Notes under the pieces: generated by a model
What the model was told of the DNA's origin: nothing
The model's input: the letters and a program-made list of their open reading frames with translations, nothing else
Database searches by the model: none
DNA from: Candidatus Saccharimonadales bacterium
GTDB taxonomy: Bacteria; Patescibacteriota; Saccharimonadia; UBA4664; DATIHN01
DNA length: 64,000 nucleotides
NCBI GenBank assembly: GCA_035480635.1
Contig: DATIHN010000016.1
Span: 76,017-140,016 of the forward strand
Direction of reading: 5' to 3'
Program-made: the position numbers and the translations under genes
Shown here: positions 1 to 64,000 of the stretch, piece after piece
Position numbering within the stretch: position 1 is the first letter of the stretch
Layout: each line of letters begins with the position of its first letter

Positions 1-37
1 TACTTCACCTTATAAGAACGAATTTAGCGATTAAGAA

Positions 38-415
38 CTAAAGCTCTAAATCAGCTAGTTCTTCCAGCTCTTTTTTGGTTTGAGCCTTGATATCAGTTTC
101 GTCTTCAGCTGTTGGTTCAGGCTCTTCTTTAACGGCTTCAACCGCCTCAGTTCTTTCGCCTTCTCCCTCTGGTTCAACAATTTTTAGGTTGACTCGCGAA
201 TCGCTCTTGGCGCCCAAAACTCTCAGGAGTGTCCGGATACTTTTAGCCGTAGCGCCGGCCTTACCAATAACTTTGCCCATGTCGGCTGGATCAACCGTTA
301 GTTCTAGCAGCACACCCATGTCATCTACTGTTCTTTTAACCTGAACTGCATCGGGGTTAGCTACCAAGGCTTTTACAACATATTCAACAAAGGCTTGATC
401 AATTTCAGTTGCCAT
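38..415 (-). CDS. khpA: KH-domain RNA-binding protein (KhpA/YlqC-like) with an acidic C-terminal tail
   Basis: 125-aa ORF. N-terminal region ~VIGKAGATAKSIRTLLRVLG matches the KH-domain GxxG loop. Sits immediately downstream of rpsP, as in the conserved rpsP-khpA arrangement. Confidence 0.7.
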   Translation of the reverse strand: MATEIDQAFVEYVVKALVANPDAVQVKRTVDDMGVLLELTVDPADMGKVIGKAGATAKSIRTLLRVLGAKSDSRVNLKIVEPEGEGERTEAVEAVKEEPEPTAEDETDIKAQTKKELEELADLEL

Positions 416-468
416 GGTTCGTCCTCTGATTACATACTAATAATAGCGTATCATGGCAAAATGTCGAA

Positions 469-1026
469 CTAAGCGTCTGTTGGTTCAGGCTTGGCATCAG
501 CTTCGGTTGAAGCTACTTCAGCCGCTACCTCGCTAGTCGCTTTGGCCGCACTAACGTCTTCGGCCAGACTAGCGGCCGTTTCGGCCTGGTTGGTTGGTTC
601 GTCTTTTTCGGCCACAGCATCAGCGTGCTCACTGGCCACCTCTGTCACACTGGCAGCCGATTGGTCTGATTCATCGCTTGAGGCGGCGACTGCCTCGGTT
701 TCAGCAGCTTGATCATTGGCCGGAGCCGCTTCCACTGTTGGCTGTGACTTTTTGGCCGGTCGGTTGCGGGTTGTAAGTTGAACCCACTCCGGCACGACTA
801 TCTTCTCTTGCTGTAATAGTTTAATCACGGCGTTCGATGGTTGGGCCCCATTGTTAATAAATTTTGTGGTCTCGTCTTTTTTAATAACCAATTCTTTAGT
901 GTGGGGATTATAATGGCCCAAAATCATGACAAATTTACCGATGGCAGCCCGCCGGGAGTCGGCGGCCACAATTCGGTAAGTTGGATACTTCTTACGACCG
1001 GTTCTGGCTAAACGTATAACTAACAT
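469..1026 (-). CDS. rpsP: 30S ribosomal protein S16 with a long low-complexity Ala/Glu-rich C-terminal extension
   Basis: N-terminus MLVIRLARTGRKKYPTYRIVAADSRRAAIGKF is canonical S16. The 185-aa length comes from a C-terminal acidic/Ala-rich tail. Confidence 0.9.
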   Translation of the reverse strand: MLVIRLARTGRKKYPTYRIVAADSRRAAIGKFVMILGHYNPHTKELVIKKDETTKFINNGAQPSNAVIKLLQQEKIVVPEWVQLTTRNRPAKKSQPTVEAAPANDQAAETEAVAASSDESDQSAASVTEVASEHADAVAEKDEPTNQAETAASLAEDVSAAKATSEVAAEVASTEADAKPEPTDA

Positions 1027-1107
1027 AGAACTAAAGAATTCTAGCTGTAATCAGGGTAAAAGTCAATTATAAACGTTCGGGCCCCAGTTTTTGGCTGGGG
1101 CCCATGT

Positions 1108-1836
1108 CTAGCTGGCTGCGACCGAAACTAATGCCACTGGTCGTTGCTGCCGATAGCGCAAGTTATGAATAATTGCAATCACCCGGGGGTCGAACATCAG
1201 CGCCAAATGTCCCGATGCCAGCGGCAAGCTACGCACCAGTTGGACATCTAGCCCAGTTGGCAAGTCGCTAGGCAAGTGCCTGCCGAAATAGTAACGGCGA
1301 ACGTCGGTACCCTCAGGGAATTCCAGGTCGAGCGCTGAACTGTGCGGCCAGACCAAGCCATCGCTAGCCCCGGCAATCAGCCGCACTGGAATCTCGGGGT
1401 CCCACTCAGTGGCGATGCGCTGCCGCAAGTTCTGGATGACTTCGCTTTCGGGGTGCATTTGGTTAATAGCCGGCAAAGTCCGGTCAAAGACCCAGGCCAG
1501 CGGCGCCGGTATGAACCTGACCCACTTGGTGCCGCCCAACGGTCCACAGAGCGAAACCACGCCGCAGACGTCACTGGGATGGTCGAGCGCATACATGAAG
1601 GCGTGAATAGCACCCTGCGAGTGCCCCATCTTGACCACCGGGCCGAGCGGCTCGATCCAATTGGCTAGGTCATCGGACAAGGTTTGATTAGTCAGCGGCA
1701 TGCTGCCCATGCCGAATTCCGGGATGGCAAATGGCCTGGCATCCCCCTCCAACCGATGTACGAGGTATGCCGTGTTGGCCACCCAACCTTTGATTACCCC
1801 AGTACCGCAAATCGTTGCTAGCGGTGCCAAACTCAT
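1108..1836 (-). CDS. alpha/beta-hydrolase fold protein
   Basis: GHSQG nucleophile-elbow motif (MGHSQGAIHAF). 242 aa. Confidence 0.6.
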   Translation of the reverse strand: MSLAPLATICGTGVIKGWVANTAYLVHRLEGDARPFAIPEFGMGSMPLTNQTLSDDLANWIEPLGPVVKMGHSQGAIHAFMYALDHPSDVCGVVSLCGPLGGTKWVRFIPAPLAWVFDRTLPAINQMHPESEVIQNLRQRIATEWDPEIPVRLIAGASDGLVWPHSSALDLEFPEGTDVRRYYFGRHLPSDLPTGLDVQLVRSLPLASGHLALMFDPRVIAIIHNLRYRQQRPVALVSVAAS

Positions 1837-1905
1837 TTCAGCCCCCTATGTCAAGAGAACTAGACTACTCTTGTAATAGCACAAGCACTTTACTTGCACA
1901 ATAGT

Positions 1906-2595
1906 TTATTTTTTGGCGTAGTCGGCTAGAGCTTGTTCGGCCGCCATTTGTTGCGCGGCCTGTTTGCTGGATCCTGTCCCCTTGCCCAGCATTTTCTTGC
2001 CAACGTAGACACCGACCACGAAGGTTTTATCGTGATCGGGCCCGCTCTCATCTAGAACCTTATAAGCTGGCGTGATGCCGTCATGATCTTGGGCCATTTC
2101 CTGAAACTTGCTTTTGGCATCGACCCAAGTACCGGTTTTGAGAATCCCGGGCAACTGAGCAATCATGTTCTTAGCAATGAAGTCGGCGGCGGCATCGTAG
2201 CCTTGGTCAAGATAAATGGCTCCAATAATAGCTTCGGTGGCATTAGCCGAAATTAACATTCGACTGCGATCATTGCCCTTGGTTTCGCCGCGACTAAGCT
2301 TCATAAAGTTCATCACCCCCAACTCCTCGGCCACAGCCGCCAGCGACTCAGTTTTTACCAGAGCGCTGCGCCAGTTGGTTAGATCCCCTTCTGGATTTTC
2401 ATAATTACGATACAGATGGTCGGTAACGACTAATTCCAGCACGGCATCGCCCAAAAATTCCAAGCGTTCGTTGTGCTCTAAACCCAGTTTAGGGTGTTCA
2501 TTTAAATATGAGCGATGAATGAAGGCCCGTTCTAATAATTTGGGGTCATTGAACTTCAACCCTAAAACGGCTTCGAACTCAGACACATCAGTCAT
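1906..2595 (-). CDS. rnc: ribonuclease III
   Basis: RNase III signature ERLEFLGDAVLELVV. C-terminal dsRBD-like region with KKxAEQxAA. Confidence 0.9.
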   Translation of the reverse strand: MTDVSEFEAVLGLKFNDPKLLERAFIHRSYLNEHPKLGLEHNERLEFLGDAVLELVVTDHLYRNYENPEGDLTNWRSALVKTESLAAVAEELGVMNFMKLSRGETKGNDRSRMLISANATEAIIGAIYLDQGYDAAADFIAKNMIAQLPGILKTGTWVDAKSKFQEMAQDHDGITPAYKVLDESGPDHDKTFVVGVYVGKKMLGKGTGSSKQAAQQMAAEQALADYAKK

Positions 2596-3071
2596 GATTT
2601 TAATTTCTCCAATCCCATCCGAAAGAGCTTTTCGGTGTCCTTGTACTCAATTAGTTTTAGGGCTTCCTCAGACTTAAACCACTTAACGTCGATGATGCCT
2701 TCGCTATCGCCCATTTTAAGGTCATTTGTGTTTTTGGTGGCTTCAGTTAGAAATACGCTAGTGGTCATAAAGATCAGCTTACCGGCCCGACGGTAAAAAA
2801 AGTAGATGTTGTCTAGTTTGTGGCGAATTTTGAGGTGCTTTAAGCCGGTTTCTTCGCCGATTTCGCGCAAGGCCGTTTGCTCCAGCTTTTCGCCTTTTTC
2901 GACGTGGCCTTTCGGAATTGTCCAGCGGCCCTTGTGGTCTTGGATCATCAAAATCTCGAGCTCGCTACCGCGGCCACGATAAACCACCCCGCCGGCGGTG
3001 AATTCGCGCACCGCCCTACTTGGCTGGGTCTGAGTTGGCTGCTTTGGCTTGATGGTCTTCTTCTGGTTCAT
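2592..3071 (-). CDS. NUDIX hydrolase (start uncertain; the long ORF extends to 3287 but overlaps nusB)
   Basis: Nudix box [18 protein letters not shown] (GX5EX7REUXEEXGU). ATG at 3071 (MNQKKT...) chosen to limit overlap with nusB. A GTG at 3012 is an alternative start. Confidence 0.6.
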
Positions 3072-3498
3072 AGAAATCACTCTGGCGATAAATAGTACCG
3101 AGTACTCCGTTGACAAATTTGCTGGAATTTTCGCCCCCAAAGGCCTTGGCCAGCTCCACGGCCTCATTGATGGCCACTTTGGGCGGCACATCGCGCTTAA
3201 AGCACAATTCGTAAACTCCGATTCGCAAAACGATTTTATCGATTTTGGCAATTTGATCGACCGGCCACTCTGGTGCTGCCGGGCCAATCATGGCATCGAT
3301 GTTGTCTTGCTCTTTCAATACTCCCTGAACAATATCGTGGACGAAGTCTGTATCGTCGATGGCATTGGAAAATTCGCCCAGGTTGCGCTCTAGGATGGGG
3401 GCTAACACAACATCCTTTTCCTCGCTAGCGGCCCGAAAGTCATACTCGTAGAGTGTTTGCATCGCCACAATTCGGCCGAGATGACGATTGGATGCCAT
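3016..3498 (-). CDS. nusB: transcription antitermination factor NusB
   Basis: 160-aa ORF. NusB-like helical protein ([20 protein letters not shown]...) with typical length and position near rpmF/yceD. Confidence 0.8.
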
Positions 3499-3653
3499 TA
3501 TTTGTTCTTAAGAAGCCCCAATTTGGCGGCCCGCACCAGGCGATGCGGCAGGGCAACACCAGCCACCATCACAAGTTGCGGTTGCTTGAGTGCGTCGTGA
3601 CTGCGGCGTTGGCCCTTGGTACTATTGGTCGTTCGTTTCTTTGGAACTGCCAT
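3498..3653 (-). CDS. rpmF: 50S ribosomal protein L32
   Basis: Not in the ORF track because it is under 60 aa. Reverse-complement translation [51 protein letters not shown] is canonical L32. It sits directly downstream of yceD, as is typical. Confidence 0.85.
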
Positions 3654-4141
3654 TACGGTCCTTTCTTGATTCTTGGTCTATTCCCTAGTTCTTGAATTTC
3701 GTGTTTGTGGTCTTTGGTTTGGCGTTGACCACATTCGGTACACAAGCCGGCGCAATCAGTGCTACAAAGCTGCTGAATCGGGATACTTACCAAAGCCTCT
3801 TGGCGCAACAGCGGCGTTAGATCAATTTCGCCTCGGCGCGTTATCGGCCATTCATCCTCACCTGGATTTAAGTTAAAGAGCCCGGTCAAATTCACTTGAG
3901 CCTGATGCTCGTAGGTATCCAAACAACGGTAGCATTCCAATTTAAAGACCAAATCGGCGCTGCCTTTGAGCGCTAGCCCCTCATCCAATTTGGTCAAACT
4001 GAATTGGCCGCTAACCGGTTGTGAGAGTTCAAGATCTGGGATGTTAGGGTACTCCCCCTCAATCGTGAAATCGGTGCTGGCACCGACATCACCAGCCAAG
4101 ATGTGACTTACATTTATGTGCATGTGCACTCTTAGCGCCAA
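3653..4141 (-). CDS. yceD: YceD/DUF177 family protein (large-subunit rRNA accumulation protein)
   Basis: 162-aa ORF with CxxC...CxxC pairs (CYRCLD ... CAGLCTECGQ). Conserved yceD-rpmF gene order. Confidence 0.75.
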   Translation of the reverse strand: MALRVHMHINVSHILAGDVGASTDFTIEGEYPNIPDLELSQPVSGQFSLTKLDEGLALKGSADLVFKLECYRCLDTYEHQAQVNLTGLFNLNPGEDEWPITRRGEIDLTPLLRQEALVSIPIQQLCSTDCAGLCTECGQRQTKDHKHEIQELGNRPRIKKGP

Positions 4142-4231
4142 GTATAGCCTAATTTGGCAGTTTTGACAATTATTTGATCACAAAATTAACTAGTTTATGC
4201 GATACGACGATTGGTGCCAAACAATTTTTTC

Positions 4232-4678
4232 TCAGGAGACCTGACCTTCGTCTTCGGAGCCAACGGGTTTTCTGACTTGGGCTGGTGATCTTGGAGTTCT
4301 GGTGGACGCACCTTTCTCATAATCTAATACCTTCATACCACCTTCCACTGGTTTTACATTCTTGTCCTTCGAGGAATCATCTGTAAAATCAACGCCGAAC
4401 TTTGCTATATCACCAGATGCCTCGCCCATCTCCTTTTTAATTTGTTCAGCACTTTCTCCACGTTCGACCATTCTCTGCCCCACATTTTCTGCTAACTGGC
4501 TGGCTCTTTCGGCATAAGTTCCTGCCGCATTAGACCACTCAGCCATTTCTCGCCGTCTGGCTTCAGCCTCGGGACCACTGGCCTTTGCCACTTCTTCCAT
4601 AGCCTTGAACTTTGATTCATCAGGACTACCACTGGTAACCTCTTCTCCTTCAGGACCTGGCCCATCTTCTGCACCCAT
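4232..4678 (-). CDS. hypothetical acidic, low-complexity protein
   Basis: 148-aa ORF rich in E, G and A. No recognisable motif. Confidence 0.45.
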   Translation of the reverse strand: MGAEDGPGPEGEEVTSGSPDESKFKAMEEVAKASGPEAEARRREMAEWSNAAGTYAERASQLAENVGQRMVERGESAEQIKKEMGEASGDIAKFGVDFTDDSSKDKNVKPVEGGMKVLDYEKGASTRTPRSPAQVRKPVGSEDEGQVS

Positions 4679-4721
4679 GATTACCCCTCCTTAAGTTAAA
4701 AATCTAATATTAACTACAGGC

Positions 4722-7616
4722 TTACTTTATCACAAAGTTAACCAGTTTGCGGGGCACTACAATGGTTTTAGCGATTTGTTTGCCCTCAAGATGCCGAGCG
4801 ACGTTTTCAAGTTCGGCAGCGGCTTTTTTGAGGTCATCTTCATTTATTGCAGGATCAATCGTTAATGTAGCTCGGAGTTTACCATTAACTTGGACCGGGA
4901 CTTCGATTAATTCTAGGCGGACGTACTTTTCATCATACTTAGGCCAGGTGCTAACGTGCACGCTTTCGGTGCCGCCTAGCTGCTCCCATAATTCCTCGGC
5001 CACGAAGGGGGCGAAAGGTGCCAGCAGCTGCACCAAAGTGTTGAGAGCGGTGGCCCAGGCGTCATGGGCATCGGCAAACGGCAAATCAACTTTCAATTTA
5101 TAGAGTTCGTTGGTTAGCTCCATTAATGCTGCTACAGCCGTGTTGAAGCTAAAGCTGCCAATGTCGTCCGTAACTTTCTTGATGGTGCGATGGGTGGCCG
5201 ACTGCAAAGCCGTTTCTAGTTCGGTCTTTGAACTACCTGAACCTACCTTAATCTCATCAAATTCCTGTACCAGTGCCCAGACTCGTTTGATAAAGCGTTG
5301 CGCACCATCTATGCCATTAGGGTTCCAGTCGACATTTTGGTTATAGGGCCCAATAAATAACTCATAGATGCGTAAGGCATCGGCGCCGTAACCTTGCTCG
5401 GTAATATCATCAGGCGTCACTACATTACCGTAGCGCTTACCCATTTTTCGGCCGTCGGCCCCACCAATCAGACCCTGGTTGCGCAGCTGTTTGAACGGTT
5501 CCTGGAAATTGATCAGGCCTTCATCGGCTAGAACCTTGGTCCAGAACCTGGCATAGAGCAAGTGGGCCACGGCATGCTCGACCCCACCCACGTAGGTATC
5601 AACCGGCAGCCAGTAGTTAGCAAGCTCTGGTTCAAAAGGGGCTTTGTCGTTGTGGGGGTCAGCGAAGCGTAAAAAGTACCAGCTACTATCCACGAACGTA
5701 TCCATAGTGTCGGTTTCGCGTTTGGCTGGCCCAGCACATTTTGGACATTTGGTGTTAACAAATGATTCGACCTTGGCTAGTGGCGATTGACCGCTGCCGT
5801 CAGGCAAATAGTCTTTGACTTCCGGCAGAATAACTGGCAAATCAGCTTCTGGCACTGGCACCGTGCCGCAGTTGTCGCAATAGATAATTGGAATCGGTGC
5901 GCCCCAATAACGCTGGCGGCTGATGAGCCAATCGCGCATGCGGTAATTGGTGTTAGCTTCAGCCTGGTTTTGCTTAGCCAAGAACTCAGTAATGGCTGGC
6001 CTGGCTTCGGATGAGCTCAAACCATCAAATTCGCCGGAATTATACAGAATGCCATCGCCTGTCCAAGGTTTAGCCAGAACAAACTTATCGTAGGCATAAC
6101 GATGGAGGTCGTCATGAACCTTGCTACCAGCTTCTGCCACACTTAGCCATTCAACTTTGAACTTACCGTGCTCATCGGGCTCGAGTTTTTGACCACTTTG
6201 TTCGGTGTTCTCTAGTTCAAAATAGAAGGCAATGGCATCAATTGAACGGGCCACCTTTTTAGAGTGAGCAAAGTAGTTATGATGAATGGTTTCTGATTGG
6301 CTAATTAACTTCAAGTTCTTGTAGCCAGTCTCCTCGGCCACCTCGCGCCTGGCCGTTTGTTCGGGATCTTCATCCTCATCGATCCCCCCACCGACAAAGA
6401 GGTTGCCCCCACTACCGTCACCCCAGTTAATCGAGAGAAGTTTTTTGGTTTTAGGATCCCGCACCACTGCTACAATACTTCGGCGGTGTTCCGGGTTTTC
6501 CTGCGGCGTGCCTGTGACAGGCTCAATTGAAGTTTTTAATGGGATATCGTATTTGCTAGCAAACTCAACGTCTCGCTCATCATGACCGTCACCAAAAACC
6601 GCACCCGTACCATAGCCTGGCAAAACAAAATCGGCTAACCAAATTGGCAACTTCTCATTATTAACTGGGTTGATAGCGTAGCTGCCGGTAAAGACGCCGG
6701 TTTTTTCCCGATCGGTTTCCATGCGCTGAATGTCCGATTCAACGGCGGCTGCCTTCTGGTAAGACTCAACTGCCTTTTTCTGAGTCGGCGTGGTCAGTTT
6801 TTGAACCATTGGATGCTCGGGGGCTAAAACCAGGAACGTAGCACTGTAAATCGTATCAATCCTGGTGGTGAATACTTCGATTGCCTCTTTTGAGCTCTCA
6901 ACCTTAAACTTGACCTTCGCTCCATGACTGCGACCAATCCAGTTGACCTGCATGGCTTTGATATTTTCGGGCCAGTCAATGTTTGCAAGATCATCCAACA
7001 AGCGATCAGCATAATCGGTGATTTTGAAGAACCATTGATTCAAACGGCGCTTCTCGACCTCGTGCCCACAGCGTTCGCAGACGTTTTTGGTACCGTCTTT
7101 AATAACTTGCTCGTTGGCGAGCACAGTTTTATCCTGCGGACACCAATTAACGCTAGCTTCGGCCTTGTAGGCTAAATCTCGATGATAAAACTTCAGAAAC
7201 AGCCATTGAGTCCAGCGATAATAATCGGGTTGGGCAGTATTGATTTCGCGCGACCAGTCGTAGCTGATACCAACGGCCGAAATTTGCTGCTTGAATGCGG
7301 CGATGTTTTTGGCTGTTGATTCGGCCGGTGACGTACCGGTTTTAATCGCAAAGTTTTCGGCCGGCAGGCCAAAGGCATCCCAACCCATGGGGTGGAGAAC
7401 ATTGAATCCCTGCATGCGTTTAAAACGGGCGTGGGCATCGGAAATAACATAGTTTCGAACATGGCCAACGTGCATGGTCTCACCGGATGGGTAGGGAAAC
7501 ATTTCGAGCTCATAAAACTTAGCTTTGGCTGGATTTTGATCCGCCTGATAGAGCTTAGTATCATCCCAAACTTTGGCCCACTTGGCTTCAACTTCGGCTG
7601 GTATATACTGCTTCAT
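4722..7616 (-). CDS. leuS: leucyl-tRNA synthetase with an inserted NUDIX-hydrolase domain in the editing region
   Basis: HVGH class-I motif near the N-terminus and a KMGKR (KMSKS-like) motif. The CP1/editing region is recognisable (GTGAVFGDGHDERDVEFASKY ... YNSGEFDGL). An extra ~140-aa domain with a perfect Nudix box GGGIDEDEDPEQTARREVAEETGY lies between them. 964 aa in one uninterrupted frame. Confidence 0.92.
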   Translation of the reverse strand: MKQYIPAEVEAKWAKVWDDTKLYQADQNPAKAKFYELEMFPYPSGETMHVGHVRNYVISDAHARFKRMQGFNVLHPMGWDAFGLPAENFAIKTGTSPAESTAKNIAAFKQQISAVGISYDWSREINTAQPDYYRWTQWLFLKFYHRDLAYKAEASVNWCPQDKTVLANEQVIKDGTKNVCERCGHEVEKRRLNQWFFKITDYADRLLDDLANIDWPENIKAMQVNWIGRSHGAKVKFKVESSKEAIEVFTTRIDTIYSATFLVLAPEHPMVQKLTTPTQKKAVESYQKAAAVESDIQRMETDREKTGVFTGSYAINPVNNEKLPIWLADFVLPGYGTGAVFGDGHDERDVEFASKYDIPLKTSIEPVTGTPQENPEHRRSIVAVVRDPKTKKLLSINWGDGSGGNLFVGGGIDEDEDPEQTARREVAEETGYKNLKLISQSETIHHNYFAHSKKVARSIDAIAFYFELENTEQSGQKLEPDEHGKFKVEWLSVAEAGSKVHDDLHRYAYDKFVLAKPWTGDGILYNSGEFDGLSSSEARPAITEFLAKQNQAEANTNYRMRDWLISRQRYWGAPIPIIYCDNCGTVPVPEADLPVILPEVKDYLPDGSGQSPLAKVESFVNTKCPKCAGPAKRETDTMDTFVDSSWYFLRFADPHNDKAPFEPELANYWLPVDTYVGGVEHAVAHLLYARFWTKVLADEGLINFQEPFKQLRNQGLIGGADGRKMGKRYGNVVTPDDITEQGYGADALRIYELFIGPYNQNVDWNPNGIDGAQRFIKRVWALVQEFDEIKVGSGSSKTELETALQSATHRTIKKVTDDIGSFSFNTAVAALMELTNELYKLKVDLPFADAHDAWATALNTLVQLLAPFAPFVAEELWEQLGGTESVHVSTWPKYDEKYVRLELIEVPVQVNGKLRATLTIDPAINEDDLKKAAAELENVARHLEGKQIAKTIVVPRKLVNFVIK

Positions 7617-7706
7617 CTTTTATCAACTTTACCTGTCATTCTCTGGCTTGACCAGAGAATCTAATCACAGAGATCCTCGCATCACGTGCAAGGATGACAG
7701 CTATTA

Positions 7707-9017
7707 CTATTTTGCCGAGTCATAATCTTCGAATTGTTCCTTTTTGGTGGCCTGCCACTGGGCCGTCTGCCGGACTAATTTACTCCTGTCGGCGAGATTG
7801 CGCAAGACTTGGGCGGCAGCCTCTTCGCTAAAGACGCCGTTCTGGGAACCTTTAACCAAAATGGTATCGCCTGGCTGGATCAGGGGTTTCAAATATTTGC
7901 CGGCGGCGTAGGGCGACATGAATGATTTGATTTGACCCGCCTTAAGCCCCGCCTTAACGGCGGCTGGCACCAGGATGTCTTGGGCCTGGCGGCCAATGGT
8001 GATGAGTAGATCCAGCTGTCCGCAAGCTGCTCCAACTAATTCATGCCCCTCGCGAGCATAATCACCTAATTCATTCATCGAACCCAGTACGGCGATTTTG
8101 CGCCCGGTCGCAATTTTAGCAAGCGCCGCCAGAGCGGCTACCACGGCATCTGGGCTGGCATTGTAACTATCATCGATGATCAAGCTGTTATTCACCCCGT
8201 TTAGTAAATTCATCCGGCCGGCCACCGGTTTGAAATCAGCCAGGCCGCTAGCAATTTCAGTTTGACTTAGACCCAATTCTTGCCCAACAGCGGCTGCGGC
8301 CATCAAGGCATAGAGGCTGTGTTCGGCCACCACGTTGGTCTCGACATTGATCACTTTCTGACCCAAATCTAGTTGGCCGCTCAGAGTGTGGTTTTGGCTG
8401 ATTGATGTAAGAGTAAAATGGACGGCACCGGACTGGCCGTAGGTGATAACCTTTTGTTTGAGCTCGCTCTGGCGCATCTTTAGACCCTCATCATCGCCAT
8501 TGATTACGGCGACCTTGGAGCCGCGGGCCAAGCCAAATTCCTCATCGATAACGGCCTGCTTGGTTTTAAACTGGAGCATGTGTTCTGGAACCGTGGCAGT
8601 GACTACCCCAACATCGGGCTTGAGGAATTTCATGAAAGCCGGGATGTCACCGGGCTGATCGGTGCCCAATTCAACTAGGGCCACATCATAGTTGTAGTCT
8701 GTTCGCACAACTCTCCTGGCGGCTTTGAAGGTCGCTAGCCAAGCTAGGGGGTTATAAAGCGCTGGAACCTCTAACCCCAGAATTGAAAGTGGCACCGAAA
8801 TCGGATCATTATAATTGCCCTCGTGGTGATTAACGCGAAACTTTTGCTTTAATACGCTAGCAATCGCTAGTTTAGTTGAAGTTTTGCCAACGCTTCCGCC
8901 GACTGCCACCAATTTTAATTCTGGATTAGCTTGGCGCAATCGCCTAACATAGCCCTCGAGTACTGAAGCGAACAGTAATTTAAAAGAGCGTTTCATCGCC
9001 AGCCTCCATATGATCAA
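7707..9017 (-). CDS. murF: UDP-N-acetylmuramoyl-tripeptide--D-alanyl-D-alanine ligase (Mur ligase family; MurF-like)
   Basis: Mur-ligase P-loop VAVGGSVGKTSTK. C-terminal ILVKGSQ resembles MurF. The true start may be M8 (coordinate 8996). Confidence 0.75.
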   Translation of the reverse strand: MIIWRLAMKRSFKLLFASVLEGYVRRLRQANPELKLVAVGGSVGKTSTKLAIASVLKQKFRVNHHEGNYNDPISVPLSILGLEVPALYNPLAWLATFKAARRVVRTDYNYDVALVELGTDQPGDIPAFMKFLKPDVGVVTATVPEHMLQFKTKQAVIDEEFGLARGSKVAVINGDDEGLKMRQSELKQKVITYGQSGAVHFTLTSISQNHTLSGQLDLGQKVINVETNVVAEHSLYALMAAAAVGQELGLSQTEIASGLADFKPVAGRMNLLNGVNNSLIIDDSYNASPDAVVAALAALAKIATGRKIAVLGSMNELGDYAREGHELVGAACGQLDLLITIGRQAQDILVPAAVKAGLKAGQIKSFMSPYAAGKYLKPLIQPGDTILVKGSQNGVFSEEAAAQVLRNLADRSKLVRQTAQWQATKKEQFEDYDSAK

Positions 9018-9207
9018 CTGACTCTTTCGCAGCCTCAGAATCTAGCTGATTATTCCCAATTTCAACATCATTCAGGCCAGACCTTATGTCCTTAACATGT
9101 TTAAGTCTGCGTTCGCTACGAATAGCGTTAAGTTCCTCTGGCGTCGGCATACGATAGACGTCCCGGGCATCATCGGACGGTCGCTCGGTTGGAAGTTCTG
9201 CGCTCAT
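8980..9207 (-). CDS. small hypothetical protein (75 aa)
   Basis: ORF only. Its end overlaps the murF start by 17-38 nt. No motif. Confidence 0.3.
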   Translation of the reverse strand: MSAELPTERPSDDARDVYRMPTPEELNAIRSERRLKHVKDIRSGLNDVEIGNNQLDSEAAKESVDHMEAGDETLF

Positions 9208-10526
9208 ACTCCAGTACAGCTACTTGGCAGCTGCTCCCCGTTTTGGGCCTTGGTAAGCCAAGCCAGAGTGTCTTTATAGCTTTTTACCATAATGCTGTAA
9301 TGACTGGCATCGGGATAGGTTTGGATTTTGGCTGGCCCCGAACCGGCTCGACAAAGTAACGATAGGGCGTTGGTCTGCTGGTCGGGCAGGATAATATTAT
9401 CTTTTTGGCCCTGATTAATTAGTTTGGGCGTGGCCGTAGGTCCCGACCAGGACCGATTGGCCACCAAATCAGCCGCCAAATCGGGATAACTCGATGCTAG
9501 CGTAGAGGTTTTCAAAGCCGTTAAAAATTCCGGGGTGTAGACTTCTTCGGCTTTAGGCCAATATTTGACACTGTTGATGCAGTGTCCTAAGACGTCAGTT
9601 TTTAGAGTCGGGATCCACTTGGCTTGCAATATCGTATTAAGCGGAAAAGTCTGGTCGTAATAATCACTGTAGCTAACTAAAACATAGGGACCGAACCAAA
9701 CAATGTTTGCACCTCTGGCGATATCAGCCAAAGTTGTCGTAACATCGCTAACTGGCGCAAACGCCACCAGGCCTTTGATCTTTAGGTCTGGAGCATAAGA
9801 CGGTGCGATCTTATCAGCCCAAGCCACAGCCTGCCCACCCTGGGAATACCCAGCCAAGAACAGCCGGTTGCGGTCCAAATTTTTATAATCTCCCAGGTTG
9901 AAGGTTGCCCGAGCCGCATCCAAGACAGCTCGGCCCTCTAGTTCGCCCACCATGTAATGATGCAGCCGCGAACTATCGCGCATGCCTTCATAATCAGTAA
10001 TCACTACGGCATAGCCTTGGCCGGCATAAGCCGCCGCATGTGATTCATAGTTAGCCCAATTCGCTAAAGCTGGCACCTCTAGGCTGGCGGCGCATTCGTC
10101 GCCAATGCCGGTAGTTCCGGGTCCGAATGAGATTAGCGGGATTTTGCTAGATGTGTTGGTCCTTGGTAAATAGACCCGGGCGTAGAGGTCAATCTCCTGA
10201 CCTTGAGTATCAACACTGGTGTATTTTAGTAAGCGCTTGCTGATAGCGTTTTGAGCCGGCACGGTATCGGCACCGTAATTTTGTTTGGCCAGCGCATTCA
10301 CCTCCTCAACTGAATAATTCCGGATGACCTCCTGAGAAATTATTTTGCCGCCGGCGGGCTGATGAGAATGGCTAATTGGCAATATATCGCTAGGGGTTCT
10401 AAGAATCGAACGTTGTCCCAAGTAGACCCAGAGACCTAGTCCAATGACGATAATCAACAGTCCAGACAGCCAGTACTGGCGCTTGATGCGATTTCTGATT
10501 GATTTGAAAGTTATTTTTTTGCCCAT
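9204..10526 (-). CDS. membrane-anchored secreted alpha/beta hydrolase (secretory lipase-like)
   Basis: N-terminal TM/signal anchor. GYSQGG nucleophile elbow (LAGYSQGGQAVAWA). 440 aa. Confidence 0.6.
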   Translation of the reverse strand: MGKKITFKSIRNRIKRQYWLSGLLIIVIGLGLWVYLGQRSILRTPSDILPISHSHQPAGGKIISQEVIRNYSVEEVNALAKQNYGADTVPAQNAISKRLLKYTSVDTQGQEIDLYARVYLPRTNTSSKIPLISFGPGTTGIGDECAASLEVPALANWANYESHAAAYAGQGYAVVITDYEGMRDSSRLHHYMVGELEGRAVLDAARATFNLGDYKNLDRNRLFLAGYSQGGQAVAWADKIAPSYAPDLKIKGLVAFAPVSDVTTTLADIARGANIVWFGPYVLVSYSDYYDQTFPLNTILQAKWIPTLKTDVLGHCINSVKYWPKAEEVYTPEFLTALKTSTLASSYPDLAADLVANRSWSGPTATPKLINQGQKDNIILPDQQTNALSLLCRAGSGPAKIQTYPDASHYSIMVKSYKDTLAWLTKAQNGEQLPSSCTGV

Positions 10527-11011
10527 TGGTAACTCATTATTTTCATATCAACCCCATAGAGTTTATCGGTGCCTTCGAGTTTGAATCCATACTTGCGGTA
10601 ATAATCTTCATAATTGTGAGTTACCAAACTGATTCGCTCCATGCCTCGACTGCGCACAACCTCGACGAAACTATCCAGCAATTTAGTCCCGAGTTTGGCC
10701 CCACGCGCGTCTGGCCGAACGTAGAGCCAGTAGATTTTGGCGCTGGCATTACCGTTGGTAACGCCAATAATGTAGCCGACCAGTTCCCCGTTACGCCAAG
10801 CTCCCAGTAAGATTCGTGATGGTCTAAAAGCCGCTACCAGCAAACGGATCAGACTATTTTCGCGCAAGACCTGAGCTCGATAGGGTCCCGGAAAGTAGCT
10901 AAAGTCGCTCGCCACCGCCGATTGGAACAGGCGATGGAGCTGGCTAACCTGCCCAGGATTAATGCTTGCGATATGCGTATCTGTTTTCACCCTAAGCATT
11001 AGTGTGATCAA
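10511..11011 (-). CDS. GNAT family N-acetyltransferase
   Basis: 166-aa ORF. Acetyl-CoA-binding motif region ARGAKLGTKLL (Q/RxxGxG/A-like). Confidence 0.65.
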   Translation of the reverse strand: MITLMLRVKTDTHIASINPGQVSQLHRLFQSAVASDFSYFPGPYRAQVLRENSLIRLLVAAFRPSRILLGAWRNGELVGYIIGVTNGNASAKIYWLYVRPDARGAKLGTKLLDSFVEVVRSRGMERISLVTHNYEDYYRKYGFKLEGTDKLYGVDMKIMSYQWAKK

Positions 11012-11081
11012 AAAACTGATCTAATGCAACTAGGTTAAGGACGATAATTGCCTTTTGGCGCGGATTCGACTAGTGATCATT

Positions 11082-11157
<76 letters not shown>

Positions 11158-11266
11158 GTGTCCAAAATGTTACATTAACAGGTTTACCTAATTTGTTCAA
11201 ATAATCAACTTGACTTATTGAACCAAAACTCTTACCCTTTAATAAAGTTTAGGCTTCGAGCCAACT

Positions 11267-12994
11267 ATGCCAGCTTCAAGAACAAAAACCTCACACAAAA
11301 AAAGTCGATCGACCGCAAAAAAACAGTCTAATGCGGGCAAAGGTTATATTACGATCAAAGGTTTTGCACCGTTCAAAAAGCGCCGGGTTGGAATTTTTGC
11401 CGCCCTGTTTGCAGTTTTTGGCTTAGCCTGGCTGATTTTGGCTCATGCCATTGCCTCATTTAGTCTCGTCGGCACCCACCCCCAGGCCGCCCTGCAACCA
11501 ACTGCCACCGGTCAGACTATCCAGACCCTCAAGGCCTGGAACGGTAAACTCTATGCTGGTTATGGTGATTGGGCCCAGAATACCGGCCCCATCGACATCA
11601 ACCCGCTTGATCTGACTAGTAAGACTTTTGCCACCCAACCCCTACTAAGTGCCAATACTGATGCCATCATTTTATTCCGCAGCCTGAATGGCAAACTGTA
11701 TGCGCCCTCAACCGATCCGCGCAAAGATAAAACGACCGGACAAGAAGCCGATTTTGCCCTCGGCGATACCAGCACTGGCGTTGAAACTTGGACCAATCAC
11801 GTCAACCAAGCCGGCATGACTCATGTTTTCGACATGACGTCCTTTGGCGGCAATCTGTGGATGGCAGGCTCAAAAGGTTATAATGCCGTCGTTTACCGCA
11901 GCAGTGATGGCGGCGCCACCTGGACTCAATCCCTTAGTGAGCCCTCGCAAACCAGTTGCGGTATCGTTGCCGCTCGATATTACTTTATGGTCGTCTATAA
12001 TAATAAACTGTGGGTCCAGGCTGGGGATTTGGGCTGTAGTGTTCATCCCAATTCTATGGTCTTTGATGGCACTAGTTGGTCCAGTGGACCAGCCATTACC
12101 ACATCGCGCTCGGCCTATAATGCCAATACGTTTGCTGGTAAGGTCGTGATCCAAGATTGGCAATCGGTTTCGGCCAGCGCCCTGCGGACATTCAATGGCA
12201 CGACCAACTCGACGGTTCTGAGTTCTGTTTTTAACTACACTATCGCAAGCGATGGTTATTTATATGCTCTACAATCGAATGGCAATGTTAGTAAAAGTCT
12301 AGATTTAACCAATTGGACGGTGGTTGCCACTGCGCCAACCACCGCCCGAAGTATCGAAGTTATGAACGGTATTATCTATGTCGGTACAACTGATTCTAAA
12401 ATTTACGCGGCCGATACCGCCAGCCAGTCCGACACTACCGCCCCATCTGTCTCAATTAGTCAGCCATTGGCCGGCGCAAGTGTCAGCGGCACAACGACGC
12501 TCGCGGCTATAGCGAGCGATAATGTTGGGGTAACCAAGGTTGAATTCTACGTCAATGGGACTTTGGTTGGCAGCGACACCTCATCGCCCTATAATGCAAG
12601 CTGGAATACCGCTGGCTACGCCAATGGATCATATTCAATTTCGGCCATCGCCTATGACGCCGCCGGTAATACAAGGGTCTCTGTGGCTGTAGGAGTCACT
12701 GTCAACAACCTGGTAGTAACTGATACCACTCCGCCAGTTGTTACTATTACCAAGCCCACCGATGGTACCGTCGTCCACCGCAAAGTCTCGATAACTGTAA
12801 CTGCCACCGACAACGTCCAAGTTGCCCGGATCGAAGTCTACGGTGATTCAACCCTGTTAGGGACGGTCTACAATGCTTCGGCTACCATAAATTGGGATAC
12901 GCACGCCTTGGCCAGTGGTCCCCATAGCGTTACGGCCAGAGCTTACGATGCTGCCGGCAATTCTACCTCGACCAGTATCAACGTAATTAAATGA
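11267..12994 (+). CDS. large surface protein: N-terminal signal anchor, beta-propeller/BNR-like middle region and two C-terminal Ig-like (Big) repeats
   Basis: Lys-rich n-region plus TM. Two ~90-aa internal repeats (…SVSGTTTLAAIASDNVGVTKVEFYVNGTLVG… / …TVVHRKVSITVTATDNVQVARIEVYGDSTLLG…) typical of Ig-like domains. Confidence 0.6.
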   Translation: MPASRTKTSHKKSRSTAKKQSNAGKGYITIKGFAPFKKRRVGIFAALFAVFGLAWLILAHAIASFSLVGTHPQAALQPTATGQTIQTLKAWNGKLYAGYGDWAQNTGPIDINPLDLTSKTFATQPLLSANTDAIILFRSLNGKLYAPSTDPRKDKTTGQEADFALGDTSTGVETWTNHVNQAGMTHVFDMTSFGGNLWMAGSKGYNAVVYRSSDGGATWTQSLSEPSQTSCGIVAARYYFMVVYNNKLWVQAGDLGCSVHPNSMVFDGTSWSSGPAITTSRSAYNANTFAGKVVIQDWQSVSASALRTFNGTTNSTVLSSVFNYTIASDGYLYALQSNGNVSKSLDLTNWTVVATAPTTARSIEVMNGIIYVGTTDSKIYAADTASQSDTTAPSVSISQPLAGASVSGTTTLAAIASDNVGVTKVEFYVNGTLVGSDTSSPYNASWNTAGYANGSYSISAIAYDAAGNTRVSVAVGVTVNNLVVTDTTPPVVTITKPTDGTVVHRKVSITVTATDNVQVARIEVYGDSTLLGTVYNASATINWDTHALASGPHSVTARAYDAAGNSTSTSINVIK

Positions 12995-13013
12995 CTTCAG
13001 TTTAGTTGGATTG

Positions 13014-13181
13014 TTAAATAATTTTGAAGATTTTCAGGATCAAATAGCCTAATCCGCTAAGGATTGAGAGGCCGAGCAGCCACGCTACGAAAAAACCAAA
13101 ACCAAAGCGAAAGCCGTCGCTAAATCCAAAACCGTTTGGTGGCACGATATCGGTATTAGCACCAAGTAAATTCTTTTTCAT
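13014..13181 (-). CDS. small Gly/Phe-rich membrane peptide (hypothetical)
   Basis: 55 aa from M17 of a 71-aa ORF. GFGFxDGFRFGFGFF tract followed by a TM helix. Lies between the surface-protein and sortase genes. Confidence 0.3.
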   Translation of the reverse strand: MKKNLLGANTDIVPPNGFGFSDGFRFGFGFFVAWLLGLSILSGLGYLILKIFKII

Positions 13182-13203
13182 TGCTTGAATTGTACCATAA
13201 CCA

Positions 13204-13980
13204 TTAAGGTTGAGGCTTAGCAATAACAACTATCCGTTCAGTCTGACGTTTGTCGTAGCAGGTGTAGATCGTTAGCTGGCTATCGCTAGTTGGGTTTAAT
13301 ATGGCCGTATCGTTTTGGTTGATGCGTTTAGTTTCACTAACGCTATAGGCGAGGCGAGTGCCGTACCAATCAACATAGATGGTATCGCCAACCGCAACCT
13401 CGCCTAAGTTATACAGCGTCGAAGTATTTGGGGGCAGATATTTAAAACGGTGACCAGATAGCACCAAGTTGTCGCCAGCAATTTGACCACGTTGATGCCA
13501 GACTCCTTCGTGTTTTTTCAACACGTCCAGCGAGGCCCCCTCTAAGATAGTCGTATCAACCCCAATCTTGGGAATAATAACTCGATTATGGTTAGAGTCT
13601 GGAGCAGCAATGGCTTGGGTATCGCCAAAGCTGCCAATTTGTTTTTGAACCTGAAATTTAACACTAGGATAGAGTGGGTAGAGCACCAAAAAAACCCCGG
13701 CGATTAACAAGGCCGACAGAGTTGGCACAGCGATACCACGCTTCAAAGTCGGAACTAATTTGCGCCAATGGCTGGGTTTAGGTGCTGACTCAAAGCGAGC
13801 CGGACTGAAAGTAAAGAATCCCGAGGGCGCCGGATCGTCCCAATGTTTCGGCTGGCGATAGGCGATCTTTTGGGCATCGTCTATCTTATAGACCCATCGC
13901 CTAGTTATCAGTGTCCGGTTAGGTCTAAAGTTGGCGGGCTCTGGGATCAGCCGGCCGAGCTTATACTTGGTCGCGGCCAA
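13204..13980 (-). CDS. sortase (transpeptidase), likely class E
   Basis: N-terminal TM anchor. Catalytic His in LSGHRF and catalytic Cys in the TLxTC-like motif QLTIYTCY. Conserved Arg downstream. Confidence 0.75.
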   Translation of the reverse strand: MAATKYKLGRLIPEPANFRPNRTLITRRWVYKIDDAQKIAYRQPKHWDDPAPSGFFTFSPARFESAPKPSHWRKLVPTLKRGIAVPTLSALLIAGVFLVLYPLYPSVKFQVQKQIGSFGDTQAIAAPDSNHNRVIIPKIGVDTTILEGASLDVLKKHEGVWHQRGQIAGDNLVLSGHRFKYLPPNTSTLYNLGEVAVGDTIYVDWYGTRLAYSVSETKRINQNDTAILNPTSDSQLTIYTCYDKRQTERIVVIAKPQP

Positions 13981-15148
13981 TTTTGGTGACCAAGATTAGG
14001 CCAGTTGTTGCCCCAATCGCTAGCACCAACCCAAGCAAGGTTAAGATAGCGGTATTATCACCGGTTGGAGCAATTTGAGTGGTGGCTGGAGCGGCGGTGG
14101 CAGTATTGACGCTGATGGTGAAGGTCGAAGCCGTGCGATTCCCAGCCCCGTCAGCCACAGTGATAGTTACGGTGTGATCACCATTGGCCAGATCTTGGCT
14201 AATGCCGATGGTCCATTTACCGCTGGCATCAACGGTGGCGGTCCCGGTCTGGTTATCGGGAGCAATTGCTACTGAAACGGTAGCACCGACCTCAGCTGTA
14301 CCGGCGATGGTCGGGTGATTGTCTGTGGTCGAAAGGCTGGTTGCGCCTTTGGCAACGGTTTTTGACCCGACAGTTGTGATTTGGGCTGCCACTGGGGCGG
14401 TACTATCAATCATGAAATCAGCGACTGTTTCAGCGTTAGCGCCATAGGCCACCCAATCACTGGTGCTATCGCCCACGGCAAAGCGGGCCTGCCAATGGTA
14501 CGAACCGTCATGCAAATCAGTTACCGCCACCTTGGCTGCAATATTACCGCCGGTAGCAGTCAGGCTGCTGCCCTTATAGTTGGGCTGCCCGGTGAAGGCA
14601 GTTCCGACTGGTTGGACCTCAACTTGCGGCTCAACGCTACCACTGTTGGCCGAGGTCGTCATCGTAAAATCAAGTTCGAGTGGGTTTTTGGTCAGAGCAC
14701 CAGTAGCTAAAGTTTGAGTGCTAGCATCTTTTTGGGCTAAATCAGTTGGTGCCACTGCAGTGACCGGCACAGTTTGAGCTGGTTGTTGGCTGGTTTGATT
14801 GTGGGATGGCCGATAACTCTTGAAGTACCAATAGGTCCCACCACCGGCCAACAGCAGTACCAGTAGAATTATTAAACCAATGATGATTGGTCGATTATTG
14901 TGAGGTGATTTTGGAGCCGGCGGAGCCCCTGGTGGCGGAGGTGGTGTTGGTGGTACCGGCACTTCAGGTGGGGGAAGCGGCGATTGATCCTTTTTACTGG
15001 CCGGTTTTGTTGGCGCCGCCACCGCTGGTTGCACGATGGTTCCAGGATGTAAAAAGTCTACCCGAGTACTAGCATGAGACTCGTCCTCGTCCTTGAGGTG
15101 CTCGAGTAGGGGATTAACTTTTGGAGTTGTTTGAGTCGTTGGCTCCAC
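13961..15148 (-). CDS. sortase-substrate surface protein (Pro-rich region, Ig-like domain, C-terminal sorting signal)
   Basis: C-terminus QIAPTGDNTAILTLLGLVLAIGATTGLILVTKIGRDQV has an LAxTG-like IAPTG motif, a hydrophobic stretch and a basic tail. It overlaps the sortase gene by 20 nt. Confidence 0.7.
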   Translation of the reverse strand: MEPTTQTTPKVNPLLEHLKDEDESHASTRVDFLHPGTIVQPAVAAPTKPASKKDQSPLPPPEVPVPPTPPPPPGAPPAPKSPHNNRPIIIGLIILLVLLLAGGGTYWYFKSYRPSHNQTSQQPAQTVPVTAVAPTDLAQKDASTQTLATGALTKNPLELDFTMTTSANSGSVEPQVEVQPVGTAFTGQPNYKGSSLTATGGNIAAKVAVTDLHDGSYHWQARFAVGDSTSDWVAYGANAETVADFMIDSTAPVAAQITTVGSKTVAKGATSLSTTDNHPTIAGTAEVGATVSVAIAPDNQTGTATVDASGKWTIGISQDLANGDHTVTITVADGAGNRTASTFTISVNTATAAPATTQIAPTGDNTAILTLLGLVLAIGATTGLILVTKIGRDQV

Positions 15149-15221
15149 ACTTCGCCTCTCACTTAAGCAATATCATACTACTTAAGCTTGGGGTGGTGCA
15201 ATCTTTTCAAACTGATAATGT

Positions 15222-15527
15222 TTAGTAATTCGAGACGTCTTGATTCGATGCTGCTGGTTGCAGGTTGGGTTGGCCGGACTGATCTACGCCTTGGTTATTA
15301 GTGCTCGGATTAGATGTCTGTTGGGGGCTGGTGGTTGTGCTCTCAGATCCGTTGGTCGGTGCGACTTGAATATCCGGTTGAGTCGATGTGGATGCAGTTG
15401 ACTCGGTTTGGTCGGGATGGATTTGATTAGAAACAATTTGGCTAGTGCCAAAGATAACTAGGACACTCAATCCGGCTAGTAAAAATATGGTGAAAGTTTT
15501 TTTATCGATCAGTAATTGATTAGACAT
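15222..15527 (-). CDS. small secreted/anchored Ser/Thr/Gln-rich protein
   Basis: Start trimmed to the second Met (MSNQLLIDKKTF...) because the annotated upstream Met overlaps tRNA-Ala(CGC). TM helix followed by a low-complexity tail. Confidence 0.4.
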   Translation of the reverse strand: MSNQLLIDKKTFTIFLLAGLSVLVIFGTSQIVSNQIHPDQTESTASTSTQPDIQVAPTNGSESTTTSPQQTSNPSTNNQGVDQSGQPNLQPAASNQDVSNY

Positions 15528-15536
15528 AGTTTTCCT

Positions 15537-15612
15537 TGGTGGAGCCGGGGAGACTCGAACTCCCTGCCTCAGCAATGCGAATGCTGCGCTCTACCGGGTG
15601 AGCTACGGCCCC
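15537..15612 (-). tRNA. tRNA-Ala (anticodon CGC)
   Basis: Reverse complement GGGGCCGTAGCTCACCCGGTAGAGCGCAGCATTCGCATTGCTGAGGCAGGGAGTTCGAGTCTCCCCGGCTCCACCA. G3:U70 pair, anticodon loop UUCGCAU, encoded CCA. Confidence 0.9.
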
Positions 15613-15699
15613 GTGCCGCTGCCGGTACCTTAAAGGCCTAGACCGCTTGTAGCTTAACTGAGATTGGCTGGTTTGGCCAGTTTTTTGTTCGAGCAGCCT

Positions 15700-16953
15700 C
15701 TACCAAATGAGGTCTTTACCGGCAACTTCTACCCGATCGCCCGCCTTAAGTCCCTTCTGCTCTAACTTTTTAACAATGCCCAATTTAGTTAAAATATCTC
15801 GCAAACGGGCTAGGCTGTCAGGGTTGGCAAAATCAGTCCGTTTGGCAAAACGCTCTGGTTTTTGGCCACTGATGCGCCAACCGCTATCAAGTTTTTCAAT
15901 TTCCCAAGCCGCTTCAGGTAGTTTGGTGTTGGATAGATCATAGACGAAAGGCGTCTCGGATTCTGGTTGGCTGCGGTGTTGGCGCAAAATTTCGGCCACA
16001 GCTCTTAGTAACTCGGCAAGACCCTTGTGAGCCGGAGCAGAAATGGCATAAACGGGTCTTTTAGTGGCTTTTTTGAGTTGAGCAACGATCAGTTTTACCT
16101 TAGCTGGCTCAAGACCATCGATTTTAGTGAGGACCACGATCTGCTCTTTATTTATTAAGTCATGGCCGTAACTTTTGAGTTCTTGTTGAATCAGGCGGTA
16201 ATTAGTCACCACGTCCTGACTATGAGCATCAATCAAATGCAGCAAGATGCTAGTGCGTTCAATATGGCGCAGGAACTCATCGCCCAAGCCTTTACCTAAA
16301 CTAGCGCCCTCGATTAACCCCGGGATGTCGGCGGCCACGAAGCTGTCGTCATCGATTGCTACCACCCCAAGGTTCGGCACTAGGGTGGTAAATGCGTAGT
16401 CGGCAATTTCCGGCCGAGCATTAGAAATGACTGATAACAGGGTCGATTTACCAGCGTTGGGTAATCCAATCAGGCCAACATCGGCCACCAGCTTTAGTTC
16501 CAACCGCAGCTGCATTTCCTCACCGGCCTCGCCCAATTCGGCCACCCGAGGTGATTGGCGGGTTGAAGACACAAAATGAGCGTTACCAAAGCCACCGCGG
16601 CCGCCTTGGGCCATAACTTGGCTTTGGCCATCTTCGGCTAGATCGGCGATTTGTTTATCGCCCACATAAACCATGGTGCCAACGGGTACTTTGATGGTTA
16701 TGTCCTCGGCCGATTTGCCATGAGCCTTGTTTTTGCCACCCATTTCGCCGTCGCTAGCAGCGAGAGACTTGTGGTTACGAAAACTGGCTAGGGTATTTAG
16801 GTTGTGATCGACTAGAAAAATAATATCGCCGCCATGGCCGCCATCACCACCGTCGGGGCCACCTTTGGCCCGATATTTTTCGTGCAAAAAGCTGGTCCGG
16901 CCATCGCCGCCTTTGCCAGCTTTAACTTTTATTTCGACATTATCTGCAAACAT
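15700..16953 (-). CDS. obg: GTPase Obg
   Basis: N-terminal Obg fold MFADNVEIKVKAGKGGDGRTSFLHEKY. G-domain motifs GLPNAGKST and DIPGLIEGA. Confidence 0.92.
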   Translation of the reverse strand: MFADNVEIKVKAGKGGDGRTSFLHEKYRAKGGPDGGDGGHGGDIIFLVDHNLNTLASFRNHKSLAASDGEMGGKNKAHGKSAEDITIKVPVGTMVYVGDKQIADLAEDGQSQVMAQGGRGGFGNAHFVSSTRQSPRVAELGEAGEEMQLRLELKLVADVGLIGLPNAGKSTLLSVISNARPEIADYAFTTLVPNLGVVAIDDDSFVAADIPGLIEGASLGKGLGDEFLRHIERTSILLHLIDAHSQDVVTNYRLIQQELKSYGHDLINKEQIVVLTKIDGLEPAKVKLIVAQLKKATKRPVYAISAPAHKGLAELLRAVAEILRQHRSQPESETPFVYDLSNTKLPEAAWEIEKLDSGWRISGQKPERFAKRTDFANPDSLARLRDILTKLGIVKKLEQKGLKAGDRVEVAGKDLIW

Positions 16954-16969
16954 AGTTTTATTTTACCAA

Positions 16970-17010
16970 GTTTATTAAACCGACAACCCCCGGGTCCGAA
17001 GACCCGGGGG
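16970..17010 (-). terminator. Rho-independent terminator (CCCCCGGGUC-UUCG-GACCCGGGGG followed by UUGUCGGUUU)
   Basis: Perfect GC-rich hairpin with a UUCG tetraloop and a 3' U-rich tract on the minus strand, directly upstream of the obg start. Confidence 0.7.
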
Positions 17011-17649
17011 CAACTTTCCGCCAATGCGGTCGGAGGAAACTGGCGATCAGCTCGGTCTGACCAACTCAGTCTTGCACATTCTGGTGACACAGTCGCCACG
17101 AGGCAGATGGTCACCGGAACTCCGGAGTGCTTGCTCTATGCGCCCTTGCGGGATCACCGGGGTTGACCCGGGCCGAGATACGGATTCTTGATTAGGCAGT
17201 TCCGTAGAACCTTATCGGCATGGTGGACTCGCGTCCAACCACCACCTTACTCTGGTGAGCTGACTACTTGGGTCGGTGTGGCCGTCCCAGATGGTCCCAG
17301 AGTAGTGCCAATTTCAAGTGGAGTTTCCTCCGCGAGGTAGAGCTGACGGATCCGATGGCAGGGTAGCAATCGAACCGCCTCTCGTCACGTGGGTGTCTAA
17401 TCCGCGTGAGTCAGCCAGACCTCTCTTGACGCTTGGCACTGGCCCCGTCCTTTCACTGCCCGAAGGCAAGCGACAGTTTCGGGGCACCGACGCTTCGCTC
17501 CGCTCCGCTTGGTCGACCCGGTCAGGTCTTCCTTTTGGTGGTAGCTAGCATCGGTTCGACCGGCTGTGGCCGCGCTCGAGGCACGTTCCGCAAACCAGTG
17601 CGAATTGTCAATCTGTTCTCGTCCACTCTGCATTACGAAGACCAAACAG
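16975..17649 (-). ncRNA. candidate large structured non-coding RNA (~675 nt, class unknown) with its own promoter and an intrinsic terminator
   Basis: GC-rich in an otherwise AT-rich intergenic context. No plausible ORF on either strand (the only ORFs are low-complexity R/S/A-rich). Minus-strand promoter TTGATC-17-TATATT at 17656-17684. Perfect 10-bp stem with a UUCG loop followed by a U-rich tail at 16970-17010. An 11-bp perfect long-range helix (17001-17011 pairs with 17322-17332). Internal UUCG-capped hairpins. Confidence 0.5.
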
Positions 17650-17655
17650 GACCTA

Positions 17656-17684
17656 AATATAATCCTTTCAAAAACAACGATCAA
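17656..17684 (-). promoter_or_regulatory. sigma70-like promoter (-35 TTGATC, 17-nt spacer, -10 TATATT) driving the candidate ncRNA
   Basis: Hexamers and spacing read from the minus strand just downstream of the LysM-CHAP stop and a weak terminator hairpin. Confidence 0.45.
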
Positions 17685-17775
17685 GCATAAGCAATTTGAT
17701 TTTTACAGATTAGAAACATTAAAAACCAAAATTTTCTCAAAAAAGTTATCCACAGTTTTGGATGGCCGAGATAGC

Positions 17776-19020
17776 TTAATAAATGTAGCGGAACTCGCTG
17801 GCTGGTACCGTTCGCGACGAGATGTGGTTCCAACCGCCGTTGTAATTCATTTCCGAAACCGTCACCATGCCGCCCGAAACTCCCTCAACATAGGCCACAT
17901 GGCCGTAGTAACCACCGGAGGTCCAAGCGATGGCGCCGGCGGCCGGGGCTGAGCCCACGGCGTAACCGCTAGCTTTGGCATTGTAATACCAGGCAGCAGC
18001 ATTGCCCCAGTTACTGGGCACATAGCGGCGGCTAGCCACGTAGTAAGTGCAATAACCATAGGCGTAACCATTACCGCTGAAGGCCAACCGAGGCAAGAGG
18101 CGGCTGTTACGCCCGCTGGTAGCGATAGCAATGTTGGTGGCGGCCTTGGCAGCTGGAGCATCAGCTTTGACGCCATCGGGGATGATAATTTGTTGGCCAG
18201 GTGTTAGACCCTTAACCTCAGCATCATTAAAGCTCAGGATTTGAGCGGCATTCGATTGATATTTAGCCGCCAAACTATCGGCCGTATCGCCCCCTTGAAC
18301 GGTGTAGAGCAAGCCACTAATCGGCAAAATAGTTAGGGCTTGACCGGGCTTGATGTTATCAGAGTCAGTTAAATTATTAGCCCACTTAATGGTGGCGGTT
18401 GTGACATTAAATTTAGCCGCGATACCGGAAAGGGTATCGCCATCGGCCACGCTGTAATTAATAATAGTGTGCTGATCGGCCCCGCTGGTGGCAACGGCCT
18501 GTCGTTTATTCAAAAAGTCACTACTGGAAGTAGGTAGGGATATTTGCGCGCTCAAAGCCGAAGCGGTCTGATTAGCATCGGAAGCAATCGTCAAATTAGT
18601 TTTGGCTGCTACCACTGCTGCCACATTGGCAGCCGAAGCCTCATCCAAAACTGAACCCAGCCCAGCCGGAGAGTTAATTAAACTGGCTTGATGGCTCGAA
18701 GCCGAGCTCCCAGCCACAACCACGAGTGTAATTGCGCTGGCCACTGCCACGTGCAAACTAAGCCTTTTGGCAGTTGGTTGAGCCAGGACTGTGCGCACAT
18801 TCTTAACTTGGTTTTCAGTTGCTCGGGCTAGTTCGGCCGAGCGGTTTTTGGCGTCTGTTAAACGTGGGAGTTTTGTTTTAGAGATGGACTCGGCTGCTCC
18901 GGTTCCAAGCTGCCAGGTGGCAGGCGGGAACGATTCGAGGGAGCCGCTGAAGGCTTCTCTACTAATGTGATTTCTCCACCCCAAGCCGGTATTACTACCG
19001 ATTGGGAAACTAAGGGCCAC
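17776..19020 (-). CDS. peptidoglycan hydrolase: two LysM domains plus a C-terminal CHAP (NlpC/P60-like amidase/peptidase) domain
   Basis: LysM repeats (YTVQGGDTADSLAAKY…, YSVADGDTLSGIAAKF…). CHAP region CTYYVASRRY…GHVAYVEGV with the catalytic Cys/His. GTG start with an AAGGAAG RBS. Confidence 0.8.
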   Translation of the reverse strand: MALSFPIGSNTGLGWRNHISREAFSGSLESFPPATWQLGTGAAESISKTKLPRLTDAKNRSAELARATENQVKNVRTVLAQPTAKRLSLHVAVASAITLVVVAGSSASSHQASLINSPAGLGSVLDEASAANVAAVVAAKTNLTIASDANQTASALSAQISLPTSSSDFLNKRQAVATSGADQHTIINYSVADGDTLSGIAAKFNVTTATIKWANNLTDSDNIKPGQALTILPISGLLYTVQGGDTADSLAAKYQSNAAQILSFNDAEVKGLTPGQQIIIPDGVKADAPAAKAATNIAIATSGRNSRLLPRLAFSGNGYAYGYCTYYVASRRYVPSNWGNAAAWYYNAKASGYAVGSAPAAGAIAWTSGGYYGHVAYVEGVSGGMVTVSEMNYNGGWNHISSRTVPASEFRYIY

Positions 19021-19299
19021 GTCTTCCTTGCAAAATTGCGAGCAGAAGGACTTCGACCTTAGGTTAATACCTTCGTATCGACGTTGCCTCTAGGTAACCA
19101 ATGAGCAAAAACTATAGCCACAAGGCAATAAGCTAATGCTTATTAATGTACTTGTTAAGGATAACAAGGCCACTTTAACCTGTCAACCGTAGCTAAACCG
19201 CACAACTCACGTATGTCAAACATGACAATTCAGCTTGGAATATAAATGAAAACGGCGGCTCGAGATTGCTCTCAAGCCGCCGGGGTCTTGGCTGGCTAA

Positions 19300-20094
19300 C
19301 TAGCGAGCAAAGACGTTGCGGATGATCTCATCATCGCGTACCCATGCCAACCAACAGTCTGGATCGTGAACCCTAGCAGGAAGTGCCGTGGGTTCCACGT
19401 CACGTACTGGCCGATAGTTGGGACCCATGTTGGAGCCCAGGGTCGTGACTACATCCAGATAATGCTGCCCGACTGCGATCGGCTGGCCACAACCAGCACA
19501 ATTGGTCTGCAAACCTTCCGGAACTACCAGATAGGTTAACTGGAATGCTGAGTTGTCGTGGCCGTCGTATAGATCAGGGTGGGTAAATCGCGCCATAGCA
19601 AAGATGGCCCCATCACGATAGGCCTCCAAACGTGGTAACCCACAGTTTGTCATAACCCCGAAGAATCCGCTGCCGGTTCCAAGATTCGCTTGACCTAAGA
19701 CTGCCTCGCAAGCTTGGTTGAGGTCCATGCCCTGCCGCAACAGTTCGGTTATGGCTGGTGGTACCAGCATCGATGGAGTGGCACCCCAACCCAGCCGACC
19801 TCCGCGGTCAACAATTGCGATCCAGCCGCACTCCATAATCGAGCCACTTTCACTCCACAACCCACCCTCCATACCCACACCGAAATCGGCTGTAGATTGG
19901 GTCATGGCATTTCCAGCTCGAGTCAGCGCACCCAAACGAGCAGTTGCCATCGTCATTGGTTGATCTGGAACCCCAGAATCGACGCTTCGGCCGAAGACAT
20001 CCCAGTGTTTTTCAGGCCAAACTTTCGTGAAAGCCTGCAGGGTCGCCGCAATTTTGACTGGGTTGGTTGTGCCAACACATACGCTTGGCATCAT
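19300..20094 (-). CDS. yjjX: inosine/xanthosine triphosphatase (YjjX family) with a ~90-aa C-terminal extension
   Basis: N-terminal ~175 aa align with YjjX (TTNPVKIAATLQAF…VDSGVPDQP…GFFGVMTNCGLPRLEAY). The extra C-terminal region contains CAGC…DPDC. Locally higher GC than neighbours. A Rho-independent terminator follows at ~19265-19300. Confidence 0.65.
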   Translation of the reverse strand: MMPSVCVGTTNPVKIAATLQAFTKVWPEKHWDVFGRSVDSGVPDQPMTMATARLGALTRAGNAMTQSTADFGVGMEGGLWSESGSIMECGWIAIVDRGGRLGWGATPSMLVPPAITELLRQGMDLNQACEAVLGQANLGTGSGFFGVMTNCGLPRLEAYRDGAIFAMARFTHPDLYDGHDNSAFQLTYLVVPEGLQTNCAGCGQPIAVGQHYLDVVTTLGSNMGPNYRPVRDVEPTALPARVHDPDCWLAWVRDDEIIRNVFAR

Positions 20095-20310
20095 GCCTCC
20101 AATTCGAACGTCAAAGAACTGACTAATTGTTAAATAAAATTGGGGCTATTTCAAGCCTGAGCGTGATATTGTTTTTTGAGTTTTAGTCTAAGGATCCAAT
20201 GCGCATTAGATGTTTCGACAAGCTCAACATGACAGGCTATGAGATTGCCGCGTCGTTTTACTCCCTCGCAATGACAATTGAAAATTGATACTTGGGAATT
20301 GACAACTCTA

Positions 20311-21306
20311 CTACAAATATTTGGCCACGTTGGCCTGGTGTTCAGCAAAGGTGCGGGCAAAATGGGTATTGCCGTCTTTGTCGGCCACGAAGTAGAGGTA
20401 ATCGGTGCTAGCCGGGTTAATAACGGCGTTGATGGCGCCTAAGCCGGGGTTAGCGATTGGGCCAGGCGGCAAGCCGGGGTGCAGGTAGGTGTTGTAGGGC
20501 GAAATTATTGATCGGATATTGGTGACGTTGGTTTGCCCATTGAGCTGGGCACCGTAAAGAGCCGTTACGTCGCTTTCGAGCGCCATACCAATCCGCAGAC
20601 GCTTCAAGAAAACTTGGGCCACAATCGGCCGATCAGCCGCATGAGCCACTTCACGTTCGATGATGGAGGCCATAGTAATACACTGGTGCAGGTTCAGGCC
20701 CTGTTTGGCGCAACCTGCGACCGTTTCAGACGTGATTTTAGTGCCAAAGTTATTCAACATGGCTTGAACGAGTTGATGAGGAGTGGTGCTAGGCGAAATT
20801 TCGTAAGTATCAGGAAAGAGATAGCCCTCGAGGCTGGCACCAGCTGGGCGGTCAATCAAAAAACTACCATTGTACGTATCGTGTTCAATGGCTGCCGGCA
20901 AATCACCGCCACGCAACCATTGGCTAAGAGCCGCGGCTTCAATTTGCTGGGTAGTTTCGCCCTCGCGGACCAAAAAGGCTTTGTTTACCACAATGCCACG
21001 AGCAATAATTTTGGCGTTGGTGGCTGCCGTGTCAGCTGGGGAGAGTTCATAGTAGCCGGCTTGGATCTTGCGACGCAAGCCGTGCAAAGTGACGTAAACA
21101 TTAAAAGCCCAGCGGCTGCGGATAATGCCAGCTTGTTGCAACTTGGCCGAAATAGCGTTGACCTTTTGGCCGGGGTCAATGCCAAAGGCGATGGGTTCTG
21201 CGAGCTTGGTGTTAGCCGGCCGCAGTTCATAGCGATAGCTAGCGTAGGCCGCCACAATTAGCAGCCCCGCGACTACACCAGCCCCAATCAGCCACCAGCG
21301 CTTCAA
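20311..21306 (-). CDS. mltG: endolytic murein transglycosylase MltG (YceG family)
   Basis: N-terminal TM followed by the YceG-like domain (…GYYELSPADT…, …LYFVADKDGNTHFARTFAEH). Confidence 0.8.
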   Translation of the reverse strand: MKRWWLIGAGVVAGLLIVAAYASYRYELRPANTKLAEPIAFGIDPGQKVNAISAKLQQAGIIRSRWAFNVYVTLHGLRRKIQAGYYELSPADTAATNAKIIARGIVVNKAFLVREGETTQQIEAAALSQWLRGGDLPAAIEHDTYNGSFLIDRPAGASLEGYLFPDTYEISPSTTPHQLVQAMLNNFGTKITSETVAGCAKQGLNLHQCITMASIIEREVAHAADRPIVAQVFLKRLRIGMALESDVTALYGAQLNGQTNVTNIRSIISPYNTYLHPGLPPGPIANPGLGAINAVINPASTDYLYFVADKDGNTHFARTFAEHQANVAKYL

Positions 21307-21677
21307 TGATTCTCCAAATAATCTTGTAGGATTTGGGCGGCCGCGGCATCGTCAACGGCTTGACCACTAGATGGTAGATTTTGGCTAGTGAGCGCCTCAT
21401 CCTGCAGTGTCACTGGCAAACCTAAACGTTCTAAATCTTGAGCAAACTGGCGCACCTCAGCCGTTTGGGCTGTGTCGTCGCCATCAAGGTTACGGGGCAA
21501 GCCAAGGACGATATCGGTAATGCCCTCCGAAGTAATCAGTGAACGCAGTGTGTCCACCAAGGGCAGATGGTCGCGTTCAATTATCCGCCAAGGCCTGGCC
21601 ACTTTGATGGCATCGTCGGCAATGGCTAGCCCAACGCGCTTAGCGCCATAATCTACCCCCAAAAAACGCCTAGCCAC
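21303..21677 (-). CDS. ruvX: Holliday-junction resolvase-like RuvX/YqgF
   Basis: LGVDYGAKRVGLAIAD N-terminus and the DExx core characteristic of YqgF. 124 aa. 4-nt overlap with mltG. Confidence 0.85.
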   Translation of the reverse strand: MARRFLGVDYGAKRVGLAIADDAIKVARPWRIIERDHLPLVDTLRSLITSEGITDIVLGLPRNLDGDDTAQTAEVRQFAQDLERLGLPVTLQDEALTSQNLPSSGQAVDDAAAAQILQDYLENH

Positions 21678-23361
21678 TAGTAGTTGCTACCTTAATTTCA
21701 ATCTTGATTTTGCTGGCCCGGCGCGGTAGTTTGGTATCCCAGCTCGGCCAGAGCGTAATCTCGGAATGATCAACACCGGGGGTCTTGTTGATAATATCCA
21801 TGGCATCCCCCAGCTTTTTGCCCTTAATCTGCTTGGCCAAGGCCGCAGTATCGATTTTGGGCCCAGCTGAGGCCTCGGCTGCAACATGAATATTTTGACT
21901 ACCACCCGTGTTCTTTTTAATGACTTGGAATTGGGCGCTAGCCGCTCCGTTATCGTAAATTTGGTTGCCCGGGCCAATCTGTTTAGTAATGTTTTGATCG
22001 AGCAGAGCGTTCAAGTCATCATTGCTAATGGCCAGAGCATCATAGTTGGCGGTGACTTTAACGGTGACATTGGCGGCTTCGGCGCCGACGGCCGGGATGC
22101 CGGAAACATTGCTAGGGGTTTGGGTCATAGTCTCGTTCATCATGCGGTAACCATCGGTAACTTTTTTGACCAAATCGGCCTGAGCACCGTCTTTGTCTTT
22201 GCTGAGCAAATCAGCTACGGCCCCATCGATGTCACTCTGCTGCACTACTGTGACAGTTTTAGTTGTACCCCCGCCCATTTGACCGCCCTGGAATTTGACG
22301 TTGAAGGCACCCGAACTGGGGATTGAGCCGACTGTGTAGCTAGTCGGGGCTAAGTTGTACGAATCACCGTTTTCGGCCGCCGTTACACCGACCGAAGCCG
22401 TCGTTGGGTGGCAGACACCACCGGAGATCGTGGCATCGGGTACAGCGATGGCTGAGTTACCCAAGAATCTGTGGCCATCGGCTGCCGTATAAACTGTCCC
22501 GGCCGCAATAGTACCGGGATTGTAGCAGTTATTGGTAATGGTGATGGTGCCGGTAGCTTTGGTGCCGGCGTCTTTTTTACCGGTGGCGGTCACCTGCTCG
22601 CTGAGGTCTTTGCTCGATTGGACTTCCTGAGCTTTGACGGTGCCGGCACTTATATTTGAGCTGGGTGCACTAGGGTCGGCTGTAAAAGTCGCTTCAGCCG
22701 GGACTTTGCTACCTTTAGCAAAAACCGTTACATTAGCGCGCTCTAGGAAAAAGTTCGCAAATAACAGGCCAAAAACGATGACCAGTGCCAACGCCCCCCA
22801 AAAGACGCGTTTTTGCATGGCGTTAAAGTCTGGCACCCGAGCCATCTTTTTGCTTTCAGCTGGCGAGTCACTGATAGGCTTCTTGGTCATGGTCGGTTTA
22901 TCGTCACTGGTGTCAGGTTTTTTGGTGTCTGTAGCTGGTGGCACAGCCTCGTCTTTGGCAGCAGCGGCTTTGGCCGCGGTTGCCCCAGCCGCCACACCCG
23001 CCATGGCCGCGGCCGTCTCTGGTCTGCCAGTTTCTTCGGTGCCGCCATCAATGACTTCGGTGGTGGGATCGGGTTCCTTGACGTTAGCTTCGGGCACACT
23101 GGCTTCGGCCCCCAATTTATCGGCGACGGCCAGCCCGACCCGACCGGCCAAATGACTGCTCAATCGATCAGTCGTAACCAGCACCAATTCTTTCTTGCTT
23201 TCGTCGGCGGCTTTTTTGAGCAATTTCAAGTTGATCATGCTCTGCAATAGCGTCGATCGCTTGGGTACCACAATCGAAACGTCGCCGGCCTGGCTGGCCT
23301 TTAGTTTTTCGACGGCGGAAGTAATGTCTTCGTCGTTTTCCAGATATAAAACGTCGCTCAT
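21670..23361 (-). CDS. bitopic membrane protein: ~190-aa cytoplasmic N-domain, one TM and a large Thr/Gly/Ala-rich extracytoplasmic domain (hypothetical; possible divisome-associated protein)
   Basis: TM helix VFWGALALVIVFGLLFANFFL. No FtsZ GTP-binding motif. Overlaps ftsA (4 nt) and ruvX (8 nt), so probably co-transcribed with ftsA. Confidence 0.55.
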   Translation of the reverse strand: MSDVLYLENDEDITSAVEKLKASQAGDVSIVVPKRSTLLQSMINLKLLKKAADESKKELVLVTTDRLSSHLAGRVGLAVADKLGAEASVPEANVKEPDPTTEVIDGGTEETGRPETAAAMAGVAAGATAAKAAAAKDEAVPPATDTKKPDTSDDKPTMTKKPISDSPAESKKMARVPDFNAMQKRVFWGALALVIVFGLLFANFFLERANVTVFAKGSKVPAEATFTADPSAPSSNISAGTVKAQEVQSSKDLSEQVTATGKKDAGTKATGTITITNNCYNPGTIAAGTVYTAADGHRFLGNSAIAVPDATISGGVCHPTTASVGVTAAENGDSYNLAPTSYTVGSIPSSGAFNVKFQGGQMGGGTTKTVTVVQQSDIDGAVADLLSKDKDGAQADLVKKVTDGYRMMNETMTQTPSNVSGIPAVGAEAANVTVKVTANYDALAISNDDLNALLDQNITKQIGPGNQIYDNGAASAQFQVIKKNTGGSQNIHVAAEASAGPKIDTAALAKQIKGKKLGDAMDIINKTPGVDHSEITLWPSWDTKLPRRASKIKIEIKVATTSG

Positions 23362-24620
23362 GCCTGAATCGCCTTGGTTAGTTTTTGGACCAGTCCCTCT
23401 GTAATACTACCAGTGTTTACGGCATCGAGCCCAAGGTTAGCTAGCCCCATTGGGGTAATGTCGGCATAGCTAGTTAGCTTGCCGGTGGTATCGTGAACTC
23501 GCGTGACTTCTGATGGCGAAATGTGACTGACGGTTGGCTTGCGAGCAAAAGGCAGGCTTTTATACCAAGTGCTGCCTTTGAGCGCTTGAACGATTTCAGG
23601 CAAACCAGTGCCACCACCGCAGAGCAAAATCTTGGAAGGCAAATGATCAACCTTATTAAACTCAGCTAGTGAAAGCTCGACGCCCGAGAGCCAAACCTCA
23701 ATATCGCCGGCCAAAGCTTCCTCCACTACTTTGCTATCAGCTTGATTTAGTTTGCCGCTAGCATAATCAAGTTTCATTTGTTCGGCACGCTCAAAACTGC
23801 TGCCCTTGGCTTGAGCGATGCGCTTGGTAAAACTGCGGCCGCCAATGGCAAACATTTTGGTGCCTTCAACACCACCATTATTAACAAGCGCAATATCGGT
23901 CGTTCCACCGCCGATATCGATGAAGATGGCACTAAATTCGGCCGAATCCTGTTCGCCGACCGATTTGGCCACCGCAAAGGGCTCGGCCGCAATGTTTATT
24001 AAGTTCAAATCCAAGTGGTTAGCCACGGCTTGGAGTGCGCCCAAATGAACCATGGGAGCGAAGGCGTTAAAGAGTTGGATACTAACGTCCCGGCCCTGGA
24101 AGCCGATCGGGTTTGTGACGCGGTAGCCATCGATTTGAACATCAACGATAGCAGTATTAACCAGCTTAACGTCAATTTCTTGGTAGCCGGTTTCCCAACT
24201 GAGCTGTTCCCGGGCCCGCTCAAAGGCTCGGTATTGGACCTTGTCCAAAATCTTTTTCAACTCTCCCATATCGATCGGGACTTGAGGGTTGGTTCGCTTA
24301 TATTTAATAGTGGTAGAGGCACCTTTGACCAGTTCGCCGGCAATACCAATGACGGCGTCTTTGGCCACCAGCCCACTCATATTTTCAGCTACTTTGAGAG
24401 CCGCATCGCAGTTTTCGACCACGCCGGCAATATCGGTCACGGCCCCAGACTGCATATCGGTCAAACGCTGGCGTTGGCGGCCAACGCCGACAATATCAAT
24501 ATGATTACCCTCGACTTTTCCAATCAGAGCTTTCACAAATTCAGTGCCAATATCGAGGGCCACCAAATACCTGGGCCCCGCCGGCCGTTTGGATAATTTC
24601 TGGAGTAATTTTAAAGCCAT
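23358..24620 (-). CDS. ftsA: cell-division protein FtsA (actin-like ATPase)
   Basis: YLVALDIGTEFVKALIG…IVGVG phosphate-1 motif. IFIDIGGGTTDIALV phosphate-2 motif. C-terminal amphipathic helix. 420 aa. Confidence 0.8.
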   Translation of the reverse strand: MALKLLQKLSKRPAGPRYLVALDIGTEFVKALIGKVEGNHIDIVGVGRQRQRLTDMQSGAVTDIAGVVENCDAALKVAENMSGLVAKDAVIGIAGELVKGASTTIKYKRTNPQVPIDMGELKKILDKVQYRAFERAREQLSWETGYQEIDVKLVNTAIVDVQIDGYRVTNPIGFQGRDVSIQLFNAFAPMVHLGALQAVANHLDLNLINIAAEPFAVAKSVGEQDSAEFSAIFIDIGGGTTDIALVNNGGVEGTKMFAIGGRSFTKRIAQAKGSSFERAEQMKLDYASGKLNQADSKVVEEALAGDIEVWLSGVELSLAEFNKVDHLPSKILLCGGGTGLPEIVQALKGSTWYKSLPFARKPTVSHISPSEVTRVHDTTGKLTSYADITPMGLANLGLDAVNTGSITEGLVQKLTKAIQA

Positions 24621-24681
24621 GGCTCCTTATAATTGTAACGCTTAGAGGGTGTTTTGGCTAACTTCCTAATAATTTTAACTA

Positions 24682-25158
24682 TTAAGCCCTATCTATTAAA
24701 TAACGGCTAAACGCAGCCATGTCTTCTTGGTAGGCTGTCAATTGTTCGGCTGTGACTTCGTCCGGAGTAGAACCTGGTTGCACTTTAAACGCACCGTAGA
24801 TACCTCTTTCTTGCAACCCAAGTCTGTGATTTGGGTCACGGTGTTGATTAAACTCAACCAATATCGGCTCAAACCGGGCACGTTGTTGTAGGTTTCGCTC
24901 GCGCCATTGCGCCTGCAGAACGGGATTATCCCTCCAACCCTCTGGCTCATCGGTTTCGATGTCAACATAGGGCAATGGAAATCCATCCAAATGCCCCTCA
25001 CATGAACCGCTAGTTTCGAAACCATTGAGCTTCAGGGCTACTACCGTCTCTTTAATGCGATCATCGATGGGTGTACCTAGTTTATCGGCAATTTGATCAA
25101 CTTCAGCACGGATGACATCGATGTCTTTTGGTTCATGGTCTGAAAGTTCTTCGGGCAT
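24682..25158 (-). CDS. hypothetical protein (158 aa from the internal Met, MPEELSDHEPKD…)
   Basis: The longer ORF (to 25269) would overlap the alaS 3' end. An internal ATG sits 2 nt after the alaS stop. Confidence 0.45.
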   Translation of the reverse strand: MPEELSDHEPKDIDVIRAEVDQIADKLGTPIDDRIKETVVALKLNGFETSGSCEGHLDGFPLPYVDIETDEPEGWRDNPVLQAQWRERNLQQRARFEPILVEFNQHRDPNHRLGLQERGIYGAFKVQPGSTPDEVTAEQLTAYQEDMAAFSRYLIDRA

Positions 25159-25160
25159 GC

Positions 25161-27086
25161 TTATTCTAAGATAGCTTTGATCCGCCGCACCCCGGCCGAG
25201 CTGGCTTCTTCTTTGATGATTTTGAAGTGGCCCAAAACGCCAGTGTGTTCCACGTGCGGGCCGCCGCAAAGTTCCATACTATAAGGTTTGGCTGGGTCGC
25301 CGATAGTGTAGACCTTGACGGTGTCACCGTACTTTTCGCCAAAGTGCCCGCGAGCTCCCATATCCAGAGCTTCTTTGGTTGGCATCTCCTTGAACGTCAC
25401 CGGCAGGTCAGCTTTGATAGCGTCATTAACGATCTTTTCGACCTCGCGCTGTTGCTCGGGCGTGACTTTACCGTGGTGGCTAAAGTCAAAACGCGTCCGC
25501 TCGGGCGTGATGTTACTCCCTCGCTGCTCCACATCATCACCCAAAACTGTTCGCAAAGCCTTGTACAGCATGTGGGTGGCAGTGTGGTATTTGATGGTTT
25601 TATCAGATTGGTCGGTTAACCCACCCTTGAACACACCCTTGGTGGCGGTGCGCGACCGCTCGCGCTGTTCGGTCATCAACTGATCAAAGTTTTCGCGCCA
25701 GTCATCTGCAAGTTGAATGTCCCTTTTCCCTGCCTCTTCAGCTGACAGTTCGGGTGGGAATCCATAGGTGTCAAAAAGCTTAAATATTAGCTCCCCCGTT
25801 AAGAGCAACGGACCCTCCACTTCGCTCCCATCCTTCTCGGATCCATAATGCAAGAATTCGAGCCTCAGTTTATCAAACTCTCGTAATCCTTTTCTTAGCG
25901 TTTGGCGGAAGACTTTTTCTTCGTGCTCCAGAATTCGGATAACTTTGTCTTCATGCTTAATTACTTCGGGGTAGGCGTCGCGATAAAGATTAGCCACCAC
26001 CGGTGCTACCTCGCGGATCAGGCCCTGCTCAATGCCTAGTTCGTGGCCGCGGCGAATGGCCCGGCGCAGTAACCGCCTCAGCACATAGCCCTGACCGGTG
26101 TTACTCGGCATGACGCCGTCGCAAGCCATAAAGACCGCACTGCGCATATGGTCGGCTATGATGCGTTTGGCTTCTACGTGATCTTGATACTTCTTGCCGC
26201 TAATTTGCTCCAGCTTCTCGATAATCGGCCACATCAGGCTGATCTTAAAGACATCCGAATTATCTAGCGCCGCCGCCGCAATCCGCTCTAGTCCGCCACC
26301 AAAATCAACGTTCTTGTGTGGCAGATCGACTAAACCGTCATCCTTAGTTTTGACATACTGCATAAAGACCGAGTTAGCGATCTCCAAGAAACGGCCGCAA
26401 TCGCAATTGGGATGGCAATGCATGCCCCACTTGGCGTCGTGTTCGATACCGTCAAACAAGTAGAAAACCTCGGCACTAGGGCCACAAGGATCCCCCACGG
26501 GGGTAGTTCGCGGGCCTTTTTCGCCCCGATTCCACCAGTTCTTCTTTACGTCATAGAGAAATATGCGTTCGTCTGGCTTGATTCCGCGATTGTAGCTGTC
26601 CGCTTCGGAACCCATTTCGGCCACCTTCGGGTCGATGCCTTTGTCTTTGAAAAGTTTGGTCCAAGTCTCCACGGATTCGGTATCGCGTGGGATTTTGTAT
26701 GTATCATCACCAATTAAAGCCGTGACGTAGAGTTTTGTTGGATCAAGTCCAACCACATCAGTCAAAAACTCAAACAGCCAGGGCAGCTGCTCGGCTTTAA
26801 AGTACTCACCCAAGCTCCAGTTGCCAAGCATCTCAAAAAAGGTGGTGTGGCGATTGTCGCCGACTTCGTCGATGTCTTCAGCACGAAAGCATGTTTGTGA
26901 ATTGACCAAACGGGTGCCGGACGGATGTTTCTGCCCCAACAAATACGGCAGCAGTGGCTGCATGCCGCTGCCAGTAAAGAGCGTAGTCGGGTCGTCTTGC
27001 GGCACCAAGTTAGCCCGCGGAATAATCGTGTGGTCTTTGGCTTTAAAGAAATCTAAGTATTTCTGGCGAATTTCGGAAGCGTTCAT
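25161..27086 (-). CDS. alaS: alanyl-tRNA synthetase, short form (catalytic and editing domains, no C-Ala domain)
   Basis: N-terminus MNASEIRQKYLDFFKAKDHTIIP. Editing-domain HxxxH (HTATHMLYKAL). 641 aa versus ~875 aa for the full-length enzyme. Confidence 0.9.
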   Translation of the reverse strand: MNASEIRQKYLDFFKAKDHTIIPRANLVPQDDPTTLFTGSGMQPLLPYLLGQKHPSGTRLVNSQTCFRAEDIDEVGDNRHTTFFEMLGNWSLGEYFKAEQLPWLFEFLTDVVGLDPTKLYVTALIGDDTYKIPRDTESVETWTKLFKDKGIDPKVAEMGSEADSYNRGIKPDERIFLYDVKKNWWNRGEKGPRTTPVGDPCGPSAEVFYLFDGIEHDAKWGMHCHPNCDCGRFLEIANSVFMQYVKTKDDGLVDLPHKNVDFGGGLERIAAAALDNSDVFKISLMWPIIEKLEQISGKKYQDHVEAKRIIADHMRSAVFMACDGVMPSNTGQGYVLRRLLRRAIRRGHELGIEQGLIREVAPVVANLYRDAYPEVIKHEDKVIRILEHEEKVFRQTLRKGLREFDKLRLEFLHYGSEKDGSEVEGPLLLTGELIFKLFDTYGFPPELSAEEAGKRDIQLADDWRENFDQLMTEQRERSRTATKGVFKGGLTDQSDKTIKYHTATHMLYKALRTVLGDDVEQRGSNITPERTRFDFSHHGKVTPEQQREVEKIVNDAIKADLPVTFKEMPTKEALDMGARGHFGEKYGDTVKVYTIGDPAKPYSMELCGGPHVEHTGVLGHFKIIKEEASSAGVRRIKAILE

Positions 27087-27101
27087 TGGTCTAATTGTAG
27101 C

Positions 27102-28169
27102 CTACCTGTTATGAGTGGCCAATGCCGGTTTAGCACTGGAGATGATGCCGCTACCAACTACGCGGTCGCCATCGTAGATTACGGCCGATTGTCCAGGTGT
27201 AACGGCCCGCTCACTGCGATCCATTTTGATGACGTAAATTCCACCCGACTTTGAGATGGTGCAGTCAATCAAGTTGCCCATATGCCGCGTCAGCACCTGA
27301 TACCGTTTACCAGTTTCAATATCATCAAATAGGTGTGGATTCTCAATCTCGAATTCATCACTAAATAGTTCCATGCCACGCGGTTCATCGGTCACATAAA
27401 CGGTGTTGGTCGTCATATCTTTACTGGTGACATAATATGGCTTGCCACCACCCACACCCAAACCTTTGCGTTGACCCAAGGTGTAGAAAATGGCGCCCTC
27501 GTGTTGGCCAATTTTCGTGCCGTCGAGTAGCTTAATGGGGCCAGGCTCAGCTTGGACGTACTGGCTCAAAAAATCTTTAACACCAATCTCCCCCACAAAA
27601 CAGATGCCTTGCGAGTCGGGCTTTTTGGCTGTTGGGAGCCCAAATTTAGCTGCTAATTTACGAACCTCGGCCTTGTGATACTCCCCAATCGGCATCAAAA
27701 CCTTACCCAGCGACTCGGCTGGCATACGGCAGAGGAAGTAGCTTTGGTCCTTGCCCGGATCAAGGCCTTTGAGCAACTGACCATCCTTGATTCGGGCATA
27801 ATGCCCCGTCGCAATCAAATCGGCGCCGTCAGCTAAAGCTGCCTTTAAAAACAAGGCGAACTTGACCTCCTGGTTACACATAATGTCAGGGTTGGGCGTG
27901 CGGCCGGCCTGGTATTCTGCAATCATGTAATCGACCACCAAATGCTTGTATTGGTCCTGAAAATCAAACACCTTGAACGCAATATCAAGCTTGGCCGCCA
28001 CCGCTCGGGCGTCAGCTAGGTCTTGCTGCCACGGGCAAATGTTCCCGGCCACATCCTGGGTCCAGTTTTTCATATATACGCCAACCACCCGGTAACTTTG
28101 CTGCTTCAAAAGCGCAGCTGTGACCGAGCTATCGACTCCCCCACTCAAACCAACATAAACCGTTTTCAT
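27102..28169 (-). CDS. mnmA: tRNA-specific 2-thiouridylase MnmA
   Basis: PP-loop VGLSGGVDSSV. Conserved catalytic Cys residues. 355 aa. Confidence 0.9.
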   Translation of the reverse strand: MKTVYVGLSGGVDSSVTAALLKQQSYRVVGVYMKNWTQDVAGNICPWQQDLADARAVAAKLDIAFKVFDFQDQYKHLVVDYMIAEYQAGRTPNPDIMCNQEVKFALFLKAALADGADLIATGHYARIKDGQLLKGLDPGKDQSYFLCRMPAESLGKVLMPIGEYHKAEVRKLAAKFGLPTAKKPDSQGICFVGEIGVKDFLSQYVQAEPGPIKLLDGTKIGQHEGAIFYTLGQRKGLGVGGGKPYYVTSKDMTTNTVYVTDEPRGMELFSDEFEIENPHLFDDIETGKRYQVLTRHMGNLIDCTISKSGGIYVIKMDRSERAVTPGQSAVIYDGDRVVGSGIISSAKPALATHNR

Positions 28170-28215
28170 AAGGAGTATTATATAAGAAAAGGGTTCTTTA
28201 GTCTATGAAGTGTTA

Positions 28216-28244
28216 TTGACAAATGTCAATATTTATACTAGAAT
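28216..28244 (+). promoter_or_regulatory. near-consensus sigma70 promoter (TTGACA-17-TAGAAT)
   Basis: Exact -35 consensus, 17-nt spacer and a -10 matching 5 of 6 consensus positions, upstream of the 28283 CDS. Confidence 0.6.
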
Positions 28245-28282
28245 CACATAAGTTTTTCCGCACCCCGACAAATGAGGCATCG

Positions 28283-28729
28283 ATGGAATCGACCCAAAAT
28301 CACAGCCCCAAGACTAGAAGCTGGCTTTGGATAGACTGGCTCTTCTTGATAGTCGCTGGTCTTAGCGTTATTGCCATTGCCCTAAACGTGGCGTTCTTGA
28401 TTGATGCGAAAAAGTTCGACGACGCATTCAACCCAACGCGGATCAGGGAGCGAGCAAGGACCGAACTGGTACATCACCTAGAGCACGTCGGGGTAGAGGT
28501 TGTGGCATCAAAGACCCAATACTTGGTACTCAAACTGAGCGCCAAGTGTCCGCACTTTCCCGTAAAGCTTGGGTATGAGTTCGTCGACATGACCCACTAT
28601 GACGCTTATTTGGTGGTGGACCCCAGTGGTGCGGCCATGCAAATTCAGCGTTCGGATGACTTCGCCTACATCTACCCGCAGTGCTACGACCGAATTCCTC
28701 CCTATCCATGGGGTACCGGGAGAAGCTAA
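28283..28729 (+). CDS. hypothetical membrane protein
   Basis: Start moved to MESTQNH because the ORF-track ATG at 28223 lies inside the promoter hexamers. One TM helix. A hairpin terminator follows at ~28745-28775. Confidence 0.5.
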   Translation: MESTQNHSPKTRSWLWIDWLFLIVAGLSVIAIALNVAFLIDAKKFDDAFNPTRIRERARTELVHHLEHVGVEVVASKTQYLVLKLSAKCPHFPVKLGYEFVDMTHYDAYLVVDPSGAAMQIQRSDDFAYIYPQCYDRIPPYPWGTGRS

Positions 28730-28781
28730 ACCCCGCAAGGGACCTCGTTAAATCGAGGCGCCCGGCGGGGCGTTTCGTTTA

Positions 28782-28809
28782 TTGACTAATTTCAAATTAC
28801 TCCTATAAT
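28782..28809 (+). promoter_or_regulatory. near-consensus sigma70 promoter (TTGACT-16-TATAAT)
   Basis: Hexamers and spacing read directly. GAGGAG RBS before the ATG at 28848. Confidence 0.6.
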
Positions 28810-28847
28810 TATGCCATCTCGCACCTTGAACTGAGTGAGGAGACCAG

Positions 28848-29306
28848 ATGATACTCTGGCACTACCACTTCGACTGGGACAGCCTTCTAGTAGTGCTCTG
28901 CATGGTAATTGTCGTCATGATTCTTCTAGGATTTCACTTGCGTAACAAGACGGATCTTTTGGCGACTTTCTTGGTAGCTGTCTTGATGTTCGTCGTACTA
29001 GGCGGGGCAATGTTGACCATGGCTGGCCACGTCTACTATCAAGATCAAGCCAAAAAGGAAGACAAACGAGCCAGGGCAGAGCTTATCGACCAACATTTCG
29101 AAGTCATTTGGGTCGACACCCTAAATCACAAAGCCAAAGTGGGTGTGCCCAACTACCGGCCGGTTAATGGCTACCCGACATGCCAAATCGAAGCCGGCCT
29201 CCGGGAAATCAAGAAGACCTGGAGGGTGATGTTCCCTCTGGATCAAATGAACGGCCCTCTGGCGCCACAACAATTGCGCTTTATCTGCGATCAGCGGATC
29301 AAGTGA
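28848..29306 (+). CDS. hypothetical membrane protein (two TM helices)
   Basis: 152-aa ORF with a strong RBS GAGTGAGGAGACCAG-ATG. A UUCG-loop terminator hairpin follows at 29311-29335. Confidence 0.55.
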   Translation: MILWHYHFDWDSLLVVLCMVIVVMILLGFHLRNKTDLLATFLVAVLMFVVLGGAMLTMAGHVYYQDQAKKEDKRARAELIDQHFEVIWVDTLNHKAKVGVPNYRPVNGYPTCQIEAGLREIKKTWRVMFPLDQMNGPLAPQQLRFICDQRIK

Positions 29307-29340
29307 AACAGCCCTCGACTTCGGTCGGGGGCGTTGCTCT

Positions 29341-29517
29341 TTAATAGGGCGAATTAGTGGTGGTACTTGAGTTGTTGTTGTGATTATGGACGTAGTAGTA
29401 GGCCACGCCAGCGTAAATGACGCCGCCGATGATGACATAGATTAGAATCCACTGCCATAGCGGCCGTTTGCCATAACCCTTTTTATACTCCGATTTGGGT
29501 TGATTTTCGTCTGCCAC
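29341..29517 (-). CDS. small TM peptide (58 aa, GTG start)
   Basis: AGGAGG-5nt-GTG on the minus strand. Translation VADENQPKSEYKKGYGKRPLWQWILIYVIIGGVIYAGVAYYYVHNHNNNSSTTTNSPY. Not in the ORF track. The overlapping 105-aa ORF 29121..29438 is judged spurious. Confidence 0.4.
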   Translation of the reverse strand: MADENQPKSEYKKGYGKRPLWQWILIYVIIGGVIYAGVAYYYVHNHNNNSSTTTNSPY

Positions 29518-29557
29518 AAAAGCCTCCTTTATTAGTCTTACTATACGCTGGCTGGGC

Positions 29558-30526
29558 TTAATCCGTAAAATCTTGGGTAATCATCAAGCCGTAGCGCCCC
29601 CCATCAATTATGCCGATGCCAACGCTCGCGTAATCCGAATCCAAAATATTGGCGCGATGACCCGGTGAATTCATCAGACCCTGGTGAGCGAGAGGAAGGG
29701 TTGGGGCAAGAGCTAGGTTTTCGCCCGCTGCCAAAAAAGTTACGCCACCTTGGTGCATGCGCTCAAAAGGATCCAAGCCCTCGGGCGTAATGTGCGAAAA
29801 GTAGCCACGAGCAAACATATCGCGGCTGTGATCGCGAGCCACCTGCTGAGCCTTTACGTTGATTGTAAGTGGGGCTAATCCTTGGCTGGTTCGTTCTTGA
29901 TTGACCAGTTCCAGCATGCGATTCTCTAGGTCCGGGCGAACAGTGCCATTGGTGACTTTGAACCCAAGAGCAATCGATTCATTGTCGGTTTTAGGTTCAA
30001 CCGTGACAAAGTTGAAAGTCGAGAGATTTTGGTTGATAAAGTGGTTAACCTCGGACTGCAATTGATTGGTCGAAGCAAGCATAGTTGAGCTGATGCGGCT
30101 AGCGGCTAGAGCATTCTTCAGACCGGCTGGCAGCGGTAGACCAACCAAAACAATCAGGGTTAGAGCCACTAGCACCAAATATGATAGGGCGCTCAAAGTG
30201 GCGGCGGCGGCTTTAGAAATGCTCATTCCCAATGATGAGCGCTGGTGCCGGAGCGGCCAAAACTTCCAAAGGGCCAAGTAAAGACCTTCGACCAATGTCC
30301 AGGCTAGAACGAAAGCCAAAATCGGGGTGATGGTTGGTGGCAAGCCAATGTGATGGGCCAGCCAAGAACTCAAATGTTGATAGGCCACAAGCCCGGCCAA
30401 AGTTGCAAGCAACAGTCCGCCCACATCAAATAGCACCCGCACCAGCCCAGTTTCGGCGCCGCGCATAATGGCTCGAATCAGGCCGGCGACGATGGCTAGA
30501 TCGATTAACCAACCCGCTAGCGTCAT
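29558..30526 (-). CDS. CvpA-family membrane protein fused to a C-terminal CAP/SCP domain
   Basis: N-terminal multi-TM CvpA-like region. C-terminal CAP-domain motifs (GYFSHITPEG…, HQGLMNSPGHRANIL). Confidence 0.6.
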   Translation of the reverse strand: MTLAGWLIDLAIVAGLIRAIMRGAETGLVRVLFDVGGLLLATLAGLVAYQHLSSWLAHHIGLPPTITPILAFVLAWTLVEGLYLALWKFWPLRHQRSSLGMSISKAAAATLSALSYLVLVALTLIVLVGLPLPAGLKNALAASRISSTMLASTNQLQSEVNHFINQNLSTFNFVTVEPKTDNESIALGFKVTNGTVRPDLENRMLELVNQERTSQGLAPLTINVKAQQVARDHSRDMFARGYFSHITPEGLDPFERMHQGGVTFLAAGENLALAPTLPLAHQGLMNSPGHRANILDSDYASVGIGIIDGGRYGLMITQDFTD

Positions 30527-30527
30527 A

Positions 30528-31118
30528 CTACTTACTCCCGGTCACCATCAAAAAGACGGTTTTTTGCAATTCAGACAGCGTTAGACCGTAAGCATAGGGG
30601 TTGGCCCACCAGCGCGACCGCCGCCAGGATTGATCGGGCGCCGAGTGATTGATAATTTTGACGTCCGGTCCCAGCGCCCGTGAAAAGCTAATGGCTGCTC
30701 GACGTTGGTGATAGGGCGACGTCACCAAAATGATGCTATGGATGGCGTGGTTGTGAGCAATCGAAGCCACCGCCTCGGCATTCTGAGCTGTGTTGGATGA
30801 GGCCTCGTCGATAATGATGGCATCGGGTTCAATGCCGGCCTCAATGGCCAATCGCTCCATAGCTCGGGCGTTGGAAGGGCCGCTTGAATCTTGAGCCGCG
30901 CCAGAAAATATTAGCGTCGGGGCATATTGGTCGCGATAGAGCTTGATGGCTTCTCTAGCCCGAGCGTCGGTTTCGCCGCCGCTAATAGCCACGATGGCAT
31001 CGGCATGAGCCAGTTGACTCTGGGGCGCCAAAAAGTAGCCTATGCCGAAGACTAACCCGATAACCAGTCCGCCTAAGCCGACCGCCACAACTATCAACCA
31101 CACCACTGCCCTTTTCAT
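30528..31118 (-). CDS. SanA/YdcF (DUF218) family protein
   Basis: N-terminal TM. DUF218-like core (IVAISGGETDARAREAI…LIFSG). Confidence 0.55.
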   Translation of the reverse strand: MKRAVVWLIVVAVGLGGLVIGLVFGIGYFLAPQSQLAHADAIVAISGGETDARAREAIKLYRDQYAPTLIFSGAAQDSSGPSNARAMERLAIEAGIEPDAIIIDEASSNTAQNAEAVASIAHNHAIHSIILVTSPYHQRRAAISFSRALGPDVKIINHSAPDQSWRRSRWWANPYAYGLTLSELQKTVFLMVTGSK

Positions 31119-31138
31119 ACCACCTATTGTACCAATCT

Positions 31139-32290
31139 TTAGGCTTTGATCAGGCTCCTTAAGGTTTGTATAAACTGATCTAATTCGGTTTGAGTCGTCG
31201 ATCGCCCTAACGTCAAGCGCAATGACGAATTGGCTTGATCTAGAGTTAAGCCAATCGCTAACAGCACATGTGAGGGCTGATTGTTCGAAGCCCCGCAGGC
31301 GGCGCCGGTGGCCACGGCAAAACCAGCCGCATCGAGCTTGTAAACCAAATCCTCACCGTTTTGCTTATCAATACGAAAATTAATAATGCTAGGCAGGCTG
31401 TGTTGGGGATTGTTGATTGTGAGCCCCGGTATTTTCGTCAGTTCTGATTTTAAGAATCGGTTCAGCTCACCGTAGCGCCGCTCGTCTGCCTGCCGGCGCT
31501 GTTCGGCCAATTCCAAGGCCGTGGCAAAACCCGTCGACTGCACCAGCGATTCACTACCGCTGCGCAGTCCCTTCTCCTGCCCACCGCCGTAGATCAGTGG
31601 CTCTAATTTGGTGCCAGTGCGAACGTAAAGCGCGCCTGCACCCTTTGGTCCATAAATCTTGGCGCCGTTTAGAGCCATCAAGTCCACGCCCAGCCGGCTG
31701 ACTTGCAGGCTGAGGTGACCGGTGGCTTGGGCGCCGTCGCTAAATAAATAAATCGGCAGATCAATGCCGCGTTTTTTGCGGTCGGCGCCAGTGCTAGCGA
31801 TTAGTTGAGCAATTTCGGCCATTGGTTGAATGGTGCCTAGCTCGCTATTCGCCAAACCGATACAGAGCAAGACAACATTATCAGCTATTAGCTTTTCCAG
31901 CTGGTCGCGGTTGATCCGGCCGTTCTTTTTAACTGGAATCAACCCACCCCTATCACCCAGTTTTTCAATAATGGCCAAAACGGCCTGATGCTCAGTCGCC
32001 AGCGCCAGCACTCTACCCTGTGGATAACTTTTGCTGACGCCCTGAATGGCAAAGTTGACTGCCTCGGTCCCACCGGCGGTAAAGATAATTTCGCTCGGTT
32101 TGGCGCCCAAAACCATGGCCACCTGCTTGCGGGCAGCCTCCAATGCTAACTTAGCCGCCCGCCCTTCGGCATATAGGCTTGAGGGATTAGCAAACTCACC
32201 AGCCAAATACGGCTCCATAGACGCTTTGACGGCTGGGTCGAGCGGCGTGGCTGCCGCATAATCTAAATAAACCCTCTTTTCAGCTTTCAT
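31139..32290 (-). CDS. cysteine desulfurase (class-V aminotransferase, IscS/NifS-like)
   Basis: MKAEKRVYLDYAATTPLDP N-terminus. PLP-Lys region (SDGAQATGH). 383 aa. Confidence 0.8.
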   Translation of the reverse strand: MKAEKRVYLDYAAATPLDPAVKASMEPYLAGEFANPSSLYAEGRAAKLALEAARKQVAMVLGAKPSEIIFTAGGTEAVNFAIQGVSKSYPQGRVLALATEHQAVLAIIEKLGDRGGLIPVKKNGRINRDQLEKLIADNVVLLCIGLANSELGTIQPMAEIAQLIASTGADRKKRGIDLPIYLFSDGAQATGHLSLQVSRLGVDLMALNGAKIYGPKGAGALYVRTGTKLEPLIYGGGQEKGLRSGSESLVQSTGFATALELAEQRRQADERRYGELNRFLKSELTKIPGLTINNPQHSLPSIINFRIDKQNGEDLVYKLDAAGFAVATGAACGASNNQPSHVLLAIGLTLDQANSSLRLTLGRSTTQTELDQFIQTLRSLIKA

Positions 32291-32324
32291 AGGCGCAAAT
32301 TATACAATGAAAGTCTAAGATGGT

Positions 32325-32822
32325 CTACTTGCGTAGTGTAGCAATGAGTCTCTGTTGATCAATAAATAAATCAAGGGCGTCATTTATTGTCGGTACAACA
32401 ATATCTGAGCTCAATAGTGTTTGAACATGTACTCCCTCGGCTTGTAGGGTCACGATTCGAAGTTTTACGATCTTCATTAGCTCCAGGTCGATTAAGCCAT
32501 TGCCAATTGCGGCACATGCTTTTGGATCCAACTTAGCAGCCTGGTGACTTTTTTCAATTCCGTCCTTGGCTAAGCTCCAATCAATACCCAAGTCCCTAGC
32601 AACATCATCTGCATCACCACGTGTATTACCAGTAAAAAAGATCAGTTTAAATCCTTGGTCTTTCAGTTTGGCAAGCCGCTCCATTACGCCCTCGGGAATT
32701 TTCCCCCCGACAGTCAAAGTGCCGTTTAGGTCTAGGATGATTGTATTTATTTCAAATGAATTTTCACCTGGGATTTCATATATCATGCAACCATCATAGC
32801 AAACCGAATAATGCTTCAGCAT
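32325..32822 (-). CDS. HAD-superfamily phosphatase (KdsC/YrbI-like subfamily)
   Basis: Motif I DLNGT. KLIFFTGNTRGDADDVARDLGI… IGNGLIDLELMK. Confidence 0.55.
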   Translation of the reverse strand: MLKHYSVCYDGCMIYEIPGENSFEINTIILDLNGTLTVGGKIPEGVMERLAKLKDQGFKLIFFTGNTRGDADDVARDLGIDWSLAKDGIEKSHQAAKLDPKACAAIGNGLIDLELMKIVKLRIVTLQAEGVHVQTLLSSDIVVPTINDALDLFIDQQRLIATLRK

Positions 32823-33552
32823 TCTTGGTGGTAGCGACTGATAGCTCTTCGGCCGACTCCCCGCGCAAGTTGGCTAGGAACTCGGCGATGATTTTGGTGT
32901 GGGCTGGCTCGTTGCACTGACCGCGGTGGGGTGCCGGGGTTAGATAAGGACAGTCGGTTTCTAACAACATTCGATCAAGCGGGCAGGCTTTGGCTGCGGC
33001 CAACTGATATTGGTATTTAGTAAAGGTCATAATACCGTTATAACCTACGTAAAAACCCTGGTCCAAAACTTTATTCAACGTCGCCTCGTCTCCTGTAAAA
33101 CAGTGCACCACACCGCGAACACCTTTATAGTTCTCCAGCACCCGGAAAAAGTCGTCAAAGGCCTCGCGGACATGAAAAACTAGGGGTTTATCCACAGCCT
33201 GAGCAATGTCGATCTGGGCCTGAAAAGCCTTTATTTGATCCCTTTTAGGTGAGTGTTCATAGTAATAATCCAACCCACATTCGCCAATGGCTACGACTTT
33301 GGGGTTGGTGGCCAGGTCTTTAATAGCTTCAAGGGTTTTTTGGCTGAGTTTGGCATCATGCGGATGCAAGCCGACCGTGGCCCAAACGCTGTCATGACTA
33401 TTTGCTAGGTCGATAGCTAGTTTACTGTCATTATCGTCTACACCAATAGCGATGATTTTAGTCACGCCGGCCTCGACTGCCCTGGCCATGACCTCGTCGC
33501 GATCACTATCATAGACGTCCTGGTGAATATGGGCGTGGGTGTCGATGAGCAT
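32794..33552 (-). CDS. tatD: TatD-family metal-dependent DNase/hydrolase
   Basis: Canonical N-terminus MLIDTHAHI at M37 of the longer ORF, which uses a GTG at 33660. The upstream extension is low-complexity. Confidence 0.8.
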   Translation of the reverse strand: MLIDTHAHIHQDVYDSDRDEVMARAVEAGVTKIIAIGVDDNDSKLAIDLANSHDSVWATVGLHPHDAKLSQKTLEAIKDLATNPKVVAIGECGLDYYYEHSPKRDQIKAFQAQIDIAQAVDKPLVFHVREAFDDFFRVLENYKGVRGVVHCFTGDEATLNKVLDQGFYVGYNGIMTFTKYQYQLAAAKACPLDRMLLETDCPYLTPAPHRGQCNEPAHTKIIAEFLANLRGESAEELSVATTKNAEALFGLL

Positions 33553-33553
33553 G

Positions 33554-33934
33554 TTAGTTAAGGTTAAAATTCCACCACTTATATTTAACACCAGTTCTCT
33601 TAAGAGCTTTCTTCCATTTTCTGTATTCAAAGCCAAATCCACCTGCGTTTTTGCCTCCACCGCCTAAGTATTTTGGGTCAGTCAAAGAGACTACGAAGTT
33701 ATCGCTGGGAGTACGAAAGGTAAACCCCGAGGTAACAGAATTGGGACTAATAGTGATTTCTCTAGCTTTCAACTCAAACAGGAGCTTGCCATCATCAGAC
33801 AGCTGAATGATGCTGTTAGGCTGTATAGTCAATTGACCGGCTCTAAAGTGCCCTGCATACTGTGTGCCTGTTTCTGAACTTGGGGTTGACCCCCGAACCC
33901 ACCACACTGACGCTGATAATACGTTTTCAGGCAT
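33554..33934 (-). CDS. hypothetical 126-aa basic protein wedged between metG and tatD
   Basis: Its ATG overlaps the metG stop (ATGCCTGA). Its stop abuts the tatD ATG. Gly-rich and Lys/Trp-rich C-terminus (…GGGGKNAGGFGFEYRKWKKALKRTGVKYKWWNF). Confidence 0.45.
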   Translation of the reverse strand: MPENVLSASVWWVRGSTPSSETGTQYAGHFRAGQLTIQPNSIIQLSDDGKLLFELKAREITISPNSVTSGFTFRTPSDNFVVSLTDPKYLGGGGKNAGGFGFEYRKWKKALKRTGVKYKWWNFNLN

Positions 33935-35363
33935 TTGATTCCACTTTGGGGAAGAGAATCCCAACCGAGGTATCAACAGTTGAGCCACCAAGAGTTTTTT
34001 GGATTTTTTCGGCCGTGGTTGGCAAAAACGGTGCTAGCAAGCCAGTGATTTGAAGCAGATCAGAGATGATATGCTTTAAGACTTTTTCCAGCTGGTCTTT
34101 ATCGGTTTTTGCCAGCACCCAAGGTTTTTCCTCGTCAACCATCTGGTTGAGCCCGCGGATTTTGACCCAAATGTCTTTCAATGCCGCCTCAAAATGATAG
34201 TTTTCAATCGAATCTTCAATATCTTTGACGTCATGGGTGTGGGGTGGGTTGGCGCCAATCTGGCCGTCTAAATATTGCACTGCCATTTTGGCCACCCGTT
34301 GAACTAGGTTTCCGAGCTCGTTAGCCAAATTACTCTGGTAAACTTTGGACAGGCGGTCTTGGCTAAAGTTGCCGTCGGCACCAAAGGGGAATTCTGAGAG
34401 CAAATAGTAGCGTAAAGCATCGACCCCGTAAGTTTCGGAAATATCCAGTGGGTTAATGCCATTACCAAGTGATTTGGAAATTTTTTCGCCATCGACGGTA
34501 AAGAAGCCATGTGCCACCACCCGTTTGGGCAATTCCAACCCAGCACTTAAAAGCATGGCTGGCCAAATGATGCAATGAAACTTGATAATGTCTTTGCCGA
34601 TAACATGCAGATCCGCCGGCCACCAATCTTTGTAATCCGCTTTGGGATAGCCGACGCCAGTTAGATAGTTAATTAGAGCATCAACCCAAACGTAAACGAC
34701 TTGCGAGGGATCAAACGGCAGCTTGATACCAAGGGTTTGATTGGCCCGGCTGATGCTGATGTCTTCCAGACCGCGATCGATAAAGGCCAGCACCTCGTTG
34801 CGCCGGCTTTCAGGTTGGATGAAATCCGGGTGCTGATCGATGTGTTTTTTGAGCGCGTCTTGATATTTCGACAATTTGAAGAAGTAGTTTTCCTCCTTGA
34901 TGAATTCCGGCGGGGTTTTGTGAACCGGGCAGAGCCCCTCGATCAATTCGTCTTCTTTGTAAAACATTTCACATTTGTAGCAGTACAACCCCTCATAGAT
35001 GCCTTTGGTTATATCGCCGGCGGTGTGAATCTTGGTTACCACATCGCGCACGGCTGCCTCGTGGTCCGGCTCCGAAGTCCGGATGAAGCGATTGTAGCTA
35101 ATCCCTAGAGCATCCCAGGTGCTCTGCCACTGTTTGGCCATGGTGTTGGTGTAGGCTTCGATCTCTTGGCCAACCTCTTTGGCCGATTCGACGGTTTTTT
35201 TGGAGTTTTCGTCGGTGCCAGTTAAGAACCAAACCTTGTCTTTACCTAATTTAGCGCGCCAGTAGCGGGCCAAGACATCGGCTGCAATGGTATCGTAGGC
35301 ATGACCGATGTGCGGCTTGTCGTTGATATAAAAAATGGTGGTTGTAATGTAGTACTTAGTCAT
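33927..35363 (-). CDS. metG: methionyl-tRNA synthetase (short form)
   Basis: HIGH motif (KPHIGHAYDTI), KMSKS-like KISKSLGN and a Zn-knuckle CxxC. 478 aa. Confidence 0.9.
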   Translation of the reverse strand: MTKYYITTTIFYINDKPHIGHAYDTIAADVLARYWRAKLGKDKVWFLTGTDENSKKTVESAKEVGQEIEAYTNTMAKQWQSTWDALGISYNRFIRTSEPDHEAAVRDVVTKIHTAGDITKGIYEGLYCYKCEMFYKEDELIEGLCPVHKTPPEFIKEENYFFKLSKYQDALKKHIDQHPDFIQPESRRNEVLAFIDRGLEDISISRANQTLGIKLPFDPSQVVYVWVDALINYLTGVGYPKADYKDWWPADLHVIGKDIIKFHCIIWPAMLLSAGLELPKRVVAHGFFTVDGEKISKSLGNGINPLDISETYGVDALRYYLLSEFPFGADGNFSQDRLSKVYQSNLANELGNLVQRVAKMAVQYLDGQIGANPPHTHDVKDIEDSIENYHFEAALKDIWVKIRGLNQMVDEEKPWVLAKTDKDQLEKVLKHIISDLLQITGLLAPFLPTTAEKIQKTLGGSTVDTSVGILFPKVESNA

Positions 35364-37236
35364 GATCTTGTCGCTTAATTCCGGGGAGTCGGTGCGGCCG
35401 TAATCTTACCATAATAAGATAAGCCAAACCAAGTACGGCGCCAAGGGTGATGAGGCCGAGCGGCCAGTGGACAACCGAAACCGTTGCCTGGGCCATGACC
35501 AAACTGACAGCACCAGAGCTGCCCGTTAGTTGGGCAGTTTGGCTTTGATCGTGACCTAGGTCAAAACGAAAACGTCGAATGGTTTGACCGGGTGCCAAGT
35601 TACCGAAACCGACTTTATGATTTCCAACACTAACGCTATTGGCCGAGATGACCTGCTGGCTGGCATTACTCACACTGATCCGTTCCAGATTAATAAATGG
35701 CAAAATGCTATAGCGACTGAGGTGAAGCGAAACGGTTGCCAGCGTTTGTGGAGCCGCTTCGGCGTAGGTCAGGGTGGTTTGTTCGTATTGATAGCCAGTA
35801 TCCTGGCCGCCGGCCATCACCGGTACTGGCAGTTGATCGTTCCCACCCCAAACGGCAAAGGCAAAATGATCCAGATCGCTTTGACCAAATAGATCAAACT
35901 TTTCGCCCCACGTTGGATCCAGCGTCATCCAGCCAATGCCCGGCACGTAAGCCTCGACCCACGAATGCAAAGAATCGACTACGCTATCGGAAGCCTTTAA
36001 ATTGCCGCTGTAACCATAGCCAACTGGCATCCGAGCCGGAATGCCTTGGGCTCTAAGCAGCGCCACCAACAGATCCGAATATTCCAGACAAACCGCATTA
36101 GTCGGATTGGCTAAAGCTTTGGCTGCACCTTGGCGAATGTTGAATTTAATCTTGTCGGGGTTATAAGTTAAGTGATCAACCACATATTGGTAAGAGGCCC
36201 GAACGTTGTCGATGACCGGCGCATTAGGTTGGTTTATTTGTTTTGCTGCGGCCGCCACACTGCCATCGGTTTGCCAATACTTGGTACCCGCAGTATAAGT
36301 TTTGACCAAATCCGATGGGATATCGCTCTGCTTCCCGGAAGCCGCTAAGTTGTAATCTAGGTATTTGACCTCTCCCGTCACAAGCGTTTTGACAACCAAA
36401 TGGGTGCGGGCCGGCACGCGGTAGTCAGCCAAAATGTTGCCATCGGTATCCAATCGGGTACCAGCGGGCTTAGGATCAAGCGATTCAATTGTGATGTGTT
36501 GATTATTGAGGTTGGGTGGCAAGGTAATGGTCATGGTTTTGGCCAGTCTAGAATCATTATGAAGGGGGAAGTTAAAGTTGGCCTGATAGATCGTGGCATT
36601 GCCAAAACTAAGCGCTAGCGACTGGTTGGAAAGCGTTGATTGGTTAAAGTCGAAGTAGAGTCGGCCCGGCGAGGCTCCTGAGGCCGCCGGTTGAGCACCG
36701 CGAAAGTGGGGGGCGCCGAAGTCCTGTGGCACGTCGACTCTGGCAGTGTAGGCGCCAATACTAGCATCTTGGGCAATGGCCGGGACAAAGACGGTATGAG
36801 CACCACCATGGCTTTCGATTAAACCTGTGGCAGAATAACTCACCACAAAAGTCCAAGTTTTGCCGGAGCCAAAGTTCTGGCGAGGGAAGGCCAGCGTCAG
36901 TTGCTGGTAATTGTAAGGCACTCCGCTCTGGTTACTTTGGCTAGCTGCACTGGTTAAAGGGATATTGCCGCCATCGCTATAGTGAGCCTCGAGGCCGGAG
37001 ATAGTATCGACCGGTGTGGTTAGTTTGACTTGAGTTAAAAATTCCCGAGCCGTTTGGTTGGTAACGGTGTAAGTTTCCGTTACGGCCGTGGTAGTTGCAT
37101 TCTCCACCCGGTAAGTAATATGAGCGTTGAAGTTAAAGCTAGCCGCACTCGAAGTCCCGTGAGGCAAGATCGACGTAACCAACAAGGCCAAAGCTATTAG
37201 AACCGTAAATCGCCGAATCTGGGCTAGGACTTTCAC
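35356..37236 (-). CDS. secreted transglutaminase-like cysteine-protease-family protein with a C-terminal TM anchor
   Basis: Signal peptide. Transglutaminase-core region NAVCLEYSDLLVALLRAQGIPARMPVGYGY. C-terminal TM followed by a basic tail. Confidence 0.65.
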   Translation of the reverse strand: MKVLAQIRRFTVLIALALLVTSILPHGTSSAASFNFNAHITYRVENATTTAVTETYTVTNQTAREFLTQVKLTTPVDTISGLEAHYSDGGNIPLTSAASQSNQSGVPYNYQQLTLAFPRQNFGSGKTWTFVVSYSATGLIESHGGAHTVFVPAIAQDASIGAYTARVDVPQDFGAPHFRGAQPAASGASPGRLYFDFNQSTLSNQSLALSFGNATIYQANFNFPLHNDSRLAKTMTITLPPNLNNQHITIESLDPKPAGTRLDTDGNILADYRVPARTHLVVKTLVTGEVKYLDYNLAASGKQSDIPSDLVKTYTAGTKYWQTDGSVAAAAKQINQPNAPVIDNVRASYQYVVDHLTYNPDKIKFNIRQGAAKALANPTNAVCLEYSDLLVALLRAQGIPARMPVGYGYSGNLKASDSVVDSLHSWVEAYVPGIGWMTLDPTWGEKFDLFGQSDLDHFAFAVWGGNDQLPVPVMAGGQDTGYQYEQTTLTYAEAAPQTLATVSLHLSRYSILPFINLERISVSNASQQVISANSVSVGNHKVGFGNLAPGQTIRRFRFDLGHDQSQTAQLTGSSGAVSLVMAQATVSVVHWPLGLITLGAVLGLAYLIMVRLRPHRLPGIKRQDHD

Positions 37237-37322
37237 CTTATTATTCTATCAAACTGCTTGCGCTTTGCTTGACATTACGAAATCTGGAGTCATAATAAAG
37301 CATAAGAATTAAAAGAAACATT

Positions 37323-37910
37323 ATGCCAAAAACTAAAACCAAACCAAACGGATTCAATCTCGCGCGAAAGTTAAACTTTAGTAAGAGCCAGCTGGCCGCT
37401 ATCATTGCAGCCGGTGTGGCTATCGGCGGCTTTGTGGCTTATCAAACTTTTGCCGCCACAGTACCACCGTCAAATCTAAGGCAAACCATATCTGGTGGCG
37501 CTGGCGGAGGCGGTGTGACAACTATTAGCACATGGGTTATTAACACAGTTTCGGCCACTCCTTATGGGGCAGCCACACCAGCTCTTAACATGAAAAATTC
37601 TGATCCTCACTACTGGCAAACAGGCAATTGGAATTTTTCTACGGGGTTCAATAAAACATCCGACTACTTGAAGTCGCTAACAAGCGATGGGTGGCCCAAG
37701 TCAAACACGTTTCTTTGTGGTAATTCAAATAGCTACTTCTATGGCATGGGGCCACTGCAAACCCCCTACGGACCATTGTACTTTGGCCAAGTCTACCGGC
37801 TCTACAACAACAAGTGGCAAGTCAAATGGGCCAATTACAGCACTGTTACCAAAGGTTGTTCGACATCAACGAATTGGATGGACGTAACTCCTGGACCCGG
37901 GAACCTGTAA
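37323..37910 (+). CDS. secreted hypothetical protein, paralog A (conserved MPKTKTK leader)
   Basis: The N-terminal 45 aa are shared with the downstream gene at both protein and DNA level (first 22 nt identical). The C-terminus is Asn/Tyr/Trp-rich. Confidence 0.6.
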   Translation: MPKTKTKPNGFNLARKLNFSKSQLAAIIAAGVAIGGFVAYQTFAATVPPSNLRQTISGGAGGGGVTTISTWVINTVSATPYGAATPALNMKNSDPHYWQTGNWNFSTGFNKTSDYLKSLTSDGWPKSNTFLCGNSNSYFYGMGPLQTPYGPLYFGQVYRLYNNKWQVKWANYSTVTKGCSTSTNWMDVTPGPGNL

Positions 37911-37945
37911 TTCGATAATCCAGAAATAAGGAGGTTATTTACCTT

Positions 37946-38473
37946 ATGCCAAAAACTAAAACCAAATCGAACGGGTTAAATCTTACCAAGCGCTTAAACT
38001 TCAATAAGGGGCAGCTGATCGCTATCATTGTGGCTGGTGTGGTCATTGGCGGCTACGTGGCCTACAAAACCTTTGCGGCCGGTCCGGCCACAGTTACGGG
38101 CTGTAAAACTCGAGTTAATGACCCAACTTATGGGCCACTAATATATGTCCACTTTACGGTTCGAAAATATGACCCAGATATGAATATCGCAGTCGCTTAT
38201 AAAGCCGATAAGATTAAGACCTACAGTAACGGCTACGTTATTGATCGCTCGGGCAACTGGTCGATTATTCAGCAGAGCGGTTTTAACAGTAATAATCGAG
38301 CCTATATGAACGGTGTTGATGGCAGTGTTGTCGACGACCCCTACTGGGAAGTCGATCTATTTAAGCCTGGGTGGCATTGGGGGTCTTACGCTCACCATGT
38401 AAGTTGGTTACCGTTTTGCGGTACCAGTGGCTCGCCGAGGAACATCTACATCGACTGGGGTCATTCGACCTAG
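37946..38473 (+). CDS. secreted hypothetical protein, paralog B (conserved MPKTKTK leader)
   Basis: Same leader plus TM. Unrelated C-terminal domain. RBS AAGGAGG before the ATG. Confidence 0.6.
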   Translation: MPKTKTKSNGLNLTKRLNFNKGQLIAIIVAGVVIGGYVAYKTFAAGPATVTGCKTRVNDPTYGPLIYVHFTVRKYDPDMNIAVAYKADKIKTYSNGYVIDRSGNWSIIQQSGFNSNNRAYMNGVDGSVVDDPYWEVDLFKPGWHWGSYAHHVSWLPFCGTSGSPRNIYIDWGHST

Positions 38474-39384
38474 TCTTTTTTGCGAACTAGGCTAGGTAGG
38501 GGCGTGCGTTTTTCGCCCCCTTCCTTTTCGCCTTTATGAACATGGCCGCCCCATTTAGGCAGCAAGCTAGCGGCAAAGAGCAGGGCGCCAACAGCCGCCA
38601 ATCCGATCATGGTAAATAGTAAGCGCTGAGCTACACCGGCGGCCGATAGAGCCACCAGATTATTGACCGAAGTTGTCAGCGGGTTGCCGCTGCCAGCCTT
38701 GGCCAGCTGATGCGAGGCTAGGTTGGGTATCATTCTAAGCAGAAAGTAATAAGCGCCCAGCCAAGCTAGGGAGTAGATACAGCCGCGGCCCAGTGAGCGC
38801 CAGCGGTTGTGAGTAGCTGTTAAAACGACTAGAGCTGCCAGCACCAGGCTAGCCAGCGCCAGCAGCCATTTGCTCTGGGCGACGCGGCTAAGCCAGGGAC
38901 TGACGGTGGGATTGCGACTGGAGGCAGTTGAAGCTGGCGTTTGGTTGGAGCTAGAACCGTTGGTCGAATCTTGTTGAGCACCAGGTTGGATCATTAGCTT
39001 CTGACTCAGGCTAGCGGCTTGTTCGGCTGAAAGGTGAACTCCCAAAGATTCGACTTGCAGCACGATGCCGGATAGATCCAAGGTTGGCACCGTTCCACCC
39101 TGGCGATAGGTCTGCTCCAGTGCATGCAAATACTGATCAATATTGGTGCGCAGATATTGGGCCGTTACAACCTTAGTTAAGGCGGCTTGCAAAGTGGGGT
39201 CGCTCTGATTATCGGCGATGGCTTTGGGTAGTTGCTGGGCCAGAGTGTCATAAACCCCCGATTTATCGGCTTGAGCGGCCACAAAATCAGCCTTCAAAAT
39301 GGTTGAATCAAGGCAAAAGGCCATGATGGCACCAGACAAGCTGACAGCAAACAAGGCGATGAAAAATTTATTCAAGAAATTCAT
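38470..39384 (-). CDS. hypothetical polytopic membrane protein
   Basis: Start placed at MNFLNKFF, whose ATG overlaps the ksgA stop (ATGA coupling). Multiple TM helices. Confidence 0.55.
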   Translation of the reverse strand: MNFLNKFFIALFAVSLSGAIMAFCLDSTILKADFVAAQADKSGVYDTLAQQLPKAIADNQSDPTLQAALTKVVTAQYLRTNIDQYLHALEQTYRQGGTVPTLDLSGIVLQVESLGVHLSAEQAASLSQKLMIQPGAQQDSTNGSSSNQTPASTASSRNPTVSPWLSRVAQSKWLLALASLVLAALVVLTATHNRWRSLGRGCIYSLAWLGAYYFLLRMIPNLASHQLAKAGSGNPLTTSVNNLVALSAAGVAQRLLFTMIGLAAVGALLFAASLLPKWGGHVHKGEKEGGEKRTPLPSLVRKKD

Positions 39385-40220
39385 ACGAGGTTGTGGGCGG
39401 TGGCGGCTTGGTAGAGCCGGTGCCAATCGGCCAGAGCTAATTCTTGGGCCCGCTGAGTTGGGCTAACTTTGGCCTGACGTAAAACAGCCAGGATGACGCT
39501 AGAATCGGCGTTTAGTCCTCCGGCCAGGGCGTTTTTGAGTTGTTTGCGGCGCTCACCAAAACCGGCTTTTATCAAACGAAAGAGGCGAGTTGGTTCAGCC
39601 GGGAAAGCCTGTTGCGGGCGGCGATTTAAGCTCAGTACGGCCGAATCAACTTTGGGAGCCGGCCAAAACTTGTGCCTCTCAATCACCCCCACCATTTTAG
39701 CATAAGCGTAATATTGAACACTCAAAGCTAGGATCGACATTTGCCCGGGACTGGCCACGATCCGTTCGGCCACTTCTTTTTGGACCAAGATCGACATAGC
39801 AGCCGGTGGATTTGGGCTTTCTAATAACAACCGTAGTAATTTGGAGGTTAAATAGTAGGGGATGTTCGCCACCACTTTATAATCAGTTGGAAGCGTCTGG
39901 AGATTAAAAACCATGATGTCTCCTGAGACAATTGTTAGATTAGCGGGCGGTTGTTGACCCAGAATTTGGACCAAATCGGGATCGGCCTCAACGCAAGTCA
40001 CGGCCTTGGCCAGGGCACATATTTTAGAGGTTAAAAAGCCAATCCCCGGCCCGATTTCTAGGATCGTATCGCTGGTTTTGATGGTGGCAGCTGCCACAAC
40101 CATATCCAGGCTCGGTTCATCAATTAAAAAATTTTGACCCAAACTTTTTTTGGGGTGAATATTGGCCAAGCGAACAGCTAGTTCGGTGTTGTGATTTGAC
40201 GATAGGGGAGGCGGCTTCAT
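39381..40220 (-). CDS. rsmA: 16S rRNA (adenine1518/1519-N6)-dimethyltransferase RsmA/KsgA
   Basis: LGQNFLIDEPSLDMVV N-terminus. SAM-binding motif EIGPGIGFLT. NIPY motif. Confidence 0.9.
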   Translation of the reverse strand: MKPPPLSSNHNTELAVRLANIHPKKSLGQNFLIDEPSLDMVVAAATIKTSDTILEIGPGIGFLTSKICALAKAVTCVEADPDLVQILGQQPPANLTIVSGDIMVFNLQTLPTDYKVVANIPYYLTSKLLRLLLESPNPPAAMSILVQKEVAERIVASPGQMSILALSVQYYAYAKMVGVIERHKFWPAPKVDSAVLSLNRRPQQAFPAEPTRLFRLIKAGFGERRKQLKNALAGGLNADSSVILAVLRQAKVSPTQRAQELALADWHRLYQAATAHNLV

Positions 40221-40295
40221 CTCCCCTACTCTACCCTATTTAGGGTCTTTTAATAAGTTAAAGGCGGCTCCGTAGAGCCGCCGGTTGGTCGCTTT

Positions 40296-40604
40296 TCAGG
40301 CGACTTCTGGGCTGAGTTGGTTTTGCCGATGGTTATCGGCGATGGCTTCGCGCATCAGTCGACGACCCTCACAAGTCATGCGGAAACAGAGACCGTCGCC
40401 TTCTTCTAGGAACCCATTGATGACCAGTTCCCGAAGCACCTCTGGGGTGATGCCTCTGATCTCGGCCGCGTAGACACAGTGGTCGTCAAAGACCAGTATC
40501 CCGCCTCTGTCAGGCTTACACCATTGCAGCCAACCGTCACCCGGTTGGATGTAAAAGATCTCCAGCGCGGTTTGTTGGATCAATTCCTCGGTCAGTGCCA
40601 TCAT
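40296..40604 (-). CDS. small winged-helix-like protein (102 aa), paralog of the ORF at 40838-41161
   Basis: Start MMALTEEL overlaps the stop of an upstream 33-aa peptide (ATGATG/TGA). C-terminal GFLEEGDGLCFRMTCEGRRLMREAI resembles a wHTH wing (Y/FRxT..G..L). A Rho-independent terminator follows at 40264-40284. Confidence 0.45.
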   Translation of the reverse strand: MMALTEELIQQTALEIFYIQPGDGWLQWCKPDRGGILVFDDHCVYAAEIRGITPEVLRELVINGFLEEGDGLCFRMTCEGRRLMREAIADNHRQNQLSPEVA

Positions 40605-40702
40605 CGAACCGCCATGACGCGCTTGAAGCTGGCAACGGCGTAGATGGCCGAAATTGCCAGGGCTGATGCAGTACCTGCGACTGTCCACTTGACCACCTTC
40701 AT
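40601..40702 (-). CDS. putative 33-aa hydrophobic peptide MKVVKWTVAGTASALAISAIYAVASFKRVMAVR
   Basis: Strong RBS AGGGGGAAAC-ATG. Stop overlaps the next start. Confidence 0.3.
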   Translation of the reverse strand: MKVVKWTVAGTASALAISAIYAVASFKRVMAVR

Positions 40703-40712
40703 GTTTCCCCCT

Positions 40713-40823
40713 TCACTTGTGGAGTAAGCGCGGAAATCGCGGCTGATCGTTATCGAAGAAATCGATGATTGGTCCCAAAACCAATCCGACCGTCATAACC
40801 GCAGCCAGTGCCGCTACCGACAT
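40713..40823 (-). CDS. putative 36-aa hydrophobic peptide MSVAALAAVMTVGLVLGPIIDFFDNDQPRFPRLLHK
   Basis: GAGAGG RBS 10 nt upstream. Reading frame read manually. Below the ORF-track size cutoff. Confidence 0.3.
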   Translation of the reverse strand: MSVAALAAVMTVGLVLGPIIDFFDNDQPRFPRLLHK

Positions 40824-40837
40824 CACCAATTTGCCTC

Positions 40838-41161
40838 TCACGATCGCGCCTTAGAACGAACCGCCCTCTTGTGAGCTGCTTTGGTCATACGGTAATGGCA
40901 GTCCGGTTTGGCCTCCAAAACGCCGGCTTGTATCAGGTGAACGACAGGCCGCATTGTCATACTCAGCAGTAGTTCAGAACCGTCGTAGAAACCAGGGCCC
41001 TGCGGGCCGCTGTATATATAGCGGATGAGGGTGCCAGCAGGATGAGATGAGAAAAGTTGGATGATTTGACGTTCGGCGCCCTCGTCGCGCGGATCCTGGC
41101 TGGAATCAACCCCCGCATCACTCCACTCCACGCCGTCGTAATAGAAGCCCGAGGCCGTCAT
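40838..41161 (-). CDS. small winged-helix-like protein (107 aa), paralog of 40296-40604
   Basis: C-terminal …GVLEAKPDCHYRMTKAAHKRAVRS aligns with …GFLEEGDGLCFRMTCEGRRLMREA of the paralog. Confidence 0.45.
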   Translation of the reverse strand: MTASGFYYDGVEWSDAGVDSSQDPRDEGAERQIIQLFSSHPAGTLIRYIYSGPQGPGFYDGSELLLSMTMRPVVHLIQAGVLEAKPDCHYRMTKAAHKRAVRSKARS

Positions 41162-41164
41162 TGA

Positions 41165-41290
41165 TCAGCCCCTTCCTGAGTCATAGGCCGCCAGCGCATT
41201 CAAGAGCATGGCACTGGCGATCGAGCCAGCACCAACCAGGGCCAAACCGAAGATGCACGTTCGGGTAGTGATGATAAAGCCCTTCTTCAC
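41165..41290 (-). CDS. putative 41-aa hydrophobic peptide (GTG start) VKKGFIITTRTCIFGLALVGAGSIASAMLLNALAAYDSGRG
   Basis: GGGGGTAAAAA-GTG RBS. Stop TGA sits 4 nt before the ATG of the 107-aa gene (GGAAGGGGCTGATCAATG). Confidence 0.3.
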   Translation of the reverse strand: MKKGFIITTRTCIFGLALVGAGSIASAMLLNALAAYDSGRG

Positions 41291-41400
41291 TTTTTACCCC
41301 CATGCTACCGAATGGTATGCCAGCCATTGTGCAACTTTACAAATAAATAATCAAGACTTTTCGGATCCGAGAGCTTACCCTCGGATCCTAGTCACCACCC

Positions 41401-41721
41401 TTAAGCAGTGACGAAGCTGGCGGCCGGCACGTCGTAGGTCGAATGGTTGATCATCACTCGCCCCAAGTAGCGGTGGTACGGGCTGTAGCGACCAGGTTCG
41501 CGGGTGTGTTCAATCAGCAGACCATTCAGTCGGTAACCATCCGGCGCCACTAGCAATTGATCACAGTTGGCAACCAACTGGTCCGCGGTCCCAGCAATTT
41601 GGACTAAGAACTCATCCCCAGGCAACAGCCGAACTACGTCGACTGCCACTCTGACTGTTCCGAGCTTTGGCATGATCCGCCGACAGGCCGGCTCACTGCC
41701 CTTAACTAGAACTTGGGTCAC
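41401..41721 (-). CDS. hypothetical protein (106 aa)
   Basis: ORF only. Relatively high GC. No motif recognised. Confidence 0.45.
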   Translation of the reverse strand: MTQVLVKGSEPACRRIMPKLGTVRVAVDVVRLLPGDEFLVQIAGTADQLVANCDQLLVAPDGYRLNGLLIEHTREPGRYSPYHRYLGRVMINHSTYDVPAASFVTA

Positions 41722-41847
41722 TCTATCCCCTTTTGTTGGTACGAACTTAGATAAGTTACTTTGATTATATTCGGTTTTTGTTCGGTTTGTAAAGAGTTTT
41801 TCTCAAATAAATTTCCCTCACTCGGGAAGGCATTCTAACTTCTCTCC

Positions 41848-41925
41848 CCACCAATTTTTTATGTAAGCTCTTATTTCTTACCCCTGTAATACTTTGTATG
41901 GCCGTCGATACAAAAAAATTGGTGG
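41848..41925 (+). repeat. H1 hairpin repeat, copy a (forward)
   Basis: ccaccaattttttatgtaagc…[~40-nt loop]…cgatacaaaaaaattggtgg. A 13-14-bp stem including a 6-7-bp A:T run. Confidence 0.7.
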
Positions 41926-41951
41926 GGCTTGTTTCTTTTCTAGATCATCTT

Positions 41952-42004
41952 GAGCAGATTGCTCAGTCTATATCTCCCCTTACTTAGTTCTTCGCAATCT
42001 GCTG
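41952..42004 (+). repeat. H2 hairpin repeat, copy a (forward)
   Basis: gagcagattgc…[31-nt loop containing ctcccc]…gcaatctgctg. A 10-bp stem. Confidence 0.7.
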
Positions 42005-42055
42005 TTTGGATTTAATAAATACACTCTTCTAGCTGAGGTCTGAATTACTCCATTT

Positions 42056-42108
42056 AGCAGGTTGTGAGGGGTTTGGTAGTGGGAGAAAGTAAGCGAACAA
42101 CCTGCTCC
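42056..42108 (+). repeat. H2 hairpin repeat, variant copy b (reverse orientation, compensatory stem changes)
   Basis: cagcaggttg…gtagtgggagaaag…caacctgctc. A-to-G and T-to-C changes on opposite arms keep the stem paired. Confidence 0.65.
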
Positions 42109-42130
42109 TATTGATCCAAAAGATAAACTC

Positions 42131-42213
42131 CCCAGCCCATTTTTTTGTATCGACTAAGTTAGTAGTCGTAATGGGAGTATGAAGAGTCAGCTTACACAAA
42201 AAATGGGCTGGGG
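42131..42213 (+). repeat. H1 hairpin repeat, copy b (reverse orientation); it ends 20 nt downstream of the rpf stop
   Basis: cccagcccatttttttgtatcgac…gcttacacaaaaaatgggctgg. The ~100-nt block 42113-42215 is nearly identical to 50150-50252. Confidence 0.7.
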
Positions 42214-42232
42214 GGAGAAGTTAGTACCTGGT

Positions 42233-43387
42233 TTAAATAAGCCCGAGCTTGACGGAGCAGACCGGCCAGGGCGACCAGCCACGGCGGGCCTGAACGACTT
42301 TGGCAATCGCATCTTGAGTCGCGGGATCAGCGTCGCTTGGCAAACCGGTGCCGCCGTTTGATTGCCAGGTACCCAGATCGAACTGGTAGGCGCCATAATA
42401 ACCATTGCCGCTGTTACGGGTATAATTATTACCTGTTTCACAAACCCGCAAACGATACCAAACATCATCCCGAATCTTGGTACCGACATGAATCACTCGA
42501 TTGACGGGATTCACCAGATTGGCCACATTCAAAACTTGGCGCTGAACCTCAATGCCATCGTGATAATTAATTTTATAGGTCACATCGCGGCCGCCAACGC
42601 TACCTGCTTCGACCACTCGGCTCTCGCCCTGGTACATCGAATCATCACGAACGGTCTGAATATGATTAGCTAGATCCTCATGTTTAGTTACAACGACTTC
42701 CGTCACCCGAGTGATGGTAATGTTTTCGCCCGGCACAATTTGATTGCTCAATGGCACCGAGGTCGTATCTTGCTCCCCCATCGGTATGTGCTTTTCTTGC
42801 AATAAGCCAGCCACCGTAGTGGCTTGGGTCCGCAGTTGTCTAGTGGCGCCGTCAACGCTCAAGACCACTGGTTTGGCCCGTTTGACTACGACCTTTTCGC
42901 CCACCGTCCCATCGCCAACGAAGTTGGTCACGAAAGCATCGCTAAATTGGTCCTCGGGGTAGGTGTTAATCCCGGCATCCCCCGTGATCAAGCGCGGACT
43001 GCCATGCGGAGAATCAACCATCTTTTCGGTCGTGCCGTCTTGAACTAAAACTGGTCGGGCTCGGTACACGTTGATATTAAAGAAGCCAGTTGGAATTTGA
43101 GTGTTAGCAGCCGGCTCTACCAGATCGTGCGGTCCCAGTTTGGAATTTGTTCGCGCCAAAACTTCGCCCACGGTACTAGCGTCGGTCGTAAAGATGCGCT
43201 TTTGGCCATCCGCAAAGTAGCTAACCACCTTGGCCGAGTCGGCGTAGGCGCGACCCGTGGTGGGTAGTTTTCCGGCTAAGATTGCGTAAGTAACGATAAT
43301 GATGAGAATGCCGACCAAACCGTAGATGCGTGGTGCTGTCGGCACCCGGCCCCGGTGGGACCGATTGGTGTTGCCTAAAATCGACAA
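42233..43387 (-). CDS. resuscitation-promoting factor, RpfB-like (TM anchor, DUF348-like repeats, G5 domain, C-terminal Rpf transglycosylase-like domain)
   Basis: C-terminal WYRLRVCETGNNYTRNSGNGYYGAYQFDLGTW is the Rpf lysozyme-like signature with the catalytic Glu. TTG start. Confidence 0.75.
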   Translation of the reverse strand: MSILGNTNRSHRGRVPTAPRIYGLVGILIIIVTYAILAGKLPTTGRAYADSAKVVSYFADGQKRIFTTDASTVGEVLARTNSKLGPHDLVEPAANTQIPTGFFNINVYRARPVLVQDGTTEKMVDSPHGSPRLITGDAGINTYPEDQFSDAFVTNFVGDGTVGEKVVVKRAKPVVLSVDGATRQLRTQATTVAGLLQEKHIPMGEQDTTSVPLSNQIVPGENITITRVTEVVVTKHEDLANHIQTVRDDSMYQGESRVVEAGSVGGRDVTYKINYHDGIEVQRQVLNVANLVNPVNRVIHVGTKIRDDVWYRLRVCETGNNYTRNSGNGYYGAYQFDLGTWQSNGGTGLPSDADPATQDAIAKVVQARRGWSPWPVCSVKLGLI

Positions 43388-43528
43388 GCCTCTTAGTTAA
43401 ATCCAAGAGCTTTTGTTTCCACCTTTTTGTTTCTGTTAGTATCCTAGCAAAACCGCTCAGGCTGTCAACGCTTATCCACATGTTTTGACGATAATCAATA
43501 CTTTTAGTCAATATCTGATTGTAGGTAA

Positions 43529-43557
43529 TTGACTACATCTGGCTATTATGCTAAAGT
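43529..43557 (+). promoter_or_regulatory. sigma70-like promoter (TTGACT-17-TAAAGT)
   Basis: The ORF-track TTG start at 43529 coincides with the -35 hexamer, so the CDS start was moved downstream. Confidence 0.4.
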
Positions 43558-43594
43558 AATGCCAAGTCGCAAAGTCCAATTTCGATCAAGGGGA

Positions 43595-43960
43595 ATGAAG
43601 TTGACTGATGCAACCGAAGCCGTCGAAATCATCGAGGGTCGTGGCCCAGAAGAGATTGAACGTGTCATCGACAAGCACCTAGGTACAGCGCCACCGCTCT
43701 ACTACTGCAATGATCAGATCAGTGTCTTAGTTGTGGCTCGTACCAGTCAACCTGATGACGGACGCACGTGGCACCCAGCCAAAACATCCCGATCCGATGA
43801 GAAGACACAGTCGGCGAGGGTTGCCTCTGCCATCATCTCTGAGTTCAGAGCCCAACCAGAGGAATTTTTCTTCGAAGCCAAGGCCGAGGAAGTAGCTGGG
43901 AGTCCAGCACTCTGTTTTACCCGTCGGAACGTCGCAAAAGATCTGCGGGTCGTTGAATAA
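43595..43960 (+). CDS. small hypothetical protein, paralog 1 (121 aa from MKLTDATEAV)
   Basis: Shares …GTAPPLYYCNDQISVLVVARTSQPDDGRTWH with the downstream gene (…RTAPLRFAIDRELGVLVTEAAGNEAPDDSRQWV). Confidence 0.5.
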   Translation: MKLTDATEAVEIIEGRGPEEIERVIDKHLGTAPPLYYCNDQISVLVVARTSQPDDGRTWHPAKTSRSDEKTQSARVASAIISEFRAQPEEFFFEAKAEEVAGSPALCFTRRNVAKDLRVVE

Positions 43961-44009
43961 CCCGCTTACCACGAGGAATCCGCCTCGGCGGTAGGCGGGT
44001 TTCTCATTT
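43961..44009 (+). terminator. intrinsic terminator, copy 1 of a duplicated 49-nt sequence
   Basis: cccgcttacc…ggtaggcggg stem followed by tttctcattt. Nearly identical sequence (one mismatch) at 44786-44835. Confidence 0.6.
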
Positions 44010-44010
44010 G

Positions 44011-44038
44011 TTGACAAAACTCGTGTTTATGATAGAAT
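44011..44038 (+). promoter_or_regulatory. strong sigma70 promoter (TTGACA-16-TGaTAGAAT, extended -10)
   Basis: Consensus -35, TG motif and a -10 matching 5 of 6 consensus positions. AAGGAGG RBS then GTG at 44085. Confidence 0.6.
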
Positions 44039-44084
44039 CGGGTCCTAGTCGCATACCCTATTCGACTCGCACAAGGAGGCCACT

Positions 44085-44498
44085 GTGGCCGAAGCCATCT
44101 TCATCAAATTGCGCGGCAGTACCGACGTTGTCGAAGAAGGTCGTGAACGTATCCAGGCAATTTTGGAGTACCAATTTCGCACTGCACCACTGCGGTTCGC
44201 CATAGACCGCGAACTCGGTGTGCTGGTGACCGAGGCGGCAGGTAATGAGGCGCCGGACGATAGCCGCCAATGGGTCGACATTCATGACATGTCGGAATGG
44301 GACTTCCCCGTTTCTCATGCCAGGCAGCTTTCTGAGGTCATAGACACTTGGCTGAAAGACCTCAGTGATTCCCAAAGAAAGGACCTGTGTCGAGCCCAGC
44401 CTTTCGAGGTTCACGGCCTGCAACTGATCGGCTTCCAGGCGAGAACACGGCGGATCGGCGAAACCAGGGTGCTGGCATTCGTCCCGGCTTGGGTCTGA
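44085..44498 (+). CDS. small hypothetical protein, paralog 2 (137 aa, GTG start)
   Basis: Paralogous to 43595-43960. Stop overlaps the next gene (TGATCATG). Confidence 0.5.
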   Translation: MAEAIFIKLRGSTDVVEEGRERIQAILEYQFRTAPLRFAIDRELGVLVTEAAGNEAPDDSRQWVDIHDMSEWDFPVSHARQLSEVIDTWLKDLSDSQRKDLCRAQPFEVHGLQLIGFQARTRRIGETRVLAFVPAWV

Positions 44499-44500
44499 TC

Positions 44501-44785
44501 ATGACCGATGCGCCCAGCGATGACGACCTGACGACACAAGAACGCGAGCTGCTAGCCGCCCTGCTCTACGGCTCAACCGAAGAGAAAGCTCTGGCCTTAA
44601 GAGCACTCGGCGTCATCCCGGCCGAGGAACTATTAGATGAGTTCGGCAAGCTGACAGACGAGCAAAAGGCTGTCGTCATTGACAGAGCAATTTTCTTGCG
44701 CTACGGCCCGACCGGCATGAACGATGCGGAGGCCATCGTCGCTGCCATGCAAGAGTGGCACGATGGCAAGCTCAAGCTCCCCTAA
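44501..44785 (+). CDS. small acidic helical protein (94 aa, MTDAPSDDDL…)
   Basis: Start placed at the ATG immediately after the upstream stop. The longer ORF-track version (from 44387) would overlap the preceding gene in another frame. Confidence 0.45.
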   Translation: MTDAPSDDDLTTQERELLAALLYGSTEEKALALRALGVIPAEELLDEFGKLTDEQKAVVIDRAIFLRYGPTGMNDAEAIVAAMQEWHDGKLKLP

Positions 44786-44835
44786 CCCGCTTACCACGAG
44801 GAATCCGCCTCGCCGGTAGGCGGGTTTCTCATTTT
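44786..44835 (+). terminator. intrinsic terminator, copy 2 of the duplicated sequence
   Basis: Same hairpin plus T-tract as at 43961-44009. Confidence 0.6.
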
Positions 44836-45394
44836 ATGACAACAGAAACTTTTTGATGAACCCGATCTTGAACGTCAAAGTATAGGCGATTGAAAAAGCA
44901 TGCCCTCTGGTTCTAACCCGCAAATCAGCTGCGCCAGGGACGGTGGCAACGCTTGGATCAACGGTATTATCGCTGAGTGGCCTAATGGTCAGTAATTTTT
45001 TGGCTAAATTTTCATCTTCACTTAGATACTGATCGGCTATTTTGGCAGCCGTTAGAAAGGCCGGACTGCGCTTTTGCATGGTAACTGGGTTGAGATAATT
45101 GCTGTCCAGTACACCACAAATGCTGACGATCCGTTGTGTTAATTCTGGATTCCTGGCCGCTAGAATGATAGTCGCACTAGCCCCGGCACTGGCACCTACT
45201 ACACCAATCAGGTTCCGGCAGCCCTCCGCCGCAGCCAGCAATTTTTGATACTTGGGTTCAAAATCTCCGCCATCCTCCCAGGCTAATTCGCACACATGCA
45301 GCCGCACTCCGTACAATCGCCAGAGTGGCCTAAGCCAGATGTAGAGACGTTCGTTGTTGGTGCCGAGGCCAGGGATGAGGATAACGTCGCGCAT
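44834..45394 (-). CDS. alpha/beta hydrolase (esterase/thioesterase-like)
   Basis: GASAG nucleophile elbow (IGVVGASAGASATI). 186 aa. Start abuts the pcrA stop. Confidence 0.55.
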   Translation of the reverse strand: MRDVILIPGLGTNNERLYIWLRPLWRLYGVRLHVCELAWEDGGDFEPKYQKLLAAAEGCRNLIGVVGASAGASATIILAARNPELTQRIVSICGVLDSNYLNPVTMQKRSPAFLTAAKIADQYLSEDENLAKKLLTIRPLSDNTVDPSVATVPGAADLRVRTRGHAFSIAYTLTFKIGFIKKFLLS

Positions 45395-47506
45395 CTAGAC
45401 TTTGGTAATCGGAGCGAAGCTCAGGCTTAGTTTTTTGACACCCAAATGAGCAAAGGCGGCTGTCAGCTCATCACCATCGACGCTGACCACGATGCCCTCA
45501 CCAAATTTGTTGTGGCGGATTTTATCGCCGGCCTGAAAGGATTTGTGAACTGGTTCGAGTTTAGGCACTTCAACTTCTTGGGCCGTTTGGGAGCGAGTCA
45601 GCTCCGGTGGAATATCGAGCAAAAAGCGCGACGGCGGGTTGTGGCTGGTGTTGCCATAAAGCAAGCGCGAATTGGCATGAATCAAATAAAGCCGCTCGCG
45701 AGCCCTCGTCATGCCGACGTAGCAAAGCCGGCGTTCCTCCTCCAGCTCGGCTAAATCAATTTGGCTGCGGCTATGGGGGAAAACGTTTTCTTCCATGCCG
45801 GTCATGAAAACGATGGGAAATTCCAGCCCTTTAGCGGCATGCAGCGTCATCAACGTCACGGCATTGGTATCGCTAGAATAATTATCAAGATCCGAGATTA
45901 GCGCGATCTCTTCCAAAAAGCCTTCCAGGCCAATATCGTCGTAGGTTTGAGCCACACTGATTAATTCTTTGACGTTTTCGACCCGCTCCGCGGCTTGAAT
46001 GGTGCCATCGTCCAGCCATTCCAGGTAGCCACTGCGTTTGATGACGAGCTCCAAAAACTGGCTGGTCAGCATGCCTTCACTGGGCTCCTGCAAACCCCGA
46101 ATCAACAAGGCAAATTGCTTGAAGGCTTGGACCGCCCTTGGCGTCAGCCCGGTGATTTGATCAGCACTTTCCAGGGCCTCGAGCAAAGGTAGCCCGCTGC
46201 TATTCTTGAAAGCAATCAATCGTTCCAAACTTTTATCACCCAACCCCCTGGGTGGTAAATTAACGATGCGGTTGAAGTTGATCAGATCCTCGGGTTGATA
46301 AATGAAGCGCAAATAGCCCATGACGTCCTTGATCTCACGGCGCTCGTAGAACCGAGTACCGCCGACGATTTTGTAGGGCAAGTTGTTGCGTAAAAAAGCT
46401 TCCTCCAGTGAACGCGATTGAGCATTGGTCCGATAAAGCACCGCAAAATCGGCCAGCTCGCGCTTTTCTTCGATAATCAGCCGATTGACCTGCAGCACGA
46501 TGGCCTCGCCCTCTTGAGCCTCGTTGTAAACTTGCTCGATGACTACGCCGTGGCCGCGATCGTTTTCGGTCCAAAGCTCTTTATGGGAACGTTGTTGGTT
46601 TTTGGTAATGATGGCGTGCGCTGCATCCAGAATGTTTTTGGACGAGCGATAATTCTGCTCGAGTTTAATGACGGCAGCTTCGGGATAATCTTTTTCGAAA
46701 TCGAGAATGTTTTGAAAGTTGGCCCCCCGCCAAGAATAAATTGATTGCCAATCATCCCCCACTACGCAGATATTGCGGTGGGTCGCGGCTAGGAGCTTAG
46801 CAAAAATATATTGGGCCCGATTGGTGTCTTGATACTCATCAATCAGGATGTATTTGAACTGATCCTGATATTTTTTGAGCAGTTCGGAATTGTGGCGAAA
46901 GGCCTTAACGACTTCAAAGATTAGATCGTCAAAGTCCAACGCGCCGGCATCGCGCAACAGCTTTTGATAAACTGTGTAGACGCGTGCGGCCGTGGTTTGG
47001 GCCGGCCCGTAGGCCACGGCTTTGTAGGCGGCCGCATCAATTAGTTCGTTTTTGGCACTCGAAATCAAACCGGCAATCATCGGCGGTGCAAACTGCTTTT
47101 CGCTAATGCCCAGGCTGCGCATGGCAGCTTTAGTGGCAGCTAGCGCATCTTGTTGGTCGTAGATGATGAAGCTGGCTGAGAGCCCCAGATCTTTGGCTTC
47201 TCGGCGCAGAATCCGTACGCAAATCGAATGAAAGGTGCCCATAAACGGCAGATAGTTGCGATTATCGGGGTGCTTGCCTAGTAGCTCCAACACGCGCTTA
47301 CGCATCTCCCCGGCCGCTTTGTTCGTAAAAGTCACGGCCAAAATATTCAGCGGGCTGATGTGACAATCGGCCACCAAATAGGCGATCCGGTGGGTCAGGG
47401 CCTTGGTTTTGCCGCTCCCCGCCCCGGCCAACATCAAAACTGGGCCTTCCGTTGTTTGAACGGCCTGGCGTTGGGGTGGGTTTAGGTCTGTTAGTAAATC
47501 TGGCAC
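45395..47506 (-). CDS. pcrA: ATP-dependent DNA helicase PcrA/UvrD
   Basis: LNPPQRQAV…GPVLMLAGAGSGKT (Q motif plus Walker A). UvrD motifs throughout. 703 aa. GTG start. Confidence 0.9.
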   Translation of the reverse strand: MPDLLTDLNPPQRQAVQTTEGPVLMLAGAGSGKTKALTHRIAYLVADCHISPLNILAVTFTNKAAGEMRKRVLELLGKHPDNRNYLPFMGTFHSICVRILRREAKDLGLSASFIIYDQQDALAATKAAMRSLGISEKQFAPPMIAGLISSAKNELIDAAAYKAVAYGPAQTTAARVYTVYQKLLRDAGALDFDDLIFEVVKAFRHNSELLKKYQDQFKYILIDEYQDTNRAQYIFAKLLAATHRNICVVGDDWQSIYSWRGANFQNILDFEKDYPEAAVIKLEQNYRSSKNILDAAHAIITKNQQRSHKELWTENDRGHGVVIEQVYNEAQEGEAIVLQVNRLIIEEKRELADFAVLYRTNAQSRSLEEAFLRNNLPYKIVGGTRFYERREIKDVMGYLRFIYQPEDLINFNRIVNLPPRGLGDKSLERLIAFKNSSGLPLLEALESADQITGLTPRAVQAFKQFALLIRGLQEPSEGMLTSQFLELVIKRSGYLEWLDDGTIQAAERVENVKELISVAQTYDDIGLEGFLEEIALISDLDNYSSDTNAVTLMTLHAAKGLEFPIVFMTGMEENVFPHSRSQIDLAELEEERRLCYVGMTRARERLYLIHANSRLLYGNTSHNPPSRFLLDIPPELTRSQTAQEVEVPKLEPVHKSFQAGDKIRHNKFGEGIVVSVDGDELTAAFAHLGVKKLSLSFAPITKV

Positions 47507-47542
47507 TCCCCTATTTTACCAGTTCCCTACCCTATAAAACTA

Positions 47543-47571
47543 TTGACTTATTCAAGTGTTAGTAGTATAAT
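47543..47571 (+). promoter_or_regulatory. consensus sigma70 promoter (TTGACT-17-TATAAT)
   Basis: Read directly. Lies between the divergent pcrA start and the 47595 ORF. Confidence 0.6.
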
Positions 47572-47594
47572 GGTGTTTAGTTCTTGTTCACTCC

Positions 47595-47942
47595 TTGAAA
47601 GGACCTCCTTTGCTTACTTACCCCATATTTACTGTCATCGGCGTAATAGTCGCTTCAACTTCCGCATTCCTGTGCTCCGCTGCGTTCTATCGCTGGCGGG
47701 CCAAGGATGCCCGTCGCCGCATGGAGGAGCTAGTTCAACTGCGCACAGACATGTGGCGCCGTGGTGTCGATCCCGACGACGAAACGGCGGCGTCTCTCGA
47801 CCGCTTCTTCAGACTCGTCAATGACTTGGACCAACTCGATGCAGAAACCGACACTAACTGCGGAGTCATTCGCTCCGCGCTGGTGCACAAACTCGCAAAG
47901 GGTTTAAAGAGAGAACACGACAAGCACGCCGTCGCGGCGTGA
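47595..47942 (+). CDS. small membrane protein (N-terminal TM plus charged helical tail; TTG start, uncertain)
   Basis: 115-aa ORF. Very short leader after the consensus promoter. Confidence 0.4.
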   Translation: MKGPPLLTYPIFTVIGVIVASTSAFLCSAAFYRWRAKDARRRMEELVQLRTDMWRRGVDPDDETAASLDRFFRLVNDLDQLDAETDTNCGVIRSALVHKLAKGLKREHDKHAVAA

Positions 47943-47996
47943 ACGGCTCCGACTAGGAGAGGTTATCCGACCTCCCCGGTCGGAGCCTCTTCTTTT

Positions 47997-48380
47997 TTAC
48001 TCTTTGGGCTCTTCCCAGGGTGTGGCTAATTGAAAGTAGTTGCCATCGGGATCGGCCAAGCAAGCTAGCATGGTCTTTTGATCGGTGGTGTCCCCACTGG
48101 GATGAGCGGGCTCACTAACCACTTCGGCGCCCAAACCTTTGATGCGGTCAAACTCACCTTTGACGTCGGTGGTCTCAAAGAAAAAGATCAGCCGACCGGG
48201 CGTATCGTTCTTACCATGAACCTCACTATGTGGCCCAACCATGATGCCACAGCTTCCGACGCTCCAACCCGTAAAGGGCTTCATATCCCAGGTAGGTTTG
48301 CCTAGTACCTTGGTGTAAAACTCGACCAGTTTTTCGGGGTTTTCCGAAGAAATCATTAAGCTATTTAAATTCAAACTCAT
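47997..48380 (-). CDS. glyoxalase/bleomycin-resistance (VOC) family protein
   Basis: 127 aa with a betaalphabetabetabeta-like pattern. Conserved His/Glu positions (…HSEVHG…, …GAEVV). Confidence 0.55.
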   Translation of the reverse strand: MSLNLNSLMISSENPEKLVEFYTKVLGKPTWDMKPFTGWSVGSCGIMVGPHSEVHGKNDTPGRLIFFFETTDVKGEFDRIKGLGAEVVSEPAHPSGDTTDQKTMLACLADPDGNYFQLATPWEEPKE

Positions 48381-48513
48381 AATACCTCCTCTTTTATAAA
48401 TTAAGACCTGACTTCAATTGTAATTGGCGACTTGGGGCTTTGCCAAGCTCAAGAATAAAGAAATGACCCGAACTGTTGGGTTCGGGTCGAGCGGTTTGGG
48501 CAGATCACAGGCC

Positions 48514-48810
48514 TCAGGCTGGCTTATAGGCCGTATGTCTGGCGGCGTATCTTCGTCCTCGAGCGGTCAGGCAATAGGCGTTCGACATGTACTTGATGTC
48601 ACGGATGACCTTTTGATCGTGCCAATCCCCGGCCCGAATATGAAGGCGCAGCTCTAGGGTCGTGATCCAGCAGCGAGCGCGGAACCTAGAGATGCTGAAC
48701 TCCTTTCGCAGTTCGCTGGCTGTCCAATGCTGATCTTCGCTACTCCACTGCTGCAGCTGCCGATAAAGGTTGATCCGCTGGGCTGTCGTCATTATTGAAC
48801 CCCTTTTCAA
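48514..48810 (-). CDS. hypothetical small basic protein
   Basis: ORF only (98 aa). A possible internal start MTTAQRINLY. Confidence 0.35.
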   Translation of the reverse strand: MKRGSIMTTAQRINLYRQLQQWSSEDQHWTASELRKEFSISRFRARCWITTLELRLHIRAGDWHDQKVIRDIKYMSNAYCLTARGRRYAARHTAYKPA

Positions 48811-48914
48811 GCGAATGCATCGATGGTTCTACCCACCCAGAACGCCAACATGATGCGCTCATGCTAATAAATTTGCAAGACTTTCAGACGGCAACCAACC
48901 TAAGCCATTTTCCC

Positions 48915-48993
48915 TAGCCCATTTTTTATGTAAGCTCTCATTTCCTACTACCATAACCATTCGTGCTTATGTCGATACAAAAAAATGGGCTAG
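48915..48993 (+). repeat. H1 hairpin repeat, copy c (forward)
   Basis: tagcccattttttatgtaagc…gtcgatacaaaaaaatgggcta. The outer stem covaries relative to copy a (ccaccaa/ttggtgg becomes agcccat/atgggct). Confidence 0.7.
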
Positions 48994-49017
48994 GGTGTAT
49001 ATCTTTTAGATCATCTG

Positions 49018-49070
49018 GAGCAGATTGCTCAGTTTATTTCTCCCCTTACCTAATCCTTCGCAATCTGCTG
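49018..49070 (+). repeat. H2 hairpin repeat, copy c (forward); it ends 30 nt downstream of the tpiA stop
   Basis: gagcagattgctcagtttatttctccccttacctaatccttcgcaatctgctg. Confidence 0.7.
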
Positions 49071-49100
49071 TCTGGATAATTGAAGATGGAGAGTAGCGAA

Positions 49101-49847
49101 TTAGTGCTGGGCGGCTTCGACGATCCGAGCAAATTTGCTAGCGTTCACGCTAGCCCCACCCACCAGCAAACCATCGACCTCCCCCAGGCTCAGAAAGGCC
49201 GCAGCATTATCACCATCAACGCTGCCGCCATAGAGCAAGCGAATTTGGGCGGCTGATTCGCCGAATAGTTCAGTGATGGTTTGATGAATCAATCTGGCTA
49301 CCGGAATAACATCGTCCGGCCGGGCAAAATTACCGGTGCCAATTGCCCAAATCGGTTCGTAAGCCACTACGACTTGATCTAAATCTTCTTTGCTGACAAA
49401 GTGCAAACCGACCGTCAACTGATCCACGACAACCCGGCTGGTTAGCTCCTCACTACGTTCCAGCAACGTTTCGCCAACGCACAAAATTGGTTGGATGCGA
49501 TTGCGCAAGGCCGCCGCCACTTTTTTGGCCACCAATAAATTATCCTCGCCAAAAACCTGACGCCGCTCGGAGTGGCCGATGATGGCATAATCGACCAGGC
49601 CCTTGAGCATGGCGGCCGAGGTTTCGCCGGTGAAGGCGCCATTGTCCTCGAAATAAAGATTTTGCGCGCCCAGTTTGAATTTTTTGTCATCGAGCTCACG
49701 CGACACCGGGTAAACATCGAGCATGGGTGGGCACAGCACGACTTCGGCCTGGCCGGCATGGACCATTTTGGCCAGTTTTTGGTAATAAGTACTAGCCGCC
49801 CCTGGGCTAAAGTGTTCCTTCCAATTGCCAACAATCAGTTTTTTCAT
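49101..49847 (-). CDS. tpiA: triosephosphate isomerase
   Basis: MKKLIVGNWKEHF N-terminus. Catalytic-His region IIGHSERR. YGGS near the C-terminus. Confidence 0.92.
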   Translation of the reverse strand: MKKLIVGNWKEHFSPGAASTYYQKLAKMVHAGQAEVVLCPPMLDVYPVSRELDDKKFKLGAQNLYFEDNGAFTGETSAAMLKGLVDYAIIGHSERRQVFGEDNLLVAKKVAAALRNRIQPILCVGETLLERSEELTSRVVVDQLTVGLHFVSKEDLDQVVVAYEPIWAIGTGNFARPDDVIPVARLIHQTITELFGESAAQIRLLYGGSVDGDNAAAFLSLGEVDGLLVGGASVNASKFARIVEAAQH

Positions 49848-49925
49848 ATCACCTCGATTGTTTGTATCATAAGCGTTTTGGGCTGAAGTATCAATTTCCC
49901 AATCACTCGTGGTCAGATTTCATGA

Positions 49926-49985
49926 TTTCTCTCCCCACCCAGCTTCATCCGCTCCCACCCTATCTCCTCCTATCCTATCTGCCCT
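49926..49985 (+). repeat. pyrimidine-rich (C/T) tract preceding M3
   Basis: ttctctccccacccagcttcatccgctcccaccctatctcctcctatcctatctgccc. Similar C/T-rich tracts occur at 63750-63800 and 41812-41850. Confidence 0.5.
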
Positions 49986-49994
49986 GCGTCTTTT

Positions 49995-50070
49995 ACCGTT
50001 CGGCCTTAAGACTGGCTCGCGAGTTATCGTCGCTCGCTAATAGGACGAACAGTCTTTCGGCTCGAACGGT
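49995..50070 (+). repeat. M3 hairpin repeat, copy a
   Basis: accgttcggccttaagactg…[loop with the palindrome gctcgcgag]…cagtctttcggctcgaacggt. Outer 8-bp stem and inner 7-bp stem. Identical apart from a few substitutions to 63818-63893. Confidence 0.7.
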
Positions 50071-50094
50071 GTATTTTCTCATTAAAATCCATAT

Positions 50095-50156
50095 AGCAGA
50101 TTGCGAAGATGTAAGTAATGGGAGAGATTGACTGAGCAATCTGCTCAATTTGAACC
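50095..50156 (+). repeat. H2 hairpin repeat, copy d (reverse orientation)
   Basis: cagcagattgcgaagatgtaagtaatgggagagattgactgagcaatctgctc. Confidence 0.7.
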
Positions 50157-50169
50157 AAAAGATAAACTA

Positions 50170-50250
50170 CCCAGCCCATTTTTTTGTATCGACTAAGTTA
50201 GTAATCGTAATGGGAGTAGGAAGAGAGAGCTTACACAAAAAATGGGCTGG
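50170..50250 (+). repeat. H1 hairpin repeat, copy d (reverse orientation); it ends 10 nt downstream of the pgk stop
   Basis: cccagcccatttttttgtatcgac…gcttacacaaaaaatgggctgg. Confidence 0.7.
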
Positions 50251-50259
50251 AAGAAGAGC

Positions 50260-51423
50260 CTACTTTTTGATTAGCGGCTCCAAGCCGGGTAATTTATTAC
50301 CAGCCATTAATTCTAGTCCAGCTCCACCACCAGTGGAAACAAAGCTAAAATCATCGGCCATATGAATTTTATCCAGGAATGCCGCCGTATCGCCACCGCC
50401 AATAATGCTGGTGGCCGAAGTTGCCGCAATAGCCCGGGCCAGTTTTTTGGAACTTTTGGCAAACTGGTTAAATTCAGCCACACCGACCGGGCCATTCCAG
50501 ATAATAGTGCCGGCTGACTTGATAGCTTGAGTGGCTTTGGCTGTAGTGGCCGGACCGATATCGGCAATGATGTCGCCAGTTGATACTTCGTCCAAGTTTT
50601 TAACGGTAGCCTTAGCGCGCGGTCCTAGTGAGCTCGCTACTACCACGTCTACTGGCAAAATTAGGCTGACTTTGCGCTTCGTGGCTTCGGCGCTAATATC
50701 ACGCGTCAACTGCATCTGGTCCTTTTCATAGAGACTCTTACCGACTTCCCCGCCGTCGGCCGCAATGAAAGTGTTGGCCATAGCACCGCCGATTAACATG
50801 CCGTCAACTTTTTTGAGCAGGTTTTCAATCAAGGGAATTTTAGTTGAAATTTTGGCTCCACCAACGATGGCAAATAGTGGTCGTTTGGGATTATCCAGAG
50901 CCGAAGTGATAGCCTCGACTTCCTTTTGGACTAAAAAACCAGCGGCCGCGGGTAGCAGTTTGGGTAAACCGACGACTGAAGCGTGAGAGCGATGCATAAC
51001 GGTAAAATCATCATCAACATAAGCGTCACCTAAAGCTGCCAGGGACTTAGCAAACTTAGCATCATTGGCTTCCTCGCCCTTTTTCAGGCGCAAGTTTTCG
51101 AGCATGATGACATGACCTGGTTCCATATCGGCAATAGTTTGCTCGACTGCGGGTCCGGTTGAATCCGGCACAAAAGCCACGGCTCGTTTGAGCAAGCGCG
51201 ACAGCACTGGCGCAACCGGAGCCAAACTTTCCCCCTCCTTACTCAAATGACTAATTAAAACGACTTTGGCTTGGTGTTTAATTAAATATTGAATGGTTGG
51301 CAGAGCGGCTCGCAGGCGCTGGGTGTCTTTGACTTTGCGCTTTTCGATTGGGACGTTCAAAGCCGCTCTGAGCAAGACCACCCGGCCCCGGACATCTAGA
51401 TCTTCAACCGATTTAAGCCGCAT
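50260..51423 (-). CDS. pgk: phosphoglycerate kinase
   Basis: VLLRAALNVP region and nucleotide-binding motifs (…GGGDTAAF…). 387 aa. Confidence 0.92.
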   Translation of the reverse strand: MRLKSVEDLDVRGRVVLLRAALNVPIEKRKVKDTQRLRAALPTIQYLIKHQAKVVLISHLSKEGESLAPVAPVLSRLLKRAVAFVPDSTGPAVEQTIADMEPGHVIMLENLRLKKGEEANDAKFAKSLAALGDAYVDDDFTVMHRSHASVVGLPKLLPAAAGFLVQKEVEAITSALDNPKRPLFAIVGGAKISTKIPLIENLLKKVDGMLIGGAMANTFIAADGGEVGKSLYEKDQMQLTRDISAEATKRKVSLILPVDVVVASSLGPRAKATVKNLDEVSTGDIIADIGPATTAKATQAIKSAGTIIWNGPVGVAEFNQFAKSSKKLARAIAATSATSIIGGGDTAAFLDKIHMADDFSFVSTGGGAGLELMAGNKLPGLEPLIKK

Positions 51424-51524
51424 GGCTCACCTCATTCATACTTCTATTGTAAACCCTTGAGCTTAAACGGAGCAAAGTCGAAAGGTCGAGCGCCCCGAGC
51501 TCATTTGAACTCAGGGCGCTAAGA

Positions 51525-52412
51525 TTAGGCCGGTTTGATCAGATCGCTCTCGCGCTTTTCGCGCGGAACTCCGCGCAATTCACGCACAATGCCGATCTTG
51601 GCCAGCAACCAGAGGGTGTAGAAAGTGGTGTCGTACTCCCACCAATAGAACCCCTGCCGGGCCGAATACATGTAGTGGTGATGGTTGTTGTGCCAACCTT
51701 CGCCGCCGGTAAAGAGCGCCAGGAACCAGTTGTTGCGACTGGTGTCGCTGGTGGCGTAGCGGCGCCGGCCCCAAACGTGCGCCAGCGAATTGATGGTGAA
51801 GGTGCCATGCCAGAGCAGCACGGTCGAAGCAAAGAAGCCGATGAACAGCCCGGGCAGGCCGGCGTAGAGGAAGCTGAAGATGGCCAGCGCCCACGGGCCG
51901 ATCATGTTCCACTTGTTGACCCAGACCAACTCGGGGTATTTGGCTAGATCCGGGATGCGATCCCATTCGGTGTCGCCGTATTTATCGCACAGGATCCAAC
52001 CGACGTGGCTCCACCAAAAGCCCAGCTTGGGCGAATGGACGTCGCCATCGGCATCAGAGAAGCGGTGGTGATTGCGATGATGCGCCGCCCACCACAGCGG
52101 ACCTTTTTGGGCAGCCGTGGTCCCAGCGAAGGCGAAGACGAACTGCGAAAATCGGTTCAGCTTGTAGCTCTTGTGCGAGAAGTAGCGGTGGTAGCCGCCA
52201 GTCAGGAAGAACATCCGCACGAAGAACGAGACCGCTAGTAGCACCCAGGCCTTGCGGTTGTCCCACCACATCAGGACGCCAAACAGAGCCAGTCCGTGGA
52301 GGGCCAGAAACGGGATCGAGCTGATCCAGTTAACGTGCATGTCGGGCGTTTTGGCCAGCTTGGCCTCGGCGCGTTCTGGTGTTGCTAGGCCGATGGCCAT
52401 GCTTACTCCCAA
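51525..52412 (-). CDS. acyl-CoA (Delta-9-type) fatty-acid desaturase, membrane-bound
   Basis: Three His boxes (HRYFSH, HHRNHH, HNNHH). High local GC produces several overlapping spurious ORFs in other frames. Confidence 0.8.
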   Translation of the reverse strand: MGVSMAIGLATPERAEAKLAKTPDMHVNWISSIPFLALHGLALFGVLMWWDNRKAWVLLAVSFFVRMFFLTGGYHRYFSHKSYKLNRFSQFVFAFAGTTAAQKGPLWWAAHHRNHHRFSDADGDVHSPKLGFWWSHVGWILCDKYGDTEWDRIPDLAKYPELVWVNKWNMIGPWALAIFSFLYAGLPGLFIGFFASTVLLWHGTFTINSLAHVWGRRRYATSDTSRNNWFLALFTGGEGWHNNHHHYMYSARQGFYWWEYDTTFYTLWLLAKIGIVRELRGVPREKRESDLIKPA

Positions 52413-52477
52413 CTGTTGTGAACGTGCAGTGAGATTAGTATAAAACGCTTACGGCTGAAGCGCGATACGAAATTTAT

Positions 52478-53170
52478 TTAGGCAACTTGAATTTGATTTC
52501 GTTTGATGTAGTCTCGGACCATTTTGGCCTTTTCCAGCTCGATGCGTTTGGTCTCAACGTAGTGATCAAGCAATTCATCGAGTGTGAAAATAGAATGAAA
52601 CCCGACACCCTGGGACGTCAAATATTCCATGGCTCCTTGCTGCCTATCAACTACTGTTAGAATGTCGTTTACTACCAAACCGGCTTTTTCGGCTGCATTT
52701 TTAAATAGCGATTTATTGTAACCACCTGAAGTATGATCCTCGACTACCATCAAAACGTGACCTTTTTGGTAATCGCCCTTGATTGGCCCAACAAAGACTC
52801 TTCGACCGTCGGCTTCTTCTTTACCAAACTCTAGTAACTTATTTTCCCCGTCAGGCTCAAGTTTGGCCAGCTCTTCAGCAACCGGCTGAGCGCCCTTAGG
52901 TACTGCCGCCATTCGGTCGTATTCCAAACCTTTTTCGCTGATTAGATCGCTAAAGAGTCCGGCTGCCAAAACGTATATTCTTGGCAGTAACTCGGTCCCA
53001 GCTTCCCCCGGTTTGGGGTAGTGTAAATAAATTGGCGAAAGTTCCAAATCTGGATTAGCTTCATGAGCTGCTAGTTTAAAGGCCCCGAATTTAACGGTGT
53101 CGCTATCAAAATATAAGTCCGCTAACTCTTTTTGTTTCAAATTCAGTACATGCTGACTTGGTTTCGCCAT
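52478..53170 (-). CDS. pyrE: phosphoribosyltransferase, orotate-PRTase-like (within the pyr cluster)
   Basis: PRPP-binding motif HVLMVVEDHTSGG. Adjacent to and co-oriented with pyrF. 230 aa. Confidence 0.55.
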   Translation of the reverse strand: MAKPSQHVLNLKQKELADLYFDSDTVKFGAFKLAAHEANPDLELSPIYLHYPKPGEAGTELLPRIYVLAAGLFSDLISEKGLEYDRMAAVPKGAQPVAEELAKLEPDGENKLLEFGKEEADGRRVFVGPIKGDYQKGHVLMVVEDHTSGGYNKSLFKNAAEKAGLVVNDILTVVDRQQGAMEYLTSQGVGFHSIFTLDELLDHYVETKRIELEKAKMVRDYIKRNQIQVA

Positions 53171-53171
53171 A

Positions 53172-53993
53172 CTACCTCCTCAATTTATTAATATCATCGC
53201 GTAATTTCTGGGTTTCACTGCGTGCGGCTTTAGCAAAATCAGCTCCCGAGCTAGCAAAGATGATGCCGCGGGACGAACTAATGATTAGTCCGGCTTTGTC
53301 TTTACGCAAGCCATTATTGAGCGTGGCCTCTAAATCACCGCCCTGAGCGCCGATACCGGGCACCAGAAACCACATCTCCGGCGCCATGGCTCGGATCTCG
53401 GCCATTTCTTTGGGATAGGTGGCGCCAACCACCATCAGGCAGTCGCCTTGTTTGCTCCAGTCATCTACGACGTGTTTGGCTACAATTTGATAGAGCGGCC
53501 GGCCATCGATGGTTAAGTCTTGGAATTCGCCAGCGCCGGGGTTGGAGGTTCGACAAAGAATGATCAGGCCCTTTTGATCTTGAGCCAAGAAGGCCGTTAG
53601 CGATTCTTTGCCCAAATATGGGTGCAGCGTCAAAGCATCGACCCCCAGGTAATCAAAAACGTATTCAATGTAGCCGTCGTTGGTTGAGCCGATATCGCCG
53701 CGTTTGGCATCAAGAATGATGGGAATATCGGGGTGTTGAGTACGTAAATAATCGCAGGTGGCTTTTAGCGCCGCCACACCATCGGCGCCCAGAGCCTCAT
53801 AAAAAGCGGCCTGAGGTTTGTAGGCCAAGACCAAATCGGCGGTGGCATCGATAATGGCTTTGTTAAAGATAAATTGCGAAAGTTTTTGACCCTTGAATTG
53901 GGTGGGTAATTTACGATGGTCTGGATCCAAGCCGACGCAAGCTAGAGAATTACGAGCTTTGGCCGAGGCATTTAATTTATCGCTAAATTTCAC
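53172..53993 (-). CDS. pyrF: orotidine-5'-phosphate decarboxylase (type 2)
   Basis: Catalytic motif ILDAKRGDIGSTN. Start moved to a GTG with a GGGAGG RBS (VKFSDKLNASAKARNSLACVGLDPD…), because the longer ATG ORF (to 54173) overlaps pyrD on the opposite strand. Confidence 0.8.
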   Translation of the reverse strand: MKFSDKLNASAKARNSLACVGLDPDHRKLPTQFKGQKLSQFIFNKAIIDATADLVLAYKPQAAFYEALGADGVAALKATCDYLRTQHPDIPIILDAKRGDIGSTNDGYIEYVFDYLGVDALTLHPYLGKESLTAFLAQDQKGLIILCRTSNPGAGEFQDLTIDGRPLYQIVAKHVVDDWSKQGDCLMVVGATYPKEMAEIRAMAPEMWFLVPGIGAQGGDLEATLNNGLRKDKAGLIISSSRGIIFASSGADFAKAARSETQKLRDDINKLRR

Positions 53994-54026
53994 AGAAGCC
54001 TCCCGTGTGTTATCTTTTAAGCTAGC

Positions 54027-55118
54027 ATGGCAGCTAAACTCAAGCAACCAATCTACGATCCAGCCAAGACCTACGACGATAACTTTGACCAAGGTCCCTT
54101 TTGGGACAAAGTTGATGGGATCGTGGCCAGCCAAGGCGATCCGGCCCATCGTTTTTTGGGCCAGCCGATTCATTCGCGCTTTGGCATCCCAGCGGGTCCC
54201 TTACTGAACAGCAATTATATTAAGCGAGCCTTTGAACATGGCTACGATGTGTTGGTCTATAAAACTCAACGCAGTCGGCCTTTCGGTGTCAATGAATTTC
54301 CCAATGTTTTGTTTTTGGATGTGGATGGTGATTTGACGCTAGAAAAGGCCGCCCAGCCCCAACTGGGTAAAGCCGATACCAAAAAGGCCGCTCACGAATT
54401 TTCCATCACCAACTCCTTTGGTAACCCATCGCGCGGACCGGAATATTGGGTGGATGATTTGAAGAAAGCCATTAGTTACCAGGGCCCGGGACAGCTATTA
54501 CTAATGAGCGTTTGCGGCACGATTGAGGGGGATCAATCGAGCGCTGATTATTTTGGTGATTTTGCGAACGCCGCTAAACTGGCCGCCGATGCCGGAGTAA
54601 GCGCGATCGAACTAAACCTCTCCTGCCCCAATGTGGCTAACGAAGGCGTTATTTGCTACACGCCCGAGGCCGTTATTGAAATCGGCCGCCGAACCAAAGA
54701 GCTGGTGGGTAATGTTCCTCTGGTAGCCAAGTTTGGCTACTTTGCGCCCGACCAGCAGGATTTGCTGGAGCGAATCATCAAGGACAGTTCGCCTTATTAT
54801 TCGGCCTACTCGGTTATAAACACCATCGCCGCTCCGGTGGTTGATGAGGCCGGCGAACAAGCCTTGCCTGGGCCGAACCGTTTGAAGAGCGGCGTCTGCG
54901 GCGCTAGTATTCGCTGGGCGGGGTTGGATATGGTCCAGCGCCTGGCCGCTTTACGCCAAAAGCTGGGTCTAGATTATGAAATTATTGGGGTTGGTGGCGT
55001 CATGAACGCTGATCATTTTAACGATTACCGCTCAGCCGGCGCCGATGTGGTCCAATCGGCCACCGGAGCCATGTGGAATCCGTTGCTGGCTAGTGAAATC
55101 AAGCTCGATCAAGCCTAA
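54027..55118 (+). CDS. pyrD: dihydroorotate dehydrogenase (class-1-like) with an N-terminal extension
   Basis: LNLSCPNV active-site motif. FMN-binding Gly-rich C-terminal region (IGVGGV). 363 aa. Confidence 0.8.
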   Translation: MAAKLKQPIYDPAKTYDDNFDQGPFWDKVDGIVASQGDPAHRFLGQPIHSRFGIPAGPLLNSNYIKRAFEHGYDVLVYKTQRSRPFGVNEFPNVLFLDVDGDLTLEKAAQPQLGKADTKKAAHEFSITNSFGNPSRGPEYWVDDLKKAISYQGPGQLLLMSVCGTIEGDQSSADYFGDFANAAKLAADAGVSAIELNLSCPNVANEGVICYTPEAVIEIGRRTKELVGNVPLVAKFGYFAPDQQDLLERIIKDSSPYYSAYSVINTIAAPVVDEAGEQALPGPNRLKSGVCGASIRWAGLDMVQRLAALRQKLGLDYEIIGVGGVMNADHFNDYRSAGADVVQSATGAMWNPLLASEIKLDQA

Positions 55119-55185
55119 GCTTGCGATTATAAAAATATTGTGATATAAATGAGCCACTTTTCTGGAACCTAGACCTGGAGGGGTC

Positions 55186-55548
55186 ATGTCGATGAAACGA
55201 GCGCAAGTTCATGTTGTCGGTAAACCGAAAGATCTTTGGGTCTACAGCCACTACGGCGCCGACACAGTTGCCGAAGATGTCGGAAAGGCTTTGAAAAAGG
55301 TCCTCGATTTCGCTGGGGTTCAAGGCTGGCGAGATGCCAGCCTGGTACTGCCCCACATCATTCACCAAATGATGTCAACCGAAGACCGAAGCGTACGAGT
55401 CGTGGTCAAACCACCAGCGGGTTTTGATTTTGACCTCGTCGTAGACTGTTTGGCTCTTGAGGTACGCCCAACTACGGCCATGGGCAGAATGATTGTCAGT
55501 TTCGAGTCGTTCATCGAGATGGTCGCTCCAGCCTCAGCCACAGCCTGA
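55186..55548 (+). CDS. hypothetical protein (120 aa)
   Basis: ORF followed by a strong bidirectional hairpin terminator (gggcccacggtg-aaca-ccgtgggcc) at 55566-55592. Confidence 0.45.
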   Translation: MSMKRAQVHVVGKPKDLWVYSHYGADTVAEDVGKALKKVLDFAGVQGWRDASLVLPHIIHQMMSTEDRSVRVVVKPPAGFDFDLVVDCLALEVRPTTAMGRMIVSFESFIEMVAPASATA

Positions 55549-55597
55549 CGAAAGTCCGAACCTCGGGCCCACGGTGAACACCGTGGGCCTGAATTCT

Positions 55598-56641
55598 TTA
55601 TAAAATCCGGCCGCTGCCAGGTTTAGCCATCACTTCATCATTCTCAAAAACCGTTTGGCCGCGCAAAATCACTTTTTGAACCCGCCCGAAAGCCGTTTGG
55701 CCGGCAAAGGGGCTCCAACCGCACTTGGTTTTAAGATCCTCGTTCTTGATGACGAACTCCCCGGCGCTGACCTCGACGTGGCTGGTCGGATCAGCCTTCA
55801 GGCCAATAATTTTACGCGGGTTGGTGGAGCATTTAGCGATGATAGCTTCGCGGCTAATTTTACCCTCACGCTCAGCCTGCAAAAGTAGCGGCAGGGTTGT
55901 TTCCAACCCCGGCACCCCAAAGGCGCCTTCGTCTTTTTCGCTTCGCGTGTGCGGAGCATGATCGCTTTCGATGGCGTCAACTTGGTCGAGGTTTGACCAC
56001 AGATAATCAACGTCAGCTTGGGGTTTGAGTGATGGCTTCATCATGCCATAATTACCCAAACGCTTTTCGTCGCTGGCGTTCAAAAACAAATGGTGGGGCG
56101 TGATGCCGCAACTAACCGGCAAGCCGGCTTTTTTGGCCTCAAGAATTGGCAGTAACTCAGCCCGACTGGAAACGTGGCAAACGTGGGTGGCTTGGCCGGT
56201 TTTGGCCGTCACTTTCAGCGCTGTTTTGATGACGTCCGCCTCAGCGTGCAGCAGAATTGGTTTAGGGCTACTCCAAGCCCTAAAGATTTTTTCGAGGTGG
56301 GCTGGGTCGAGCAAATAATTGCCGGTGGTGACGTTTAGATACAGCTTCAGACCCGACGTTAATTTCATGGCTCCAGCGAACTGGTCCAAATTATCGCCTA
56401 GCGATCCAAAGTGAAAACCAACGTCGGCTACGATCTGACGCCTAGCCGAGGCGATTTTAGCTTTTAACAGCTTGACGGTGGTAATAGCTTCGGCATTATT
56501 AGGCATATCGTAGACGGCAGTATAGCCACCGGCTAAGGCGGCTTGGGTGCCGGTGTAGAAATCCTCTTTTTGGGTTTGGCCGGGATCGCGCAAGTGGACA
56601 TGCAAATCAACTAGGCCGGGGAGCTTGATAATTTCAGTCAT
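55598..56641 (-). CDS. pyrC: dihydroorotase
   Basis: Metal-binding HVHLRDPG and DLHVH motifs. Start set at MTEIIKLPG, which overlaps the pyrB stop (ATGACTGA). The longer N-terminal extension is low-complexity and overlaps pyrB. Confidence 0.85.
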   Translation of the reverse strand: MTEIIKLPGLVDLHVHLRDPGQTQKEDFYTGTQAALAGGYTAVYDMPNNAEAITTVKLLKAKIASARRQIVADVGFHFGSLGDNLDQFAGAMKLTSGLKLYLNVTTGNYLLDPAHLEKIFRAWSSPKPILLHAEADVIKTALKVTAKTGQATHVCHVSSRAELLPILEAKKAGLPVSCGITPHHLFLNASDEKRLGNYGMMKPSLKPQADVDYLWSNLDQVDAIESDHAPHTRSEKDEGAFGVPGLETTLPLLLQAEREGKISREAIIAKCSTNPRKIIGLKADPTSHVEVSAGEFVIKNEDLKTKCGWSPFAGQTAFGRVQKVILRGQTVFENDEVMAKPGSGRIL

Positions 56642-57557
56642 GATTTTTCTCCAACACCCATTCCAAAAGTGCCATGCGAATAAACATACCATTGCCAGCC
56701 TGGCGAAAGTAGGCCGCTCTGGGGTCACTATCAACGGCCGGGGTGATTTCATCAACTCTAGGCAAGGGGTGCATGAGGATGGCGTCTTTTTTGAGTAAGA
56801 TCATATCTTTCGCATCAATCACGAAGGTTTGAGCCAGTTTGGAGCTATCAAAGCGTTCTTTTTGGACTCTGGTCCAGTAGACCACATCGGCCAACTTTAA
56901 GGCTGATTCGATATCACTGGTTTCATTAAACTTGGTGCCCTGTTTTGTTAAATGATCGGTGATGTCGCGGCCGATCTCCAAGCCAGGCGGCGCCAAAAAA
57001 GTAATTTGATTGGCCTTGAACTTGGCTAGCAGATAGGCCAGCGACCGGGCCGTGCGGCCGTGAGCTAGATCGCCGCCGATAACGACATGCAAATTATCGC
57101 TGCGGCCCAGCTCCTTTTGGATGGTGTAGAGATCAAGCAGGGCCTGGGTCGGGTGCTGGCCCATGCCGTCGCCGGCATTAATGATTGGCACGCTGCTTAT
57201 GGCAGCGGCTCGCTCAGCGGCCCCGGTTTCGTTGTGACGCAACACAATCACATCGGGGCGATATTGGCACAGCGTTTTGATAGTGTCCTCGAGGGTTTCA
57301 CCCTTGGCGGCTGATGAGAATTCGCGGGCGTTTTCGGTGCTGACGACTTGCATGCCCAGGTGTTGGGCGGCCGCGTTGAATGAGACTCTAGTCCTAGTCG
57401 AAGGTTCGTAAAAAATCGTAAACATCATATTACCCTCGAGTAACCTAATTTGCTGGCCGTTCTTTTGATCAATCAAGTGCTCCAACTCAGCAGTCCGGGC
57501 AAATAGAGTCTCAATAAAACGTCGATCAAATTGTTGGGCTTCTAGGACATGTCGCAT
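56634..57557 (-). CDS. pyrB: aspartate carbamoyltransferase catalytic subunit
   Basis: STRTR carbamoyl-phosphate motif and the HPLP motif. 307 aa. Confidence 0.9.
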   Translation of the reverse strand: MRHVLEAQQFDRRFIETLFARTAELEHLIDQKNGQQIRLLEGNMMFTIFYEPSTRTRVSFNAAAQHLGMQVVSTENAREFSSAAKGETLEDTIKTLCQYRPDVIVLRHNETGAAERAAAISSVPIINAGDGMGQHPTQALLDLYTIQKELGRSDNLHVVIGGDLAHGRTARSLAYLLAKFKANQITFLAPPGLEIGRDITDHLTKQGTKFNETSDIESALKLADVVYWTRVQKERFDSSKLAQTFVIDAKDMILLKKDAILMHPLPRVDEITPAVDSDPRAAYFRQAGNGMFIRMALLEWVLEKNHD

Positions 57558-57650
57558 ACCCGCATTATAGGGTAGAGTTTGGTCTTAACCAATAAAGCCT
57601 TGTAAAAGCGGCGCCAACCTACGTATACTGGACTCGTAAGGTAGGGAGTT

Positions 57651-57821
57651 ATGGGAAGAATCGAAGAACTGATCATTGTTTTCCTGATCATCCTTTTGCT
57701 CTTCGGTGCCAAGCGGATTCCGCAACTGGCCCGGAGCATTGGTCAATCGATCAATGAGGTCAAGAAGGGTGTCGCAGAGGGGAGCCCCAAAGACGACGAT
57801 CAAGACAAAAAGTCGTCATAG
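57651..57821 (+). CDS. tatA: twin-arginine translocase subunit TatA/E
   Basis: Not in the ORF track (56 aa). MGRIEELIIVFLIILLLFGAKRIPQLARSIGQSINEVKKG… is the canonical TatA TM plus amphipathic helix. AGGGAG RBS. A hairpin terminator follows. Confidence 0.8.
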   Translation: MGRIEELIIVFLIILLLFGAKRIPQLARSIGQSINEVKKGVAEGSPKDDDQDKKSS

Positions 57822-57949
57822 TTCCTAGTTAGATAAAGCGGCCCGTTGAATTTTAACTCAGCGGCCGTTTTGATATTGATTTACATATAAACCCGCGGAG
57901 AAGACTGCGCGCCTCGAAAATACTTACGCCTAAATGGTATGATTGCCGT

Positions 57950-58819
57950 ATGAATGTCATTTCGGTCCAGGATGTTACTAAAGATTTTGGCTCAACCAAG
58001 GCTTTGCGGGGTATCAACTTGACGGTCGAATCAGGTCAGGTCTTCGGCTTTCTGGGTCCCAATGGCGCCGGTAAGACCACCATGATTCGAGCCATGATGG
58101 ACTTCATCCGCCCGACCAGTGGCAGTATTCGAATCTTTGGGGCTGATTCCCAATCCGCCAGCGCGGACTTGAAGCAAAAAATTGGCTTTCTGTCAGCCGA
58201 TAACGCCCTCTACCCCCATTGGACTGGCCGTACCCATATTGATTTCGCTGCTCGCCTGTCCGGCAAGGGCCAATACGTTGACGAAATAGTTCGCCGGCTC
58301 GATTTGAACTTGAGCGCCAAGGCCGGCCAGCTTTCAAGTGGCAATAAGCAAAAATTAGCTCTGGCTTTGGCTGTAGTCGGTGATCCTGAGCTTTTGATTA
58401 TGGACGAGCCGACGAGGGGATTGGATCCGCTACTTCAAAATGAGCTCTACTCCACCTTGGGTGAATTCAAAGCTAAGGGCGGTACCATTTTTCTTTCGAG
58501 TCATAACCTGGGCGAAGTCCAACGTATTTGCGACACTGTCGCAGTTATTAATCGGGGAAAGTTAGTGGCCGAAAAATCTATGAACGACTTCCGTGATATG
58601 CATGTTCATATGGTTAGTGTGGTGGTAGCCAAAACCGTTGACCCTAAGCAATTTAATTTGAAAAACGTCGATGTTGTCTCCAGTCAAGGATCATCTCTAA
58701 CCCTAAAAGTCCGCGGCGATATCAACCCAATATTATCCCAACTAAGCCAATTGGATGTTAAAGACCTAGAGGTTAGCCACTTAAGTTTAGAAGAAGTCTT
58801 TATGGAGCTGTATAAGTGA
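57950..58819 (+). CDS. ABC transporter ATP-binding protein
   Basis: Walker A GPNGAGKTT. ABC signature LSSGNKQKLALA. Walker B LLIMDEPT. Confidence 0.9.
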   Translation: MNVISVQDVTKDFGSTKALRGINLTVESGQVFGFLGPNGAGKTTMIRAMMDFIRPTSGSIRIFGADSQSASADLKQKIGFLSADNALYPHWTGRTHIDFAARLSGKGQYVDEIVRRLDLNLSAKAGQLSSGNKQKLALALAVVGDPELLIMDEPTRGLDPLLQNELYSTLGEFKAKGGTIFLSSHNLGEVQRICDTVAVINRGKLVAEKSMNDFRDMHVHMVSVVVAKTVDPKQFNLKNVDVVSSQGSSLTLKVRGDINPILSQLSQLDVKDLEVSHLSLEEVFMELYK

Positions 58820-59628
58820 ATCGGGTCTGGGTCATCATTCGCCGCGATCAAGCTGATCGCAAGGTTTCATTGATTATCTATTGCGCCGTTATTCTAGCCT
58901 TCATCACTCTCTATTCCTCGCTCTACCCTTCGATTCACAGCCAGGCCGCTAATTTGAATCAGCTTTTGAAATCCTACCCCAAAAGCCTGGCCAGCGCCTT
59001 TAACCTCGAAGACCTATCATTTGATACCCTGGAAAAATACATTGCGGCTGAAATCTTTAGTTTTTCCTGGTTGATTCTGACCATTATATTAATGTTATCG
59101 CGGGCGGCCAACGCTCTAGCGGGCGAAGTCGAACGCGGCACTATGAGCTTTCTATTATCGCAGCCGATTAAGCGCCTACAACTTTTTGCCGCTAGGTACT
59201 TATCCAACTTGATTACGCTACTAATCTTTACGGTTGTTTCAGTTCTCGGCATCATCCCAATCGCTAGCGCCTTCGGCAATCACCCCATGGCCGGGCGTTT
59301 TGTAGAGCTGCTTTGGCCAACCTTGATGTTTGGTTGGACGATAATGGCTCTCGGCATGATGCTCTCAAGCTTCTTTAATGAGCGCTCTCGAGTCTATTTT
59401 GTAGCCGGCGGTATGCTTATGATCATGTATGTTCTAAATATCGTAGCCGGCCTCAAGGATAGTCTGAAGTGGGTGGGTAAAATTTCGGTTTTTCACTACT
59501 TCAATCCGCAGCAAGTCTTGGTTCACGGCCACCAAAACAGCGCTCTGTTTTTGGTTTTTAGCTTGAGTATTGGGGCTACTACCAGCATCGGAGCTTGGTG
59601 GTTCAACCGTCGGGACCTGTCGGTTTAA
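58816..59628 (+). CDS. ABC-2 type transporter permease
   Basis: Six predicted TM segments. Overlaps the ATPase gene by 4 nt. Confidence 0.7.
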   Translation: MNRVWVIIRRDQADRKVSLIIYCAVILAFITLYSSLYPSIHSQAANLNQLLKSYPKSLASAFNLEDLSFDTLEKYIAAEIFSFSWLILTIILMLSRAANALAGEVERGTMSFLLSQPIKRLQLFAARYLSNLITLLIFTVVSVLGIIPIASAFGNHPMAGRFVELLWPTLMFGWTIMALGMMLSSFFNERSRVYFVAGGMLMIMYVLNIVAGLKDSLKWVGKISVFHYFNPQQVLVHGHQNSALFLVFSLSIGATTSIGAWWFNRRDLSV

Positions 59629-59637
59629 GAGCCGGTT

Positions 59638-60321
59638 ATGAAGCAGGGTATGGTCAAAACATTTACCGACCGCTTTCCCTTCGTCGGCCCAATATTTTGG
59701 ATGGTCAGCTTCCAGTACTATTTGGCCCAACTGATTGTGGCAGCGGCTTGGACCATTCCGTATAGCATAACCATCAACACCATCAGCGACCTAGGCAATA
59801 CGGTCTGCGGGATCTACAACGGCCGTTACGTCTGCTCGCCCCGCCATGCCCTCATGAATGTTTCGTTCGTGACTCTGGGTATTACCATGATGATTGGCGC
59901 AGTTTTGATCTACCAGGAATTCCGAGAGAACTTGGGCGGGCTAATTGGTTTTAGTTTTATGGGTCTGGCCGGGTTGGGCACCATTTTGGTCGGGCTATTT
60001 CCCGAAAACGTTAACGCCACTTGGCACCAGCTTGGCGCTGCCTTGCCATTCTTTGTCGGCAATTTAAGTATGATTATCCTGGGGCTTAGCCTTGACATTC
60101 CCAGGCCTTTGAAAATTTACACCCTTTTCTCTGGTTTCATTTCTCTAACTGCGGCGGTACTATTTACCAGCCATCATTTCTTGAGTTTGGGTGGTGGTGG
60201 GATGGAAAGAATCGCCGCCTACCCGCAGACTATGTGGATAATAGTATTTGGTCTCTATATCTCAACCAACCACCTGAAGGCTGCTAATCAAGCCGATTTG
60301 AGCGCCAACATTAAATCATAG
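59638..60321 (+). CDS. DUF998-like polytopic membrane protein
   Basis: Six to seven TM helices. Follows the ABC genes. Confidence 0.5.
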   Translation: MKQGMVKTFTDRFPFVGPIFWMVSFQYYLAQLIVAAAWTIPYSITINTISDLGNTVCGIYNGRYVCSPRHALMNVSFVTLGITMMIGAVLIYQEFRENLGGLIGFSFMGLAGLGTILVGLFPENVNATWHQLGAALPFFVGNLSMIILGLSLDIPRPLKIYTLFSGFISLTAAVLFTSHHFLSLGGGGMERIAAYPQTMWIIVFGLYISTNHLKAANQADLSANIKS

Positions 60322-60848
60322 ATCTTGCACACAGTGTTGGAGTTGCGAGCCGTCATCTGTTTATGCAATTTGGTGCCAACTAGTTTAACCATTTTGCTTT
60401 CGATAACCTTACCACGATCAATTCGCCAGACCACGGCACCGGGGAAATACTTAACGTCTTCAATTTCTGGATCGTTTGGTAATTGCTCCACAATGTTTGG
60501 ATCATCAATCTCGGGCCACAAAAACAAAACATCGCATTTCATATTTGTGTCATTGACCCACGAATTTGGAATGGCTTCGACCAGCTTTTCCACTTGATCA
60601 ATATTTCTGAGTAACACTTTGACGCTGAAGCCAAAATCGTGCTCAATGGCAGCTTCGATCTGAGCCGTCAGTTGTTGCTGATCACGAGACTCAGTTAAAA
60701 ATATGACATTACCGGAATTGATATAAGTTTTCACAGCACTTAAGCCCAGTCGCTCAAAAGTCACTTTGAGTTTGGCCATCTCGACCTTGCCCGTCCCCCC
60801 AACATTGATACCTCTAAGTAATGCTGCGTAGATCATAATTATTACCAA
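60288..60848 (-). CDS. DUF1697 family protein
   Basis: MIYAALLRGINVGG N-terminal motif characteristic of DUF1697. The real start is probably M5 at 60836. Confidence 0.6.
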   Translation of the reverse strand: MVIIMIYAALLRGINVGGTGKVEMAKLKVTFERLGLSAVKTYINSGNVIFLTESRDQQQLTAQIEAAIEHDFGFSVKVLLRNIDQVEKLVEAIPNSWVNDTNMKCDVLFLWPEIDDPNIVEQLPNDPEIEDVKYFPGAVVWRIDRGKVIESKMVKLVGTKLHKQMTARNSNTVCKIYDLMLALKSA

Positions 60849-60853
60849 TAAAT

Positions 60854-60872
60854 TGGTGACCCCAGCGGGATA
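60854..60872. repeat. 19-nt direct repeat of the tRNA-Glu 3' end (attggtgaccccagcggga; also at 60983-61001 inside and abutting the tRNA)
   Basis: Exact 19-mer match seen by eye. The spacer between the copies holds a bidirectional terminator hairpin (caggcaagcctg flanked by A-run and T-run). Confidence 0.6.
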
Positions 60873-60984
60873 CGGGCTTGGCTGGTGCCAACCCTAGCTG
60901 TCTCGCTGTGCTCGACTAGTCGAACTGAAATGTTCGAATCTCGCACCCCAATAAAAAAATTCAGGCAAGCCTGCTATTTTTTAT

Positions 60985-61060
60985 TGGTGACCCCAGCGGG
61001 ATTCGAACCCGCGTTGCCACATTGAAAGCGTGGAGTCCTGAACCACTAGACGATGGGGCC
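60985..61060 (-). tRNA. tRNA-Glu (anticodon TTC)
   Basis: Reverse complement GGCCCCATCGTCTAGTGGTTCAGGACTCCACGCTTTCAATGTGGCAACGCGGGTTCGAATCCCGCTGGGGTCACCA. Anticodon loop CUUUCAA. T-arm GCGGG-TTCGAAT-CCCGC. Encoded CCA. Confidence 0.85.
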
Positions 61061-61225
61061 ACGTCGCAGCGGCACTTACGGCTGACGTCCGACCTTGGGC
61101 GGACTCTAGCCTTCACATCGCTGCTCCTTACCGCATTGTAAACGGCTTACGCCTGGTTTCCAATGCGGTTATTCAAAGACAGATTCATACAATAACAGCT
61201 TTTCTTAATTATATCAATTAGTGCC

Positions 61226-61594
61226 TTACTGGAGGGCGGCGACGACTTTTTCGACCACCTGCTTGGGACTGTAGTCGCTTTTGACCATGACACTCTTGGC
61301 TCCCAGCTTCATAGCCTCTTTGGATCTGGTCTCATCACTTAAATTGGTCAAAATAATAACCGGGATAGGTTTGGTCAGTTCATCGGCTTGCAAGCGACGC
61401 ATCACCTCAATACCGTCCATATCTGGCATCATAATATCTAGCAAAATAAGATCGGGTTTAACTTGACTGGCTTTTTGCAACCCGTCACCCGGGAGTAAGG
61501 CCGAAACTACCTCAATATCGGAAAAACTAAAAATTCGTTCATACATCCGTACAATTAATGGATCGTCGTCGATTAAGAGAATTTTTTTGGCCAT
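61226..61594 (-). CDS. stand-alone response-regulator receiver (CheY-like, no output domain)
   Basis: KILLIDDDPLI…DLILLDIMMPDMDG…ILTNL. Conserved Asp pocket and the phospho-acceptor Asp. 122 aa. Confidence 0.85.
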   Translation of the reverse strand: MAKKILLIDDDPLIVRMYERIFSFSDIEVVSALLPGDGLQKASQVKPDLILLDIMMPDMDGIEVMRRLQADELTKPIPVIILTNLSDETRSKEAMKLGAKSVMVKSDYSPKQVVEKVVAALQ

Positions 61595-61595
61595 A

Positions 61596-63689
61596 TTACT
61601 CTCCTTTCTTCAGTTTAGAGGGTTTTGCCGCCGGCAACGTTAGACTAAAGGTCGTGCCCTTCCCCGGCTCTGATGACTCCAGGCGAATTAATCCGCCCAT
61701 CCCTTCCATCAGCATTTTGGAAATATAGAGGCCGAGACCGGTCCCATGAGTCGTGTCCCTGGCACTCCCAGGCTTGAGACTCCCCGGCGTCGCTCGCGAG
61801 AGAATGTTTTCTTCGGCCTGCTGAAACTTTTTAAACAGCAGATTGTGTCTCTCTGGCGGAATGCCTTCGCCGGTATCGGTCACAAAAATGCGAACGTAGT
61901 CAGGATGCGATTCCAGCCGCATAGTAATGCTACCGCTGTGGGTAAAGGTTACAGCATTTGAGAGCAAATTAATCAAAACTTGTCGCAGCTTGATTTGATC
62001 AGCCCTGGCCACAATTTTACCTCGACCATCCAGAATCTCCAATTTCAGTTCAAGACCTTGTTGACCAACAGTATGCTGATATTCCTTAACCAACCCTTGT
62101 AGCAGTTCTGGCAAATCAACCGCCGTGAGCTCAAATTTAATGCGATTTTGCTCTAGTCTCGAGGTATCTAGGAAATCGTTGACCATTTGGATCAGGCGTC
62201 GGCTAGAATCATAAATGTCTTTGGTCATACCGGCTAGCTCCGGATTTTTAACTTTCGGAATGACGTGCTCAGCGATCATGGCGGCGTTGCCCATGATGAC
62301 AGTTAGCGGCGTTCTAAGTTCGTGCGAGGCGATCGAAAAGAACTCATCCCGAGCTCGCTTCAGGCTGCGTTCAAGAGTGATGTCTTCGAATAAAATGATA
62401 CTCCCAATCACCGGCGCTTGACCCGGTGATTCAGTCACCGGTGCCACATAGATCCGCAAGAATTTCTCTAATAGTGGGACCTCGCCCAAACTATGGCTGG
62501 TGATGGTGTTAATAGCATTGCTGATGGTTTGCTCCAACTTAATTTTGGGCATGAGTCGTTCGAGCTCGGCTAGTTTTACCTCCTTGGCTCGTTTCGGGTC
62601 GGCAAATAGAATTCGTCTGGCGGCGTCATTAACCATGGTGATATTTAGGTTGGCATCGGTCATGATGAAACCGATGTTAAAAGCATTAATGGAAGCTCTC
62701 AGCCTGGTATGGGCTTCTTCTAATTGCTGCCGGTTTTGGCGGAAGTATTGGCTAAGCAGTAGGGCAATCTGGCCAAACTCGCTGGTACTGGTGCCGAGTT
62801 CTTCGAGATTATTAGGGTCCTTAGTAGCAAGCGTTCGAGATATTTTATTCAAAGGGTTAGTCACGTAGCGAGTCAAAAACCAGAGTAGGGCTAGTAGTAC
62901 CGGGATAACGATGATAACGAAGTTTTTCACGCGCTGGGAATTCTGGGTATAGAGTTCACGAATGCTTGGAGCATCAGCTGTAGCCTGTAAGCGGGCGATG
63001 GTTTGGCCATTCATATCGCCTAGAGTCTTGTCGATGACGACCTGGCCCGTGCTCGGATCAGGCATGGTTGGGTTATCGTTGCCGCTCAGTAAATTGACGT
63101 TACTTTTTGAATCGTTACCCAGGCGTTGGCGAAATTCAGCGTTGTAGAGCCGGCCGACAAAGAAGTAGCCTTGGGGCACGGTTTGTCGGTTCGGGTCATT
63201 AGATGGGTGGATGGTGGCAGCTCGGATCTCGACGATGCCTGAAGATGTCCGCACAAAAAAGTGGGCTAGGCGCTGTTTAGTAAACACTTGAGCGATTTCG
63301 GCTTTCGATAACGGCAAGTCGATGGCCGAGACATTCGAACCATTATTCTGATAAACCTTGGTGCCATCGGTCCGAAAGACCCAAATAGCATCGACCTGAT
63401 AGGTGCTAAGAGCAGTATCCAGGTTGTCTTGAGCAAATTTTTTGGTGGGTTTTTTGACGAAAGCCACCATATCATCCCAATAGGTGTAGTCGGTTGCCAA
63501 GTTGGCCTGGGGTTCACCATCCAAGCGGTAAACGGCCGAAAACAGCCGTTGGCGTTCATCGACGACGTCTTGGTATAGAGTCTCGGTGTGGCGCTTTTCA
63601 CTCTGTGATAAGACGAATAGACCGATGGCTGCGGCAGCTAGCAGAGCAAGCATCAGCAGTATGACGCGATATTGGGTTTTGATTTTCAC
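61596..63689 (-). CDS. sensor histidine kinase with a large extracytoplasmic sensor domain
   Basis: N-terminal TM, ~250-aa periplasmic domain and a second TM. HisKA H-box SHELRTPLT. HATPase_c G-boxes (DTGEGI, GTGLGL). Confidence 0.85.
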   Translation of the reverse strand: MKIKTQYRVILLMLALLAAAAIGLFVLSQSEKRHTETLYQDVVDERQRLFSAVYRLDGEPQANLATDYTYWDDMVAFVKKPTKKFAQDNLDTALSTYQVDAIWVFRTDGTKVYQNNGSNVSAIDLPLSKAEIAQVFTKQRLAHFFVRTSSGIVEIRAATIHPSNDPNRQTVPQGYFFVGRLYNAEFRQRLGNDSKSNVNLLSGNDNPTMPDPSTGQVVIDKTLGDMNGQTIARLQATADAPSIRELYTQNSQRVKNFVIIVIPVLLALLWFLTRYVTNPLNKISRTLATKDPNNLEELGTSTSEFGQIALLLSQYFRQNRQQLEEAHTRLRASINAFNIGFIMTDANLNITMVNDAARRILFADPKRAKEVKLAELERLMPKIKLEQTISNAINTITSHSLGEVPLLEKFLRIYVAPVTESPGQAPVIGSIILFEDITLERSLKRARDEFFSIASHELRTPLTVIMGNAAMIAEHVIPKVKNPELAGMTKDIYDSSRRLIQMVNDFLDTSRLEQNRIKFELTAVDLPELLQGLVKEYQHTVGQQGLELKLEILDGRGKIVARADQIKLRQVLINLLSNAVTFTHSGSITMRLESHPDYVRIFVTDTGEGIPPERHNLLFKKFQQAEENILSRATPGSLKPGSARDTTHGTGLGLYISKMLMEGMGGLIRLESSEPGKGTTFSLTLPAAKPSKLKKGE

Positions 63690-63749
63690 CTCGCGCTCAC
63701 CATAAGCATTATAAATAGTTTACCACCTGGACGGCCTGATACGGAACTT

Positions 63750-63800
63750 CTTACCCCCCAGCACTATTCTCCCGCTCCCACTCAATCTACCCCCACGCCT
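63750..63800 (+). repeat. pyrimidine-rich tract (cluster 4)
   Basis: cttaccccccagcactattctcccgctcccactcaatctacccccacgcc. Confidence 0.45.
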
Positions 63801-63817
63801 TTTGCCCAGCGTCTTTT

Positions 63818-63893
63818 ACCGTTCGGCCTTAAGACTGGCTCGCGAGTTATCGTCGCTCGCTAATAGGACGTACAGTCTTTCGGCTCGAACGGT
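63818..63893 (+). repeat. M3 hairpin repeat, copy b
   Basis: Matches 49995-50070 apart from a few substitutions. Confidence 0.7.
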
Positions 63894-63914
63894 TATATTT
63901 ATTAAACATTCATA

Positions 63915-63966
63915 CAGCAGATTGCGAAGAACAAAGTAGGGGGAGATATTAACTGAGCAATCTGCT
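63915..63966 (+). repeat. H2 hairpin repeat, copy e (reverse orientation)
   Basis: cagcagattgcgaagaacaaagtagggggagatattaactgagcaatctgctc. It is followed by tagatgatctag and the start of an H1 arm (…cccaccaa) truncated by the window edge. Confidence 0.65.
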
Positions 63967-64000
63967 CTAGATGATCTAGAAAAAGACACCCACCCACCAA

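What the first reader, a model, noticed from the sequence alone, without database searches (positions are those of the whole stretch)
4722..7616. LeuS with an in-frame NUDIX hydrolase domain inserted into the editing (CP1) region
The 964-aa leuS ORF is about 100-140 aa longer than typical bacterial LeuRS. The extra segment, roughly residues 380-520, lies between the conserved editing-domain motifs …GTGAVFGDGHDERDVEFASKY… and …YNSGEFDGL…. It contains a complete Nudix box GGGIDEDEDPEQTARREVAEETGY, which matches GX5EX7REUXEEXGU exactly, flanked by the expected beta-strand-like sequence. A Nudix pyrophosphohydrolase domain embedded in an aminoacyl-tRNA synthetase is unusual. It could hydrolyse mis-activated aminoacyl-adenylates or Ap4A-type by-products, or act as a moonlighting domain. 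A separate stand-alone NUDIX gene also sits at 2592-3071 in this window.
Basis: partly seen in the sequence, partly recalled or inferred. Interest (0 to 1): 0.65.

Follow-up and report, generated by a model that had tools for sequence, protein, structure and literature searches.

The report
LeuRS carrying an inserted Nudix domain
The leucyl-tRNA synthetase of this Saccharibacteria genome really does carry a complete Nudix hydrolase domain, apparently catalytically intact, spliced into a surface loop of its proofreading domain; the same architecture occurs in hundreds of small-genome bacterial species and I found no paper describing it, but its substrate is unknown.

Summary
Its HIGH and KMSKS-type motifs and its CP1 editing motifs are intact. 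Residues 377-515 are a clean 139-aa insertion between T. thermophilus LeuRS residues 373 and 375. This insert is a Pfam NUDIX domain (E 4.8e-18) with an exact Nudix box, and AlphaFold2 folds it on its own (pLDDT 93).

It is not an assembly artefact. An identical protein is in NCBI, and about 119 of the 120 closest LeuRS carry the same insert. At least 510 GTDB species genomes encode this Nudix type. The 80 loci kept are labelled Saccharibacteria, Parcubacteria or gut Bacilli/Tenericutes; several of the last group have a T-box leader upstream.

The insert diverges no faster than the rest of LeuRS (48% versus 49% mean identity), and its key residues are essentially invariant.

Related LeuRS carry 2-3 Nudix copies, a second insertion site, or added Ham1, HAD, serine-hydrolase or ASCH domains. 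Stand-alone CP1::Nudix proteins also exist, including one in a DPANN archaeon.

No curated Nudix subfamily threshold is met. My best reading is an active small-molecule nucleotide pyrophosphohydrolase (ApnA/NTP-like) using LeuRS as a scaffold. A tRNA-end-directed role is not excluded. I rate it a new variant of a known kind.

The parts
4722..7616 (-). leuS::nudix ORF, 964 aa plus stop. It is a complete bacterial leucyl-tRNA synthetase with an internal Nudix domain.
   Evidence: ORF list and translation. TIGR00396 scores 1037 bits against a cutoff of 548. It is 100% identical to P0014, labelled Candidatus Saccharimonadales bacterium. The AF2 model has pLDDT 88 and superposes on Tt 2BTE and Ec 4AQ7 with TMt 0.85-0.86.
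6942..7616 (-). N-terminal half of the Rossmann catalytic domain (res 1-225), including the HIGH motif HVGH (res 49-52, nt 7461-7472).
   Evidence: PF00133 matches res 13-227. H49 is invariant, and H52 is conserved in 62 of 65 sequences. Coordinates were verified.
6489..6941 (-). CP1 editing domain, first part (res 226-376). It contains the T-rich motif TTRIDT (res 250-255, nt 6852-6869) and HDERD with the editing Asp (res 345-349, nt 6570-6584).
   Evidence: PF13603 matches res 225-372 at profile positions 2-148. T251, D254, T255, D346 and D349 are invariant in 65 sequences; R252 is conserved in 64 of 65.
6072..6488 (-). Inserted Nudix hydrolase domain (res 377-515).
   Evidence: PF00293 matches with E 4.8e-18. 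There is no counterpart in Tt LeuRS, where it falls between residues 373 and 375, and it is absent from relative P0111. AF2 on the insert alone gives pLDDT 93.4. The best Foldseek match is 2AZW, E 1.4e-10, TM 0.75-0.80. GC is 0.482 against 0.494 for the rest of the gene.
6321..6389 (-). Nudix box GGIDEDEDPEQTARREVAEETGY (res 410-432), the metal-binding catalytic motif.
   Evidence: It matches GX5EX7REUXEEXGU exactly. It is at least 90% conserved in alignment A1, which was not selected on the box.
6258..6284 (-). Subfamily motif HHNYFAHSK (res 445-453) in the 'X-loop'. Y448 lies 16 residues after the end of the box.
   Evidence: Y448 is conserved in 64 of 65 sequences and K453 in 65 of 65. PMC5389931 describes a specificity loop about 17 aa downstream of the box and a Tyr there that coincides with ApnA hydrolase activity.
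5949..6071 (-). CP1 editing domain, last part (res 516-556), which resumes immediately after the insert (…GDGILYNSGEFDGL…).
   Evidence: The alignment to Tt LeuRS resumes at query 516 paired with Tt 375. G522 and S527 are invariant.
5337..5948 (-). Second half of the catalytic domain (res 557-760), with the KMSKS-type loop KMGKR (res 724-728, nt 5433-5447). The leucine-specific domain is missing.
   Evidence: Tt residues 578-637 have no counterpart in the query. K724 is conserved in 64 of 65 sequences and K727 in 65 of 65. Coordinates were verified.
4722..5336 (-). Anticodon-binding helical domain and C-terminal domain (res 761-964, plus stop).
   Evidence: PF08264 matches res 806-925.
2592..3071 (-). 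Separate stand-alone Nudix gene (160 aa) between nusB and rnc. It belongs to a different Nudix subfamily and is not part of the LeuRS feature.
   Evidence: PF00293 matches with E 6.8e-19. It has an ATG start. It is only 31% identical over 87 aa to the insert. Its neighbours are NusB and RNase III.

Best explanation
**Shown.**
- This is the organism's genuine LeuRS, with intact aminoacylation motifs and intact CP1 post-transfer editing motifs.
- A surface loop late in CP1 (between Thermus residues 373 and 375) has acquired an autonomously folding Nudix domain of 139 aa.
- The insertion is old. It is co-inherited with the enzyme, diverges no faster than the rest of LeuRS, and is widespread in Patescibacteria (Saccharibacteria, Parcubacteria) and in a clade of low-GC gut Bacilli/Tenericutes MAGs.

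**Inferred.**
- The domain is a catalytically active, Mg-dependent pyrophosphohydrolase. Its metal-binding Nudix box and a set of subfamily-specific residues are essentially invariant.
- Its substrate is most likely a small nucleotide of the ApnA or (d)NTP / NDP-X type, that is, a 'house-cleaning' activity.
- LeuRS serves mainly as a permissive, constitutively expressed scaffold. The Nudix chemistry is not mechanistically part of aminoacylation or editing.
- The CP1 periphery of LeuRS in these reduced genomes is an accretion hotspot. Relatives carry 2-3 Nudix copies, a second insertion site, and added Ham1/ITPase, HAD phosphatase, serine-hydrolase and ASCH domains.
For: **Identity and integrity of LeuRS**
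- TIGR00396 scores 1037 bits.
- HIGH, KMSKS-type, T-rich and HDxRD residues are invariant or nearly so.
- The model superposes on the Tt and Ec LeuRS-tRNA complexes.

**Clean insertion of a true Nudix fold**

**Catalytic competence**
- The box is exact.
- In A1, a set not selected on the box, G410, E416, R424, E425, E428, E429 and G431 are at least 90% conserved.
- Residues outside the search pattern (W398, G410, E416, R424, Y448, K453, E482, W490, H505) are conserved in 64-65 of 65 sequences.

**Constraint and co-inheritance**
- Mean pairwise identity is 48.0% for the insert and 49.1% for the body. Insert and body identities correlate (Pearson 0.64).

**Breadth**
- At least 510 species genomes carry this Nudix type. 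All 80 loci kept match the window LeuRS by BLASTP. 64 of them hold a reading frame of 930-1060 aa; the shorter ones mostly run off contig ends, and L030 is only 157 aa.
- T-box leaders lie upstream in 7 of 12 Bacilli-labelled loci.

**Scaffold / house-cleaning reading**
- Related LeuRS carry Ham1 (P0208, six cluster members from independent assemblies), HAD_2 and Ser_hydrolase, and ASCH or Ser_hydrolase at another site.
- Copy number ranges from 1 to 3, and there are two Nudix insertion sites.
- Free-standing relatives of 160-190 aa exist. They sit in a (HAD_2)-Nudix-Cupin-DUF4015 neighbourhood, not next to leuS.

**Substrate class**
- The Tyr at +16 lies in the X-loop.
- The best single-sequence PDB matches are Ap4A hydrolases 1F3Y and 3I7U.
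- Structural neighbours after 2AZW are RppH (including its Ap4A complex 7SP3), NudB and human Ap4A hydrolase.
Against: - **No enzymatic data.** No curated Nudix subfamily threshold is met: NudB 46 bits against a cutoff of 103, RppH 28 against 116, MutT 22 against 148. The closest solved structure, 2AZW, has no known function. The substrate class is therefore a weak inference.
- **Signs against a pure 'passive scaffold'.** Within the best 150 representatives, every multi-domain protein in which my scan recognised a partner had LeuRS or CP1 segments; about a dozen others have partners it did not recognise. The same subfamily is found at two different sites that both flank CP1. Stand-alone proteins keep CP1 and Nudix together without the rest of LeuRS; one lies directly upstream of an insert-less leuS, and another is in a DPANN archaeon. 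These facts suggest a functional or structural dependence on CP1 specifically.
- **Geometry untested.** I could not obtain model coordinates, so the position of the Nudix active site relative to the editing pocket and the tRNA ends is unknown.
- **Selection bias.** The 65-sequence set was retrieved with the peptide pattern E[IV]xEETGYx[ND]. Conservation of E425-Y432 in that set is by construction.
Confidence: 0.5

Rival explanations
1. **tRNA-end-directed Nudix.** CP1 binds the 3'-CCA end of tRNA(Leu) and so presents the acceptor end to the neighbouring Nudix domain. The Nudix would then act like RppH on an RNA terminus. It might remove a 5'-triphosphate or diphosphate, or an NAD/Np4N cap. It might instead remove a 3'-pyrophosphate of the kind added by toxic RelA/SpoT-homologue enzymes. 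That would make it a built-in tRNA end repair or quality-control activity.
For: - RppH is among the closest structural neighbours: several RppH-RNA complexes at E about 3e-8 to 2e-7 and TM 0.61-0.67. RppH models are the recurrent weak NCBIfam hits for the insert and its free relatives.
- In every case where a fusion partner could be recognised it was LeuRS or CP1. The domain is found at two sites flanking CP1, and it persists with CP1 alone in stand-alone proteins.
- Short linkers with moderate to high pLDDT (block means 86-91) suggest a fixed orientation on CP1.
Against: - RppH family scores are far below threshold: 28 bits against a cutoff of 116.
- Two or three Nudix copies in one LeuRS, and co-inserted Ham1 and HAD small-molecule hydrolases, are hard to rationalise for an RNA-end enzyme.
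- Free-standing relatives sit in metabolic-looking neighbourhoods, not tRNA-related ones.
- Mature tRNA 5' ends are monophosphates after RNase P processing (established knowledge).
- The geometry is untested.
Confidence: 0.2
2. **Nudix coupled to LeuRS's own chemistry.** The domain would destroy by-products of the synthetic site. The candidates are Ap4A/Ap3A, formed when ATP attacks Leu-AMP, or mis-activated adenylates. This would keep local dinucleotide alarmone levels low or assist pre-transfer editing.
For: - A conserved Tyr lies 16 residues after the box, a position that coincides with ApnA hydrolase activity.
- Ap4A hydrolases are the top single-sequence PDB hits, and human Ap4A hydrolase and RppH-Ap4A are among the fold neighbours.
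- aaRS are the classical source of Ap4A (established knowledge).
Against: - The similarity to Ap4A hydrolases is weak: E 5.5e-4 and 3.8e-3.
- The insert sits in the editing domain, not at the synthetic site.
- Nudix enzymes cleave pyrophosphate bonds, not the acyl-phosphate of aminoacyl-adenylates (family knowledge).
- This explanation does not account for stand-alone CP1::Nudix proteins, which have no synthetic site, or for co-inserted Ham1 and HAD domains.
- From memory, LeuRS is not among the strongest Ap4A producers.
Confidence: 0.15
3. **Non-catalytic role.** The Nudix fold would serve as an extra RNA-binding or ligand-sensing module, or merely as a structural buttress of CP1, without hydrolysing anything.
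For: - Non-enzymatic Nudix-fold domains exist; the review PMC5389931 lists non-enzymatic classes.
- A few relatives have a substituted box Arg: P0063 R to A and P0022 R to K.
Against: - The metal-binding Glu residues and the whole box are conserved across sequences only about 48% identical overall. Non-catalytic Nudix domains typically lose them.
- P0111 shows that LeuRS of this clade can exist without the insert.
Confidence: 0.07
4. **Artefact or coincidence.** The ORF would be an assembly or sequencing chimera, or the segment would be an ordinary lineage-specific CP1 loop with a fortuitous Nudix-like motif.
For: None found.
Against: - Pfam E is 4.8e-18, and the fold is confirmed.
- An identical protein is in NCBI, and about 119 of the 120 nearest LeuRS from NCBI, JGI, ENA and Logan assemblies share the architecture.
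- At least 510 species genomes carry it.
- There is no compositional break: GC 0.482 against 0.494.
Confidence: 0.01

Closest known systems
Canonical bacterial LeuRS (T. thermophilus 1H3N/2BYT/2BTE; E. coli 4AQ7/4ARC)
   Same: - The domain order is the same: Rossmann catalytic core, CP1 editing domain, KMSKS-type loop, anticodon-binding domain and C-terminal domain.
- HIGH, T-rich and HDxRD editing residues are conserved.
- By sequence the match to 1H3N has E 1.3e-249. The model superposes with TMt 0.85-0.86.
   Different: - A 139-aa Nudix domain is inserted between the equivalents of Thermus residues 373 and 375 in CP1.
- The ~60-aa leucine-specific domain (Tt 578-637) is absent.
- KMSKS reads KMGKR.
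2AZW, the Enterococcus faecalis MutT/Nudix family protein (structural genomics, function undetermined)
   Same: It is the best match both by profile (E 3.5e-8 over nearly the full length, including the C-terminal H-containing helix) and by fold (E 1.4e-10, TM 0.75-0.80).
   Different: It is only 18% identical. It is free-standing, not inserted in another protein. Its function is unknown, so it gives no substrate assignment.
RppH / ApnA-hydrolase / NudB group of Nudix enzymes (E. coli RppH 4S2X/7SP3, human NUDT2 4IJX, lupin 1F3Y, E. coli NudB 2O1C)
   Same: - The fold is the same, and these are the next-best structural and sequence neighbours.
- The Tyr in the X-loop is at +16.
   Different: - All curated family scores are far below threshold.
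- The insert has its own subfamily motifs (SINWG, HHxYFAHSK, ExGKFxVEWL, DELH).
- It is covalently embedded in CP1.
Class Ia aaRS with an embedded enzyme domain: NCBIfam NF040702 'isoleucine--tRNA ligase, N-acetyltransferase domain-containing'
   Same: It is a precedent showing that a class Ia synthetase can carry an unrelated enzymatic domain. The family is listed among the hits.
   Different: It has a different synthetase (IleRS) and a different passenger (GNAT). I did not examine its insertion site or distribution.
Free-standing trans-editing factors (AlaX, YbaK/ProX; general knowledge) as an analogy for the stand-alone CP1::Nudix proteins
   Same: Both are editing-domain homologues encoded as separate small proteins. 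P0002 and its relatives are CP1 plus Nudix without a synthetase body.
   Different: - CP1-derived free proteins carrying a Nudix were not found in the literature I searched.
- Their editing residues are partly degenerate. For example, the T-rich motif reads VERLET in P0002, and the editing Asp is G or A in P0003 and P0005.

Membership tests
Bacterial leucyl-tRNA synthetase (TIGR00396 leuS_bact) | Whole-protein score above the curated equivalog cutoff | tested here: met
   1037.3 bits against a cutoff of 548.4, in three stretches interrupted by the insert.
Bacterial leucyl-tRNA synthetase (TIGR00396 leuS_bact) | Class I signature motifs HIGH and KMSKS | tested here: met
   HVGH is at res 49-52 and KMGKR at res 724-728. 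H49 and K727 are invariant; H52 is conserved in 62 of 65 sequences and K724 in 64 of 65.
Bacterial leucyl-tRNA synthetase (TIGR00396 leuS_bact) | CP1 editing domain with the T-rich motif and the conserved editing Asp | tested here: met
   PF13603 matches with E 1.1e-57. TTRIDT is at res 250-255 and HDERD at res 345-349. T251, D254, T255, D346 and D349 are invariant in 65 sequences; R252 is conserved in 64 of 65.
Bacterial leucyl-tRNA synthetase (TIGR00396 leuS_bact) | Leucylation of tRNA(Leu) and hydrolysis of mischarged tRNA | not testable with these tools
   This needs biochemistry. Indirect support: in the Bacilli-labelled clade the orthologous gene lies downstream of a T-box leader.
Nudix hydrolase superfamily (Pfam PF00293) | Domain score above the Pfam gathering threshold | tested here: met
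   65.9 bits against 21.1, E 4.8e-18, res 377-507, profile positions 2-129 of 134.
Nudix hydrolase superfamily (Pfam PF00293) | Nudix box GX5EX7REUXEEXGU | tested here: met
   Res 410-432 read GGIDEDEDPEQTARREVAEETGY, an exact match. The box is at least 90% conserved in A1.
Nudix hydrolase superfamily (Pfam PF00293) | Alpha/beta/alpha Nudix fold | tested here: met
   AF2 on the insert alone gives pLDDT 93.4 and pTM 0.88. Foldseek against the PDB returns 547 matches at E <= 0.001, and the 50 listed are all Nudix-family proteins; the best is 2AZW at TM 0.75-0.80.
Nudix hydrolase superfamily (Pfam PF00293) | Divalent-cation-dependent hydrolysis of a nucleoside diphosphate linked to X | not testable with these tools
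   This needs an enzyme assay.
ApnA (diadenosine polyphosphate) hydrolase subgroup of Nudix | Conserved Tyr in the loop about 16-18 residues downstream of the box (Dunn 1999, as summarised in PMC5389931) | tested here: met
   Y448 is 16 residues after Y432 and is conserved in 64 of 65 sequences. The exact 16-18 spacing is from memory; the review gives 'approximately 17'.
ApnA (diadenosine polyphosphate) hydrolase subgroup of Nudix | Significant full-length similarity to characterised Ap4A hydrolases | tested here: inconclusive
   1F3Y gives E 5.5e-4 and 3I7U gives 3.8e-3, covering about 55-70 residues around the box. With the profile, 1F3Y gives 2.2e-6 but ranks below 2AZW, NudB and AvrM14.
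RNA pyrophosphohydrolase RppH (NCBIfam PRK00714 models) | Score above the curated cutoff | tested here: not met
   28.4 bits against a cutoff of 116.
Dihydroneopterin triphosphate diphosphatase NudB (NF006961) | Score above the curated cutoff | tested here: not met
   46 bits against a cutoff of 103, although the alignment spans profile positions 7-146 of 151.
8-oxo-dGTP diphosphatase MutT (NF008044 / TIGR00586) | Score above the curated cutoff | tested here: not met
   22 bits against 148, and 20 bits against 97.9.

The most novel reading that the evidence does not exclude
CP1 and the Nudix domain form one functional unit that works on the acceptor end of tRNA. CP1 captures the CCA end, and the Nudix removes an aberrant (pyro)phosphate-linked group. 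That group could be a 3'-pyrophosphate installed by toxic alarmone-synthetase homologues, or a 5'-triphosphate or NpnN/NAD cap. The synthetase would then carry a second, previously unknown kind of tRNA proofreading or repair. The stand-alone CP1::Nudix proteins, including those in DPANN archaea, would be trans-acting versions of the same activity.
Probability: 0.15. Interest if true: 0.9.

Novelty: new variant of a known kind. Interest (0 to 1): 0.68.

Why it matters
1. **Undescribed in the literature I searched.** An essential translation enzyme in hundreds of uncultured species carries an apparently active second enzyme. These species include Saccharibacteria (a group that, from general knowledge, includes human oral and gut members) and gut Bacilli. 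Eight full-text searches found no paper describing a LeuRS-Nudix fusion.
2. **LeuRS as a domain-accretion platform.** The wider pattern found here shows how reduced genomes may package housekeeping hydrolases. It includes 1-3 Nudix copies, two Nudix insertion sites, co-inserted Ham1, HAD, serine-hydrolase and ASCH domains, and free CP1::Nudix proteins in bacteria and in a DPANN archaeon. These variants offer natural experiments on CP1 tolerance.
3. **Annotation errors.** Public records name these proteins 'class I tRNA ligase family protein', 'NUDIX domain-containing protein' or 'RdgB/HAM1 family ... pyrophosphatase'. Automated reconstructions may therefore score leuS as missing.
4. **Drug relevance.** From general knowledge, CP1 is the target of benzoxaborole antibiotics. 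A large domain grafted next to the editing pocket could alter drug access or tRNA handling.
5. **If the Nudix acts on tRNA ends.** That would be a new class of synthetase-linked RNA quality control.

Tried and rejected
**Explanations rejected**
- *Assembly chimera or fortuitous motif.* Rejected.
- *The neighbouring stand-alone Nudix (2592-3071) is the donor or a paralogue of the insert.* Rejected. It is 31% identical over only 87 aa around the box, and its best family hits differ.
- *Free-standing homologues are encoded next to leuS.* Not found for P0010, P0011 or P0012, which share a (HAD_2)-Nudix-Cupin_2-DUF4015 neighbourhood. It holds only for the unnamed 164-aa Nudix beside P0004. No DNA was available for that locus, so I could not compare it.
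- *The Bacilli/Tenericutes labels are mislabelled Saccharibacteria.* Argued against. T-box leaders lie upstream of leuS, the DNA is very AT-rich, and these sequences form a separate clade. Labels such as 'Gammaproteobacteria' and 'Muribaculaceae' on sequences that cluster with Patescibacteria or Bacilli look unreliable, and I did not use them.

**Analyses that led nowhere**
- *Assigning a curated Nudix subfamily.* No NCBIfam model reaches its cutoff. PDB sequence and fold searches give an uncharacterised protein as the best match.
- *Resolving the history of site A, site B, free and CP1-only Nudix copies with a distance tree.* The tree is poorly resolved and the classes interleave. Only the grouping of P0001-P0004 with window-type domains is usable.
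- *Cluster look-ups for organism names.* Look-ups for P0117 and others returned no names.
- *ASCH-like segment of P0208.* It gave no Pfam hit.

Full report
**1. The observation**

The ORF at 4722..7616 is real, starts with ATG and encodes 964 aa.

The Nudix box is G410-GIDED-E416-DPEQTAR-R424-E425-V-A-E428-E429-T-G431-Y432. This is an exact match to GX5EX7REUXEEXGU.

Pfam finds five families:
- tRNA-synt_1, the class I catalytic domain.
- tRNA-synt_1g, an overlapping class I catalytic-domain model.
- The LeuRS editing domain PF13603, at res 225-372, matching only profile positions 2-148 of 185.
- NUDIX PF00293, at res 377-507, with E 4.8e-18 and 65.9 bits against a gathering score of 21.1.
- The anticodon-binding domain.

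The NCBIfam equivalog for bacterial LeuRS scores 1037 bits against a cutoff of 548, in three stretches.

Against T. thermophilus LeuRS (1H3N), query 1-376 aligns to Tt 1-373 and query 516-717 aligns to Tt 375-577. Residues 377-515 are therefore a clean 139-aa insertion at a single point of CP1.

The same alignment shows that this enzyme lacks the ~60-aa leucine-specific domain of Thermus. Tt 578-637 has no counterpart, which partly offsets the extra length.

**2. It is not an artefact**

- The protein is 100% identical to an NCBI entry from a 'Candidatus Saccharimonadales bacterium' MAG (P0014).
- About 119 of the 120 best LeuRS relatives (53-72% identity, 946-984 aa, from NCBI, JGI, ENA and Logan assemblies) carry PF00293.
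- A 43-sequence alignment shows the insert at the same position in all but one. The exception, P0111 (812 aa), goes straight from '…LPIKQVIE' to 'GGEGVMTNSG…'.
- The insert's base composition matches the rest of the gene: GC 0.482 against 0.494.

**3. Fold and catalytic competence**

AlphaFold2 models the full-length protein with pLDDT 88. The insert is well ordered, and its linkers are short and modelled with moderate to high confidence (about 6 and 9 residues, block means 86-91). The full-length model superposes on the Thermus and E. coli LeuRS-tRNA complexes with TMt 0.85-0.86.

The insert alone gives pLDDT 93.4 and pTM 0.88, with the strand and helix order of a Nudix fold. Foldseek against the PDB returns 547 matches at E <= 0.001, and the 50 listed are all Nudix-family proteins.

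In alignment A1, which was assembled from a whole-protein search and so was not selected on the box, G410, E416, R424, E425, E428, E429, G431 and Y432 are at least 90% conserved. The rare exceptions are R to A in P0063 and R to K in P0022.

I also examined 65 full-length sequences from GTDB species genomes.
- Residues outside the retrieval pattern (W398, G410, E416, R424, Y448, K453, E482, W490, H505) are conserved in 64-65 of 65.
- The LeuRS residues T250/T251/R252/D254/T255, D346/D349, H49/H52 and K724/K727 are conserved as well.
- One caveat applies. Those loci were retrieved with the peptide pattern E[IV]xEETGYx[ND], so conservation of E425-Y432 in that set is by construction.
- Mean pairwise identity is 48.0% in the insert and 49.1% in the LeuRS body, and the two are correlated (Pearson 0.64).

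The insert is thus no more divergent than the enzyme itself, and it has largely co-diverged with it.

**4. Distribution**

Of these, 510 encode a relative of the insert.

All 80 loci kept match the window LeuRS by BLASTP. In the near-full-length ones a single alignment runs through the insert. 64 of them hold a reading frame of 930-1060 aa; the shorter ones mostly run off contig ends, and L030 is only 157 aa.

Record titles name Saccharibacteria and Saccharimonadia. They also name Parcubacteria-type groups: Paceibacterota, Giovannonibacteria, Taylorbacteria and Minisyncoccia. A large set of gut MAGs from rabbit, goat, sheep, mouse and human is labelled Bacilli, Tenericutes, Mycoplasmatota or Bacillota, and these come from several independent studies.

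In a neighbour-joining tree of the LeuRS body, the Bacilli/Tenericutes group forms its own clade. Seven of the twelve such loci tested have a T-box leader (94-125 bits) 350-500 nt upstream of leuS. None of four Patescibacteria loci has one, and neither does the window. The DNA of L063 is very AT-rich.

I take this as good evidence that the architecture exists in two unrelated reduced-genome lineages. In the Bacilli it is the T-box-regulated housekeeping leuS. Labels such as 'Gammaproteobacteria' or 'Muribaculaceae' on sequences that cluster with the others look unreliable.

**5.

(a) *A LeuRS-associated Nudix subfamily.* A profile of the insert, searched against 1.84 billion representatives, finds 93 proteins at E <= 1e-30 and 410 at E <= 1e-10. 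I mapped the best 150 with a Nudix HMM and with segments of the window LeuRS. Every multi-domain protein in which a partner was recognised carried LeuRS or CP1 segments. About a dozen proteins of 250-470 aa have partners the scan did not recognise, and about 26 are free proteins of roughly 160-190 aa.

(b) *Copy number and sites vary.*
- The standard form has one Nudix at 'site B', the CP1 loop used in this window.
- Tandem pairs occur at site B (P0021, P0024, P0149, P0150, P0194).
- A second site, 'site A', lies just before the T-rich motif. It holds one or two Nudix domains.
- Site A can be occupied alone (P0192, P0246, P0263) or together with site B (P0138-P0140). Some proteins have three Nudix domains in all (P0134, P0135).

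(c) *Other hydrolase domains are grafted into LeuRS of the same lineages.*
- A Ham1/ITPase domain lies before the anticodon domain in P0208. Its cluster has six members from independent assemblies and is labelled Paceibacterota.
- HAD_2 is found in P0272 and Ser_hydrolase in P0268.
- ASCH (P0032) and Ser_hydrolase (P0062, P0183, P0191) occur at site A.

(d) *Stand-alone CP1::Nudix proteins of about 270-350 aa exist* (P0001-P0004, P0147, P0154, P0157, P0179, P0207, P0244 and others).
- P0002 is a discrete gene in the closed 874,869-bp genome CP066684.1, labelled Aenigmatarchaeota. It lies between a topoisomerase gene and a LamG-domain gene, in a region that also encodes fibrillarin.
- P0004 lies between a 164-aa Nudix gene and a complete 804-aa leuS without the insert.
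- P0005 is a truncated copy in an archaeal-looking context.
- In these proteins the Nudix box is intact, while the CP1 editing residues are partly degenerate. For example, P0002 has VERLET in place of TTRPDT, and the editing Asp is G in P0003 and A in P0005.
- In a weakly resolved domain tree, P0001-P0004 group with window-type site-B domains. This suggests they derive from a LeuRS::Nudix gene.

(e) *Free-standing relatives.* P0010-P0012 (40-42% identical to the insert) are not next to leuS. They share a (HAD_2)-Nudix-Cupin_2-DUF4015-ABC neighbourhood.

**6. What the Nudix does**

No curated subfamily is met: NudB 46 bits against a cutoff of 103, RppH 28 against 116, MutT 22 against 148.

The closest solved structure by profile and by fold is 2AZW from E. 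faecalis. Its function is undetermined (PMC5389931). The next neighbours are RppH (including its Ap4A complex), NudB, ADP-ribose pyrophosphatase, AvrM14 and human Ap4A hydrolase. With the single sequence, the best PDB hits are the lupin and Aquifex Ap4A hydrolases, but only weakly (E 5.5e-4 and 3.8e-3).

Y448 lies 16 residues after the box, in the 'X-loop'. The review locates specificity determinants there, and a Tyr there coincides with ApnA activity.

My best-supported reading has these parts:
- The domain is an active pyrophosphohydrolase. This is inferred from conservation and is not shown.
- Its substrate is a small nucleotide of the ApnA, NTP or NDP-X class.
- LeuRS acts as a permissive scaffold.

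The scaffold idea rests on three observations:
- Classic house-cleaning domains (Ham1, HAD) are co-grafted into related LeuRS.
- Nudix copy number and insertion position vary.
- Free-standing relatives exist in metabolic-looking neighbourhoods.

Three observations argue against a purely passive scaffold and keep a CP1- or tRNA-coupled role alive:
- Wherever a fusion partner could be recognised, it was LeuRS or CP1.
- The Nudix occurs at two sites that both flank CP1.
- CP1::Nudix persists as an independent protein.

Nudix enzymes cleave pyrophosphate linkages.

**7. Comparison with what is known, and novelty**

The LeuRS part passes all testable membership features, and so does the Nudix superfamily part. 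The ApnA-hydrolase subgroup is only suggested. RppH, NudB and MutT membership is not met.

Eight full-text searches returned no paper describing a LeuRS-Nudix fusion. They combined Nudix with leucyl-tRNA synthetase, LeuRS/CP1, aminoacyl-tRNA synthetase, Saccharibacteria, Patescibacteria and CPR. The large Nudix review does not mention tRNA synthetases. The library is incomplete, so absence there is not proof.

The architecture is visible in public databases but named inconsistently: 'class I tRNA ligase family protein', 'NUDIX domain-containing protein', 'RdgB/HAM1 family…'.

An NCBIfam model for an IleRS with an embedded GNAT domain (listed) is a precedent for this general phenomenon.

I classify the finding as a new variant of a known kind: two known families in a combination I found no paper describing, widespread and apparently functional.

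**8. Verdict**

- The structural interpretation is supported.
- The function is open. My estimates are: small-molecule house-cleaning or ApnA-type hydrolase on a LeuRS scaffold, about 0.5; tRNA-end-directed activity, about 0.2; coupling to LeuRS by-products, about 0.15; non-catalytic role, about 0.07.
- Interest is 0.68. A specialist would find the breadth, the multi-copy and multi-domain LeuRS variants and the free CP1::Nudix proteins surprising, and the function is directly testable.

Noticed in passing
L001 8001-8864 (P0002, closed genome CP066684.1); also P0004, whose locus has no DNA held; P0005 at L084 2587-3132: Stand-alone proteins of about 270-350 aa consist only of a bacterial-type LeuRS CP1 domain with the same Nudix insert. 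One is in a DPANN (Aenigmatarchaeota-labelled) archaeon. One lies directly between a 164-aa Nudix gene and an insert-less 804-aa leuS. Their Nudix box is intact, but the CP1 editing residues are partly degenerate.
   Followed up: partly
Related proteins P0134, P0135, P0137-P0140, P0149, P0150, P0192, P0194, P0021, P0024: Some LeuRS carry two or three Nudix domains of the same subfamily. A second insertion site lies just before the T-rich editing motif. It is used alone or together with the CP1-loop site seen in the window.
   Followed up: partly
Related proteins P0208/P0282 (Ham1 at 984-1167), P0272 (HAD_2), P0268 (Ser_hydrolase), P0032 (ASCH at 251-342), P0062/P0183/P0191 (Ser_hydrolase at about 240-440): LeuRS of Patescibacteria-type lineages also carry other grafted hydrolase domains in addition to the Nudix: Ham1/ITPase, HAD phosphatase, serine hydrolase and ASCH. 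LeuRS looks like a domain-accretion hotspot.
   Followed up: partly
L063 2367-2549; also L082, L068, L067, L081, L064, L078 at similar positions: T-box leaders lie upstream of leuS::nudix in AT-rich gut MAGs labelled Bacilli/Tenericutes, with a small ORF between leader and leuS in L063. None occurs in the Patescibacteria loci or the window. This implies the fused gene is the regulated housekeeping leuS of a second phylum.
   Followed up: partly
window 5337-5948 (res 557-760), specifically res 717-728: This LeuRS lacks the ~60-aa leucine-specific domain present in Thermus (Tt 578-637), and its KMSKS loop reads KMGKR.
   Followed up: no
window 6570-6605 (res 338-349, GTGAVFG-DGHDERD): The window LeuRS and a subclade (P0019, P0047, P0052, P0065, P0083, P0119) have a one-residue deletion and read 'VFG/VFA-D[GA]HD' where most relatives have 'IMAVPAHD', just before the editing Asp motif. 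The AF2 model is least confident here (res 336-338, pLDDT below 50).
   Followed up: no
window 2592-3071 (-), with nusB at 3016-3498 and rnc at 1906-2595: A separate 160-aa Nudix gene overlaps the 3' end of nusB by 56 nt and the start of rnc (RNase III) by 4 nt. It belongs to a different Nudix subfamily from the LeuRS insert, and its position suggests an RNA-related role.
   Followed up: partly
L087 3612-4103, L089 5001-5495, L091 5001-5570: Free-standing relatives of the insert (P0010-P0012) share a conserved neighbourhood of (HAD_2 hydrolase)-Nudix-Cupin_2-DUF4015-ABC transporters, downstream of pyruvate kinase. HAD_2 is also one of the domains grafted into some LeuRS.
   Followed up: no
P0111 (812 aa), alignment A1: One LeuRS is 63% identical to the window protein over aligned columns, as close as many insert-bearing relatives, yet lacks the Nudix entirely. 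This suggests secondary loss and shows the enzyme can do without the insert.
   Followed up: no
Database names of P0014, P0025, P0282: Public annotation of these LeuRS is inconsistent: 'class I tRNA ligase family protein', 'NUDIX domain-containing protein', 'RdgB/HAM1 family non-canonical purine NTP pyrophosphatase'. Automated surveys could therefore score leuS as absent.
   Followed up: no
window 11085-11157, 15540-15612, 60988-61060 (all minus): The only Rfam matches in the window at gathering thresholds are three tRNA genes. No T-box or other leader lies upstream of leuS.
   Followed up: no
window 4232-4678 (-): A 148-aa ORF immediately downstream of leuS has no Pfam match. It lies between leuS and a YceD-family gene (3653-4141).
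   Followed up: no

Follow-up and report, generated by a model that had tools for sequence, protein, structure and literature searches.

A candidate structured non-coding RNA gene of about 675 nt, apparently lineage-specific, upstream of obg in a Candidatus Saccharimonadales genome

The spacer separating obg from a LysM-CHAP hydrolase gene in a Candidatus Saccharimonadales MAG is non-coding and GC-rich, and is predicted to be far more structured than the rest of the genome. The reading we favour, with confidence somewhat short of even, is that a structured RNA of approximately 675 nt would be encoded here, on the minus strand upstream of obg, by a lineage-specific non-coding gene of its own that is independently transcribed. 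What the analysis shows for this stretch (hereafter the element) is its non-coding character, an excess of fold stability, tetraloop caps specific to one strand, the lack of a match to known RNA families, and a promoter of obg that is independent of the element. The window denotes the whole 64-kb stretch of DNA that was analysed, and all positions refer to it.

Locus, coding potential and the obg promoter

The ORF-free region (window 16954-17775) is the largest intergenic region in the 64-kb window and the sole genuinely ORF-free, GC-rich one there, and its two flanking genes share a strand. The Obg protein encoded next to it is 100% identical to one assigned to Candidatus Saccharimonadales. 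The features of the region, in the direction of the minus strand, are as follows.

17690-17775, minus strand: AT-rich spacer past the LysM-CHAP stop codon, read directly from the sequence
17656-17684, minus strand: sigma-70-like promoter match, TTGATC (17684-17679), 17-nt spacer, TATATT (17661-17656), 9/12 consensus matches
17013-17650, minus strand: GC-rich, ORF-free core, predicted to be highly structured, delimited by GC, fold z-score, coding log-odds and the lack of protein matches
17456-17469, minus strand: predicted hairpin UUGCC-UUCG-GGCAG with a UNCG-type tetraloop cap (capped-hairpin scan)
17303-17441, minus strand: best-defined predicted domain, multibranched nested helices including the GGAG-GAAA-CUCC hairpin, pair probabilities 0.93-1.00
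17322-17332, minus strand: 5' arm CGGAGGAAACU of an 11-nt perfect long-range complement (inverted-repeat match)
17320-17331, minus strand: predicted hairpin GGAG-GAAA-CUCC with a GNRA cap, pair probability 1.00, overlapping the 5' arm of the 11-bp long-range complement
17224-17237, minus strand: predicted hairpin UGGAC-GCGA-GUCCA with a GNRA cap (capped-hairpin scan)
17198-17211, minus strand: predicted hairpin GGUUC-UACG-GAACU with a UNCG cap (capped-hairpin scan)
17031-17041, minus strand: 3' arm AGUUUCCUCCG of the 11-nt perfect long-range complement (inverted-repeat match)
16974-17011, minus strand: terminator-like hairpin (16986-17011) in which a UUCG loop closes a G+C stem of 10-11 bp, then an interrupted U-tract UUGUCGGUUUAAU, pair probability 0.97
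16954-16968, minus strand: putative promoter of obg itself, extended -10 TGGTAAAAT (16968-16960), 6 nt before the obg ATG; a boundary feature outside the RNA

The GC content was 0.57-0.64 (upper value 0.635) over 17000-17599, against 0.35 at 17600-17799 and 0.505 for the whole window, which bears out the original description of a GC-rich stretch beside AT-rich flanks. The element has a GC content of 0.59, similar to that of the tRNAs of the same genome (0.58-0.66). The longest ORFs in the region encode 50-110 aa, and none of eight ORFs of the region matched Pfam at E<=1. Codon log-odds lay below zero in each of the six frames (-0.12 to -0.53; the 5th percentile of windows from real genes is +0.107), and stop codons of mixed types are present in each frame, so that the earlier statement that no credible ORF exists here was upheld. 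Protein homology was also looked for: a word-indexed search of the six-frame stop-free segments against 5.8 billion clusters gave nothing at E<=1e-3, exhaustive HMMER comparison of the eleven longest segments with 1.84 billion representatives gave 0 matches, and tblastn of all ORFs in the window found no paralogous remnant. A pseudogene or decayed protein gene was rejected, there being neither residual protein similarity in these searches nor coding statistics in any frame.

The AT-rich spacer past the LysM-CHAP stop codon contains a hairpin of 5 bp with U6 behind it; the hairpin is too weak to be detected by the terminator scan, and this site overlaps a perfect DnaA-box 9-mer (17746-17754). 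An oriC at 17746 was considered but is not supported, as the DnaA box stands alone and the genes to its left and right have the same orientation.

At the other boundary, nine related loci share a TGnTAnnAT box located 6-7 nt ahead of the obg start codon ATG, whether they carry an insert or none (spacers of 61-190 nt included), and the box in locus L001 was also called as a promoter by the promoter scan. The distance between promoter and ATG suggests that the obg mRNA is leaderless. The element is therefore not the leader of obg, whose promoter is conserved and sits where a leaderless mRNA would require it, and a 5' leader or riboswitch of obg was ruled out by the conserved position of the box at all loci.

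Predicted fold and transcription signals

The predicted minus-strand fold was far more stable than that of shuffled sequences, with z-scores of -5.6 with the terminator-like hairpin and -4.3 without it; 36 control windows from the same genome gave a mean of -1.19 (sd 0.94, minimum -3.47). The plus strand without the hairpin had a z-score of -2.4. With the hairpin included, the plus-strand value was unstable between runs (-5.7 with 20 shuffles, -4.05 with 30 shuffles), and the strand call from fold energy alone is therefore soft. The predicted fold contains 24 G-U pairs on the minus strand versus 17 on the plus strand. Hairpins capped by UNCG or GNRA tetraloops, which had been described from the sequence by eye, proved to exceed chance on the minus strand only: five were observed where 0.78 were expected, a number reached by 0 of 500 shuffles, versus two where 0.73 were expected on the plus strand (P=0.18).

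The helices of the predicted fold are short and irregular. An 11-bp perfect long-range helix had also been proposed. The complement exists, though its first arm lies at 17031-17041, 30 nt away from the position originally given (17001-17011), and the helix with 17322-17332 would enclose 280 nt. Its formation is thermodynamically disfavoured (pair probability ~0.001; energy penalty of +5.1 kcal/mol when it is forced), since each arm pairs in local hairpins instead.

The promoter-like and terminator-like signals are both oriented on the minus strand. TTGATC-17-TATATT is present as originally reported, but its frequency is that of chance, with one match found versus ~0.9 expected in the 1.7 kb scanned. 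Likewise, the hairpin described as a textbook terminator is real in that its stem arms (16987-16996 and 17001-17010, 10 nt each) are 100% complementary around a UUCG loop, but its tail is broken, and the consensus terminator scan does not call it because the tail UUGUCGGUUUAAU is too poor in U.

We infer the transcription, ends and function of the element as follows. Transcription would be driven by a sigma-70-type promoter belonging to the element (17684-17656) and start near 17650 (AGGUCC...), run through the GC-rich multi-helix core (17650-17013), and end at the G+C hairpin 16987-17010, just before the obg promoter. The product would most likely be a stable folded RNA acting in trans as a protein-binding scaffold, since it has many capped hairpins, no repeated loop motifs and no adjacent gene that depends on it. 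A CsrB-like sponge was considered and rejected, as by eye no loop motif is repeated and GGA is not enriched.

Related loci and competing explanations

Other copies of the element were found only in 100% identical contigs of the same strain, which is present in the DNA samples SRR9179559-61 and the assembly GCA_964637125.1. Among the best 120 Obg matches, the window, L001 and L003 have no close relative and the sole close pair is L010 and L016. The nearest Obg relative is 71% identical, the recovered relatives are about 60-70% identical, and L002 is ~51% identical. Gene order is kept in the relatives, and the spacer sequences are unrelated to that of the element: blastn and nhmmer of the element against the syntenic spacers of the recovered relatives revealed no similarity, and a MAFFT alignment of these spacers carries no meaning. 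The expectation of conservation beside obg thus failed at the sequence level in every relative recovered. A single-sequence covariance model (R1) built from the domain 17303-17441 matched only itself in the window and nine related loci. Scans of genome, metagenome and viral collections with 12 degenerate 24-nt patterns, derived from pseudo-proteins tiling the RNA, found no relative, and blastn against phage and plasmid collections gave no match. As no homolog was recovered and the other copies are 100% identical, the element offers no material for covariation analysis. At an Obg identity of only about 60-70%, absent similarity does not refute an RNA gene.

Across the clade, the spacer ranges from 61 to 1295 nt. 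Among the spacers of nine relatives, three hold other GC-rich structured inserts (L001, L003 and L010), two contain small ORFs that lie on the opposite strand and lack Pfam domains (L008 and L011), and four are 61-190 nt long. The three ORF-free inserts had fold z-scores of -4.8 (L001), -8.75 (L003) and -6.3 (L010), compared with -2.7 to +0.6 for the ORF-bearing spacers and flanking coding controls. The four ORF-free inserts, that of the window included, share no k-mers beyond chance and those of L001 and L010 show no tetraloop enrichment, so they may not form one class. In the inserts of L003 and L010, near-perfect helices of 11-15 bp are numerous, and the two strands fold about equally well. 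In L010, a clear terminator of the LysM-CHAP gene is followed by TTGACC-17-TATATT (10/12 matches), nearly identical to the TTGATC-17-TATATT of the window and in the same relative place, and then by the ORF-free structured insert; this is the layout proposed for the unit in the window. L016, the closest relative of L010 (81% Obg identity), has a spacer of just 120 nt and no insert. All related loci have at least one strong hairpin between LysM-CHAP and obg, ranging from a small one in L013 through inverted repeats of 16 bp (L009) and 42 bp (L002) to the inserts of 450-650 nt; these hairpins and inserts are all oriented alike, and each stops immediately ahead of the conserved obg promoter.

An independently transcribed RNA gene in the window thus has to be weighed against the lack of any homolog in the searches, and hence of conservation and covariation, the chance-level promoter match and U-poor terminator tail, and the patchy presence of inserts between L010 and L016, which would not be expected of an essential RNA. 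The ubiquity, common orientation and fixed end point of the hairpins described above could also be read as a cis element of the LysM-CHAP transcript, namely a long structured 3' UTR with a stack of terminators whose size drifts freely, which would stabilise the LysM-CHAP mRNA and shield the leaderless obg promoter from read-through. Read-through into the core is plausible given that the hairpin after the LysM-CHAP stop codon in the window is weak (5 bp and not called). The promoter match does not exceed chance, and free drift would account for the missing sequence conservation. However, in both L010 and L011 the LysM-CHAP stop codon is immediately followed by a strong terminator, and in L010 the 10/12 promoter between terminator and structured insert points to a separate unit; moreover, a multibranched structure of 640 nt with GNRA and UNCG caps far exceeds the needs of termination or 3' protection, for which relatives make do with spacers of 61-190 nt. 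We consider this explanation unlikely. The hypervariable length of the spacer, the small ORFs of L008 and L011, the patchiness between so close a pair as L010 and L016, and the failure to find a homolog in any collection searched would also suit non-functional DNA, that is, the decayed remains of genes or foreign DNA that entered a spacer prone to insertions, with incidental predicted structure. We give this explanation the same low weight: exhaustive HMMER found no protein similarity in any frame and coding statistics were absent, the z-scores of the element (-4.3 to -5.6) lie beyond those of ORF-bearing spacers and coding DNA, enrichment of tetraloops on one strand is not a product of decay, and the dense genomes of Saccharibacteria would, in our judgement, be unlikely to keep 680 nt of junk.

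Unrelated inserts at one site in different lineages, the 42-bp perfect inverted repeat that forms the spacer of L002, and the long near-perfect helices of L003 and L010 with about equal folding of both strands bring to mind a mobile element that is not autonomous, or a palindromic one (of the MITE, REP or ORF-less intron type), with its target site after a terminator or upstream of obg. For the element itself this is very unlikely. It has no second or partial copy within the 64-kb window and no terminal inverted repeats at its boundaries; a single direct repeat involving the flank, of 10 nt (17171-17180 and 17764-17773), is about what we estimate for chance; phage and plasmid collections and viral contigs gave no matches, nor did Rfam models of group I and group II introns, ribozymes and HEARO; and its own helices are short and irregular, not long and near-perfect.

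If the favoured reading of a separate RNA gene is correct, a folded RNA of 675 nt kept in a tiny, dense genome would offer a first way into the RNA-based functions of these epibionts. The genomes of CPR bacteria and Saccharibacteria are tiny and dense in coding sequence, and neither small nor large regulatory RNAs have been validated in them; for the saccharibacterium TM7x, a coding fraction of 94% and an absence of validated small RNAs are reported (10.1101/2022.03.25.485537). A literature search on Saccharibacteria ncRNAs at the obg/LysM-CHAP locus found nothing. A broader and quite improbable extension is that the Saccharimonadales clade has a fixed-site, independently transcribed large structured RNA whose sequence turns over fast or is replaced, becoming unrecognisable at ~30% Obg divergence; the 675-nt RNA of the window would then found a new CPR class and could serve the epibiont lifestyle or defence. 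The recurrence of unrelated structured inserts at one site would, if it holds, constitute an unusual hypervariable RNA locus. If drift of a terminator region or decayed DNA is the explanation instead, the finding is an ordinary one.

Comparison with known RNA families and regulatory elements

Using cmscan with Rfam 15, no match was found in the region at the gathering threshold. At E<=10, the 901-nt region and two fragments of ~370 nt gave only insignificant listings on the terminator hairpin: anti-hemB with 15.2 bits (gathering 49.5) and LAGLIDADG-2 with 12.6 bits (gathering 94.9). ARAGORN found no tRNA or tmRNA in the region and three tRNAs elsewhere in the 64-kb window. The earlier exclusion of RNase P, tmRNA, SRP, 6S and group II by eye therefore stands as far as Rfam 15 models show, and to the same extent (E<=10) OLE, GOLLD, HEARO, ROOL and raiA gave no match; all of these families, from RNase P to raiA, are represented in Rfam.

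Like RNase P RNA of type A or B, the element is large and, by prediction, structured. By eye, it contains a few short strings resembling conserved regions of RNase P: GGAGGAAACUCC versus GAGGAAAGUCC, and CCAGUGCCAAG...AGAGAGG. The hallmark of RNase P RNA is P4, formed from CR-I and CR-V with a bulged U, together with a canonical order of conserved regions. In the element, these strings do not follow that order when compared by eye, the CR-I-like string GGAGGAAACUCC is predicted to form its own GAAA-capped hairpin (pair probability 1.00) instead of a P4 with a bulged U, and no covariance-model match was obtained even in local mode on short fragments.

The large, ornate bacterial ncRNA classes OLE, ROOL and GOLLD, and also raiA and HEARO, whose functions are unknown or partly known, owe their definition to covariation and broad conservation, and each has an Rfam model. 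The element resembles them in size (~600-700 nt, a class comparable to OLE), in being ORF-free, GC-rich and intergenic, in its many predicted helices with GNRA and UNCG caps, and in having candidate signals of a stand-alone gene with no obvious cis target. It differs from them in having neither an Rfam match (E<=10) nor a detectable homolog. The usual hosts or gene neighbours of these classes (for OLE, the phylum Bacillota according to PMC12054373) do not apply to the element.

With species-specific stand-alone sRNA genes, the element shares a promoter-like site, a 3' G+C hairpin, an intergenic position, the absence of an ORF, and a lack of conservation beyond close relatives; it is ~3-10 times longer than typical base-pairing sRNAs and, by prediction, far more structured. 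With a structured terminator or insulator, or a long 3' UTR, it shares a position between same-strand genes that ends at the obg promoter, where the hairpins of relatives vary widely in size. It differs from such elements in its predicted multibranched fold with an internal promoter-like site, and in L010 the insert at the corresponding place is preceded by a separate terminator.

Coding content and base composition of the spacer

No intergenic region of the window is larger than the one containing the element. Its layout, with the bordering genes, is as follows:

15700-16953, minus strand: obg, encoding the Obg protein
16954-17775: spacer between obg and the LysM-CHAP hydrolase gene, 822 nt, without a credible gene
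17776-19020, minus strand: LysM-CHAP hydrolase gene, the neighbour on the other side of the element

As background, the reported coding density of Saccharibacteria (TM7x) is ~94%, with no small RNA validated (10.1101/2022.03.25.485537). ORFs of 50-110 aa are present in all frames of the spacer. None of them generated a Pfam match at E<=1, stop codons of mixed types break up every frame, and a codon model trained on 31 genes of the window gave log-odds of -0.12 to -0.53 in the six frames; only 5% of windows from real genes score below +0.107. The absence of a credible ORF, as stated in the original prediction, was thus confirmed. When the stop-free segments of 25 aa or longer from all six frames were concatenated and compared with 5.8 billion protein clusters, no match reached E<=1e-3. 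Exhaustive HMMER comparison of the eleven longest segments with 1.84 billion representatives was equally negative, and tblastn of all window ORFs of at least 80 aa against the region returned self-matches only. Spurious ORFs annotated on homologous RNA loci, which the same protein searches would detect, did not surface. The GC content is 0.57-0.635 over 17000-17599 and 0.35 at 17600-17799 of the spacer, in agreement with the predicted contrast between a GC-rich element and AT-rich flanks; it is 0.505 for the whole window and 0.58-0.66 for its tRNAs.

Several other features of the locus were recorded. A 10-nt perfect direct repeat, GGCCGAGATA, is located at 17171-17180 in the structured core and at 17764-17773 just past the LysM-CHAP stop codon; chance alone would give an estimated ~0.3 repeats of this kind, which makes a target-site duplication unlikely. 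The perfect DnaA-box 9-mer TTATCCACA occurs five times in the 64 kb (17746-17754, 32019-32027, 33188-33196, 43472-43480 and 60233-60241) against 0.32 expected, a count reached in 0/100 shuffles, and there was no enrichment in the window when one mismatch was allowed. The first box lies within a weak hairpin of the AT-rich spacer, immediately past the end of the LysM-CHAP gene, and has 15 identical bases in common with the site at 32019. Directly after obg, tRNA-Ala(CGC) (15537-15612) overlaps by 39 nt a TTG-start ORF of 117 aa (15222-15575), so this ORF either starts further downstream or is no gene.

Predicted structure and strand

Fold stability was expressed as z against dinucleotide shuffles. 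The minus strand (17655-16975) gave z = -5.6 with 30 shuffles and -3.9 in a run with 20, and the plus strand of the same region -4.05 and -5.7, respectively. For 36 control windows of 680 nt, taken from both strands of the 64 kb, z averaged -1.19 (sd 0.94) and reached -3.47 at the lowest; the fold of the element is more stable than that of every control window. With the terminator hairpin removed, z was -4.3 for the minus strand and -2.4 for the plus strand. Pair probability exceeded 0.9 for many helices, notably in a multibranched domain at 17303-17441. Five hairpins of the minus strand have a stem of at least 4 bp and a UNCG or GNRA cap, where 0.78 would be expected (0/500 shuffles reached five); the plus strand has two, where 0.73 would be expected (P = 0.18). 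The capped hairpins noted earlier are thus real and enriched on the minus strand only. The minus-strand fold contains 24 G-U pairs versus 17 in the plus-strand fold. These asymmetries in tetraloop caps and G-U pairs point to RNA-level selection on the obg-sense strand.

The signals proposed to delimit the transcript fared less well. The sigma70-like promoter TTGATC-17-TATATT is present at 17684-17656 on the minus strand, but in a scan of 1.7 kb, chance alone would produce ~0.9 matches of this kind. The UUCG-capped hairpin (arms 16987-16996 and 17001-17010) also exists, but with the tail UUGUCGGUUUAAU it was not called by the terminator scan and is not "textbook". This promoter may drive transcription and this hairpin may terminate it. 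The 11-nt long-range helix is a perfect complement, but its arm is 17031-17041, not 17001-17011, pairing with 17322-17332; its ensemble probability is ~0.001, and forcing it costs 5.1 kcal/mol because a local hairpin forms in each arm.

Syntenic spacers in relatives

The window Obg was 100% identical to a protein named by its source as from a Candidatus Saccharimonadales bacterium (CPR, Saccharibacteria), and its next best match among 5.8 billion protein clusters had 71% identity. Four other contigs, from the same strain, carry the region with 100% identity over 851 nt and therefore provide no comparative information. We compared the loci of the closest Obg relatives (L001-L003 and L008-L016), whose Obg proteins have 51-70% identity with that of the window and 52-81% with each other. 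The gene order LysM-CHAP, spacer, obg is common to all loci fetched, and the window, L001, L003 and L010 have a tRNA after obg.

Spacers between the LysM-CHAP gene and obg, with the obg promoter region (prom.) in the coordinates of each locus
L013-L015: 61 nt; insert absent; prom. 2980-3000 (L013)
L016: 120 nt; insert absent; prom. 1315-1353
L002: 146 nt; 42-bp perfect inverted repeat; prom. 4985-5000
L009: 190 nt; 16-bp inverted repeat; prom. ~2960-3000
L001: 585 nt; GC-rich, ORF-free; insert 4520-4945; prom. 4960-5000
L003: 638 nt; GC-rich, one 99-aa opposite-strand ORF called, without Pfam domain; insert 4397-4965; prom. 4975-5000
L011/L012: 690 nt; one opposite-strand ORF, 148 aa
L010: 691 nt; GC-rich, ORF-free; insert 2403-2935; prom. 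~2960-3000
Window: 822 nt; GC-rich, ORF-free; prom. 16954-16985
L008: 1295 nt; two opposite-strand ORFs, 154 and 169 aa, lipoprotein-like N-termini (by eye); prom. ~2960-3000

The spacer is hypervariable across these relatives. Conservation beside obg had been proposed as a check on the original prediction, and the syntenic spacers, at 51-70% Obg identity, proved unrelated in sequence: blastn, nhmmer and tblastx revealed no likeness to the window spacer or among the spacers except the obg promoter, the four ORF-free inserts had no k-mers in common beyond chance, and a covariance model of domain 17303-17441 had no match in nine related loci. The inserts of L001, L003 and L010 (GC 0.59-0.64) nevertheless gave obg-sense fold z of -4.8, -8.75 and -6.3 (-9.15 for a slightly longer L003 stretch with 100 shuffles), versus +0.6 to -2.7 for ORF-bearing spacers and flanking coding controls. 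Long, near-perfect helices (11-17 bp) are numerous in all three, and L003 has three GNRA caps against 0.64 expected (P = 0.018). Immediately ahead of the obg promoter, a terminator was called at the end of the L001 and L003 inserts, whereas the hairpins at this position in L010 are terminator-like but weaker. In L010, a strong LysM-CHAP terminator is followed by a 10/12 promoter match, TTGACC-17-TATATT, and then the insert, a predicted unit layout the same as that of the window. L016, the locus closest to L010 among the best 120 Obg matches (81% Obg identity), is without an insert. This recurrence of unrelated structured inserts at one site is the most unusual aspect of the locus.

In 10/10 loci, the obg ATG is preceded at 6-7 nt by an extended -10 box, TGnTAnnAT; in the window it is 16968-16960, directly after the hairpin, and in L001 the promoter was also called by the promoter scan. 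A conserved TTGTCAA precedes the box in most loci by only ~10 nt, too short for a normal -35, and may be a regulator site. This geometry, whether the insert is present or absent, implies a probably leaderless obg mRNA with its own promoter. A role of the element as an obg leader or riboswitch was accordingly rejected, all ten loci having an insert-independent -10 box.

The remaining loci showed features of their own. The whole L002 spacer (4860-5000) consists of a perfect inverted repeat of 42 bp whose arms enclose 46 nt with a separate hairpin; the 3' arm extends into the obg -10 box, and the spacer looks like a MITE or giant hairpin. The L002 Obg (5001-6689) was called as 562 aa with the GTP1_OBG and MMR_HSR1 Pfam domains listed twice each, which suggests an N-terminal partial tandem duplication or fusion. 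The opposite-strand ORFs of L008 (1780-2904) and L011 (2527-2973) are without Pfam domains, and those of L008 are flanked by similar G+C hairpins (AAGTGAAGACCCCGAACCGCGA...).

Interpretation and comparison with known RNAs

The best-supported reading, tentative at a little under even chances, is that the minus strand encodes a structured ncRNA of ~675 nt, lineage-specific and stand-alone. The patchy distribution of the inserts and the total lack of sequence conservation keep three other explanations alive. The region could belong to the LysM-CHAP transcript, as its long structured 3' UTR and insulator, which we consider unlikely; non-functional remnant DNA in an insertion-prone spacer is unlikely to the same degree, and a non-autonomous mobile or palindromic element is more improbable still. 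What speaks for an RNA gene is the strand specificity of the RNA signals, together with the L010 layout.

No second copy of the element was found within the 64-kb window, and no match was obtained by blastn in 50,697 phage records or in 72,556 plasmid records. Non-exhaustive scans of genome, metagenome and viral contig collections, which used exact patterns only (two pseudo-proteins tiling the RNA in single frames and six degenerate 24-nt patterns per scan), yielded no confirmed relative, and an Obg scan of the genome contig collection found nothing. As a structured ncRNA, the element would act in trans, and a folded scaffold that binds protein is the most plausible role, because neither a sponge-type repeated loop motif nor an adjacent cis target was seen. 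The element is well suited to transcript mapping, at low cost.

The original observation was largely right once its coordinates and the "textbook" wording are corrected, and its reading as a structured ncRNA is plausible. Its statement that the element fits no known RNA family was borne out: Rfam 15 gave no match in the region at gathering score and, at E<=10, whether the region was searched whole or in halves, only insignificant matches, all at the terminator hairpin; ARAGORN detected no tRNA or tmRNA there. By the Rfam 15 models, the element belongs to no known family. Covariance models of RNase P, tmRNA, SRP, 6S, introns, HEARO and raiA did not match; the look-alike strings to RNase P are short and in the wrong order, and GGAGGAAACUCC makes its own GAAA hairpin. 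OLE, ROOL and GOLLD are similar to the element in size and style, though likewise without a covariance-model match. If real, the element, at present a single-sequence orphan, would represent a new family within a known kind, the large structured bacterial ncRNAs.
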